Shown here piece after piece: positions 1 to 64,000 of a DNA stretch of 64,000 nucleotides (its first letter is position 1; each line of letters starts with the position of its first letter). The stretch comes from Octopus vulgaris (taxonomy: Eukaryota). Both the position numbers and the translations under genes were made by a program. A model generated the notes under the pieces. The model saw nothing but the letters and a program-made list of their open reading frames with translations. It was not told the origin of the DNA and did not search any database. The DNA lies in contig OX597815.1 of NCBI GenBank assembly GCA_951406725.2, positions 14,446,001-14,510,000 of the forward strand. Direction: 5' to 3'.

Positions 1-843
1 ATGTTTACATTCTTAAGGTAGATTCCCTGGTAAAAGTCACAAACAGCATTCCGTATTATACTATTATACAGGCGTTAGTCTAAAATTTCGGAGTCTCAAG
101 CAGCCGTCTTATGAACAAATTCGAGGTTGCCTCGATGTCTCCGTGACAGGATATTCGTCCAGCACTCAGGATAATCACCGTGGCGATCGTTAACCAAACC
201 TAGGGGAAGCTTTTGTTAGCTGACGTCATCCGTAAACGGGTTGATTTCTAAGAAATTAAACCCATTAAATTTTAATTGGACTATTTATTGCTGCTGGGAA
301 CTGGCGCGCCGATCATCGTAAAGTCGATCGGCTGTAAGTCGGATTGGTCGTAAGTGGACGATGACCTGTATAATGAAAAGAAAAAAACAACGGGGAATTT
401 ATTTTGTTTTATATGTTTACATTCTTAAGGTAGATTCCCTGGTAAAAGTCACAAACAGCATTCCGTATTATACTATTATACAGGCGTTAGTCTAAAATTT
501 CGGAGTCTCAAGCAGCCGTCTTATAAACAAATTCGAGGTTGCCTCGATGTCTCCGTGACAGGATATTCATCCAGCACTCAGGGCCGATAATCACCTTGTG
601 GCGATCGTTAACCAAACCTAGGGGAAGCTTATATATGTATATATATCTATCTATCCGTAGACGGGTTGATTTCTAAGAAATTAAACCCATTAAATTTTAA
701 TTGGACTATTTATTGCTGCTGGGAACTGGCGCGACCGATCATCGTAAAAAGAATAAGTCCCGGAGTCGGTTGCCGTAGGTCGCATTTCTCGTAAGTGGAC
801 GACGACCTGTATAATGAAAAGGTAAAACAACGGGAAATTTATT
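1..843. repeat. Tandem duplication, ~412 bp period, two imperfect copies
   Basis: atgtttacattcttaaggtagattccctgg occurs at 1 and again at 413; the copies differ mainly by small indels. Confidence 0.9.
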
Positions 844-1107
844 TAACTTTCCACTAGGATACCTTTGTTTCATATGATCAATATTCCGATACGTTATTCA
901 TGCAGATACCTAAGGATATGAGGGCATGAAGAGATATTTTGTCTTCTACAAATTAAATATTTTCTTTTAATGTTTCAAAATCGGAACTTGTCCAGGCTAT
1001 AAAGATGACAAAAGACTTTTTTTATTGCTGTCATTAACTAAAGGTTTGCATTTAATAGTAGTGAGTATAGCACAGCTTTTCAACACCAAAATATGTACAC
1101 CTAAACT

Positions 1108-1324
1108 CTTTACTCTTTTTACTCTTTTACTTGTTTCAGTCATTTGACTGCGGCCATGCTGGAGCACCGCATTTGATCGAGAGCAAATCGACCTCGGGAC
1201 TTATACTTTGTAAGCCCAGTACTTATTCTATCGGTCTCTTTTGCCGAACCGCTAAGTGACGGGGACGTAAACACACCAGCATCGGTTGTCAAGCAATGCT
1301 AGGGGAACAAACACAGACACACAA

Positions 1325-1355
<31 letters not shown>

Positions 1356-1528
1356 CATATATACGACGGGCTTCTTTCAGTTTCCGTCCACCAAATCCAC
1401 TCACAAGACATTGGTCGGCCCGGGGCTATAGCAGAAGACACTTGCCCAAGATGCCACGCAGTGGGACTGAACCCAGAACCATGTGGTTGGTTAGCAAGCT
1501 ACTTACCACACAGCCACTCCTGCGCCTA
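1108..1528 (-). mobile_element. SINE family A (tRNA-like head, CORE-like segment, internal microsatellite, (AGTAAAAG)n tail)
   Basis: Minus strand reads GGCGCAGGAGTGGCTGTGTGGTAAG...GGTTCAGTCCC...CTTGGGCAAG; many near-identical copies in the window. Confidence 0.9.
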
Positions 1529-1814
1529 TGTGTGCTTAATTTTCTTTGTACTGCTTTAATATATAATTATGTAGAGAAAACCGACCCTTAAATTCTCTCG
1601 CTATCATTCCTTTATAATCAATGCCGTCTGGGTTACACAACGTTGGCTGCATATATAGCAACGTTGGCTGCATATATAGCTGATTTCCAGGGTAGGTTTT
1701 TCATTGACTTTTCAATTTTATTCAATTTTTCCCTTAAAATAGTACTTTGCGCATAATATTAATTTATGCAAGCTAATTTTATTGATAATTTTATATTATA
1801 CATATACATACAAT

Positions 1815-2043
1815 AGACGCAGGAGTGGCTGTGTGGTAAGTAGCTTGCTAACCAACCACATGGTTCCGGGTTCAGTCCCACTGCGTGGCATCTTGGGCAA
1901 GGGTCTTCTGCTATACCCTCGGGCCGACCAATGCCTTGTGAGTGGATTTAAGAATAAGTCCCAGGGTCGATTTGGTCGACTAAAAGGCGGTGCTCCAGCA
2001 TGGCCGCAGTCAAATGACTGAAACAAGTAAAAGAATAAAGAGT
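1815..2043 (+). mobile_element. SINE family A, internally deleted
   Basis: Same head and tail as 1108-1528, middle missing. Confidence 0.88.
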
Positions 2044-2204
2044 ATACCCTAACATTATTCATTTACAGAGAAAATGAAATCCTAATTAAAAGACACATTT
2101 TCTTTTCATTTGCATTTTTAATTTATTTTATTGCTTCTTCAAATACTATTATGCGTTTCATTTTTAATAGTTAGAGTGATTCCCAGTAGGCATATGAATG
2201 AATG

Positions 2205-2589
2205 TGGAGGCGCAATGGCCCAGTGGTCAGGGCAGCGGACTCGCGGTCGTAAGATCGCGGTTTCGATTCCCAGACCGGGCGTTGTGAGTGTTTATTGAGC
2301 GAAAACACCTAAAGCTCCACGAGGCTCCGGCAGGGGATGGTGGTGATCCCTGCTGTACTCTTTCACCACAACTTTCTCTTACTCTTACTTCCTGTTTCTG
2401 TTGTACCTGTATTTCAAAGGGCCGGTCTTGTCACTCTCTGTGTCACGCTGAATATCCCCGAGAACTACGTTGAGGGTGCACGTGTCTGTGGAGTGCTCAG
2501 CCACTTACACGTTAATTTCACGAGCAAGCTGTTCCGTTGATTCGGATCAACCGGAACCCTCATCGTCGTAACCGACGGAGTGCTTCCAC
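2205..2589 (+). mobile_element. SINE family B (tRNA-derived head)
   Basis: GTGGAGGCGCAATGGCCCAGTGG (A-box-like) and GGTTTCGATTCCC (B-box-like); ends CGTAACCGACGGAGTGCTTCCA; repeated elsewhere in the window. Confidence 0.9.
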
Positions 2590-2713
2590 CATGAATGAAT
2601 AAGCGTCTACATGTAAATAGCTACACAGAACATATTAACACAGGGTTGCATGCACATACATATGTTAAACCGTTCAAATAAATACTTCTACATACAGATG
2701 CTGTCATATGGAG

Positions 2714-3082
2714 TGGAAGCACTCCGTCGATTACGACGACGAGGGTTCCGGTTGATCCGAATCAACGGAACAGCCTGCTCGTGAAATTAACGTGTAAGTG
2801 GCTGAGCACTCCACAGACACGTGTACCCTTAACGTAGTTCTCGGGGATATTCAGCGTGACACAGAGAGTGACAAGGCCGGCCCTTTGAAACAGGAAGTAA
2901 GAGTGAGAGAAAGTTGTGGTGAAAGAGTACAGCAGGGATCACCACCATCCCCTGCCGGAGCCTCGTGGAGCTTTTAGGTGTTTTCGCTCAATAAACACTC
3001 ACAACGCCCGGTCTGGGAATCGAAACCGCGATCCTATGACCGCGAGTCCGCTGCCCTAACCACTGGGCCATTACGCCTCCAC
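2714..3082 (-). mobile_element. SINE family B
   Basis: Reverse complement of 2205-2589. Confidence 0.9.
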
Positions 3083-3217
3083 AATGCTGTCATATATACA
3101 GTAAGCAGTTGAAACGAAAACAATGATATCAAATACATTTACGTGATAGGATCTACAAACGCAACTAGAAACTAACATACAGTCAGCGTAATGATGGTAA
3201 CTCCCTTTCTCTCTCTC

Positions 3218-3632
3218 TCTTTTTACGCTTTTACTTGTTTCAGTCATTTGACTGCGGCCATGCTGGAGCACCGCCTTTAGTCGAGCAAACCGACCCCCGG
3301 GACTTATTCTTTGTAAGCCCAGTGCTTATTCTATCGGTCTCTTTTGCCGAACCGCTAAGTTACGGGGACGTAAATACACCAGCATCGGTTGTCAAGCGAT
3401 GTTGGGGGGGACAAACACAGACACACAAACATATACACACACATACATATATATATACATATATATACGACAGGCTTCTTTCAGTTTCCGTCTACCAAAT
3501 CTACTCACAAGGCATTGATCAGCCCGGGGCTATAGCAGAAGACACCTGCCCAAGATGCCACGCAGTGGGACTGAACCCGGAACCATGTGGTTGGTTAGCA
3601 AGCTACTTACCACACAGCCACTCCTGCGCCTA
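3218..3632 (-). mobile_element. SINE family A
   Basis: Near-identical to 1108-1528. Confidence 0.9.
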
Positions 3633-4279
3633 TAACAAACAATGATAACAACCAATGAGAATGCACAGTATGCATTTCAAACCCAATGACATAAAGAGTT
3701 TCTTTGCATTTTTATTTTAAAGCAACACACGGTGTATAATTTGAGGAGTCAAAACAGCAAAATTATTACTACACACACACACACATACGCAATACAACGT
3801 TTAGTAGAAACCTAATGCTAATTTTAAGACAACTTCAAGCTTTAAATGTAAAAATCTAATCAGATATGAATGCAATTTGCTATTCTTTTCATGCACTGAA
3901 CAATGGAGGATATTGTCGTAAAATGCTTCACAGTCTGTTAACAATAAATAAGTAACCCTTCCTCTTTCCGCTCACCCAGTGAACTACATACTGAGTTCTA
4001 TTTAAATCAAACACAAACAAGAACTCCGCTATAATGTTACACTAATTTTCATACAATTTTTGGCGAAGCGGTTAAAATATTAATACTTATTTATGCACAT
4101 GACGTATATATGAAACCCATGATGAATTTTAGTTAGCTAAACTGCAGCCTTAAAGCCTGTGCAATGAAATTCGAAACAGGTGTAAATATATCTTCTTATT
4201 CTCTTCGTACACAGAAAAATGAAACATGTCGTCACACGTTTCAATGTTCATTGGTCACACGTATATATGCATTATATAA

Positions 4280-4280
<1 letters not shown>

Positions 4281-4322
<42 letters not shown>

Positions 4323-4348
4323 CATACATACATACATACATACATACA

Positions 4349-4394
<46 letters not shown>

Positions 4395-4457
4395 CATACA
4401 TACATACATACATACATACATACATACATACATACATACATACATACATACATACAT
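4281..4457. repeat. (TA)n/(TACA)n microsatellite
   Basis: Seen directly; explains the YI/HTYI ORFs. Confidence 0.95.
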
Positions 4458-4949
4458 CGCTTCGAGCCAAGCTGGTTGAAAGACCCTGAACGAAACTGCA
4501 TAGAAAATTATGCCCGGTTGGATATGCAACTACTCATACTCTATGCAACGGAAACACGTGTAGGTTGTCGTAACCATAAAAATATGCTGTGTGACATTGT
4601 AAAATAAAAGGGAATATATTTTGAGGATGTACCAGTCTCCATATTCTCTATCGTTATAATTACTGTTAATATACACTCCAAATAATATTACCATTTAGTG
4701 AAGCGAAGACGGAATTACCCATAGGAAGAATTTGCAGCGTGAGTGACAACTCCTAGTAGTCATACACGTTAAATACTAATCGTTGTGGTTAGCCGTAACC
4801 TGGAACATAACTGAGAGCCAACATGGTATACACCTGGATAATATATCCCTCTAAACTCACTATTGTATATACATTACAGTATGAAAGACAAGTAATAAAA
4901 AGAAACATAAAATCTACCTGTTAACTTTACTTCATCATTTGTTATTCAC

Positions 4950-5230
4950 TGTCAAAATTATCGTCGCACAATTTGTGACCTGGTCTCTGACGCAGTTCTA
5001 CATCAACTCGTCTGACACCCTCTTTGGGGTAATTTTCGGTGAGATGTAGTGTTTTATGAAATGAAGTTATTGCATAGTTGCAATCTTCTTTAGGCAACAT
5101 GTAAGTCTTCCTAAGAATGTTTGTAGCCTAGTTGAATCAGAATTTCGGAATTTGTATTTTCATCTCAGACCAGTTGCAGTGGAGCTGTGTCAGGGATCAC
5201 GTTGCAGATAGTGCGACGAAAATGTTAACA
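4950..5230 (+). repeat. Diverged inverted repeat (~67 bp arms), long hairpin
   Basis: 4950-5016 aligns to the reverse complement of about 5164-5230. Confidence 0.75.
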
Positions 5231-6212
5231 CCAAACAAATGGATGATCAAATGAAGGTTTTTTTGCTTGTATTTTTGAATGTTTAATACTTATCTCATAC
5301 CATGTAATTGTTTCAGTCACAACACGTGACTTCAGAGACCTCTAACAAAGATGTTGGCACGAAATAATTCGTTCAGATTTTGGCACAAGCTCGGCAGTTT
5401 TCAGGAAAGGGATATTTAGTCGTTCACATCGACCCCAGAGCTCCACTAGTAGTCATTTTGTCGACCCCGAAAGGATGAAAAGCAAAGATGACATAGGTGA
5501 GATTTAAAGCTATAGTGTAAAGGGCCGAAATAAATTCTGCCAAGCATTTTGTGAGACTTACTGACGACTCTGCCAGCTTCTTGTCGTCTATCTTGACACT
5601 AAATAATAAATAAGTGAAGTTTTTTTGTGTTTTTTGGTTGACTAATATTTGTTTTCCATGCTTTAATTGCTTTTGTTTCAATTCACGGTCTCAAATCAAA
5701 TTACTTACCAGACAAGTACGATTCCAAATTATATATATTATATATTATATATCTATGCATTTGTGTATGTGCATGCATGTTTCTGTACTCAAGCGTATAT
5801 GGATGTAGATGTATACATATACTCACATGCATGCACGCAGAACCACACATACATACATACATACATACATACATACATACATACATACATACATACATAC
5901 ATACATACATACATACATACATACATACATACAATATTGAGAGAGTATGGTCTGGGAAAAGTTTCTAAATTAATTTATCCGTGCACGTTTAATCAACATT
6001 TATTCTTCGTTTTGCAAATAGTCTCGTGGTTATTCCATCGGACTCTTTTTGAAGAACGAACTGTGGATCAATTCGACTAGTTTAGTCTGTCTTTACAAAC
6101 TTAAATGGTGTGTACTTTATCATCTCAAGGGACAGAGTGAGTGAGAAAGAGAGAACTAGCTGAATGAAAATTCTATTAAAAAATAGGCACTGCTTTGATT
6201 CATTTATATTTC

Positions 6213-6345
6213 ACTAGCAGTATCGCCCGGCGTTGCTCGGGTTTGTAAGGGAAATAACTATATAAGCATTTTTAGAGATGTAAAGTATAATAGCCATCTC
6301 AATATGGCTAACCACAAACGGATAGTTACTGTAGCTGTTTACAGT
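6213..6345 (-). mobile_element. Non-autonomous Helitron 3' end
   Basis: Minus strand has the CCCGAGCAACGCCGGG hairpin then CTGCTAGT; same family as 34428 and 41907. Confidence 0.75.
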
Positions 6346-6346
6346 C

Positions 6347-6393
<47 letters not shown>

Positions 6394-6479
6394 AATAGAT
6401 AGATAGATGGATAGATGTAGATCAGATAGATAGATAGAGAGATAGATAGATAGATAGATAGATAGATAAAATGTGGAAG

Positions 6480-6526
<47 letters not shown>

Positions 6527-6548
6527 AGATAGATTCGTTGGATGGATG

Positions 6549-6642
<94 letters not shown>

Positions 6643-6650
6643 GACAGAGA
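6346..6650. repeat. (GATA)n microsatellite
   Basis: Seen directly. Confidence 0.95.
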
Positions 6651-6833
6651 GAAATTCTGTAGTGCTGTAAAGGTAGTAGAGCACTGAAAGAAAGCAGTGT
6701 TAGCATAGTAATTTATTAATCAAATTAGCTGCCAAGAATAACACATTCTTGATTAAATATATTACTTAAGCCCTAAGCAGCAGCAACAAATTTATAATCA
6801 GTATTCTCAGTAGACAATTAAAGAAGATAATTT

Positions 6834-6880
6834 GTCACTGATGAAATCCTAACATAGGATGGAAACTAGACCGGTTGATT
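6834..6880 (+). ncRNA. Degenerate hammerhead-like motif
   Basis: CTGATGA (6838), ATCCT/AGGAT stem II, GAAAC; stem III and cleavage triplet are disrupted. Confidence 0.4.
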
Positions 6881-7027
6881 CTTTTCTCGCAATGTAGATA
6901 TATTTGTGTATAAAACAACAAATTGTTTACATTTGTCTATTATGTATGTAAAAAGGCAAACTGTCAACACTTCTGCGGGGCATAGAAGCTAGAGTAAAAA
7001 TCTATATATACTCTTGTACAGTATAGC

Positions 7028-7058
<31 letters not shown>

Positions 7059-7205
7059 TTCAAGAACCGAAACATGTTATAATGTATATATAAAAATTAA
7101 AATTTGTCTAATATAACAGCATTTTCGAACTTCATTTTTTACAAATATATACCCACTCGTATACGAGCTAATCTTATTATAAATATATATATATATGCGT
7201 GTATA

Positions 7206-7429
7206 CAATAATCCCTCGCCATATCGCGGTTCACCTATCGCGGTTTATTATTTAAGCTTACGTCAATTCCTCAATGGTGTTGTTTTGCATTTATAATAAA
7301 ATAAATATATGCAAATTATAAAAATAATTTTAAAAATATATACTGTACAGTACTGTTTCTACTTCGCGGATTTTCACCTAACGCGGGGTGTTTTGGAACG
7401 TAACACCCGCGATAGTCGAGAGATTACTG
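7206..7429. mobile_element. Tc1/mariner-pogo-type MITE
   Basis: TIR CAATAATCCCTCG ... CGAGAGATTACTG flanked by TA on both sides. Confidence 0.75.
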
Positions 7430-7450
7430 TATGTGTATGTATTCATGCAT

Positions 7451-7869
7451 ACTCTTTACTCTTTTACTCTTTTACTTGTTTCAGTCATTTGACTGCGGCC
7501 ATGCTGGAGCACCACCTTTAGTCGAGCAAATCGACCCCGGGACTTATTCTTTGTAAGCCCAGTACTTATTCTATCGGTCTCTTTTGCCGAACCGCTAAGT
7601 GACGGGGACGTAAACACACCAGCATCGGTGGTCAAGCAATGCTAGGGGGACAAACACAAACACACACACACACACACACACACATACATATATATATACA
7701 TATATACGACAGGCTTCTTTCAGTTTCCGTCTACCAAATCCACTCACAAGGCATTGGTCGGCCCGGGGCTATATAGCAGAAGACACTTGCCCAAGATGCC
7801 ACGCAGTGGGACTGAGCCCGGAACCATGTGGTTGGTTAGCAAGCTACTTACCACACAGCCACTCCTGCA
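7451..7869 (-). mobile_element. SINE family A
   Basis: Near-identical to 1108-1528. Confidence 0.9.
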
Positions 7870-8574
7870 TGTATATTATGTATGTAATAATGTATGGATG
7901 CATGTTTGTATATATTTGCGTAAAAACATGTGTGACGTATTTCTATATCATTTACCTCCAGCAGACACCTAAATGCACAAACACATCTTATATCATTTAG
8001 TTTCCTTGTTTACCAATAAATAGCTTCGCATTTGGAACAGCGCAGTCTACACTTTTGGCAACAGAAGTTCGATTTCATCAGCTATCCTGGCGCCATATGC
8101 CAAAGTTACTCGCTGAAAATTCTGCTGCTGCTGCAACAACAACAGCAAATATATGAGCAACAACAACAATACAAAACAAGGCAAAACAAGAAAATATAAT
8201 AAAGAAAAGAGATATGGAAAAAATACAAAGAAGAATGGAAATATTGAAATTATTTTTTTTTTTTTAGATGTGTTTGCCGTTGTTGTTGTTGATGTTGTTT
8301 CGGCAGTTGCAGTTGTTGATTTTGCTGCTGTAGCTGCTACTGCTGCTGCTGCTGCCGTTGCAGTTGTTGTTGCTGTTGGTGGCGATGGTGGGGGTTGAAG
8401 GAAGAATTTGAGGTTGGGTTGGTGGGTGGGTGGATGGGTGAGTTGTGAATATCTAGAATCTACCGGCTGTCGTAGAGAGAAAAAACTCTAAGAGGATTTT
8501 AGTTCCACTGAACTACGCCAAAGTATCACTATTCTGTAATACCTCTATCTACGACCAGCAGCAGTGGTTGTCAG

Positions 8575-9670
8575 ACATCATCATCATCATCATCATCATC
8601 ATTATCGTCATCGTCGTCGTCATCGTCATCAACAACAACATTACCATCATCATCATCGTCATCATCATCACCGTCATCATCATCCTCACCATCATCATTG
8701 TAATTATCATTATCATCATCATCGCCACCACCAGCACCATCATCATCATTGTCATTAACATGATCATCGTATTCATCATCATCATTATCATTATCGTCGT
8801 CGTCGTCGTCGTAGTTGTTTTCATCATCGTCGTCGTCATCGTCATTATCATCAACATCATCATCATCACCATCTTCATGGTCATCATCATCACCATCATC
8901 ATTGTAATTATTATCATCATCATCACCACCATGATCATCGTATTCATCATCGTCATTGTCGTCGTCGTCATCGTCTTCGTCGTCGTCGTCGTCGTCATCA
9001 TAGTCTCATATACAACAACAACAACAACACCAACAACATCGTTCTATGACTACTCATGACACACTACTATCATAGCCATCAGTACTCATCGTCGTTGTCG
9101 TCTTCGCTATCATCTTCATCGATCTACAACTACTAATGACACACACTGCTACAACCATTTTGACTATCCTTGTCGACACTAATGGCCCCCACACCGACAA
9201 TACCACCGCCTCTGTCTCCGCCGCCTCCGTCTCCGCCGACTCTGCCGCCACGATCAATATCACAAGCATAATCATTACTTCTTAAACTAACAACTACTAC
9301 TACTATTACAACCACCGGCACTACCACCGCCACTGTTCCACACTATAACACCACTGTCACCATCATCACATACCACACCACCACCACTGCTGCTCTCACT
9401 ACTGCTACAGGCACCACCACCACCACCACAACCATTGCCACTATAACTACCACTACGGTCACCATCACCATACTACAATCATCATCACCGTTGTCACTAT
9501 CACCTCCACCGCCGTTGCCATGGCCACTAACACCCGCCACAACCTTCTTCGCCATGATTGCTGCCACCATTACCACCACCACCACCACCACCACCACCAC
9601 TACTACTACTGCCACCACCTTAACAACATAACAATAAATATCCAAAATTAAAATCATCAACATCACGAAT
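8575..9670. repeat. (ATC/GTC/ACC/ACT)n low-complexity region
   Basis: Seen directly. Confidence 0.9.
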
Positions 9671-9784
9671 TACTACACAATCAACAAGCCAAAAAGTGAA
9701 ACTCTATGTCGTTGCTCGGTTTGCTAGAAGTGGTAACCAAATTCCCTAAAAATAAATACTACCTTTTTGAAGGATATATTGCTT

Positions 9785-10013
9785 GGCGGCGAGCTGGCAG
9801 AAACGTTAGCACGCCGGGCGAAATGCGTAGCCGTAGTTCGTCTGCTGTTACGTTCTGAGTTCAAATTCCTCCGAGGTCGACTTTGCCTTTCATCCTCTCG
9901 GGATCGATACATGAAGTACCAGCTGCGCACTGGGATCGATATAATCGACTTAATCCGTTTGTCTGTCTTTGTTTGTCCTCTCTGTGTTTAGCCCCTTGTG
10001 GGTAGTAAAGAAA
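9785..10013 (+). mobile_element. SINE family C (Meta-domain-like)
   Basis: GGCGGCGAGCTGGCAGAAACGTTAGC head, GAGTTCAAATTCC B-box, GCCTTTCATCC...GATCGATA...AAGTACCAG central segment resembling the MetaSINE domain. Confidence 0.85.
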
Positions 10014-11306
10014 TATATATTGCTCGGTGTAGTTTTAAATGTACAAAATTAAAACAGATGATCCAATCTGACGGTTAAACAGAGGTTATACGATCGACAA
10101 CACCACCACCCCATAACTATTACCACCGCCATATCTCCCATCAACACTATTATAACTAGTACTTCAACATCATCACCAATACTATTAATGCCACTGTCAT
10201 CAAAATGACAAGTAAAACCTAAAATTTCTAAAGACATTTCTCGCTTTAGCTTTGTAAGATCAGGCGTAGTGAAGATGCGGGTCTGTGGCTACGTTGGTTT
10301 AGATTGTGGTTATATACATGTTTAATGAGATTTAGCATGTCTCGGTTTTAGTGTGATCGGCCTCAAAGTCTTTGTTCGCGGATAACTTAGTAGTATCTTG
10401 ATAATACTTGGTGGAACTTATTATAATTTCACGATATTTTCGAAAGCAACATACCTGAGTAGTATACACAACTGCTGGTGAATGCTGAATATGCGTGTCA
10501 AAGATGTATGAAAGAAGAAGCAAAGTTAGTAGTATGGTGTCGTCTGCATAGAATTTTTCTATCAGTGAAAAGCAGTGTGTCCCACGACATAGTAACATTA
10601 TTACTTTATTTGCTCTGTCTCTTTGCTTTCTTTCTTTTTTTTCTTCTTTTTTTTCTCGTCGGGATTCCATAATAACGACAGAATTTCAATACTAATATTA
10701 GAACCACCAGTGTATTAGATTTGTCGTCTGTTTCAGACAATACCGAAACAACGAGACTGATTGCTTTTTGTAGCTTCCCACACTCCGTCTGTTTTGCTGC
10801 TATTTTGTTTATGTTCGCTTTGCATTTTCATAGTAATTCTTGTAGTAAAAAAAGGCTTAGCCAAATAGAACTACTATCATCATCGTCATTGTTCTCATTA
10901 CTTTCATCATCATAATCTCCATTATCACCATCGTTTATATTACATCATCATAAACTCATCATCTTATTTCTCATCATAATCTTGTTTCTTATCATCACTA
11001 AAACCAACTGAGAGACTTATGGCTCATCAGTTCGTCTCTCGTATTCCCAACAAGAAACAAACAGTTTTAAGAGGATGGGTGTAAGGTACGCGCAGATATG
11101 CAAGTAAGAAAAAAGGGGAGAAATTTTTCGCCTACATAGTCAGAAAGCGCCTGGAAAGTATCTGGAGTGTTGTTTCGTATTCTAGAAACAGCAAGACGTG
11201 TGTCCATAGAAGCCTTGTCAGGAAGTGAGGAAATCTCTAACTGATGAGTATCAGGGGAATTTACACTAACTCATGTGTGCACGTGTGTGTGTGTGTATGT
11301 GTGTGT

Positions 11307-11372
<66 letters not shown>

Positions 11373-11884
11373 GTGACTGATTTATGAAACTGCCCATTCA
11401 CGTCATGCCACAAACTATAGATAAGATGATTTTTGTGTAGAAATGGTAGAGGAACTTAGTTGAAGATAATCCTCTCATGATATTCCTCCCATGAAAATAG
11501 TTGGTAATGTCAGGTACAGATTACACTTGTCAAATTCCTTGGCCATTTTCATATTAAAGGGTTTCAAAGTCGATTATTTTAATAGATGACATAAAATCAG
11601 GTTACCTCAAGTGCAATGATACTAACCAGTTCAAGACTTTCTGGACAAATGCAAAATATAACTCTCTTTCGACCAACTCTGATATCGAAACAACAGCTAC
11701 ATCTATCAAAAGAGAAACACCTGAAGAACGAAAATACTCAAAATACAATTTACCTCGCATCTCTTGCAAATGCCGTTGAGGGGCATGCTACCTCAAGCAG
11801 CACAAACCATGAATCTTTTCTGCTTTTGTCATATTCTTCATCTGCACTTATCACTTTCATGTATTTTATGTAGTTTGTTCTTAG

Positions 11885-12690
11885 TGCTTGCTAAGCCTCC
11901 GTTTTTGGTTTTAAATCACTTTTAATCATCCACAGCCGTCTTTTTTCTCTCTCAGTCTTATCTTCAACATCTCTATGAAATTGTCCATGCATTCTTTTCT
12001 TTACCCACCTATTTTCAGTTTCATTCGTTTTCAATTTCTTGTACAGTGCTTTATCTTTGCAATCTTTCAGCCTACACAAGCCTGACCTTCCTACTAGTAA
12101 TAGCGGTTCTGTGGCATTTTTTACATACCATGCTATGTTGTTTTCTTCTGCTCTAATACTGTGTTCGCATCCAATAAGTCCTCTTCCCCAACTTTTTCTT
12201 CGTACATATAGTCTGTCTGTGTCACTTTTTGGGTGGAGTGACCCATATCTAGTTAGCAACTTCTTTGTCTTTCTGTCTAAGCTGTTTTTCGTCTACTGTT
12301 CATGCGTTTATCCCTACTCCATATCTAAGGAGTGAAACCGCCCAGGTGTTGATAGCTTCGATCTTATTCCATCCGTTTGATTTCGATTTAAGGATCAGTC
12401 TCAGTCTACGCAAGTACTCCACCTTAATTTTTTCTGTCATTTCTTTCTCCATCAATTTATCCATTACCAAATTCCCAAATACATATAGCCCGTCTCTTCT
12501 ATCTGCTTCATAACCTCCCCCGACGGTATCGTTAGCCCGTCCATACATTTGATTTTGCCTCTCTTCAAGACTAACACTCCACACTTTCTCAGTCCGAACT
12601 CCATTCTGATATCAGCACTGAAGGTCTATACCGTATCAACGAGGGAACTGACTCGGGCTTCATCTTTACCATGAAGTTTAAGGCCATGCA
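11885..12690 (-). mobile_element. R4/Dong-like non-LTR retrotransposon RT fragment (pseudogene)
   Basis: Peptides NKIEAINTWAVSLLRYG and GSLHPKSDTDRLYVRRKSWGRGLIG, broken by frameshifts; adjacent to an (ATT/ATC)n tract. Confidence 0.8.
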
Positions 12691-12794
12691 TAAATAACAA
12701 ATGGTTGACTTTTTGTTGGCAGCTTTTGAATACGAACCCAGCTTTTGCTTTCCCCATAATCATTGTCAGTGGTATCAAACACAGTACAAAGATC

Positions 12795-12938
12795 AATTAT
12801 TGTTATTATTATTATCATCATCATCATCATCATCATCATTATCATCATCATCATTACTATTATCATTATTATTATTATTATTACTGTTATCATCATCATC
12901 ATCATCATTATTATCATCATCATCATCATCATCAACAA

Positions 12939-12989
<51 letters not shown>

Positions 12990-13057
12990 CATCATTATTG
13001 TTATTATTATTATTATTATCATCATTATTGTTATTATTATTATTATTATTATCATCA

Positions 13058-13091
<34 letters not shown>

Positions 13092-13191
13092 CATCATTAT
13101 TGTTATTATTATTATTATCATCATTATTATTATTATCATCATTATTGTTATTATCATCATCATCATCATCATCATCATTATTATTATTATT
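12795..13191. repeat. (ATT/ATC)n microsatellite
   Basis: Seen directly. Confidence 0.95.
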
Positions 13192-13690
13192 GCTTCTTTA
13201 ATAGCTCCATACGAGTTTCTACTGCACAGCCTGGTGCACTTCTGCGCTTTCGAGACGGGTGCAGCATTGCATGATTTTATTGCTGTGTGGGCGGTGGGTG
13301 GTCGGATGTAGACGCCTTCTTTTGGTGCACTGCATCAGCTTAAGCAGCAATGGAGTTTAGCTTCTTCCATTGTACTAGTGCTTGTTGTGTGTGCATAGTG
13401 GGTTCTGTGAGTTGTGTTCCTTGTTGAAAAATTAATATTGTTGAGTATATGTTGCGTAAAATTTGCTGTATTATTTTATTATACACTAATTGTTTGGAGC
13501 GTGTTTGTATGTGAAGATTACTCTATCTGAGCTGTACTACTGAATCAATAATGTTTTGCGCAGGATATGGACTGTTCCTGCTAGAACTATCTTGGGATAG
13601 TGTGTATTACTTTTGTAAGCCTTAATATTACTTCAGCGCTTTTTATCATACGTAATTCTCAAAATATTATTTGTACCATTTTCACTTTAA
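13192..13690 (-). mobile_element. 3' end of an R4/Dong-like LINE (C-terminus and 3' UTR) ending in (TAA)n
   Basis: Minus strand about 13600-13545 encodes KIVLAGTVHILRKTLL, typical of the C-terminus of RLE-type LINE ORFs. Confidence 0.6.
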
Positions 13691-14227
13691 TACCCACATC
13701 TAAAATATTTTCGTTTCAAGATCGTTCAACTAAGACAGTTTTTTCCACTTCCTTTGGGGAAATATTTTGATGAGGATTGATTGCAATATCTCTCAGTATG
13801 CATGCATGTGTTCGTGCGTGTGCATGTGTGTGTGTGCGTGTGTGTGTGTGTGTGTATGTGTGTGTGTACGGGCGTGTGTGTATTTTCTTTTTCTTTCTTT
13901 TAGCTTTCATTTTTAGTGCTTGATTTTTTAGTCTTGGCTTACAGTCGCCGTTAAGGCTGGAAAGATGGCGTTAAAGCTGCCGTCCCAAACACTATTCACC
14001 CACCTTCCTGTATCTTATCGAAAATTTCAATGCCAGTCTTTAATTTCTTTTTAAATGTCAACGTTCCAGGGATAAAAATTAAAAAAATTACCGAAACAAA
14101 ACATAACGGTCTTATTCCTCAGAATTCTTGTCAGTTTAGCAACAACGCAAAACAAGAATTTTTTAACATAAACTTTTTAAAACATACGAGAGACCTGACG
14201 CACGACATATATATTTTTATTATCATA

Positions 14228-14582
14228 CTAGCAATATCGCCCGGCGTTGCTCGGATTTGTTTCGACCCTTTAGAATTGGAATTTTTGAAAAGTAAAAATT
14301 TTGCATTATGTACCTTGTTATTCTCTTTAAGTGGACATTTTTCTGGTTGAAATACACCGACAAATCGCGACACAGAAGACAAAAAAATCGTAAAAAATAG
14401 GGAATTTTCATAGAAAAAAAGCACCTTTTTTATGTAAATAATTTTTGCTGTTAACCTGGTCTTATTTGAATGTTTTCTTATACTTTGGTGAACTTGCGCC
14501 GCAGGGTCTCGGAGGAGATAGTGTTAGTTGAAGGCTACCAAACCTGCCATACACAGACAACTTCAGCTTTATATATATATAG
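14228..14582 (-). mobile_element. Non-autonomous Helitron
   Basis: Minus strand starts TCTATATATATAAAGCTGAAGTTGTCTGTG and ends with the hairpin plus TTGCTAGT. Confidence 0.75.
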
Positions 14583-15370
14583 ATATATTATTATTACCAT
14601 TGTTATTACTATTGCTATGGTAATTGTTGCTGTTACCATTGCTGTTGTAGTTATTATCGAAATATTTTTATTACATAACCAAGCTTAGTTTTTGTGCCTG
14701 ATTTACTTGACGTGGTGGAAATCGTCGCAATTTTTCAAGTATCCAAACCTCGTTAACCAGCAACTACAACCACAACAACAACAAGAACAACATGTGACTA
14801 TCAACGATGGCAGAGACATCGAATATAGAAAAAAAACTAAACTGACAATAAATTCAACAATTATATAGACAACGGAAAATAAACAGAGAAGAAGAAAATA
14901 TCAATGAAAGAATTCAAGAAGAGAAAGAACATGAGTAGACTTAAAATATTTAAATATTCAATACATTATTTTAACAGCGTCACTATAGAAGAAGCTGTAT
15001 ACTGAATAATTGTAAGCTGTGTATTTCTTAATATCACATGGGATACATAAAATATTTGTTTTGTACACAACAATGGCGATTAAAATACTTGTCTCGTGAG
15101 CAAGTTGTCTTTATTGATTCTCTTTTGTCAGTCTGTTTCACCATCTGTAATAATAATAATTACTAGTAGGACCCGTAGAAATACCGCGCTTTATAAATGT
15201 TCGTGTTTTTTTTGTTTTGATGCATAAATTTATAGGTCTTCTGGAAATTGTATCTTTATGTTATTATGTTAAATATTTCGCCTATGCTTTCGATTTCGTG
15301 CTATAGTTAAGGTTGCTATAAGCGAAACACTTCATGTGTGTGTGTAGCAACAAGGAGAATAATAGTACAG

Positions 15371-15430
<60 letters not shown>

Positions 15431-15468
15431 TAATCAATAATAATAATAATAATAACAATAACAATAAC

Positions 15469-15546
<78 letters not shown>

Positions 15547-15547
<1 letters not shown>

Positions 15548-16101
15548 CCCTAATGTAGTACCAGACAGTAGCTCTCATGGCTTCTGATCTTAACTGATTG
15601 GAAGTGTTATCATGCACATTCTTTTGTCTTGGTATAAAAGATGGGCTACAGCAAATATTCTGCTCAATACCACAGATTTGCTTGTCAGTTGTTTAACCTT
15701 AACCAGTTAAGCATGTCCCTTAGTGGCTGACGATATGCGCACCTCTGATAACGAGCAGAAGTAACGGGAGAGCATCATAGCCATGTGTTGAGAGGAATTC
15801 TTTGGAGTTTGAATAATTCACCTCTGGAAACATGGGTGTTTCGTTCAACATCCTTAAACAATCCTTATTCAGGGACCTTTTAAACGGGATGGGCTACTCG
15901 ATCGGAAGAAAATTCTAACTGGGCCCCACCTGCAAGATTCATGCGCTGTTTATCTTGATATGAGATCACCATGTCGCGCACATGTGGTTGTGATGCATGT
16001 GCCTGGTGTACCCTTATCAGACGGGTAGTCATGATGGATATACTGAGCTTCGTATATTTTACCCCAGTGTCACTTTGATGGCATGCACCGCTCTCTCACT
16101 C
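15547..16101. mobile_element. ~555 bp non-coding element embedded in an (AAT)n tract
   Basis: Complex block bounded on both sides by (AAT)n; probably a non-autonomous microsatellite-targeting retroelement. Confidence 0.6.
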
Positions 16102-16173
<72 letters not shown>

Positions 16174-16640
16174 CCTGTCATAAGGCCTGAAATTTTGTGG
16201 TGTAAGGTAGGGGGTTAGTTGACTACATCGACCCAAGTGTTTCACTAGTACTCATTTTATCTATTGCGTAATGATGAAAGGCCAAGTCGACCTCGGCGGA
16301 ATGTGAAACCAGAACGTAAAGACGGACGAAATGCCGATAAGCATTTTGTCCGGTGTAATAACGATTCTGCCGGTAAGCATTGATATCAACAGCAAAAACA
16401 ATAATAACAATAATAATAATAATAATCCTTTCTACTAACGGCACAAGGCCTGAAATTTTACACAACAAATATTTATGTTCAAGGGAAAATGATAATAGAA
16501 GTATACATTTACACATGTGTGCCTGTGAACGCGTACTTGTGTATGCATGTTTGTATGTACGTATATATATTAGCATATATCTATATACTTGTGCACATAC
16601 ATATGCACAGACGCACACACACACAAGCATACACACACAA

Positions 16641-16679
<39 letters not shown>

Positions 16680-16811
16680 TGAGCATGCTACAGAAGGTAA
16701 CATGTCTATGAACGTATTTATGCATTTATGTCAACCAAAAACATAATTAGGGCCAGTGAAATGTATGTATGTATGTATGTATGTATGTATGTATGTATGT
16801 ATGTATGTATA

Positions 16812-17120
16812 TTCCAGTTGTTTAAGGTAGTATCGATATGTGACCCACGTCTCGCAGGCATAGAGAAGAGAAGGGAGCACACATGCCTTGTACACCTTTA
16901 ACTTTGTCTTTCTGCATATGTCTCGCCGACTCCAGAGGCGTGTTTCTAGCCTTCCGAAAGCAACACTTGCTTTCCTAATTCTATATGAAATTTCATCATC
17001 CACATTGCCATATCTGTTAATAGTGCTTCCCAGGTAGACAAACTGATCCACTACATCAAGTCGTTTACCATTCACATAGATATTTGGTACACTATACTGC
17101 TTACCAGGGGCAGGTTGACA
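16812..17120 (-). mobile_element. RTE-clade LINE fragment
   Basis: LDVVDQFVYLGSTI...RIRKASVAFGRL...VYKACVLPSLLYACETW. Confidence 0.9.
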
Positions 17121-17148
17121 TTGTAGATCTTTAGCTGGGCTAAAAAGT

Positions 17149-17276
17149 CACATGCGATCACAGCACCAGTAACAGTTAAGCTTAGTGCAATGGCCATACT
17201 CGATAACGAGGGGGCAACCATAATAATGTATGTATGTATATATGCGTGTAGATATCTAGAGAGAGAGAGAGAGAGT

Positions 17277-17339
<63 letters not shown>

Positions 17340-17572
17340 TTTACGAAAAAAACAAAAGACGAAGACAGGTGATGTACAAAACAAACAGATGTATTAGTAT
17401 AACGCTCAGGAATAGAAAAAGTATTTTACGTTTCGAGCCTACGCTCTTCTACAGAAAGGGTATCACAGCACATGCGATCACAGCACCAGTAACAGTTAAG
17501 CTTCGTGCAATGGCCATACTCGATAACGAGGGGGCAGCCATAATAATGTATGTATATATGCGTGTAGATATC

Positions 17573-17646
<74 letters not shown>

Positions 17647-17822
17647 ACGAAAAAAACAAAAGACGAAGACAGGTGATGATTTTCGCTCAGGAATAGAAAA
17701 GTATTTTACGTTTCGAGTCTTCCGATCACAGCACCAGTAACAGTTAAGCTTCGTGCAATGGCCATACTCGATAACGAGGGGCAGCCATAATAATGTATGT
17801 ATATATGCGTGTAGATATCTAT
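17149..17822. repeat. Three-copy local tandem duplication containing (GA)n
   Basis: gatcacagcaccagtaacagttaagctt near 17157, 17476 and 17724. Confidence 0.85.
17424..17458 (-). ncRNA. Minimal hammerhead-like motif (Penelope-type variant)
   Basis: Minus strand TAGAA-GAGC-GTAG-GCTC-GAAACGTA; related copies near 54272 and 57722; 5' core is non-canonical. Confidence 0.4.
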
Positions 17823-18665
17823 ATTTTTTCAGTTATCGCCCCTCGATTTATGAATAACGTGAAAACGTGTTCCGTGCAATTTAGCATTTATATTAATTAT
17901 ACACTGGAAAAGAATTAATGAAAAGTATAATCTGATAACTGGAGAGAATATATTTGATGAAAACTTAGAAATTTCGTAGCAGTTTTCGAATTGTATAGAA
18001 AAGAACCCAGGTTGATACACAAGACTTGAGAATAAGAAGAAATGCAATTTTCAGTGAGGTGGTCATTAGCGTAATTATGGGAAAAGAATTTCATTTCGTT
18101 CTTTCTGTGGTTGTTACATGTTTGCTCACCTATGTATTTTGCTATGTTCATTATACTTCGCCAAGTCTCTATACAAACTTTCTATTCATAGCCATCAAAT
18201 ATTTTTATCTATTTTTATTTATTTTTTTAAAATTTTATCTATGCTAGTCGAATATTAATATATTTATTTAATTAATATAGATACCAATTTGTCTGGAACG
18301 CGTTGTTCCAAAGATGACACGAAATGTCGAAAGAGCTTGTCTGCAAATATAGAAGGATTGAGTGCGGAATCTAAAATTAAATTAAATATTTAAAATTAAT
18401 TACCGAAACTTTTTTTTTGTTTCTTTTTTTATTTATTTATTTATTTTTTCTCTCAAATAATTTCTCATTGCAAAGAAACAAAGGCCAGCCAATAGGAAAC
18501 GTTCTTATAGTGTGATGATGATTTCAGACATACAAATATATGAAGTTCTTCACTAAATGCCGATCGATGGCTAAGAGTGGTCAGTCCTCAAAGTGAATGG
18601 TTGGAAAAAGTAAACACACATACGCATGCGCGCGCTATACAAAATGACCGAAATGATATATACAT

Positions 18666-19115
18666 ATAGCAAATGATAGCGGTCGAAAATTAAATATAAG
18701 AGAAACTTTATTGCTCACAACGATCGTTACGACCCATTTTGCATCGATCCCTCGCGGGTAGTCGTGGTGTATCGCGCGATGTAGAAGTGTCTCCTCAGAT
18801 GATTTTCCAAGGAGTATCTCGTTAAATAAGCCCTCTTTCATTTGGTTCTTATACAGCATGCCATTCCTGCCCAACGGCTTAAACCTACGGTCACTAACAA
18901 CATGCTGTATTAGAACCGAGCAAAATAGGATGTATTTAACAAGATACTCCGTGTAAAAATCACATGACGAAAAACTTTTGTACCGAGAGATGCATCACAA
19001 CCAGTTGCACAGTACCCCACCTATGAGGGATCGAGGCACGATGGGTCGAAAAGATCGTTGTGAGCAATAAAGTTTCTCGTATATCCCATTTTCAGTCTCT
19101 GTCATTTGCTATATA
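18666..19115. mobile_element. MITE/fold-back element with ~95 bp imperfect TIRs
   Basis: gagaaactttattgctcacaacgatc pairs with gatcgttgtgagcaataaagtttctc. Confidence 0.8.
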
Positions 19116-19194
19116 CTCGACGAACGCTGAGGAATTCCAGATATAGATCCAGCGACAATTATGTAAATACCGTGGATGACGTCAGATAGCCATA

Positions 19195-20434
19195 CGAGGG
19201 GCGTTCAATAAGTAATGCCCCTGATCCACTTGCATTTGTTTGATCTAGCTAAAATTTTGCATGTTCAATTATTTATATCTCTATAGAACAAGTGGCAAAT
19301 AACAGCTCTGAACCAATCGTGGTTTCTGATTTACAGGTGTTTGAACTGAGCCAAGTATGAGCCTGTTGAGTGTCGAGCAGTGATCCGGTTTTTGTATTTG
19401 AAAGGACGCACACCACGGGAGTCTTTTGATGAAATGAAAGTAACTTATGGTGATGATGCCCCATCATATGACCTTGTAAAACGCTGGCATCGTGAATTCA
19501 AACATGGTCGGAACTCTGTGGAAACAGCTCCCAGATCTGGTCGCCCTCATTCTGCCATTGATGAGGCATCTGTCCATCAAGTTGAGGCTGCCATTTTGGA
19601 AGATCAACGCATAACTATTCGCCAAATAGCCCATGAGGTCAAGATTAGTACTGGGTCTGTGGAAACTATCATTCATGACCATTTGCATATGCAAAAGGTG
19701 TCTGCCAGATGGATTCCCAGGCTGCTCACACCTTTCCAGAAGCAAGAATGTGTCGAGTGCTCGAGGATGAATTTGGAGATGTGCCAAGAAGATGAATCAA
19801 AATTTTTCAAAAGACTGATTACACAGCATGAAACCTGGGTCCATCACTATGCTCCAGAGACCAAAGCCAAGTCAATGCAGTGGGAACATCCTGACTCACC
19901 TCCTCCAAAGAAGGCAAGGGTGCAGCCCTCCGCTGGCAAGGTCATGCTCACAGTCTTCTGAGACCAGGACGGAGTAGTGATGACAGATTTCCTGGCAAAG
20001 GGTACCACAATTACAGGAGCCTATTATGCTTCAATTTTGAGGAAATTAAGAGAAGCTATCAAAATCAAGAGGCGGGGCAAGATCAGCAAAGGCATCTTCC
20101 TCCTGCATGACAACACTCCGGTCCACAAGTCGTGTGTCACCAGATCAGAAGCACAGGCGTGCGGCTATGATTTTCACCTTCCCAGCCATGAAGTTGTTTT
20201 TGAAAGGAAAGCGTTTCCCAGATGATGCAGCCTTGATTTCTGAAGTCACGTCGTGGTTGGAGGACCAAGCTGGAGTCTTCTACAAAAACGGTCTCCAGAG
20301 CAGCATCAAACGATGGAAGAAATGCGTAACTCTGGGTGATTCCTATGTAGAAAAAGACTAATAACTGTGCCAAGTTTCGTTGCTCTACTGCTGTGGAAAG
20401 TGGGTCAGGGGCATTACTTATTGAACGCCCCTCG
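19195..20434 (+). mobile_element. Full-length mariner transposon, inactive
   Basis: TIRs CGAGGGGCGTTCAATAAGTAATGCCCCTGA, TA target duplication at 19193-19194 and 20435-20436. Confidence 0.95.
19358..20361 (+). pseudogene. Mariner transposase pseudogene
   Basis: WIPR and SAGKVMLTVF motifs, HDN; first catalytic Asp reads His (TQHETW); TGA at 19959; the YSPDLAP region is deleted with a frameshift. Confidence 0.92.
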
Positions 20435-20711
20435 TAAGTGTCGACATGCTTCACCGGTTAACTACTAGGTAATTATCCAATATTTAAATAAAATTACTTA
20501 TATATATACATACATACACACATACACACATATACATACATATATATACACATAAAGTAAATAAACATCTTTTAAAATTGCATTTTCAAACCTTCTTTCG
20601 CATATATATATATTTATATATATATACAAGAGAGCAAAGTGTACGTATACCGCTATATTATATATAAAAAAGACAAAAATGGGACAAGAACACAAAACAT
20701 CCAGACAGGTG

Positions 20712-20828
<117 letters not shown>

Positions 20829-20893
20829 TAAACACATAAATGTGAAACAAGGTGGAAAAAAGAGTACTCAAATACCAGTGGTAGAGTAATATG

Positions 20894-21351
20894 CTTTATT
20901 TTAAGCAGCAGAAAATTCAACAAAATCTGTTACTCTGAGTTTCTCGTTGCCGTTCAGACAGTTTTTGTTAGAATGGAACCGATATATCAATTCAATCTAG
21001 ACTCTTACAAACGCTACACCTTTAAAAAGAAATGGACTTGTTTGATTGGCCCTTTAGAAAAAAACGGTCAATCTTCGAGCGATAAACAAAAAGGTCAAAA
21101 ATATATGTATATATATATAAAAAAGCTTATAAAAATTATAAAATCCGAGGAAAAAACCTTACATTGAATAAAATACATATTGACATTAATGAAGAAAGTA
21201 TAAATTAAGTATAAATTTTAAAGGTGTAGCGTTTGTAAGAGTCTAGATTGAATTGATATATCGGTTCCATTCTAACAAAAACTGTCTGATGAACGGCAAC
21301 GAGAAACTCAGAGTAACAGATTTTGTTGAATTTTCTGCTGCTTAAAATAAA

Positions 21352-21352
<1 letters not shown>
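20894..21352. mobile_element. Penelope-like fold-back fragment (~135 bp inverted arms) between (TA)n tracts
   Basis: 20894-21026 is the reverse complement of 21216-21352; each arm carries a hammerhead motif. Confidence 0.8.
21282..21319 (+). ncRNA. Type I hammerhead ribozyme motif
   Basis: ctgt-CTGATGA-ACG GCAA CGA-GAAA-CTC A GAG-TA-acag; GUA cleavage triplet; stem I ctgt/acag. Confidence 0.8.
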
Positions 21353-21425
<73 letters not shown>

Positions 21426-21707
21426 TTATATTTATATATATATATACATATTCATACATATCGTCCGTCTCTATATATACATACATATATAAATAAAAAT
21501 AATTAGAAGAATCAGTTTTTAGACGGAGTCCAATAAATGTCATCAAATACATGGAACAGTTTGTGATACTAATATGGATTATTTATTTAATTTAACCAGA
21601 TACGTTATCATATTATATCAGCTGGAACTCATCAGTGGATATTAATTAAATATTTAAATATTTAAAGTTTGTGCCTTTAGTTTTATTCTTTGTAATCATA
21701 TTAAAAT

Positions 21708-22042
21708 AATTTCGTTTCCTAACTAATTTATATGTTATTCCTTTCACACGCCAATTCAAATTCAGTACTGAATTTTACAAGCGTAACTTTGTTAGTATTC
21801 AGTTACTTTCGCTCCTATGATTATCTACTAATTACTCCCTCCCTGTATATCTACGTCAACATCGCCACGATTCTCCATTGATGGCGATGTTTACCTACAC
21901 ATATAAGCAAGGAGTTCTGAGTGGATAATCATACGAACGAATGGAAGTGAATACTAACAAAATTACGCTTGTAAATTTCAGTTCTGAATTTGAATTGGTG
22001 AGTGAAAGGAATGAAATAAAAATTAGTTACAAAACGAAATTA
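21708..22042. mobile_element. MITE/fold-back element with ~130 bp imperfect arms
   Basis: ccaattcaaattcag...tttacaagcgtaa pairs with ttacgcttgtaaa...ctgaatttgaattgg. Confidence 0.8.
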
Positions 22043-22141
22043 ATGGCGGTGCCCCAGCATGGCCACAGCTCGTGAGCTGAAACTAGATGAAATAAAAATA
22101 AAATAAATAAAATAATGTTTTAATAAGAATTTTCATCCGCA

Positions 22142-22696
22142 AATATATATATACATGAATGCACATATATATATATACATATATACATATATTTACATAT
22201 ACATACATATACGTGCATATACATACATATACATATATATATATATATGTACATATACATACATGTACATATACATATATATGTATACATACATATATAC
22301 GTATACATACATGCACATATTTATACATATATATACATTTATATACATATACATACATATATACATATATATATATACACATATATATATACATATACAT
22401 ATACATACATACAGATATATGCATACATATATATATACATATACATACATACACATATATACATGTATACATATACATACATGCACATATATATATATAT
22501 ACATATACATACAAACACATATATACATATATATACATGCATGTATATATACAAATACATCATATATATACATACATACACATACATATGTATCCATACA
22601 TATATATATATATACATCCATATATACATACAAATATTTATATACATATATATGCATACATAGACATGCATACATATACATGCACACATATACATA

Positions 22697-22739
<43 letters not shown>

Positions 22740-22957
22740 ATACATACATATATATGCATATAAATACATACATATACATATAAGTAAATACATATACATA
22801 CATACGTATATATACGTACATATACATAAATATATAAATATATATGTACATACATGTATATACATATGTATGCATACATATATATATTCATACATACATA
22901 CATACATACATACATACATACATACATACATACATACATACATGCATACATACATAC
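22142..22957. repeat. Degenerate (TA/TACA)n tract
   Basis: Seen directly. Confidence 0.95.
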
Positions 22958-23264
22958 CAGGTCATTCGTGAGGAATTATCAATCCGCGAATAGTACTTTA
23001 TAAGTTCTGTGTTATTACACCATGTTAACAATATAGTTTAGATTTTTAGATTAGTAAAGAACTTCACGTTTTCTTTTGGCATGGTACTATTCTATATAGT
23101 AAATTCATGGTTGTGTGCCAGTTATTCTGATTTTTACGCAAAGTGATATACAAGACAAGGCATAAATAATGGTCCTTACATATTTTTATTTTACTTCTAT
23201 AAAAAAAAATATGTAATGATCATTATTTATGCTTTTTCTTGTATATACGTGTATGCATGTATCT

Positions 23265-23676
23265 TTTATCTTTTAGTGGTTTCAGACTGCGGTCGTGCTG
23301 GAAATGACCAGGAAGAGTTTTTTAGTCGAATGAATCAACCCCTAATACTTATTCTTTGAAAGCCTGGTATTTATTCTATCGGCCTCACTAACATATAGTC
23401 GCTAACATTTAGGGACGTAAACACATCAACGTCGGTAGTCAAGGGATTGTGGGGGAACAAACACAGACACAAAGGCACACACTCACACACATACATATAT
23501 TTACTTATACAACGGGCTTCTTTCAGTTTCCGTCAACTAAATCTACTCACAAGACTTTGGTCGCTCCGAGACTATAGTAGAAGATGCCACGCTAAAGATA
23601 CCACGCAACTGGACTGAACCTGGAACCATACGGCTGGCAAACAAGTTTCTTACCACTACACAGTCACACCTGCGCC

Positions 23677-23677
<1 letters not shown>
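23265..23677 (-). mobile_element. SINE family A, older diverged copy
   Basis: Similarity along the whole length to 1108-1528. Confidence 0.8.
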
Positions 23678-23754
<77 letters not shown>

Positions 23755-23812
23755 TACGTACATGTGCGTGTGTCTGTGTCTGTGTGTGTGTGTGTGTCTT
23801 TATGTATGTATG

Positions 23813-23857
<45 letters not shown>

Positions 23858-23860
23858 ATA

Positions 23861-24871
23861 CAAGGGTTGGACAAAAGGGAAACACCTTAAAATTTCAAAC
23901 AAATTTATTTTAATGTGGGGTAGGACCTCCTTTGGCAGTAATTACAATTCTAAGAGGTATGGACTCGTACAAAGTTTGAATTGTCTCCAAAGGAATTTTT
24001 GTCGATTTCAGCTAAAATGTTTCCAGTTCTAGTAGTGATAATGGTGGAGGATATCGACTCCTGAATTGTTTTTCTAAAATGCACCATACATGTTCAATAA
24101 TATCGAGACTGTGGTGACCAGATAAGATGTTAAACTTCACTAGAATGTTAACCGCAGCATTCAGTAACAACTTTAGCTGTGTGAATTGGCGTATTATCAT
24201 CTTGAAAGATTGTGTTTCCCTCCGGAAACAGTTCCGCAACAATAGGATGAATTTGATCAGATAAAATGCTTAAATAGTCTTAACAATTAATTCTGCCATG
24301 AAAGGAAACTATTGTGCCAGCGGATTTCCAAGATATAGATCCCCCCCACCTCCCAACCCGATCATCACAGATCCTCCTCCATGTCTAACAGTTGGAAGAA
24401 GGCAATCTGGGTCAAATGCTTGACCCAGTGGTCAGAAATAGGGCCAGAAATAGGGTTAAGGATGACTCATCCAAGAAAATAACATTCTGCTGTAGGGACC
24501 AATTCTGTAGGCTTTTACTCCACTCTAAACGCTTTGCAACGTTTGTTTTTGAAAGTAGTGGTTTTCTGATTACATCCCTTCCGTGAAATCCGGCTTTGTA
24601 CAGCTCCCGGCGAACCGTTTTTGCGGAAACTGGGTTCTCGAGGTAGTTATTAAGCTCTGCAGTAATTTTGAGAGCTGTACACCGGTAGATCAGTCATTTT
24701 AATGACCTTTTCTGATGATATCTGAAAAGAAACAGCAATTTTAGCAAAACATATTCAACAACACTAATAATAAGTCAAAAACATAAAAATAAACAAGCTT
24801 TTGACGGTTTTATAGATATTTCAAAATTATGATGCTATGATGCTAGGTGTTTCCATTATTTTGTCCAACCC

Positions 24872-24874
<3 letters not shown>
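23861..24874 (-). mobile_element. Tc1-like transposon, internally deleted
   Basis: TIRs CAAGGGTTGGACAAAA / TTTTGTCCAACCCCTG inside (TA)n; transposase remnant LDIIEHVWCILE on the minus strand. Confidence 0.85.
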
Positions 24875-24903
<29 letters not shown>

Positions 24904-24910
<7 letters not shown>

Positions 24911-25606
24911 TAATAATAATTAAGGGTTTAGCAACAAGTTGCTTGACCACATACAGAAAATTTTAGAAAGAGCAGCCAAAAGACTGCTAATTCTTTTTTC
25001 TACAAAAATGTGTCTCCACAGATAACAATATTTGTAATTCACATAGGCAAAAAGAAGAAAAATAATTAAATCAAACAGTCTTCGATTAATTATGGACGCG
25101 TTTCTGGATTATAATTATTAAAATTCATTTCCGTTGTCGACATAATATTTCGAGAATTATAAATCTGAAAATGATAGGAAGAGTTACCCCCTGTATTTCT
25201 GCAGTACTATCTTGTGACGCACATGGTAAACTTGGAGGGAAATACTAATTCACTCGTCTATATAACTATGGATATGCTGATTAACCTTTGTATGTTCTGA
25301 TGGCCCATGGTCAGAAAAACAAGGGGTAAGTTTTCCTAGCATTTTCAGATTTATAATTCTCGAAATATTATGTCGATAACGGAAATGAATTTCTATAATT
25401 CTAATCCAGAAACGCGTCCATAATTAATCGAAGACTTTGATTTCATTATTTTTCTTCTTTTTGCCTGTGAATTACAAATATTGTTGTCTGTGGAGACATA
25501 TTTTTGTAGAAAAAAAGAAATAGCAGTCTTTTGGCTGCTATTTCCAAAATTTTCGCTATTTGGTCAAGCAACTTGTTGCTAACCCTTTAATTATTATTAT
25601 AATTAT
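24904..25606. mobile_element. Fold-back element with ~295 bp arms, Penelope-like
   Basis: 24904-25200 is the reverse complement of about 25315-25606; arms contain GAAACGCGTC (hammerhead 3' half); bounded by (TA)n. Confidence 0.75.
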
Positions 25607-25728
25607 AAATAAAAAATAACTTTTTGTTTAAGTTTTTACCGAATATGGTTCTTTTCCCTACCGAAAACTACTTGGTAAAATTTGTTAATTTTATTAAATT
25701 AATAATTTTTTACCCTCTATCTGAATTG

Positions 25729-25891
<163 letters not shown>

Positions 25892-26318
25892 TACTGTTCC
25901 GTGATGGTAAGATCAGCAAAAAAGTACTTATCTGGTGAGAGATAAATATTATTTAATAAACATATGTTTTTATGTGCAGCTATTAGTTTCATGTGCAGAG
26001 AGCATGCCAGACGCTATTGTTTACCATATCTGTGTTCTAGGACAATCATCAAGCACTGCCCATATGGCATAACGAACTAAAAATTGGACGATGGGATGAG
26101 AGAAGAAGCAACCAAATGGTGAGAAATTACTAGATATAAAAAGTGGAAGGTTGTAGAACCGGAGAACGTAAAAGCAAGTCAGAAAAAAGAAAAAAGAGAG
26201 AATTACAGGTATTTCTCCTTTGACCGTAAAATATAAGGCTGAAAAGATAGTGGCTTAGAATCTGTGGTACAGTTGTTCAATCCCGAGTGGGTGGCACTTT
26301 TTAATTCGTCAATTAATA

Positions 26319-26356
<38 letters not shown>

Positions 26357-26434
26357 TTTGAGGGAATATTATTCCTAACTTACTGGGGAAAATTCAATTT
26401 AGAAATACTAAATCAAATTTCATAAAATATAATA

Positions 26435-27170
26435 TATATATAAAAATTAGAAAAAAACACCTTTTATCAATTCAAGATGAAAACTTAAATTACACCATCT
26501 AGAAAATTACATATAATAGAAATATTAAATATAAGATGAAAAATAATATAGCGATGATTAAGTAATGTGCAAAATAATATGCAAAATAATAAATAAAATG
26601 TATATATTTGGTAGAATATATACGTTTATTGTTATTGAAATATTATCATTTTTATATATATTGATAGTTATAAGTTATGATAGTTATTAATTATGATATC
26701 TATTTATTTAGAATGATTTATTATTATTTTTATAAAGGGATCTAACATATTACATATAATTTAATTTGAGAATTAATTTTGTTAGACAATACATTATTTA
26801 ATAATTAGGTGGTATATTTATCAAGTAGTTTTATATTTAAGTAAATTAGGTTTTATATTAATTGATATTTTGGTCAACTATATTATTGAGTGATATATTA
26901 AATCTATAGATACTACACATATATTAATTATATAGTTAGTTTATTTAATGGGTTTGTCTATATTTGAACCATTTCTTATTTTGATTCCAGTATTTATGGC
27001 TTGTACTAGCGTTGTGTATATTAATTAATTTTAAGGTTTTAGTATTAATTGCTTAATGGGTATTAGACTGTATTTCGATGTTTATTAAATAAATATATTG
27101 ATTAATAATCTGATTTAATGTATATAGTTTAAAGTGTTGTATTTAGTTTTCACTTAATGTATATTTTGTA

Positions 27171-27267
<97 letters not shown>

Positions 27268-27622
27268 TTTAAAGAATATATTTATATTTTTAAATATTAT
27301 TTGCGTATGTTTATTAATTAATTATTTTATTATTGTAGTTATTTTTTAACCTGATGAGTGGCTATATTTATATTGAAGTGATTTTACTACTACTGCTAAT
27401 ATTTTTACTATAATCATTTCTTAAATATAGCCACGAAACACGTGTCGTTATTCTACCAAATATATATACGTTTTATTTATTATTTTGCACATTACTTAAT
27501 CATCGGTATATTATTTTTTATCTTATATTTAATATTTCTATTATATGTAATTTTCTAGATGGTGTAATTTAATTGTTCATTTTGAATTGATAAAAGGTGT
27601 TTTTTTCTAATTTATATATATA
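26435..27622. mobile_element. AT-rich fold-back element (~175 bp arms) with hammerhead, Penelope-like
   Basis: 26438-26618 is the reverse complement of 27449-27620; TA runs at both ends. Confidence 0.8.
27347..27450 (+). ncRNA. Type I hammerhead ribozyme with long stem II
   Basis: taac-CTGATGA-GTGGCTATATTTA...TAAATATAGCCAC-GAAAC-ACGT-GTC-gtta; perfect 13 bp stem II, palindromic stem III, GUC cleavage site at 27444-27446. Confidence 0.88.
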
Positions 27623-28697
27623 AAACGACTGCCGTGTGAAAATTTAGACTGTTGAGTCACTTATATAACTTAAAGGCTAATAAATAATTTTATGAATATG
27701 TGAAGTGGGGTGTCCAGTTGTCTAAATATACCACTCTCGCTATCATTCTACAGAACTATTTAATCATATTCTATATCAATCTGTCTAAAAGTCAATCAAT
27801 TTGATGTTTGCCTGTCTTTTGTCTAGCTATAATTTCCAATTTAATAACTATGTTCAACGTTCGCCCGGTTTTATAACTCATGAAAGAAAACTAAAAAATA
27901 AAAGTTCAAAAATCTTTCTCCCCGTGGTTTTACTTCTATAAATTTCACTGCGATTCATACAGGAATTTATTAAAATCAAACTCTATGAGAACATGCAGTC
28001 GACAAAGACAAGTGAGAAAGCAAAATTATTTAAGTATTCACGAGCTAATGGCTGAAACAAAAAGTTACAAAGTTTTTATTATCGATTTTATATTTTAAAT
28101 ACAAGTCGTTTGACATTTTAATATATTCTTTCATATCATTTTTCTTCCATCGTAATTATTAACGTTTCAGAAATTTTGATGTCTGTGGACCGCCTCTCGG
28201 TTATAGTATTTTTTATTTTTTTTATTTCAGTATATTTAATTTTAAATATTACATTTTAAATATCAAATAGTTTTATATACATGTATTTTTTTTTCTTTTC
28301 GTATTTTTAATGCTTTTGGGTAGCACTCGTATATGAAGCTTTGAGGGCGGGAAGTTGGCAAGAAATAGAAAAAAAGATCGGTAATGTGTGTGATTAAATG
28401 TCTTACAGTATTTTGTTTCGTTTCATAGAGTTCTGAGTAGAAATCTCACCGGATGTGACTTTAATGAGGAAAGAAGCATTACCCTTATGATATCTAATTA
28501 TTTTCAGATTGAAGACACGATTAGGAGGTTAACAGAAAATTAGACTTTGTTAAAAGTACCAGTGACCAACTGGTGGTACTAAACCGAAGGATGGACGCAG
28601 TGGCATGTTCAGTTCATCGGACTGACTTCCATACTGTTTTCGTCTCTTCAGTTTCTCTCACATTGATCGAAACTATAATGAAGGGTACTTGCTCAAT

Positions 28698-29075
28698 GTT
28701 AAGTTAATTTTTTGGTTCAAAAAGCAAAAAGCAAGGCCATGTAGGGGGATATGGAGTTATGTACAGGGAGGGTGTTCATGCAAAGAGTTCAGGCCATTTC
28801 TGGTCAAGAGAGACTTTGAACCGAGCGGCATCTTCACTATCTCGTCCGGCAGCTTATTCCACGGATCCGCGACCCGGACGGAGAATGCCCCTCTCCTTCG
28901 ATTGAGATGAAATTGTCGCAGATAGAGCTTTTCGGAGTGACCCCGCAGCCGACGCTCTGGAGCAGGAGTGAAGAACAGCTCTTTCGAGAGGTTACACTTT
29001 CCGCTTATGATGTTGTGAGCAAGAATGAGATCACCACGGCGTCGTCGTTTTTCTAGAGAATAAAGGTCGAGCGTC
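28698..29075 (-). mobile_element. CR1-type LINE 3' end
   Basis: LDLYSLEKRRRRGDLI...RLRGHSEKL...FSVRVADPWNKLP. Confidence 0.9.
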
Positions 29076-29362
29076 GAAGTGAACGTCTTAACTACTTGGA
29101 CATGCTTGCGCATATGAATTATCCCGTGATTTTTTTTTACTCTAATGTCATTTAGAGCAGATAAATTTTATATTTGAACATTCACAAAATATGAACAAGT
29201 ACAAAACGCAACTAATGTATCGATTTTACAAAACAAGTAAACAAATAAATTGATTTTATAATTAATCTTAATTTTTGGTTTCTGAATTTCTTTTAATTTT
29301 ACTACTGAATCATTTTCTATAATTTTCACTCAAGGAGTGCGTGTGTGTGTGAGTGTGAAAGA

Positions 29363-29397
<35 letters not shown>

Positions 29398-29398
29398 C

Positions 29399-29437
<39 letters not shown>

Positions 29438-30016
29438 CGGCAGCAGCAACAACAGCGTCTAAATTAGATGAATAATGACTCAGTGTATGTATACCTTATC
29501 TCAATATACCAACATCTCAATTTCTTAATAACAATGGTATCACCAATGTCAAATAGGTAAGGAGTACTCTAGTGCTGGTTTGAACCGACTATTTCTGTGT
29601 CTCAGCAATGATGCACGATGGCTGCACCAGTTTTAGATGTGTAAGGTTCACACTAACATGGCATATTATCTTGTCGGGATTTTCAGTATAAGATCTAAAT
29701 CTCTACTTCAGATGGCAGTGTTGTGTGGGTACTAAAAACTGTTGTTGCTACTTTAGCCCAAGTTCAATCCTGACCAAAACCGTTCCAACACCTTTTTTCC
29801 GAATATTGTGTATCTAGGACTACTTTATCCAATGAGTCCTTGTGTTCATCACAAGGAGAATTGCAGAAATTAATACAGTTTATACAAATAAAGGAAAACG
29901 TTCTAATTACATTCGAAATATGTTAATAATAGTGGTAATAAGGTCGCCGGCTACAGTTTGATATGTTACAATATAGTACAATGCTTTGCAACACAGTATA
30001 TATATATATAATATAG

Positions 30017-30320
30017 GAGCACTCCGTTGGTTACGACGATGAGGGTCCCAGCTGATACGATCAACGGAACAGCTTGCTCGTGGAATTAACGTGCAAGTGG
30101 CTGAGCATTCCACAGACAGGTGTACCCTTAACGTAGTTCTCGAGGAGATTCAGCGTGACACAGAGTGTGACAAGGCTGGCACTTTGAAATACAGGTACAA
30201 CAGAAACAGGAAGAAAGAGTGAGAGAAAGTTGTGGTGAAAGAGTACAGCAGGGTTCACTACCACCCCCTGCAGGAGCCTTGTGAAGCTTTAGGTGTTTTC
30301 GCTCAATAAACACTCACAAT
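30017..30320 (-). mobile_element. SINE family B, headless
   Basis: Similarity to the body of 2205-2589. Confidence 0.85.
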
Positions 30321-31627
30321 GCAACACAGTATAATGCATTTAAATACAATTAAACATTATATAACGCAGTATAATGTATTACAGTATAGTACAACACTTT
30401 ACAACACAATACATATTACAATGTAGTACAATACATACCAAAACAAAATTTTCGAACCTATTTAAGCAAGCCTTAAAACGGTTTTTCACATAGAAATACG
30501 TAGATAAATCATTCAATGTTTTGTTCTGCTCAAGAGAATAGTTTTATTTCTTCTTTTGTTTTTGTTTCTTGTTATGTTTTTGTTTGTTTTTTTTTGTCAT
30601 CATTCACCGTTCAGACTTTCCCATACAGCCAATGCTAATCTGGTCTGTACCGTTTATATAAATACTGGATTTTCTTATTCCGGAATGGCCGTTCACTTCA
30701 AAAGCTTAAAAGTATGAAATATTTGAAAAAGATACGCCGTCTTCTTTTATCCATTTAATTGGATTGTCTTTTCTAGTTTATCTGCTTCAGCAATCTTCCT
30801 TCGACCTATAAAACCATTGAACCTGATTACTTGCAGCAATAGTTTACATAGTCCGTCCAACTTGATTATGTCTGGAATATTCTATGCTTCACTATATAAG
30901 CTTCATTATCAACGGATGAAGAATGCTGAGAATTCTAGGCGTTCCTTTAAGTGAATAGTCAATAGAAAACGGAAATGAGTTTAGGTAAGTTTGAGAACAT
31001 TCTTTTGAATGAGAAGCAACAATGGATCCTAGTCTTTACCTGTCAAATTAACTATTGTCTGGCAAACTTAGACAAATATACTGTAGCATTCCAATAAACG
31101 TAAAAACGAACCGAAAAATGAGATTATGATTTTGTTTTCGAAATGGCGTCTAAATGCGTAGAAAGATGAATTAGATATTTATTGTCAGTGTTTGTCGAAT
31201 GCAATAGCGTATGGAAGCGAGGAATTAAGTAAATACATATTTCTTTGCACCGTAAATATGAATCAAAATTGTATTTTCTTTTTACTTTAACGACTAAATA
31301 GATAACTGGTACGGGAAAGGTGATCATCAGATATAGAATATGTTGTTTTGTAATTTGAGTGACATTTAGACAATTAATAGTCTAAATCCTCTACTTGGTT
31401 ATAATCTAATCTTGGAACTTAAAACTATAGTAAGTGTCAAATTAGTTTTCTTAATTGGAACGTTGTGATACACCATAAATTCCCAGCCTATACTTCTTCC
31501 GATCAGCTATCGACTCACTTTATTTCGAAATGTAATTCAATGAATAGGAACTGGCGTTCGGATGTCTACTTTTGCAGTTGTCAAACAAATTGGATGTCGT
31601 TTGAATTAATTTCTAAGTGTGTCTTTG

Positions 31628-32011
31628 TGGAGGCGCAATGGCCCAGTGGTTAGGGCAGTGGATTCGCGGTCGTAGGATCGCGGTTTCGATTCCCAGACCG
31701 GGCATTGTGAGTGTTTATTGAGCAAAAACACCTAAAAGCTCCACGAGGCTCCGGCAGGGATGGTGGTGATCCCTGCTGTACTCTTTCACCGCAACTTTCT
31801 CTCACTCTTACTTCCTGTTTCTGTTGTACCTGTATTTCAAAGAGCCGGCCTTGTCACTCTCTGTGTCACGCTGAATATCCCCGAGAACTACGTTAAGGGT
31901 ACACGCGTCTGTGGAGTGCTCAGCCACTTACACGTTAATTTCACGAGCAGGCTGTTCCGTTGATTCGGATCAACCGGAACCCTCGTCGTCGTAACCGACG
32001 GAGTGCTTCCA
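31628..32011 (+). mobile_element. SINE family B
   Basis: Full-length copy with (TCCA)n tail. Confidence 0.9.
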
Positions 32012-32284
32012 TCCATCCATTTTTTTATGATACACATGTTCTCCGTCGCATTTTCTCTAAGCCTCTCCGGAACGAATAAGGTTCCACTTCACTTTGTTGC
32101 TGAGTCTGATAGAATTCTCTGTCAATCTTTCCTCAAACCACATTATACCGTCTTCAGAAAAAAGACACCCTGGATAAGGTGATCCTATATTAAAGCAAAA
32201 GACGTAATAGTCATCGATGGAATGCCCCGGCTGGGGGTGAATTAAAAATAACCAGCCACAAAAACAACAGAAGCAGCAGCAACA

Positions 32285-32480
32285 GTGGAGGCGCAATGGC
32301 CCAGTGGTTAGGGCAGCGGACTTGCGGTCGTAAGAACGCGGTTTCGATTCCCAGAACAGCCATTGTGAGTGTTTATTGAGCAAAAGCACCTGAGCTCCAG
32401 GAGGTTCCGGAAGGTGGGGAGGGTGAACCCCGCTGTACTCTTTCACCACAACTTTCTCTCACTCTTTCTTCCTACTTCTG
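32285..32480 (+). mobile_element. SINE family B, 5' half
   Basis: Head and partial body. Confidence 0.85.
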
Positions 32481-33034
32481 CCACAAAGCAGAGGAACCAT
32501 GGTGTAACACGCTATGGTGTGGTGAACTTTCAGACCCTAGTCTAGATTGTGAATCCTCTGTACCCCAGGATGGTTCAGCTCTCCATCCGTTAAAAACCAC
32601 CGTTTACGGAATGAGGATAACAACGTAGCTTTCGCGCCCGCGCAACCGCCAGTCTATCGCGTGTAGTGGGTGGATCTTCAAGTTGCCACACGCAATTTTA
32701 GTAGCTTAGAGTAGGCTCGAATTAGAGATTATTCTTTGTGACTAATGGTGCGAGTCCTGATTGGAAGACGAAGAAGAAGAAGAAGAAGAAGAAGAAGAAG
32801 AAGAAGAAGAAGAAGAAGAAGAAGAAGAAGAAGAAGAAGAAGAAGAATACAATCTTGCAAATACATTAACTGCTTTATTAAATATAAAGTATAATAGTAA
32901 AACAAACTGTATCAGTTCATGTTTTATTGCTACAAGGGTTTTAAATATCATGGTTAAATATATCATCATCTAAATGATTAATTCAGAAAAAGATCAAGAG
33001 ACACGGCCTTTAAATTTTATATATAATTAATATT

Positions 33035-33640
33035 GGTTTCAAATTTAGGCACACCAACGATTTCGTGAGAGGGGTCAGTCGATTACATTGGTTCCAGTGC
33101 TTATCTGGGACTTATTTTATCAACTTCGAAAGCACGAAAGGCAAAATTCAACCTCGGTGGAATTTGAACTCCGAACGTAAATCCAGGTGAAATGCCTCTA
33201 AGCATTTTATCCAGCGTTCTAACGCCTAAATATATTTACAAGGCGGCGAGCTGGCAGAAACGTTAGCGCGCCGGACGAAATGCCTAGCGGTATTTCGTCT
33301 GTCGTTACGTTCTGAGTTCAAATTCCGCCGAGGTCGACTTTGCCTTTCATCCTCTCGGGGTCGATAAATAAAGTACCAGTTTCGCACTGGGTCGATATAA
33401 TCGACTTAATCCCTTTGTCTGTCCTTGTTTGTCCCCTTTATGTTTAACCCCTTGTGGGTAGTAAAGAAATATATATATATTAACATCGGTTTCAAATTTT
33501 GATACAAATCCTTCGGGAGAAGTATCAGTCGATTACACCGACCCCATTGCTCAACTGGTATTTATTTTATCGGCCGCTAAAGAATTTGAAGCGTATAGAT
33601 TAATACTGGTTTCGAATTTGGGCACAAGGCCAGCAATTCG
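33035..33640. mobile_element. Cluster of SINE family C copies (older minus-strand units plus a young plus-strand copy at 33242-33472)
   Basis: Repeated tttcaaatttt-ggcacaag and gtcgattaca motifs. Confidence 0.8.
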
Positions 33641-33699
33641 ATATTAAAATGAGTTTCATCAATAGCTTTTTAGTTAACAACTCTGGGTATGATTGTTTG

Positions 33700-33919
33700 T
33701 TTACTCTTTTCTCTTTTACTTGTTTCAGTCATTTGATTGCGGCCATGCTGGAGCACCGCCTTTAGTCGAGCAAATCGACCCCGGGACTTATCCTTTCTAA
33801 GCCCAGTACTTATTCTATCGTTCTCTTTTGCCGAACCGCTAAGTGACGGGGACGTAAACACACCAGCATCGGTTGTCAAGCAATGCTAGGGGGACAAACA
33901 CAGACACACAAACACATAT

Positions 33920-33994
<75 letters not shown>

Positions 33995-34160
33995 TACGAC
34001 AGGCTTCTTTCAGTTTCCGTCTACCAAATCCACTCCCAAGGCTTTGATCGGCCCTAGGCTATAGCAGAAGACACTTGCCCAAGATGCCACGCAGTGGGAC
34101 TAAACCCGGAACCATGTGGTTGGTAAGCAAGCTACTTACCACACAGCCACTCCTACGCCT
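33700..34160 (-). mobile_element. SINE family A
   Basis: Near-identical to 1108-1528 with an expanded (TA)n. Confidence 0.9.
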
Positions 34161-34427
34161 TTGTTTTTTTTTCTTTCTTTCTTTCTTCCCATCAGTGAAG
34201 CAAAATCTAATTGCGCCCAACTGCCGAGTATCGGGCTTGTTAGTTGACAGCAGGCAAGATACAGCTTGTAAAAGGTATACCGAATAATAGTTGTCTAGAC
34301 GTTGACTATATAATCCCAAATATTTTTTTTTCTGACTGATTAATTGCTGTTGGATAATCTCTGGCTTTAAATTTTGATTGGATAATTCCTGTTAATAAAT
34401 ATTTACTGGATACTCACGCCTTGCAAA

Positions 34428-34938
34428 TCTATATATATAAAACTGTAGTTGTGTGAGTGTCTGTCTCCTACGATTTAGATTCCTAACTCCTCCCACATTT
34501 TGCGGTGCAGTTTAACCAAATTCGGGTATCTTATAGTCGTGATTAATATCGAGCCCGTCTGGCTATTAGCGCGCGTCTACGATGAGTCTACGATTTTAAA
34601 AATAATTTGACATCATTTTTTATTCCATTTTAATGCATAATTTTTCGTGTGTCGATGGCGGCGGAGTTGGCGTCCATGGTCACACCTGCACCTGTTTGCT
34701 TCTCCCCCTTCTTCCCTCCCTCGTGAAGCTGTGAGGAAGGGAGTTTAAGGAAATCAACGTCGTAATGCGTTGTCAAGGAGACCAGCGTTCTTTTAGAACG
34801 ACTTCATGGCTGGAAGACACCAAAACAGAAATGGCTAAGAAAGCCCGAATTGGCATCTATAAAGGAAGTAACTCTCTAAAAATGCTTATATAGTTATTTC
34901 CCTTACAAACCCGAGCAACGCCGGGCGATACTGCTAGT
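34428..34938 (+). mobile_element. Non-autonomous Helitron
   Basis: 5' TC start, 3' CCCGAGCAACGCCGGG hairpin followed by CTAG. Confidence 0.8.
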
Positions 34939-35183
34939 GTTCACTAAAAAATTACTGCAAATGTTGACTGAATAATCTCAATTAGTAAAGCTTTACTGAA
35001 TACTCGTCGTCGGTAAATGTCTACTAGATAGTTACTGTCTATGGGTGTTGATTGGATAATTCCAATTGATAAATGCTTAATTCCAATTAATAAACGTTTA
35101 CTGAATATTCATTACCTGTAAATGTTCACTAGGTAATTATTGCTTGTAAATACTCACGGTATAATTACTGTCTGTAAATATTA

Positions 35184-35670
35184 GTTTCAAATTTTGGCAC
35201 AAGCCCAGCAATTTCGGGATAGGGGCTAAGTCGATTATATTGACGCCAGTGCTCAACTGGGACTTATTTTATCGACCCTGAAAAAGATGAAAGATGTGCT
35301 AACGATCCTGCCTTACTGTCAGTAAATGTTGATTTCAAATTTTGGCACAAGGCCAGCAATTTCGGGATAGGAGCTAAGTCGATTATATTGACGCCAGTGC
35401 TCAACTGGGACTTATTTTATCGACCCTGAAAAAGATGAAAGATGTGCTAACGATCCTGCTTTACTGTCAGTAAATGTTGATTTCAAATTCTGGCACAAGG
35501 CCGACAGTTTCGGAGTAGGAGCCAAGTCGATTACAACTATCCCAGTGCTCGACTGGTCCTTATTTTAACGACCCCTCGGCGGAATTTCAGTTCAGAACAT
35601 GAGGACGGACAAAATGCTGCCAATCATTTAGGCCGGTGTGCTAACGATTCGGCTGGCTCACCACCTGATT
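35184..35670 (-). repeat. Tandem array (~152 bp period) of SINE C-derived units
   Basis: tttcaaattttggcacaag near 35185, 35333 and 35481. Confidence 0.8.
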
Positions 35671-35754
35671 GTCGGTAAATATTGATAATTATTATCTGTA
35701 CATGTTAATTAGATAATTTTAGCCAGTAGATTAAATACTCCCAACCAGTTTCTT

Positions 35755-35983
35755 TTATTTCTTTTACGTGTTTCAGTCATTTGACTGCGGCCATGCTGGA
35801 GGCACCGGCTTTAGTCGAGTAAATCGACTCCAGGACTTATTATCTTATTATTTGTAAGCCTAGTAATTATTTTATCGGTCTCTTTTGCCGAACTACTAAG
35901 ATACGGGAACATAAACACTCCAGCATCGGTTGTCAAGCGATGGTGGAGGGACAAACAGACATACAAATACATACATACATACA

Positions 35984-36078
<95 letters not shown>

Positions 36079-36210
36079 CACGGGCTTCTTTCAGTTTCCA
36101 TCTACCAAATCCACTCACAAGGCTTTGGTCGGCCCGAGGCTGTAGTAGAAGACACTTTCCCGCAGTGGCACGTAATGAGACTGAACACCTGATCGTGTGG
36201 TTGAGAAGTT
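35755..36210 (-). mobile_element. SINE family A, diverged
   Basis: Similarity to 1108-1528. Confidence 0.85.
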
Positions 36211-36905
36211 ATCAATTTGATAGTTACTGCCCATAAATATTGCCTGGTAAACCAAAATCTAACCTGAAGACGTGGCCTGGATACTTATATCCTGTAAACG
36301 CTAACAAGAAAGACTTTACCTATAAATAGTTATAGAATCGACTTAGCTTGGGTTAGCTATTTAGTGAGAGTCATAAATAAATGAAAGTAAAGATACAACG
36401 CTCGAACATTCAACTGTTGACGTGATATAACTAGATGGTAGCCACTATCAGGATACATACAGACTACAGTAAATATTGTGTTCACCATTTAATTGTTTTT
36501 TTCCTCTTGATACTGTGTAAGATGAAGAAACATCCTGATATCAAATACAGTTTTGCTCATACACCACATAGTCGATTATTGAAAAAAAAAAATTTTTTTT
36601 TCCTGTAAATACAGGAAATTTAATAGCCTTATACAAGTTTCTAAATTAAGGTTTGGTTTTTGCCAATATTTGCGTTGTTTTTTCTCTTTTTCTCTTTTTC
36701 CTTTTACCTTCATTTTTATATTTTTATTTTTATTGTTTTTTTTTTCTTTTCTTTTCGAAAATATTTTTATCTGTTTGGTTAATTCTGTTCAAGTAATGGT
36801 TGTAGTCAAAAGAATCCTTTGAAAATCAGTAGCCAAGTGCAACCTTTAGAAAATTACCAATAGTGTTGAAATAAATTAACAGATCCTATCCTCATACACA
36901 CACAG

Positions 36906-36940
<35 letters not shown>

Positions 36941-37069
36941 CACATATATAAACATACATACAAACAGATCCACTCATCTATATATACATATATATATATA
37001 TACATATATATATATACATATATATACATATATATATATACATATATATATACATATATATATATATAC

Positions 37070-37100
<31 letters not shown>

Positions 37101-37607
37101 CATAGATACATACGTACATATGTACACACATGCATCCTGCATGTATGTTTATGCATGTATACATACATTTATGCATATACGCATTCACACACGTATAAGT
37201 ATATAATAGGTATTTACGAGTAATTTTGACCATATAAACTTGCTTTTCCTTTCTCAGCTCTCTCTCTCTCTTTCTCTTACACACACATACATATAAGTGT
37301 GTATCTATGTGTGTATGCCTATATATTTATATACGTGTATGTGTGTATTCATTTATATATGAATTTATCTGCATACGAATGTGTGAGCGTGTATGTGTGT
37401 TTGCATGTAGGAGATGAGGTAAAAATAAAAGTAGGAATGAAATACATCTCATTTAGATCGCCATCGTTCGTTTGAGTGAGGTCTTATATGAAGTGAAACA
37501 ACTTTCTGAGTAATCCGTAACGATTTCAAATAAAGATTAATTGGAAAGAGAAAAGAGGGGAACGAGAAAGGGGGGGATATAGAATGAGATGAGCAGTAAT
37601 TGAAATG

Positions 37608-38243
<636 letters not shown>

Positions 38244-38424
38244 TGAGAAAAAATTAAGTAGAAGTGAGCAAAATATTTCTTGTCGCTTGTAAAAATTCGA
38301 ATTATTATTGCTGATCTTCAAAGTAAAACTTCCCTTAATATTTTTCTGTACATCAGTTAGATGGGCTGGCAGGAGGCCATTTCTTGTGTGATGTGAAACG
38401 GCTCACACCCTTGTACAGCCATCA

Positions 38425-38500
38425 ACTCCTACGTACATCCATATGCACCTATATATACACTTTCTATACCAACACGCTGACTCAGTTCACGTGACTGGCG
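38425..38500 (-). promoter_or_regulatory. Candidate promoter: E-box, AP-1 site, TATA-like box
   Basis: Minus strand GTCACGTGA, TGAGTCAGC and TATATATAGG within ~50 bp of unique sequence; motif evidence only. Confidence 0.3.
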
Positions 38501-38688
38501 TTGATGTGTTAGTTTTGTAGTGATACCTTCGGTTTGTGTGTATGTACGAGTATGTGTGTATGTGCATGTATGAATATGTGCGTCAGTCTGTTTATGCGTT
38601 GTTTACGAAAGCATCTTTGTGCTTCTAAGCAGATATATGTATGGATGTGTGTGTACGCGTGCGCATGCATATATATATATATATATAT

Positions 38689-38749
<61 letters not shown>

Positions 38750-39039
38750 CATTATTATTATTAATGAATATCGAGGTTTGTATCTCCACAATATTCTATT
38801 TTATAATTATGTAGAGCATATTATAACGACCTATACGTGTTTCCGTTGCAGCGACTACTTACTGTTGCAAGTGCAACCTTGCAATGTTGTCGATGCAGCT
38901 TCATTCAGATTCCATCCATTTGGGGTCATTCTCGAAGTGAACTAATTGAAGTTAGTTAGCGTTCTGTGGGGGTGTTATTATTTATAGGTAAGTACTGCTG
39001 ACCTCAACTTATATATATAAAAACTTAGATAAACTTAGA

Positions 39040-39390
39040 TATGTTTCGACCAATGATTGGTCCAGGCCATGTCTAACTTAATAGCACCACCTGATAGGAT
39101 TATTTGAATCTTGTTTAAGTTCAGTTTTGTTTATGGTCCATTCAAGTAGTGAGTTTTTGTTGGGTGAGTTGTATCCAATTATGGGTGGCTTGTCTGGTAT
39201 TCCTTGAAGGAATCTATCCAGATTCCGTTTAAAGTTGATGGGATCCTGTTCCTGTTAAATAGGGCAGGGCCTGTTGAGGAAAAGAAATTATGTTGTAGTG
39301 TACATGTATGCTGTGATCTTGAATTGGGCAGGGGACGTATGGCCCGCGGTCCCAGTCTTGGATGAACCTTGAAGCTAATGTTCAGGTCAT
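39040..39390 (-). mobile_element. Degenerate CR1-like LINE 3' fragment
   Basis: Minus-strand remnants GPALFN and FKRNLDRFLQGIPDKP. Confidence 0.6.
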
Positions 39391-39395
39391 ACTAC

Positions 39396-39729
39396 TAATA
39401 TAGGATGAAGTTTTTTTACAGAAAAAAATTTCATCAAAAGAGTGGCAGCATATTAAAATACCTTTAAAGGTTAAAATTATAAACAACTTATAAACAAGGG
39501 CAAAAGAAAATTATTTTTATGCCAATATGCTGATAACAGACTTTTAAATCGTCAATTTCCACATATTATTATATACCCGCCACAAGTCTGTTATCAGCAT
39601 ATTGGCTTTGAAATAATTTTCTTTTGCCCTTGTTTATAAGTTGTTTATAATTTTAACCGTAAAGGTATTTTAATATGCTGCCACATTTTTTGATGAAATT
39701 TTTTTCTGTAATAAACTTCATCCTATATT

Positions 39730-39731
<2 letters not shown>
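39396..39731. repeat. Near-perfect palindrome (~147 bp arms, ~40 bp loop) abutting (TA)n
   Basis: taatataggatgaag...gataacagactt pairs with aagtctgttatc...cttcatcctatatta. Confidence 0.9.
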
Positions 39732-39787
<56 letters not shown>

Positions 39788-40014
39788 TTGTGTTGCATAT
39801 TACACGCTTATTATTATTTTTTTTTTGGGGGGGGGTCGATTGCCTCATTGTTCAGTGTGAGAAATTACGCCAGTATACCAAGTTTGAGGAGAAGATAATA
39901 TAGTAGAATGTAGTTAGGGAAGTTGATATGGCTGATATTTCCAGTATGTCGAGGAACGAAGTAGCGGTTCTCCTTTTGGTTTCTTTAACAACTATGTTAG
40001 CCCGATAAAGTAAT

Positions 40015-41205
40015 GGTATGTTGTCAACTTATTGTGACAGTCCCGTGAAAGGGGAGAATGCTACTGTTACTTAGCTCTAGAAACCATCGTTTCCTGTTGG
40101 ACTTGACACATTTCTTGTGTCCTTATGTCTTCAGAATCATTACTCATCATCAGTCTGGAGTAACATGGCTTGCTAGCTGTCGATGCCTATCCGCCTTTGA
40201 AAATATATATATTGTTGAAAAATAGAAATAATAATTTCTGAATCTCTCAGAGAGATTTATGCAGTAGCAGCACGATAAATTGACAATACGTTGTCTTCGT
40301 TAAAATTACGCCCGTAATGAAAAGAAAAGGATTATTAGATTCAATTATTCACTCCTGTTAAGAAAAGCAAGGAAGAAAATTTAGAACCGTAAATCAATCA
40401 AAAATTGATTGAAGAAAGTGGTGGGGAGTGAAGTTTGGTGTTTGGCAATATGGTGAAAACTCTAAACAAGCTTTCACTCTTATCAGAATTCCTCGGAGAA
40501 GTGCAGACTTGTTTTTTTTCCAGTTCCTTGATTACTGGAAAATATAAAGATAGAAATAATACATTTCTAAATTTCTCAGAGAGATTTATGTAGTAGCAGC
40601 ACGATAAAGTGATAGTATGTTGTTAACTTAATGTGATTGTCCCATGAAAGGAAATAATGCTACTGTTATTTAGCCATGCTACTCCGGACTGATGGTGATC
40701 AATGACTCCGAAACTAGTCTCTGATTGCTGGATTTGTTGGGTGGAGGTGCTTATCTCCACTTTGAAAACATAAGGACACAGGAAATGTGTCAAGTCCAAC
40801 AGGAAACGGTGTTTCCTAGGGCTAAATAACACTAGCATTCTTTCCTTTCATGGGACTGTCTCATTAAGTTGACAACATACTATCACATTATCGTGCTGCT
40901 ATTACATAAATCTCTCTGAGAAATTTAGAAATGTATTATTTCTATCTTTATATTTTCCAGTTACCAAAGAACAGGAAAAAAAAGTAGTAAAATTGCACTT
41001 CTCTGAGGAATTTTGATAAGAGTGAAAGCTTGTTTAAAGTTTTCACCATATTGCCAAACACCAAATTTCACTCCTCACCACTTTCCCCAATCAATTTTTG
41101 ATTGATTTACGGTTCTAAATTTTCTTCTTTGCTTTTCTTAACAGCAGTGAATGATCAAATCTAATAATGCTTTTCTCTTCACTACAGGTGTAATTTTAAC
41201 GAAGA
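40015..41205. mobile_element. Complex fold-back element
   Basis: About 40290-40675 pairs with 40820-41205, and 40015-40133 pairs with 40763-40880. Confidence 0.8.
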
Positions 41206-41406
41206 TTCACACGGATCACCCAAATATATTATTGGGTGTTGCAATATAGGGTATGATTTGTGTATTGTTTGAGTTGGTTGTGAAATTTAACTGAAAGTGT
41301 TTTGTGAAGTATGTGCACCATTTTTAGAACTATTTCTGGTTTGTGAGTAATGCTGGAAGTCTGGAATGCAGGAATGTCTTTCTTTAATAGTTACATTATC
41401 TTCTGC

Positions 41407-41484
41407 TTAACAAATGTTCCTAAGTTTAGAATAAGCAGAATACACCGTGCCATTATGGAGGAGTATATGCTTTGTTAGGTCTAA
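41407..41484 (-). CDS. Putative terminal coding exon (LDLTKHILLHNGTVYSAYSKLRNIC*) of an unidentified gene
   Basis: Polypyrimidine tract plus TAG acceptor, phase 0, TAA stop; an alternative acceptor 8 nt upstream is possible. Confidence 0.5.
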   Translation of the reverse strand, partial: LDLTKHILLHNGTVYSAYSKLRNIC

Positions 41485-41552
41485 CTATAGAACTGTATAA
41501 ATGTGATAAGAAAAAAAAATGAGAGAAGCACTAAAAGATTCATGTTAAGTAC

Positions 41553-41632
41553 CTTGTCTCTGTATGCAATATCTTCGTGAACAGAAAAAATGGAATCATT
41601 TGGATTAGTTTTAATCTTATGTCTACATCTAC
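41553..41632 (-). CDS. Putative exon (G)RCRHKIKTNPNDSIFSVHEDIAYRDK
   Basis: AG acceptor, AAG|GTACTT donor; phase 1 to 0, compatible with neighbours. Confidence 0.65.
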
Positions 41633-41906
41633 CTATGCATGTAATGTAGGCTAAAAAGTATAAATATTTCTGTAGTACAAAATAACATTCAAAGAAAACG
41701 CAGATGATGCAGCAATAATATATTACATACACTAAGAACCAACAATGTGCTCTATAAGCAGATCTGGCTATTTAAAATTATTTCTGCCCTTACTGTTACT
41801 GGGCCCTTAAACTGTGCTTCCAGGGTCAATAAATATGAGTTCTCGCTTGCTCATGAAATCCTAATATGTTAATCAGGCTAATACCTCTTTTTGTCTACAA
41901 AGATAT

Positions 41907-42304
41907 CTTTATATATAAAAGTGAAGTTGTGTGTCTGTCTCCTACGATTTAGATTCCTAACTACTCCCACATTTTGCGGTGCAGTTTAACCAAAACCGGG
42001 TATCTTATAGTCGTGATTCATATCGAGCCCTTCTGTGTATTAGCGCGCGTCTACGATGAGTCTACGAGTTAAAAAAAATTTACCATCATTTTTTTCCATC
42101 TTAATGCATTTTTTCGCTATTATATAAGGGAAGTAACTCTCTAAAAATGTCTACGATGAGTCAACGGTTTTAAAAAAAATTTACCATCATTTTTTTTTTC
42201 ATTTTTAATGCATTTTTTTGCTATTTTTTGGCTATAACTCTCTAAAAATGCTTATATAGTTATTTCCCTTACAAACCCGAGCAACGCCGGGCGATACTGC
42301 TAGT
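41907..42304 (+). mobile_element. Non-autonomous Helitron
   Basis: Same termini as 34428-34938. Confidence 0.8.
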
Positions 42305-42546
42305 TGCATATAAAAACAATACGTTTGCTTGTCCTTTATGTACAATGTTGGGTAAAAATATATAGATACAACTTGCGTCGACACTAAACACTGTGAATGT
42401 ACGAGGTAATTACATTATATATATATATAAGTTCCCCAAAATTTAGATTCAGATAAATATGGTACTTAAGTAAAAAGGCACCAGAATTTCGTATGGTATT
42501 ATCCATATAAATCAATGGGGTGATTATAATTAAAATAAGCAACAAG

Positions 42547-42638
42547 TATATCCGAGGTTGAGTGGTACAATTGTTTCATGCTACTTCAGTGTTTAATAAA
42601 ATGAAGTAGCATGAAACAATTGTACCACTCCACCTCGG

Positions 42639-42642
<4 letters not shown>
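42547..42642. repeat. ~42 bp arm hairpin containing a hammerhead 3' half, beside TA/TG repeats
   Basis: ccgaggttgagtggtacaattgtttcatgctacttca pairs with tgaagtagcatGAAACAATTGTAccactccacctcgg. Confidence 0.8.
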
Positions 42643-42718
<76 letters not shown>

Positions 42719-42814
42719 ATGTATGTATGTATGTATGCAGTGCACCTGTTCAGACTGTCGATTTTATGGAGAGTGAGACCGAATATTTGATCACTATAAA
42801 TCATAAATTTTTAC

Positions 42815-42894
42815 CTGCGTAGTCGTGCAGGTCGTTCGGCAGAGGCTGAATGCTCATACGTCGTCTTCGACGGGAGAATCTATCATATATATGT
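42815..42894 (-). CDS. Putative exon HIYDRFSRRRRRMSIQPLPNDLHDYA
   Basis: CAG acceptor, CAG|GTAAAA donor, GC-rich island, phase 2 to 1. Confidence 0.7.
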
Positions 42895-42938
42895 CTGTGT
42901 GTGTGTGTGTGTGCACGTGTGTGCGCAGGTGTGTGCGC

Positions 42939-42996
<58 letters not shown>

Positions 42997-43556
42997 ATGT
43001 GTGAGAGAGAGAGAGAATTACTTTTCTTCAGAATTGTTTCACTTTCAAGGTACTCACAAAGGCGCGCCGAAATTTCATTATAACACTGAATATAGAATTT
43101 ATAAGGTGAATGTATGTCGGTCGGTGTGCATATAAAGTAGCCAAGATATTAATAGAAATAAACACACTGATTTATGTCCTGACACATCACTAGTGTTTTA
43201 TGTAAATATCATATTCCATGCATACTAATTGTACACTACAACAGCTACATACATACATACTTACATGATATATACATACCCGCAAACAATAACTATATGT
43301 ATCTGTTATTTCTAAAATCCTAACAAATTTTTCCTGCATAGAATGACAATAAATATATATGGAATGAGTAAATAAATATATATGGAACGTGTAATCAAAT
43401 GAAAACTGAAATAATAAAACACGCTTTTAGTAAATTTATTTAAAGCAATAACCTGACATGTGTGTTTGTAAGAAGCATTAAAAGCACCAGATAACATAAA
43501 CTACCAAAGGACTCAATACAGTTGTAGAACTTTAATATTTTGTTTAAACAACATAC

Positions 43557-43609
43557 AAAGGGACTGTGATTTCAAAGTTTTTGCCGACGGCGACAAAGAT
43601 TGTTGGTGA
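43557..43609 (-). CDS. Putative exon SPTIFVAVGKNFEITVP(L)
   Basis: TAG acceptor after T-rich tract, GTATGT donor, phase 0 to 2. Confidence 0.7.
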
Positions 43610-43896
43610 CTATAATAGATATTAAATAGAAAAAGATGTGTTATAAGTATGTCTAATAGGAACATGGGGAAGAAATCGTCGCTTGAGCGAGAAGGAGGTG
43701 AAAGAGGAGAACAGTTGATGAAAATACATACGAATGGTGAAGAGGGGTGAATTGCAGGGAAAAATAATTCATTAGTGTGCAAAGAGATGAGAATGTGAAT
43801 ACTATATTACATATATATTTAATCAAGTAAACATGACGAGACAAGCAAAGTCGAGAACAATTCATACATGCATATACACATACAACTTATATGTAC

Positions 43897-43942
43897 CAAT
43901 GGCCTGTGAAACCATGCGCCGGCATGCCCGGAAATTGCATAA
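43897..43942 (-). CDS. Putative exon (S)YAISGHAGAWFHRPL
   Basis: ttttctcttag acceptor, TG|GTACAT donor, phase 2 to 0. Confidence 0.65.
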
Positions 43943-44018
43943 CTAAGAGAAAATTTACATATGAAAGAAAAGCAGGTCAGTTACCACGCCTGTCCATGGC
44001 TCTGGGGTGTTTTAACAC

Positions 44019-44063
44019 CTGTCGCTGAGAGAGTGTATATACTCCACCACGCTATTGTAGCCG
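44019..44063 (-). CDS. Putative exon GYNSVVEYIHSLSD
   Basis: tttcccag acceptor, AG|GTGTTA donor, phase 2 to 2; an alternative frame and donor (43985) exists. Confidence 0.55.
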
Positions 44064-44263
44064 CTGGGAAATACATGAAGCATACACATTAAATATATGC
44101 TTTTATTTCATATGTAAAAGTATGGCATTGGTGCGCCATAGATCAGATGTCGAAGAGATCCCGTTCCGAGAATCGAAATCGTGCGTCTGTATGTATGTAT
44201 GTGTGTTATGTATGCGTATTACGTATGTCGTGTGCATATATGTAAGGATATATGTGAGGTACC

Positions 44264-44498
44264 AAGGCGGCGAGCTGGCAGATACGTTAGCACGCCGGAC
44301 GAAATACTTAGCGGTATTTCGTCTGCCGTTACGTTCTGAGTTCAAATTCCGCCGAGGTCGACTTTGCCTTTCATCTTTTCGGGGTCGATTAAATAAGTAC
44401 CTGTTACGCACTGGAATCGATATAATCGACTCAATCCGTTTGTCTGTCCTTGTTTGTCCTCCCTGTGTTTAGCCCCTTGTGGGTAGTAAAGAAATAGG
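44264..44498 (+). mobile_element. SINE family C with target-site duplication
   Basis: TATATGTGAGGTACC at 44249-44263 and 44499-44513. Confidence 0.92.
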
Positions 44499-44504
44499 TA
44501 TATG

Positions 44505-44860
44505 TGAGGTACCGGTGTTCTGGTCGTCTCTTCAACTTGCGTTGCTTTGCTGCCAGTTCAAAAGTTTTTCAGTCTCTTATTGATGACCTCCTTCGTGCAG
44601 ATGATTGCGACTTCGTTGTTGAAGATATACAAATTCTCATTGATCATCTTTCAACACTTTGCAAGATATTCGAACTCAGCATTAGCCTAGACAAGACTGT
44701 TGTAATGTTCCAGTTTGCACCAGGAAACCCATATATGAAATCATCTAAATTGAAGGAACAGAAGTGGAAGCGGTAGACATGCTTCTCTACCTGGGCAGCA
44801 CACTGAAACATTCTTGTTCCTTAATGATGAAATACCTTTAAGGATTCAGAGAGCAACTGG
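44505..44860 (+). mobile_element. RTE-clade LINE fragment
   Basis: GRLFNLR...DLLRADDC...LSISLDKTVVMFQ. Confidence 0.8.
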
Positions 44861-45487
44861 GATCATTTCCTTATGAACGGCACTTTTCAACACAATTTCT
44901 AGTTAGCTAAACACTTTTAAACTTTGTATACTGGTAGAATGTGTCAAAATAAAACATTTTCTTCTCTTGGCTTTCTTGAGAAAATTGTAATTTGTTTGTT
45001 TGACGTAGTTTAATTTTTCGAATTTTAACCAATCCTATACCCTCTATTTAGATAAAATCATTTGCTGCGTCTAAAACTGAGACAACATCCAGAGAACACA
45101 AAAAACTAAGCAAACTAAACAAACTAAACAAAAGAGCTGAGGTTGTTTATAAAACAACTAAATATTTTACAAACAAATTGTCCTCTGTGTGTATGTGTGT
45201 GTATATGTATGTGCGTGTGTCTGTGTGTGCTTCTGCATTAATGTTGAGGATCTACGTCTTCACATGATGCCATATAAATAAGAACATTCTGCAAGGAACA
45301 TTCCTTGTAGACAATACATCTCGTCGTTCTGCGCTTACAAAGAACATGAGAATTCCCTAATTTAAAAACAGATGAGCGTTGGAAACAGGAAGGGCAACCA
45401 CACGTAAAATACAGCCTTGAATAAGTCTCCGACATAGGTTGATATATCAATGGATAGATAGATATTGAGTGCGGAAGGAAATGGGAT

Positions 45488-45871
45488 GGAAGCACTCCGT
45501 CGGTTACGACGATGAGGGTTCCGGTTGATCCGAGTCAACGGAACAGCCTGCTCGTGAAATTAACGTGTAAGTGGCTGAGCACTCCACAGACACGTGCACC
45601 CTTAACGTAGTTCTCGGGGATATTCAGCGTGACACAGAGAGTGACAAGGCCGGCCCCTTGAAATACAGGTACAACAGAAACAGGAAGTAAGAGTGAGAGA
45701 AAGTTGTGGTGAAAGAGTACAGCAGGGATCACCACCATCCCCTGCCGGAGCCTCGTGCAGCTTTTAGGTGTTTTCGCTCAATAAACACTCACAACGCCCG
45801 GTCTGGGAATCGAAACCGCGATCCTACGACCGCGAGTCCGCTGCCTTAACCACTGGGCCATTGCGCCTCCA
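45488..45871 (-). mobile_element. SINE family B
   Basis: Full-length reverse copy. Confidence 0.9.
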
Positions 45872-45965
45872 TGCGGAAGGAAAAGTGACAAATAGATAGG
45901 CAAACAGCGAAAAAGACAGACAGACTGACAAATGGGTTAACTGACAGACAGGTACGGAGACAGAC

Positions 45966-46052
<87 letters not shown>

Positions 46053-46378
46053 CAGACAGACAAGAAAAGTTCTCTTTCTTTTTTTCTTTTATTTTTTCTT
46101 TGGAAATACTTATCTCAAAGCAAGTTTGATTTTAACATCAGAGATTTTTGAAAATTAATGATTGATCTTTTAAATTCAGATCTAATGTATATCGAGTAAG
46201 CTAGCGTCTTTTACTGATGTCTGCTTCTCGTTTCCGTACAAACGTCTGCTACCTACACTAGCATTAAGACAAACCAAATATTCTTTGTATTTCCGAACAA
46301 TGTAAACCATCCACTTTGATTTAATGTATCACCTTTATTTCTTGTTATTACGAATGCTTTTCTCTTTTCAACAATTAC

Positions 46379-46507
46379 CTGAAGATGAATGTACTTTCAG
46401 AACTTACAAGATCTAAAGGAAATGTATAATTGAAAACCACTTCACCAGATTTTGGCCTCAAATATGTCGGAGTTTCTGACGTTAGAGCTGATGTCCAAAA
46501 AGTATTT
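46379..46507 (-). CDS. Putative exon NTFWTSALTSETPTYLRPKSGEVVFNYTFPLDLVSSESTFIF
   Basis: gttttag acceptor, CAG|GTAATT donor, 42 open codons, phase 2 to 2; an internal GTAAGT donor near 46408 is an alternative. Confidence 0.55.
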
Positions 46508-46560
46508 CTAAAACAGTGTTCCACAAAATTAACAACTAAATTAAATTATATGTAGACGAA

Positions 46561-46614
<54 letters not shown>

Positions 46615-46972
46615 TAAACTTGCATAATGACCTTTGTTCAATATTTATATCTGTGTAAAGTGGCGAGCTGGCAGAAACCTTGGCACGCCCGGCGAAATGC
46701 TTAACGTTATTTCGTCTGCCGTTGCGTTTTGAGTTCAAATTCCACCGAAAAAAAAAGTTATTTTAAAATTGTCTTTTAGCGTAAGCGTACCCAAACAAGT
46801 CGAATGCTTACACAGAGCAGATTTTGCAGCCTCATCATCCAAAGCGACCGGGTGAAACCGGGCTTAGCTGCTAATATATAGGAGTAGCTGTGAATTTTCC
46901 CTGTAAGTTTGGAATAATATTCCCTCATATTATTTATTATTACTATGATTATTATTATTATTATTATTATTA

Positions 46973-47036
<64 letters not shown>

Positions 47037-47039
47037 GCA

Positions 47040-47578
47040 TATTGGTGGATTCCTCCTTTTCGCCTTCGGCCCAGTGCGTCCATGCTGCCAAAAAATCACG
47101 CGGAGTTCTGTTCTTGATTCGACGGTCATTCGGAATGCTCACAACAGCCATATTCCTACCGCTCTATGTCACGCTGGTGAGACCCATATTGGAGTACGGG
47201 ATTCAAGCCTCTTCTCCTTATCTCCTCAAAGGTTCTTGGTCTCAAGAATTTGTCTTATGAAGAAAGGCTGAAGACGCTCGACCTTTATTCTCTAGAAAAA
47301 CGACGACGACGTGGTGATCTCATTCTTGCTCACATCATAAGCGAAAAGTGTAACCTCTCGAAAGAGCTGTTCTTCACTCCTGCTCCAGAGCGTCGGCTGC
47401 GGGGTCACTCCGAAAAGCTCTATCTGCGACGATTTCATTGCAGATTCGTGGAATAAGCTGCCGGACGAGATAGTGAAGCCTGAACTCTTTACATGAGCAC
47501 TACCCTGTACATAACTCCATGTCCCCCTACATGGCCTTGCTTTTTTGCTTTTTGAGCCCAAAATTAACTAACTAACTA
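47040..47578 (+). mobile_element. CR1-type LINE 3' fragment with deletions
   Basis: LYVTLVRPILEYG, SYEERLKTLDLYSLEKRR; (AACT)n tail. Confidence 0.9.
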
Positions 47579-47660
47579 ATATATAGATATATGTATATAT
47601 ACATACATATGCATATATATATGCATATATATATACATATATATACATATATACACATGC

Positions 47661-47743
<83 letters not shown>

Positions 47744-47745
47744 AA

Positions 47746-47970
47746 GCGAGCTAGCAGAAACGTTAGCATGTCGGTCGAAATGCGTAGCCGAATTTTGTCT
47801 GCCGTTACGTTCTGAGTTCAAATTCCGCCGAGGTCAGCTTTGCCTTTCATCCTTTCGGGGTTGATAAATTAAGTACCAGTTACGCACTGGGGTCGATATA
47901 ATCGACTGAATCCGTTTGTCTGTCCTTGTTTGTCTGTCTTCGTTTGTCCGTGTTTAGCCCCTTGTGGCTA

Positions 47971-47972
<2 letters not shown>
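47746..47972 (+). mobile_element. SINE family C
   Basis: Similarity to 44264-44498. Confidence 0.85.
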
Positions 47973-48039
<67 letters not shown>

Positions 48040-48357
48040 GGAGGTGCAACGGCTCAGTGATCAGAGCAGCGGACTCAAACAGGTGTTGTGAGTCTTTATT
48101 GAGCAAAAACACCTAAACGCTCCACGATGGTTCGGCAGAGTTTGGTGGTGTACCCTGCTGTACTTTTTCACCACAACTTTCTCTCGCTCTTTCTTCCGTT
48201 AAGAGTACACGTATCTGTGTAGTGTTCAACCACTTGCAAGTTAATTTCACTAACAGGCTATTCAATTGGAACCTCTTCGTTGTAACTGACGGAGCGCCAC
48301 GTTATATACATGTGTGTGTGTTTGTGTGTGTGTATGTATGTGTTTATATATATATAC

Positions 48358-48430
<73 letters not shown>

Positions 48431-48496
48431 AAAAATAAGAAAATAAAGATAAATCAATTAGTATTCATATTTACTAATTACAAAAGTAGACATAAT

Positions 48497-48576
48497 CTCT
48501 GACAGTTGTTTCAATTCAGACTTCAAAAATTAATTAAAATAATTAATTCATTATACAGTTGAATGTCGTCGGAGGT
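48497..48576 (-). ncRNA. Hammerhead-like motif (CCGACGA core variant)
   Basis: Minus strand CCGACGA-cATTCA...TGAATt-GAAAC-AACT-GTC-agag; mutated plus-strand copies at about 53705-53785 and 57175-57253. Confidence 0.55.
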
Positions 48577-49439
48577 AGAAAAAAGATATACCATTACATC
48601 TTTTATATTTTTATGTGTTAAGTGTATGGAGCATTTCGGTTAACTGGGTATTATTTTATAGAAAAATTCGGTATAAACCTTATAAAGAGGGGAAAGGTGG
48701 TATATTCAGAGAAGTAAATATGAAAAATAATATATGCTTTGGGTAAAAATTAAAGGTATAAAGAAATGTAATTTATGGTAATAAACCGTATATTTGAATA
48801 TCAAATTAATACAAGGGTAAATATATTTATAAAAATGTGAGTAATATATTCTGGGTACTCATTAAAAGTATAGAAATAAACAATATATAGTAATTAACCT
48901 TATATTTAAGTATCATATTAGGGTAAATATATTTATATAAATTTAAGTAATAAGGGTGTATAAATATGTAAGGAAAAATAAAAAATATAATGAGTGGAGT
49001 TATAGGTAAAAAAATATATATATATATATTTGATTGCATGTATGAATATAAATACGTTCAAATATTTATGCGTATAGAAATACATAAAAACATATATATA
49101 CAAAAATAAAGAATAAAAAATATATGGATGCAGCAATAATCACATTTTGCACATACACCTACATATATTTACATGCTCATACATAAACACATCTGTGAAG
49201 AAATCGCATGCAAATAATTATATAAATATACAAGAAATTAGTACATATATATAAATACTTTTATGTATACATATATATTTGTGCAAAATATGTTACTACT
49301 GAGTTTCCAGTTCAAAAGTTTACTTATGCTCAAAGAGGGTTCAAGGAAAATAGAAAATACAAATACAGGATTGGTCATATTTTAAAAATAAGTATTTAAA
49401 TAAGTATCATTAACGGTATTGTAATATGTAATAAGAAGA

Positions 49440-49965
49440 AGGCGGTGAGCTGGCAGAAACGTTAGCACCCCAGGCGAAATGCTTTGCGGTATTTCGTCTG
49501 CTGTTACGTTCTGAGCTCAAATTCCGCCGAAGAATATGTAATAAAGACATTTTTTTTTTTTTTGCCCACAGGGGATTAAACACAGAGGGAACAAACAAGG
49601 ACAAACAAACGGATTAAGTCGATCACATCGACTCCAGTGCGTAACTGGTTCTTATTTAATCGACCCCGAAAAGATGAAAGCAAAGTCGATCTCGGCAGAA
49701 TTTGAACTCAAAACGTAGCGGCAGACAAAATACTTATTTCTTTACTAACCACAAGGGGCTGAACACAGAAAGGATAAACAAGGACAGACAAAAGGATTAA
49801 GTTGATTAAATCGACCCCAGTGCGTAACTGGTACTTAATTTATCGACCCCGGAAGGATGAAAAGTAAAGTCGACCTCGGCGGAATTTGAACTCAGAACGT
49901 AGCGGCAGACGAAATACCGCTACGCATTTCACCCGGCGTGCGAACGATTCTACCAGTTCGCCGCA
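49440..49965. mobile_element. SINE family C cluster (plus-strand head followed by two minus-strand copies)
   Basis: Sequence similarity to other C copies. Confidence 0.85.
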
Positions 49966-50307
49966 ATAGAAAGAAATAATATAGAAAACAGATTTAATAT
50001 GCTATATTTATAAATAAAGGAGCAAGGGAAAAATTATCTTATATCAAAGGAAAAATTTTATAGTTATTTTACGATTTAAAGGATAAAATGTTCATTTGTG
50101 CAATTTATAGTATAAAATGTTCAATATTAATATTAAGTTTAAAGTAGGGGGAAGGAAATTTACAGATTAGTCTTAATTATATTAATGATACGCGTTAAAG
50201 GTGGAATGTAAATTAGCAATATTAAATTAAAATAATAATTACTACTATTAGGATATTTAGAAATAAATGTAAAAATGTAAAAATGTGTTAGATAAAATAG
50301 GCAGAAG

Positions 50308-50366
<59 letters not shown>

Positions 50367-50471
50367 ATAGCAAGAGAGATATAACGTATCAGTGTAGGTA
50401 TAAAAGTATTAATCCAAGTAAAAAAAAGAGGGGTTATTTTTTAAACAAAAATAAATAAATATAAGCATAAT

Positions 50472-52619
50472 TCTATAATAAAAATCCCGTTCTGTCTGTG
50501 TACATGTGTATGTGTGTGTGTGTGTATGTAAAAGATTATAACGGCCGAATTTTTCAACTGATTTTCTCTAAACTGGAATCATACATTACTTACATTCCAG
50601 GGATGGTTTTAGACTCTTAAAGGTTTTCATATAATGTGTAACGGGGCCCCTGGAAGCAGAAAACACCCTTTCCTGGCTTATATGGAAAAGGGAGGTAACT
50701 TTTTGCGAAGTAACTTTCAGAAACTGATTGTCTCCCTTATATGCATTTGTCAAAAATTTATCAAAATCTCAAATAATATATAAATTAAAGATGTGTGCGT
50801 GTGTGTTCGCTTTTCAGGTGAAAACGGCTTCACCAATTGCTTCCATACTTGCGATGCGTGAATAAATTGACTTCGGACACATATTAGGCTCTTCATTTGA
50901 TTCTTTTATTAAAAATTTAGAATATTACTTTTTATATTAGATTCGCGTTGTTGAAAGTTTTTTAAAATATTTACTTTCGGTTTTCTAGTGTCAGTAACAC
51001 CTATATCTCTCTATATCTCTTTATCCATCTCTCTATCTCTATCTCTCTATCTATATATATATATCTCCATGTCTATCTCTATATTTATCTATCTCTCTGT
51101 ATCTATCTGTCTATATCTTATCTATCAATGTATATCTTTCTTATTTGTCTAACTAGCAAGCTCTCTGTCTCTCTTTCTCTCTCTCTCCCTCGATTTATAT
51201 CTCACTCACTCTTTATTGTTTTCACAGTAAGTTTTCAATCGCTATTTACAAACAGCAACGACAAATTACTGACAGAAAGAAGTTCACAATTACTAATGAA
51301 AGTAATTTCATAATTTACTGACAGAAGTAACTTCATAAATTTCACTACAATCTGTACACTTCGTTAAATTTGTCTACAAATTTCTTATTTATTTTTTCAA
51401 CGTTCTGTGTTTTTTTGTGTTTTTTTTTGGAATTACTGATTAAGAGTAGGTTCATATCTTACTGACAGAAGTGACTTCACAAATTTCACTTAAATCCGTA
51501 GACTTAGTTAATTTCCCTAAAAATTTCTTTTTCATTTTTGCAACGGTTTTGCGTTTTTCAGTTGTTAACGGCTTTTTTCTCTGGTTTCTTCGACACTGGC
51601 TCTTTGGTTCACTAAGTGACAAATTTCGCTTCAACCTTTACAATTCTTTTCTTTCCATAAAAATAGATTTACTTTCTGTCCGTCGTATTAAGAAATATAA
51701 TTTCCGTAACCCAATTATTTTCATTGTTTTCTATCTTTTGTTTACGTATGCCTAGAAGGAAAGTGTCAAATTTGTCTACAATGTTAAGGTCAGGCAAAAG
51801 AATTCTCTGACCAGAGAAAGAGAGACAGCTGCAGAAAGGGAAGCATACCAAGAAACGAATAGATTATGCACTGCAAAAGCCAGAGCATCTCAAAGGGAAG
51901 AACAGAGGTATGCACAGCTGACAAGGAATAGGATCTCCACTGCAGAACGAAGAGCAGTTGCAACATCTCAGGGAATCAATTATGATCTAGCAGTCTATTA
52001 TGCAGATGACACTGGAGTTTCCGTTGGTGCAATGACAACTGAGTGCATACATTGTAAAGCAAGGAAGTGGTCTGGAGAGACACCTGCACTGTGCTACAGT
52101 GGTGGAAAGGTTAAACCCCTTGCAGTTCCTCAACTTCCAGAGCCATTGAAGAAATTGTTGTCATCAACTGACCAAGATTCCAAGCACTTACAAAACAAAA
52201 TTAAACAATACAACGCTACGCTACAGATGACATCATTTGGAGCCGCAAGAGATTTAACTGAGCCAGGATTCATGCAAACTTTCAAGCCCCAAGGTCAGAT
52301 TTATCATCAGATTGGCTCTCTACTACCTCTGTCAAATGAATCACCAAAATCGGCCTTTCATTGTGTATAATCTGTACCTGTTTTTGTTTTTGCTTTATTT
52401 TGTTTTTGTCTTTTTTTTGTTATGAAATAAGCTAGACAAAACGTGTTTTTGAATTACGTGTATTTATTTAATATGCATATATGGGTTGAAAACTTGGAAA
52501 CTTATTAATGTAGAAAATTGGTATCTCCGCCATTAGTAGTTGAGACCTGCGTAATCTACACGGCATTTTTAAATTTCATTATTCTCTTTAATCCGGGCAA
52601 CACCGGATATTTCTGCTAG
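50472..52619 (+). mobile_element. Internally deleted Helitron
   Basis: 5' TCTATAATAAAAAT, 3' CCGGGCAACACCGG hairpin plus CTAG; carries an N-terminal Rep/Hel fragment. Confidence 0.85.
52032..52370 (+). pseudogene. Helitron Rep/helicase N-terminal zinc-finger fragment
   Basis: MTTECIHCKARKWSGE...CYSGGKV...IKQYNATLQMTSFGA...FKPQGQIYHQIGSLLP. Confidence 0.88.
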
Positions 52620-54387
52620 CATAAATATAAATCTATATTTAAAATATCAAAGTATGGGTTTAATTATAGAAAACCGTTTGGGCCCTTTATAGTAAATAAA
52701 AGCAGCAGCATGGGTTAAGGTTTAATGTGTAACTATAGTAGTCAGAAAGGAAAGTAAACATTTAATATCTATTTATTTATATTTGGAAAATACATATTTT
52801 CCCATGTGTTGACAAGAATATGTCTCTGAATCCCTGAGGTTAAGAAGAGGAAATTTTGCCGAGAGGATAAAAATGTTTCATTTAAGTAAAGAAAGCATTT
52901 TATATTATTAGCTTTATAGGAAGGTGCAGAAGCTATTATATCCTAATTTGTATAATTATTTGCATGCAATTTCTTCACAAATACTTACATGTATTTATTG
53001 TGTATAAGCGGGTAAATATATGTAGATGTATGCGCAAGATGTGATTATTGCTGCGTCCATTTATTCTTTACTATTTATTTTATTTTTGTATATATTTTTA
53101 TATATTTATATACGCATAAATATTTTGAACGTATTTATATTCATATATGCAATCAAATATATATATATATTTACCTATAACTCTACTCATTTTATTTTTT
53201 ATTTTTACTTACATATTTATACACCCTTATTACTTAAATTTTTATATATTTTCCCTAATAATAATATGATACTTAAATTTAAAGTTAATTACTATATATT
53301 ATTTCTATACTTTTTAATGATTACCCAGAATATATTACTCAAATTTTTATAAATATATTTACCCTAATATGATACTTATATATAAGGTCAATTACTATAT
53401 ATTGTTTATTTCTATACTTTTAATGAGTACCCAGAATATATTACTTAAATTTTTATAAATATATTTACCCTTATTTGATACTCGAATATACGGCTTATTA
53501 CAATAAATTACATTTCTTTATACCTTTAATGTTTCCCCAAAGCATATTATATTATTTTTTCATATTTACTTCTCTGAATATACTACTTTTCCCCTCTTTA
53601 TAAGGTTTATACAAAATCTTTCTATAAAATAATTGAAATAACCGAAATGCTCCATAAATTTAATACATAAAAATATAAAAGATGTAATGGTATATCTTTT
53701 TCCTACGTCCAACGAGATTCAACTGTATAATGAATTAATTATTTTAATTAATTTTTGAAGTCTGAATTGAAACAACTGTCAGAGATTATGTCTATTTTTG
53801 AAATTAGTAAATATGATTACTAATTGATTTATCTTTATTTTCATATTTTTCTTAAATAAATATAAACCTCGGATTATTTAATTACCTATTTTTGAGTATT
53901 AAAACTAATATTCAAAATATATACTACGTAAGAAACAAATAAATTCGTCGGAGTGGTAAGTAGCTTGCTTACCAACCACATGGTTCCGGGTTCATTCCCA
54001 CTGCGTGGTACATTGGGCAAGTGTCTTCTACTATAGCCTCGGGCCAACCAAAGACCTCTTCAGTTATTCGGCCATCGGAAAAATGCTATGAAAAATGACC
54101 CCGGAGTTTTATCATAGCTACCGAATAATTGTCACATATTAAATTTACAGATATATGTATATATATATATATATGACGGGAAGCTTTATGAAAATAGACA
54201 AAAGACGAAGGCAGGTGGAATACAAACAAACAATTGTATTAGTATGGCGCTCAGGAAATATAAATAAAACAAGTCTTTAACGGTTCGAGCCTATGCTCTT
54301 CAACAGAAAGATACACAGAGAAAAAACACAGAAAGAAGGAGAGAAAAAAAATATGCGTGCAGAAGCTAGCGAATCAATATATACATA

Positions 54388-54466
<79 letters not shown>

Positions 54467-55608
54467 TCTTCATTTGATTCTTTTATTAAAAATTTAGAAT
54501 ATTACTTTTTATATTAGATTCGCGTTGTTGAAAGTTTTTTAAAATATTTACTTTCGGTTTTCTAGTGTCAGTAACACCTATATCTCTCTATATCTCTTTA
54601 TCCATCTCTCTATCTCTATCTCTCTATCTATATATATATATCTCCATGTCTATCTCTATATTTATCTATCTCTCTGTATCTATCTGTCTATATCTTATCT
54701 ATCAATGTATATCTTTCTTATTTGTCTAACTAGCAAGCTCTCTGTCTCTCTTTCTCTCTCTCTCCCTCGATTTATATCTCACTCACTCTTTATTGTTTTC
54801 ACAGTAAGTTTTCAATCGCTATTTACAAACAGCAACGACAAATTACTGACAGAAAGAAGTTCACAATTACTAATGAAAGTAATTTCATAATTTACTGACA
54901 GAAGTAACTTCATAAATTTCACTACAATCTGTACACTTCGTTAAATTTGTCTACAAATTTCTTATTTATTTTTTCAACGTTCTGTGTTTTTTTGTGTTTT
55001 TTTTTACGGAATTACTGATTAAGAGTAGGTTCATATCTTACTGACAGAAGTGACTTCACAAATTTCACTTAAATCCGTAGACTTAGTTAATTTCCCTAAA
55101 AATTTCTTTTTCATTTTTGCAACGGTTTTGCGTTTTTCAGTTGTTAACGGCTTTTCTCTGGTTTCTTCGACACTGGCTCTTTGGTTCACTAAGTGACAAA
55201 TTTCGCTTCAACCTTTACAATTCTTTTCTTTCCATAAAAATAGATTTACTTTCTGTCCGTCGTATTAAGAAATATAATTTCCGTAACCCAATTATTTTCA
55301 TTGTTTTCTATCTTTTGTTTACGTATGCCTAGAAGGAAAGTGTCAAATTTGTCTACAATGTTAAGGTCAGGCAAAAGAATTCTCTGACCAGAGAAAGAGA
55401 GACAGCTGCAGAAAGGGAAGCATACCAAGAAACGAATAGATTATGCACTGCAAAAGCCAGAGCATCTCAAAGGGAAGAACAGAGGTATGCACAGCTGACA
55501 AGGAATAGGATCTCCACTGCAGAACGAAGAGCAGTTGCAACATCTCAGGGAATCAATTATGATCTAGCAGTCTATTATGCAGATGACACTGGAGTTTCCG
55601 TTGGTGCA

Positions 55609-55947
55609 ATGACAACTGAGTGCATACATTGTAAAGCAAGGAAGTGGTCTGGAGAGACACCTGCACTGTGCTACAGTGGTGGAAAGGTTAAACCCCTTGC
55701 AGTTCCTCAACTTCCAGAGCCATTGAAGAAATTGTTGTCATCAACTGACCAAGATTCCAAGCACTTACAAAACAAAATTAAACAATACAACGCTACGCTA
55801 CAGATGACATCATTTGGAGCCGCAAGAGATTTAACTGAGCCAGGATTCATGCAAACTTTCAAGCCCCAAGGTCAGATTTATCATCAGATTGGCTCTCTAC
55901 TACCTCTGTCAAATGAATCACCAAAATCGGCCTTTCATTGTGTATAA
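55609..55947 (+). pseudogene. Second copy of the Helitron Rep/Hel fragment
   Basis: Translation identical to 52032-52370. Confidence 0.88.
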
Positions 55948-57835
55948 TCTGTACCTGTTTTTGTTTTTGCTTTATTTTGTTTTTGTCTTTTTTTTTGTTA
56001 TGAAATAAGCTAGACAAAACGTGTTTTTGAATTACGTGTATTTATTTAATATGCATATATGGGTTGAAAACTTGGAAACTTATTAATGTAGAAAATTGGT
56101 ATCTCCGCCATTAGTAGTTGAGACCTGCGTAATCTACACGGCATTTTTAAATTTCATTATTCTCTTTAATCCGGGCAACACCGGATATTTCTGCTAGCAT
56201 AAATATAAATCTATATTTATAATATCAAAGTATGGGTTTAATTATAGAAAACCGTATGGGCCCTTAGTAGTAAATAAAAGTAGTAGCATGGGTTAAGGTT
56301 TAATGTGTAACTATAGTAGTCAGAAAGGAAAGTAAACACATCTATTTATCTATATTTGGAAAATACATATTTTTCCCATGTGTAGACAAGAATATGTCTC
56401 TGATCCCTGAGGTTAAGTAGAAGGAATTTTGCCGAGAGGATAAAAATGCTTCATTTAAGTAAAGGAAACATTTGTTATTATTAGCTTTATAGGAAGGTGC
56501 AGAAGCTATTACATCCTAATTTGTATAATTATTTGCATGCAATTTCTTCACAGATACTAACATGTATTTATTGTGTATAAGCGGGTAAATATATGTAGAT
56601 GTATGCACAAGATGTGATTATTGCTGCGTCCATTTATTCTTTACTATTTTATTTTTGTATATATTTTTATGTATTTCTATACGCATAAATATTTGAACGT
56701 ATTTATATTCATATATGCAATCAAATATATATATATTTACCTATAACTCTACTCATTTTATTTTTTTTTTCCTTACATATTTATACACCCTTATTACTTA
56801 AATTTTTATAAATATATTTACCCTAACAATAATATAATACTTAAATATAAGGTTAATTACTATATATTATTTCTATACTTTTTAATGATTACCCAGAATA
56901 TATTACTTAAATTTTTATAAATATATTTACCCTTATATTAATTTGATACTCAAATATACGGCTTATTACTATATATTACTTTTCTTTATACCTTTAATGT
57001 TTACCCAAAGTATATTATATTATTTTTTCATATTTACTTCTCTGAATATACTACCTTTCCCCTCTGTATAAGGTTTATACAAATTTTTTCTATAAAATAA
57101 TAGAAATAACCGAAATGCTCCATACATTTAATACATAAAAATATAAAAGATGTAATGGTATATCTTTTTCCTACGTCCAACGAGATTCAACTGTATAATG
57201 AATTAATTATTTTAATTAATTTTTGAAGTCTGAATTGAAACAACTGTCAGAGATTATGTCTATTTTTGAAATTAGTAAATATGATTACTAATTGATTTAT
57301 CTTTATTTTCATATTTTTCTTAAATAAATATAAACCTCGGATTATTTAATTAAAACTAATATTCAAAATATATACTACGTAAGAAACAAATAAATTCGTC
57401 GGAGTGGTAAGTAGCTTGCTTACCAACCACATGGTTCCGGATTCATTCCCACTGCGTGGTACATTGGGCAAGTGTCTTCTACTATAGCCTCGGGCCAACC
57501 AAAGACCTCTTCAGTTATTCGGCCATCGGAAAAATGCTATGAAAAATGACCCCGGAGTTTTATCATGGCTACCGAATAATTGTCACATATTAAATTTACA
57601 GATATATGTATATATATATATATGACGGGAAGCTTTATGAAAACAGACAAAAGACGAAGGCAGGTGGAATACAAACAAACAATTGTATTAGTATGGCGCT
57701 CAGGAAATATAAATAAAACAAGTCTTTAACGGTTCGAGCCTATGCTCTTCAACAGAAAGATACACAGAGAAAAAACACAGAAAGAAGGAGAGAAAAAAAT
57801 ATGCGTGCAGAAGCTAGCGAATCAATATATACATA

Positions 57836-57934
<99 letters not shown>

Positions 57935-58034
57935 TAAAAACGGTAAGATAACAAAAGAAAGAAAGAGACCTCAATATTATGTAAATAGAGGAAATTTATC
58001 TATAAAATAATATGTTACATTTACTCAATAGTCA

Positions 58035-58097
58035 AGATAAAACTCTGAGTTTCAGATGCTGAAGTGGAAATCCACAACACCATCTCTTCGGTTATCT
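58035..58097 (-). ncRNA. Type I hammerhead motif (CCGAAGA core variant)
   Basis: Minus strand agataa-CCGAAGA-GATG...CATCt-GAAA-CTC A GAG-TT-ttatct; 6 bp stem I; related fragments near 54055 and 57505 have canonical CTGAAGA. Confidence 0.7.
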
Positions 58098-58519
58098 GGC
58101 CATCTGAAAAACGCTATGAAAAAATACCGTTATATAAAGGGAAATTATATATATATGGAGATATGCTGCCTTTGCAATATCCTCTTATACACCTACCCTT
58201 TGATCTTCTGATGCCTCTCTCCCTTTGTGTTAGCTCAACTCTCAAAGAAAGATCACTTTTGTCCGTCACTCTACCCATGCATACAAGCAAAAAACAAGAT
58301 CATGAAACAAACACACCACACATTCTGAGTATCAAACTGTTTCAAAGTGGCAGCCGTGATTGATAGATTTCGTCACCTAGAGTCTTGAAGTACTAAAGTT
58401 TAATTGTATGTCAAGTTTTATATCTCTTTCTATTCATTTTGGAGCTGTAAAGATGGGATTGAATATAGAAATGTTCGTTGTTTCGTTAATGGCCAATATC
58501 AATAATATGAATTGAATAC

Positions 58520-58571
58520 GTGTATTCAGCGGTACAAGTTAATGAAACATTTCTTAAATTCAACGAATCTC
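58520..58571 (-). CDS. Candidate linking exon (G)DSLNLRNVSLTCTAEY(T)
   Basis: Phase 1 to 2 fits both neighbours, but splice sites are weak. Confidence 0.3.
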
Positions 58572-58619
58572 CTAACTACTGATATTGATGAGTTACTCCA
58601 CTGTTATATAGTACCTTCA

Positions 58620-59372
58620 TACGCATGGCTCAGTGGTTAGAGCGTCGGGCTCACAATCATGAGATAGTGAGTTCGATTCCGGAATTGTCTCGGATCTTTT
58701 CGGTTTGAACGGCAGTTTTTTCTAGCGGTGTCATATGAAATTGTCACCCATAATTATGACCCTAGTATCGATCTATTGCATTTCAATCTGTTTTAGGGTT
58801 AGGGGTGGTGGGAAGGGTATCATTTTTTCTTCACAAATGTAAATAAACCCAATCTGTTTCTTAAACGAGGGACATATTCATACGGCACAGAATGTTTTCA
58901 CCTCAATAGACGTCACTGATTGGTTGAAATTGCAGAAAGTGAAGAACAAAAAACAACAAACTTACAAACTATAGAATTTTCTCTATAAATCTAAGAGAAA
59001 AAGATGTTTTATAAACACATCCTACCAGTATACGAAGTTTAAAAGTGTTTAGTTACGTGGAAATTATTTTAAAAAACTGCCGTTCAAACTGAAAAGATCC
59101 CTTGTCTCTGTGTTGTATTCTTGAGCAAGACATTTTATTTCACGTTGCTCCAGTTCACTCAGCTGTAGAAATAAGTTGCGACGTCACTGACGCCAAGCTG
59201 TTTCGGCCTTTGCCTTTCCCTTGGATAACATCGGTGGCGTGAAGAGAGGAGGCTGGTACGCAATGGTTACTGCTTGCCTTTCACAATCAACCTTGTCTAG
59301 ACTTGTGTCTTGGAGGGGAACTTTTCTGTGTGCATCCCAAGGTCATTCTTGACCGAAGGAGATCTTTACCCC
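58620..59372 (+). mobile_element. tRNA-derived SINE interrupted by a MITE
   Basis: TGGCTCAGTGGTTAGAGC...GAGTTCGATTCC head; resumes after 59100 with TTCTTGAGCAAGAC. Confidence 0.75.
58692..59100. mobile_element. MITE with ~30 bp TIRs and 7-8 bp target duplication
   Basis: GGATCTTTTCGGTTTGAACGGCAG / CTGCCGTTCAAACTGAAAAGATCC; TTGTCTC on both flanks; related fragment from 44859. Confidence 0.85.
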
Positions 59373-59529
59373 TTTACATACAGCTAGATTATTTGAGTTT
59401 TCGGGAGTTGATTCCAGTTATCGTGACTACAGTTCTGCACAACACTAGTTCCCCAACAACAGACAGCTAAACATTTGGTTTACTGTAATACAACCCTATC
59501 GACACACGTCCGCCGATCGCAGTAAAGTT

Positions 59530-59599
59530 ACCACTACTACTACAACTACCACCACCACCACCGTCTACGCAACCGCCACCGTCACAATCACCACCAAAG

Positions 59600-59657
<58 letters not shown>

Positions 59658-60890
59658 CACCACCGTCTACGCCACCACCGCCATCACAACCACCACCAAA
59701 GCTACTACCACTACAACTGCCACCATTACCACCGTCTACGCCACCGTCACAACCACCACCAAAGCTACTACTACTGAGACCCATATTGGAGTACGGGATT
59801 CAAGCCTCTTCTCCTTATCTCCTCAAAGACATACATCATCTCGAAAGAGTCCAGAAGTTGGCTACCCGCATGGTTCTTGGTCTCAAGAAGTTGTCTTATG
59901 AAGAAAGGCTGAAGACGCTCGACCTTTATTCTCTAGAAAAACGACGACGCCGTGATGATCTCATTCTTGCTCACAACATCATAAGCGGAAAGTGTCACCT
60001 CTCGAAAGAGCTGTTCTTCACTCCTACTCCAGAGCCTCGGCTGCGGGGTCATTCCGAAAAGCTCTATCTGCGACGATTTCATCTCAATCGAAGGAGAGGG
60101 GCTTTCTCCGTCCGGGTTGCGGATCCGTGGAATAAGCTGCCGGACGAGATGGTGAAGATGCCGACGACCGCTCGGTTCAAAGTCTCCCTTGACGACAAGT
60201 GGCCTGAACTCTTTACATGAACGCCACCCTGTATATAACTCCATGTCCCCCCTACATGGCCTGGCTTTTTGCTTTTTGAGCCAAAAAATTAACTAACTAC
60301 CACCACTGTCTACGCCACCGCCACCGTCACAACCACCACCAAAGCTACTACTACAACTACCACCACCACCACTGTCTACGCCGCCGTCACAACCACCACC
60401 AAAGCTGCTACTACTACTACCACCATCTACGCCACCGCCGCCGTCACAACCACCACCAAAGCTACTACTACTACTACAACTACAACTACCACCACCACCA
60501 CTGTCTATGCCACCACCGCCGTCACAACCACCACCAAAGCTACTACTACTACCACTATTACTACTACTACTACTACTACTACTACCACTATTACTACTAC
60601 TACTACTACTACTACCACTATTACTACTACTACTACTACCACTATTACTACTACTACAACTACCACCACCACCACCACCGTCTACGCCACCGCTACCGTC
60701 ACAACAACCACGAAAGCTACTACTACTACTACTACTACAACTACCACCACCACCACCGTCTACGCTGCCGTCACAACCAACCACGAAAGCTACTACTACC
60801 ACTACTACTACAACTACCACCACCACCACCGTCTACGCTACCGTCACAACCACCACCAAAGCTACTACTACTACTACTACTACTACTGTG
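59530..60890. repeat. GC-rich minisatellite (CCA/CTA-rich unit) split by a LINE
   Basis: Unit ccgtctacgccaccgccgtcacaaccaccaccaaagctactacta recurs on both sides of the insertion. Confidence 0.9.
59775..60298 (+). mobile_element. 5'-truncated young CR1-type LINE
   Basis: Open 144 aa C-terminal RT frame (EYGIQASSPYLLKDIHHLERVQKLATRM...), 3' UTR and AACT tail. Confidence 0.92.
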
Positions 60891-60922
60891 ACCACCACCA
60901 TCACACCCACCGACATTCTCAC

Positions 60923-61052
60923 CTATGTAAACAGAAAGAAAAAAAATATCCTTAAACGTGGCAGTTTTAAATGAACAACGACACGAATCTTCCGACTGAG
61001 ATAGACAGACATCAAATAAACTGACTGCAGCATTTGAGTTTATAAACAGCTC
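60923..61052 (-). CDS. Putative exon ELFINSNAAVSLFDVCLSQSEDSCRCSFKTATFKDIFFLSVYI
   Basis: ttgatag acceptor, AG|GTGAGA donor, 43 open codons, phase 0 to 1; unique island between repeats. Confidence 0.6.
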
Positions 61053-61237
61053 CTATCAATACAAAAGCCATCGCCACCAGAGACACCGGCACCACCACCA
61101 CCACCACCACCACCGCCACTAGTATCACTCCCAACAAGAACAACAAATGATGACTGCAACAACAACACCAACAACAACAACAATATTGTATCACCGATAT
61201 CTACAGCAACGACTTTCCTTTCTAGCTTATTATCAAC

Positions 61238-61312
61238 CTTTAACAGAAATTGAACGTATTTGACAATTTCGTCAAAAACAGGAAATTGCAACTGTTTTCT
61301 TAAAAGACTCGC
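61238..61312 (-). CDS. Putative exon ASLLRKQLQFPVFDEIVKYVQFLLK
   Basis: attatag acceptor, AAG|GTTGAT donor, phase 0 to 0. Confidence 0.55.
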
Positions 61313-61399
61313 CTATAATGCCAAAAGCCAAAACAACAACAACAAACAAACACTGTTGCTACTACTATTACTGCTAGTACCACTACTTGCAATACTGCT

Positions 61400-62640
61400 G
61401 GTTTCTAATTTAGGCACTAGGCCAGTAAGTTTTGTGGGAGTGAGGTTTAGTCGATAGCATCGACCCTGATACATTTAACTGTTGGTTTTATTTGTTTTTA
61501 TTTTATCGACCATGGAGAGACAGGCAAAGTTGGCCTTGGTGGTTTTCGAACTCAGAACGTAAAGAGCGGCAAGAAAAACCACGAAGCAATTTGTTCGACG
61601 CTCTAGCAACTCCGCTAGCTTATCTTCTTATCAATCCCTTCTAATTTTGGCACAATTGCAGCAATTTTAAAAGGAGGACGAGGAAGGTTATATCGCCTCT
61701 TGTGCTCAGCTGATGCTTATTTTATCGATACCGAAAGAATGAAAGACAAAGTTGACCTGAGCGGAATTCGAACTCAGAATGTAAAGAGTTGGAAGAAATG
61801 CCGTTAAGCGTTTTGCCCGGTGCAGTAACAAACTGCCAGCCTTTATAATTCTTTCTAACATAGGCGGTACAAAAACTGGAAATTTGGGATGAGAGGCTAG
61901 TTGCTCTCCCAGTGCTCAATTGGTACTTGCTTTATCGACCTCGAAAGGATAAAAGGTAAAGTCAACCTTTGTGGAATTTGAACTCAAAATGTAATGCCGT
62001 ACGAAATGCCTATTTCTCTACTACCCACAAGGGGCTAAACACAGAGGGGACAAACAAGGAAAGACAAACAGATTAAGTCGATTACATCGACCCCAGTGCG
62101 TAACTGGTACTTATTCAATCGACCCCGAAAGGATGAAAGGCAAAGTCGACCTCAGCGGAATTTGAACTCAGAACGTAGCGGCAGACGAAATACCGCTAAG
62201 CATTTCGCCCGGCGTGCTAACGTTTCTGCCAGCTCGCCGCCTTACAAAATACCGCTAAGCATTTTGTTCGACGCTCTGAAAGCTATGCTAGCTCGCCGTC
62301 TTAATAATAACGGTATTGATTTCTAATATAGGCACAAGGCCAGCAGTTTTAGGGGAGAAGATTTTAGTCGCTAGCAGTCTAGTACTTTATTTTATCAACC
62401 CCAAAGGAACGAAAGGCAAAGTGTAACTCGACAGGATTTGAACTCAGAACATAAAGAACCGTAACAAATACTGCAAAGCATTTTATCCGGCTCTCTGTTC
62501 TGTGATTTAGGAGCAAGACCAGCAATTCCGATGGGGGTGAGTTAGCCGATGCCATCGACCTCAGTACGTGAGTAGTTACTTTATTTTATCGACTCTTATA
62601 TGGTGAAAGACGAAGCTGAAGGGATTTGAACTGAAAACGA
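61400..62640 (-). mobile_element. Head-to-tail array of SINE family C-related units, with a young copy at 62011-62243
   Basis: tttctaat..ggcacaaggcc, tttatcgacc and tttgaactcagaac motifs recur every ~200-250 bp. Confidence 0.8.
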
Positions 62641-62725
62641 TAAAAGAGGGTCGGCAGTTATGGTTCGGATGGTAGGGGTTCTGGTTATGGTGGCTATGGT
62701 GGTGCTGGCGGTATTTGAACTCAAA

Positions 62726-62957
62726 GGCGGCGAGCTGGCAGAAACGTTAGCACGCCGGGCGAAATGCTTAGCGCTATTTCGTCTGCCGTTACGTTCTGAG
62801 TTCAAATTCCACCGAGGTCGACTTTGCCTTTCATCCTTTCGGGGTCGATAAATTAAGTACCAGTTACGCACTGGGGATCGATGTAATCGACTTAATACCT
62901 ACGTCTGTCCTTGTTTGTCCCCTCTATGTTAAGCCCCTTGTGGGTAATAAAGAAATA
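62726..62957 (+). mobile_element. SINE family C with target-site duplication
   Basis: GGTATTTGAACTCAAA at 62710-62725 and 62958-62973. Confidence 0.92.
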
Positions 62958-63303
62958 GGTATTTGAACTCAAATCAACTGACATGTAAATCTACCAATGG
63001 GAGACATACAACCCATCCTATTTGCTTCCACACGGTTTCCGTCGTCTCATTTGCACTCACGATGATAGGGTTTACCCACACATATGATAAAAAGAAATTG
63101 AGCAAAGTACGGCGATGCGATATCGAATGTGAACCTCACCATTGCGAAGCTAGGCACAGAGCTATATTTGCATCTAATATTTTGCGACTGATGAGTCAAT
63201 AGAAACAGCTATTGGAATAACTAAATAGACTGTAGTTGCTAATTTTACCAATTTATCAGTTTCTTATAGTCAACTCCTATTAGTGGGGCTTTGCGTGTGT
63301 GTA

Positions 63304-63408
<105 letters not shown>

Positions 63409-63860
63409 TCAATGAAATCGACTGCCCACTTTCCTAAATTGGACATTTGTTGAAGTGAGAAACTGTTCTTTCTTTCAACGTTATCATTGGCGGTGGCGTC
63501 GTTATCACCATCATCATCATCATCACTATCATCATCATCATCACCATCATCATCATCAACAACAACAGCAACATCCTACTCAGAGAGCACAAATATCAAA
63601 ACATTTATATAAGAATGTAATTATCGCAAGCGAGAAAAAAAAAAAAAAGAGATTTTCCATAATTAATTATAATTAAATTAATATAAATTTCGGTTTGCAA
63701 TTTTCTTTGCGGTTTTTCTACTTAATCATTCAATTCTGTTGCTAAACCAATTTCTGCAATTTTCTCTCTTTCATTCCCTACCCACTCCAATTTCTTCCAA
63801 CTCTGTAATTTCTGCAACAAGCCTCATTAAAGGTTAAACGCCGGCTAACAGGAATCTTAC

Positions 63861-63945
63861 GTTGATAATAAAAAGGTAGATTGTCGTTATCTCAAACATA
63901 ACAGCCAGCCAACCACAGTAGCGATTAGACGAAAAATATATATCA
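63861..63945 (-). CDS. Putative exon DIYFSSNRYCGWLAVMFEITTIYLFIIN (may contain the start Met)
   Basis: Strong GTAAGA donor in phase 0; the acceptor is weak, so this may be a first exon starting at MFEIT. Confidence 0.45.
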
Positions 63946-64000
63946 CTGGTCCATTAATGGTTTTGGCTTGAGCAAGCAAATATGGGAAGCAACTTCGAAA

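Follow-up and report, generated by a model that had tools for sequence, protein, structure and literature searches.

A head-to-head insertion of a Hydra-type Penelope-like element in Octopus vulgaris, with a short inverted arm likely copied from hammerhead-cut RNA

The window analysed here, a 64,000-nt stretch of the Octopus vulgaris genome, contains an endonuclease-bearing Penelope-like element (PLE) of the Hydra-clade type, inserted head to head. We consider it likely that the short inverted arm of this insertion was copied from RNA cut by the hammerhead ribozyme of the element, and that the long arm was copied from uncut, unspliced RNA. An earlier note on this DNA had already proposed that the left arm stems from the 3′ cleavage product; the ends of genomic copies throughout the family, presented below, argue for such an origin.

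MATERIALS AND METHODS

Positions relative to the ribozyme are numbered such that +1 is the first base 3′ of the predicted hammerhead cut (27447 in the window). Family A denotes the PLE family of the window, and family B a sister PLE family in the same genome. The window stretch has 2507 candidate matches in the 2.8-Gb genome, and one 25-mer of family A has 2510 exact genomic matches. The first 30 loci, selected for holding the ribozyme, were a small, biased set in which the ends of six partner arms (27316, 27385, ~27449, 27462, 27486 and 27579) looked scattered; they were replaced by anchored samples. The 101-copy set consists of the first 100 matches listed for a 25-mer near +100, together with one partner arm from fetched DNA. 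Each of its copies was extended upstream against real copies, and five end calls were corrected by hand (L107 minus, L061, L051, L081 minus and L071); both arms of one insertion are counted separately in this set, so that P values are overstated. Two family A samples were anchored on patterns at +5, with the upstream bases scored by eye: set 1 holds the first 100 of 751 matches listed, and set 2, from another subfamily, all 97 matches, one pair of which is duplicated. For family B, the sample showing ends at +8 to +22 under-samples read-through copies, the leading W of the search pattern often falling on C, and a second sample of 100 copies reaching +3 was made to offset this bias. A script check of the ends at 60 stored loci mostly agreed with the calls made by eye, shifting three mismatched ends (L145, L250 and L274); the script cannot handle gapped read-through copies. 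Papers are cited for the parts of their text that were consulted.

RESULTS

Structure of the insertion

The left flank of the insertion is a (TA)n microsatellite (26320..26349), regarded as the target in view of the (TA)n tracts that adjoin other family copies. It is followed, on the minus strand, by an optional 3′ tail of ~85 nt (26350..26434) and by the inverted pLTR arm itself (26435..26618), which spans +3 to +176 from the predicted cut. In a self-comparison of the window, 26618..26435 matches 27449..27622 at 89.7% identity over 184 columns (E 6e-67). The tail prolongs the pLTR in other copies (L008, L009, L011, L012, L014, L017-L019 and others) and is missing from the right copy of the window. 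The arm had been described in the earlier note as matching only the sequence from about 27449 onward; this is accurate at the ribozyme side, where the arm stops at +3, but at its other end the left arm continues, with the tail, to ~26350.

The arm and the right copy are separated by a 13-nt forward repeat of +13 to +25 (26615..26627, plus strand), which overlaps the arm end by 4 nt and looks like a templated insert at a microhomology junction. The right copy (26626..27622, plus strand) is a 5′-truncated direct copy made up of the AT-rich non-coding region downstream of the ORF and the pLTR; it begins ~820 nt upstream of the cut, reads through the ribozyme and matches other copies (L002, L007, L011, L017, L183, L184, L186 and L188). 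Within it are an internal (TA)n/(GATA)n tract that varies among copies (27175..27267) and a probable 3′ splice acceptor, a TAG preceded by a U-rich stretch (27336..27338, plus strand), located 12 nt before the ribozyme core. On the right, the element runs into (TA)n (27615..27624) at the 3′ end common to tail-less copies. The 3′ end of family A copies thus takes one of two fixed forms, tailed or tail-less, in either case adjoining (TA)n, and the 5′ end varies. No target-site duplication is readable inside (TA)n. A single arm ending at +3 could be due to chance, while the copy-wide counts given below are not; from the measured rates, an end at +3 is about ten times likelier in the cluster that follows the cut than by background truncation.

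A second head-to-head inverted element is found beside (TA)n at 24899-25611 in the window, with arms of ~300 nt and a 110-nt spacer; the spacer holds a CTGATG...GAAA-like motif near 25298-25320, possibly from another PLE family. Self-comparison also revealed further self-inverted repeats at 1950-3311, 39389-39737, 21707-22042 and 18664-19114. A direct duplication of ~2.6 kb (50881-53454 and 54458-57028) has 96.8% identity between its copies.

The hammerhead ribozyme

The intact hammerhead claimed previously was borne out, with canonical core, stem II, palindrome and GTC all present. According to the sequence and RNAfold, it is a minimal type I hammerhead (27347..27450, plus strand) with a predicted cut at 27446/27447. 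Its parts, all on the plus strand, are a 4-bp helix I (27347-50/27447-50), the core CTGATGA (27351-57), a perfect 13-bp helix II (27358-70/27422-34), the GAAA (27435-38), an 8-nt palindrome that makes up helix III (27438-45) and the GTC cleavage triplet (27444-46), so that the sequence of the window has every component of the type I definition (CUGANGA...GAAA...NUH with helices I-III). RNAfold recovered helix II, the 51-nt loop of which is partly paired (9 more bp), and did not recover helices I and III; the computed duplex of the helix III palindrome has an energy of -10.3 kcal/mol. Rfam gave no match for the hammerhead at gathering score or E<=10, a search that may overlook minimal hammerheads carrying long inserts. 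Among the 38 stored copies matched by script, the CTGATGA core is intact in 36, pair 2 of helix II is T-A in 31 and C-G in 6 (one two-sided change), and pair 4 is mismatched in 10. Family B has a palindrome of different sequence at the same place, imperfect in some of its variants. Dimeric cleavage through helix III, an idea taken from work on minimal hammerheads (PMC4209133), would be plausible in view of that work and of these palindromes.

Three more CTGATGA motifs occur on the plus strand of the window (6838, 24712 and 63188), with GAAAC within ~25 nt, and could be decayed hammerheads; at 6838, CTGATGA and GAAAC enclose a short hairpin.

A Penelope-like element with Hydra-clade features

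The earlier note was right about the ribozyme and the arm and did not recognise the element as a PLE. Longer family A copies carry an RT and a GIY-YIG-type endonuclease upstream of the AT-rich non-coding region. The family A ORFs are broken in the copies read, and those of L181/L182 were connected to the upstream region of the window. Their motifs were read by eye; Pfam gave no match for the family A RT and endonuclease fragments, and a PDB sequence search returned low-complexity matches only. Family B has intact ORFs of 828-862 aa and its own hammerhead of different sequence, and the endonucleases of the two families are ~66% identical. Homologues carry PF26215, the named ones being from cephalopods. 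The overall organization is that of an EN+ PLE: an RT with a C-terminal GIY-YIG-type endonuclease upstream of the pLTR (as an intact ORF in family B), partial tandems, an inverted 5′ copy and an optional tail.

Within the EN+ PLEs, the CxCX5C linker, DKT, the terminal CxxC/CxH and the (TA)n targeting appear to fit the definition of the Hydra clade given in the text of Craig et al. (2021, PMC8557442). L201 has CTCRDKSNC, SDKT, CYLC and CRH, and CTCRDKTTC is found in L171 and SDKT in L182. As described there, Hydra-clade elements share with ours the RT with its C-terminal GIY-YIG-type endonuclease and these motifs, as well as the (TA)n targets, the pLTR hammerhead, the inverted 5′-truncated copy and the tail. 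They differ in having RWK, where KWK is present here, in being 'generally <3 kb', whereas the octopus units are several kb long (the ribozyme-to-ribozyme distance in family B is 6.0-8.0 kb), and in the length of the tail, 30-40 nt versus ~85 nt in family A.

Two other assignments were rejected. A metazoan non-LTR retrozyme, which consists of short non-coding units in tandem, each with a canonical type I hammerhead, does not apply, the ribozyme being in the pLTR of a protein-coding element and only a partial tandem having been seen (L212), and the PLE ORF beside L068 belongs to a different family. This separate, frameshifted PLE (L068:81-2400) has an RT (PF00078) and a CxxxxCxxC linker, ends at a (CA)n tract, and is Neptune-like by a motif taken from the text of PMC8557442. 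Long poly-asparagine tracts separate RT and endonuclease in L201:1214-3769 and L159, resembling the N-rich inserts described in rotifer Penelope elements (PMC3846280). The repeat was also found in sequencing-run contigs of three organisms (four runs), which as contigs cannot show RNA ends.

Copy ends of family A around the predicted cut

When copies were aligned and their ends plotted relative to the GUC, as the earlier note had suggested, the ends were not randomly scattered but peaked at +1 and dropped directly upstream. In the 101-copy set, 12 copies ended at +61 to +100, 10 at +31 to +60 and 67 at +1 to +30; only 12 of the 101 pass the cut, with 1 end at -1 to -30, 3 at -31 to -100 and 8 beyond. 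The end rate is thus 4.5% per base in +1 to +30 versus 0.3-0.5% in every other zone. AT content does not explain this excess: the region +61 to +100 is more AT-rich than +1 to +30 (95% versus 80%), yet its end rate is low. In the 20 head-to-head pairs of this set, none of the 40 arms reaches upstream of +1, and 33 have their ends within +1 to +30.

The two anchored samples resolve the peak. Set 1 has 1 end at +5, 4 at +4, 7 at +3 (including the arm of the window), 3 at +2 and 12 at +1, followed by 10 over -1 to -31; that is, 12 of the 85 copies at risk end at +1 as against 10 of 73 over -1 to -31, a 29-fold per-base rate. In set 2 the corresponding ends number 3, 4, 1, 6 and 21 (two of the last being the duplicate), with 12 over -1 to -31, giving 21/83 versus 12/62 and a 36-fold per-base rate. 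Ends at -1 to -5 number only 2 in set 1 and 3 in set 2. The recurrence of the +1 peak in separate subfamilies speaks against random scatter. From these counts we infer self-cleavage at the GUC (NUH) site of the family A hammerhead, and cleavage that would be partial, given that 63 of 100 copies reaching +5 in set 1 and 50 of 97 in set 2 read through.

T directly precedes +1 in 27 of 33 ends, A in 5 and G in 1, at a position where the template base is C. The T is often TT, even inside TA runs, and looks untemplated, which likely reflects 1-3 A added to the cDNA. A reading by the script of four TT-preceded ends as -2 ends altered by CpG decay was rejected, because 16 TT ends stand against 1 undecayed TC end and only about one in ten read-through copies is decayed.

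The bulk of family A ends falls at +8 to +25, around a TA palindrome at +13 to +22 that by itself favours joining and probably shapes where most joins fall. This counts against copying from cut RNA, as do seven inverted arms that extend into the ribozyme or right through it (L006, L022, L087, L117, L152, L157 and L212) and the arm of the window, which ends at +3, not +1. No clear spliced copy of family A was seen among the first 100 of 264 matches listed, of which ~8/100 end <=12 nt upstream of the core, and the family A transcription start was sought among the same 100 of 264 copies and not located.

In one subfamily (L066, L111, L112, L212 and L213), the acceptor AG before the ribozyme is lost and helix II has mismatches; this is the sequence type with the strongest +1 peak (set 2). 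At G000:C22:32533778-32533835, two arms that both reach just upstream of the cut are joined exactly through the helix III palindrome.

Copy ends, splicing and transcription start in family B

Family B ends gather at +8 to +22 downstream of the cut in the sample biased against read-through. Among the 100 copies reaching +3, one each ends at +1, -5 and -21 and 97 read through, such that upstream ends are rare (2/99 over -1 to -31). Family B therefore repeats the asymmetry between downstream and upstream, whereas the sharp +1 peak is absent (1/100), which counts against the cut-RNA reading. The GC-rich first seven bases of family B could force trimming; an RT stop at helix I fits equally well.

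Among 100 family B copies with the front edge of the ribozyme, scored by eye, 45 have the genomic intron end, 47 have a spliced first exon and 8 have neither. The spliced copies stop within the first exon (<=30 nt), near an initiator-like motif, and in two long copies (L205 and L237) this exon and a GT donor are found 1.07-1.16 kb upstream. The spliced copies therefore place the start site upstream of the ribozyme, away from the cut, and show that sense RNA serves as template. Moreover, they show that DNA ends derived from a defined end of the RNA are spread over ~0-25 nt, a width equal to that of the cluster following the cut. The site equivalent to the acceptor-like TAG of family A is spliced in family B.

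Five family B insertions have a G before the start A, possibly derived from the cap. The 47/100 spliced copies (L219, L222, L233, L244 and L245 being loci of this kind) occur in a group of elements known for keeping introns.

DISCUSSION

The formation of the insertion can be pictured by analogy with an anole PLE, for which in vitro work describes how both target strands are nicked and extended, and how the tail results from the use of two internal RT start sites (PMC11167929). That is, the enzyme of the element would nick both strands of the target, and one cDNA would start per nick from internal sites of the RNA. Partial self-cleavage, which may involve two RNAs paired through the palindrome, would yield RNA with a 5′-OH; a cDNA made on this cut RNA would run off at +1 and likely gain 1-3 untemplated A. 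The two cDNA ends would then likely be joined via AT-rich microhomology, with 0-30 nt trimmed, to give the inverted arms. In the window, cut RNA would be the likely template of the tailed short arm and uncut, unspliced RNA that of the long arm; alternatively, both arms could derive from the pair of pLTRs in a single tandem transcript.

Ends near the cut could also arise without cleavage, if the RT stalled at a folded, uncut ribozyme or at a bound protein. The ends of family B at +8 to +22 would be consistent with arrest at the foot of its GC-rich helix I and subsequent trimming, and the anole PLE protein is reported to act on the equivalent RNA region (PMC11167929). In family A, however, helix I has only 3-4 AU-rich pairs, and the 13-bp helix II, which starts at -13, is hardly marked by ends (2/73 and 0/62 at -11 to -14 in sets 1 and 2, respectively). 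The peak at +1 lies instead at the far end of helix I and carries the extra T that is characteristic of run-off at a free end, so that stalling appears unlikely. A sequence hot spot, in which the TA-rich palindrome at +13 to +22 favours microhomology joins whatever the RNA end, would account for most ends in the 101-copy set lying at +8 to +25, a zone with four 6-nt palindromes, and for the junction of the window itself, which uses the +13 to +25 zone. We regard it as quite improbable nevertheless: it does not account for a peak at exactly +1 in subfamilies whose downstream sequences differ, the equally palindromic and more AT-rich region -100 to -149 has only 0.5% of ends per base (with few copies at risk), and family B shows the same asymmetry without the TA run.

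It is very improbable that transcription starts at +1/+2, from a pLTR promoter, and coincides with the cut by chance, in which case the G at +1 might be derived from the cap. PLE pLTRs are reported to hold internal promoters (PMC2377424), and the search for the family A start located none; yet the family B start lies upstream of an intron ending just before the ribozyme, Drosophila Penelope has the same intron placement (PMC4209133), and family A has an acceptor-like site at the equivalent place. Furthermore, +1 ends have gained a T, whereas the five insertions at the family B start, a small sample, show G, which could also be derived from the partner. The least probable explanation, in our view hardly to be entertained, is a single truncated master copy that began at +1 and was amplified as a short non-autonomous element. 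The short copies do run into the thousands (2510 exact matches of the one 25-mer), but +1 ends recur in no fewer than three subfamilies, each marked by diagnostic bases of its own, and have unrelated upstream flanks, and the short copies have no upstream promoter.

Among PLEs, inverted 5′ copies, tails and hammerheads in the pLTR are commonplace, and 5′ junctions defined by a ribozyme are known for R2. The HDV-like ribozyme of R2, as presented by Eickbush et al. (2013, PMC3774820), resembles the family A case in that 5′ junctions reflect the cut, with untemplated bases, which the R2 RT adds on run-off, and microhomology joins. In R2, however, the cut frees the full-length element from rRNA, whereas in family A it lies inside the terminal repeat, is partial, and is associated mostly with stubs of 170-260 nt and head-to-head pairs. 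The minimal PLE hammerheads of Cervera and de la Pena (2014, PMC4209133) are likewise of type I, with a long helix II, a short helix I and a palindromic helix III; a dimer is proposed for them, and, as is the case for Drosophila Penelope, an intron ends immediately 5′ of helix I. Helix II of the window (13 bp and a 51-nt partly paired loop) is longer than in the forms described there, and there is no extra base after A9. That paper calls minimal hammerheads weakly active in vitro and speaks of an 'absence of in vivo evidence', and in PMC8557442 the function of the HHR in EN+ PLEs is 'still unclear', with no 5′ ends mapped to the cut in the parts of its text consulted. The anole Poseidon element PAc (Frangieh et al. 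2024, PMC11167929) has in common with our elements two internal RT start sites, double-strand nicking and extension, and AT-rich targets. It differs in that, according to the text consulted, cleavage is dispensable in vitro, uncut RNA is the main template and no RNA reads end at the cut, whereas most sampled short copies of family A look derived from cut RNA. The PAc findings and the low activity in vitro (PMC4209133) count against the cut-RNA reading. The literature covered, which did not extend to the Terminon paper (Arkhipova 2017) or the 2003 intron paper, yielded no account of PLE copies whose ends coincide with the hammerhead cut, nor of intron-less or spliced genomic PLE copies.

With somewhat less confidence than for the window's own insertion, though still as the better bet, we favour a joint reading, in which PLE genomes would record three RNA templates at base resolution: long unspliced RNA, short RNA spliced from the promoter, and hammerhead-cut RNA. 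Minimal PLE hammerheads would then cleave in the germ line and determine how large most insertions become, an inverted pLTR would consist of two sense-strand cDNAs joined at their ends rather than arise by antisense self-priming, and PLE introns would not always be retained. The findings bear on how inverted pLTRs form, and the spliced copies of family B bear on the claim that PLEs keep introns. A pile-up of copy ends at the scissile bond is a readout of ribozyme activity from the genome only, applicable to any assembly, and the pile-up at +1 names the exact RNA ends to be expected. As to whether minimal PLE hammerheads cut in vivo, the copy ends offer indirect but fairly strong evidence: judging from these genomic ends, the long-puzzling PLE hammerhead likely cuts in living cells.
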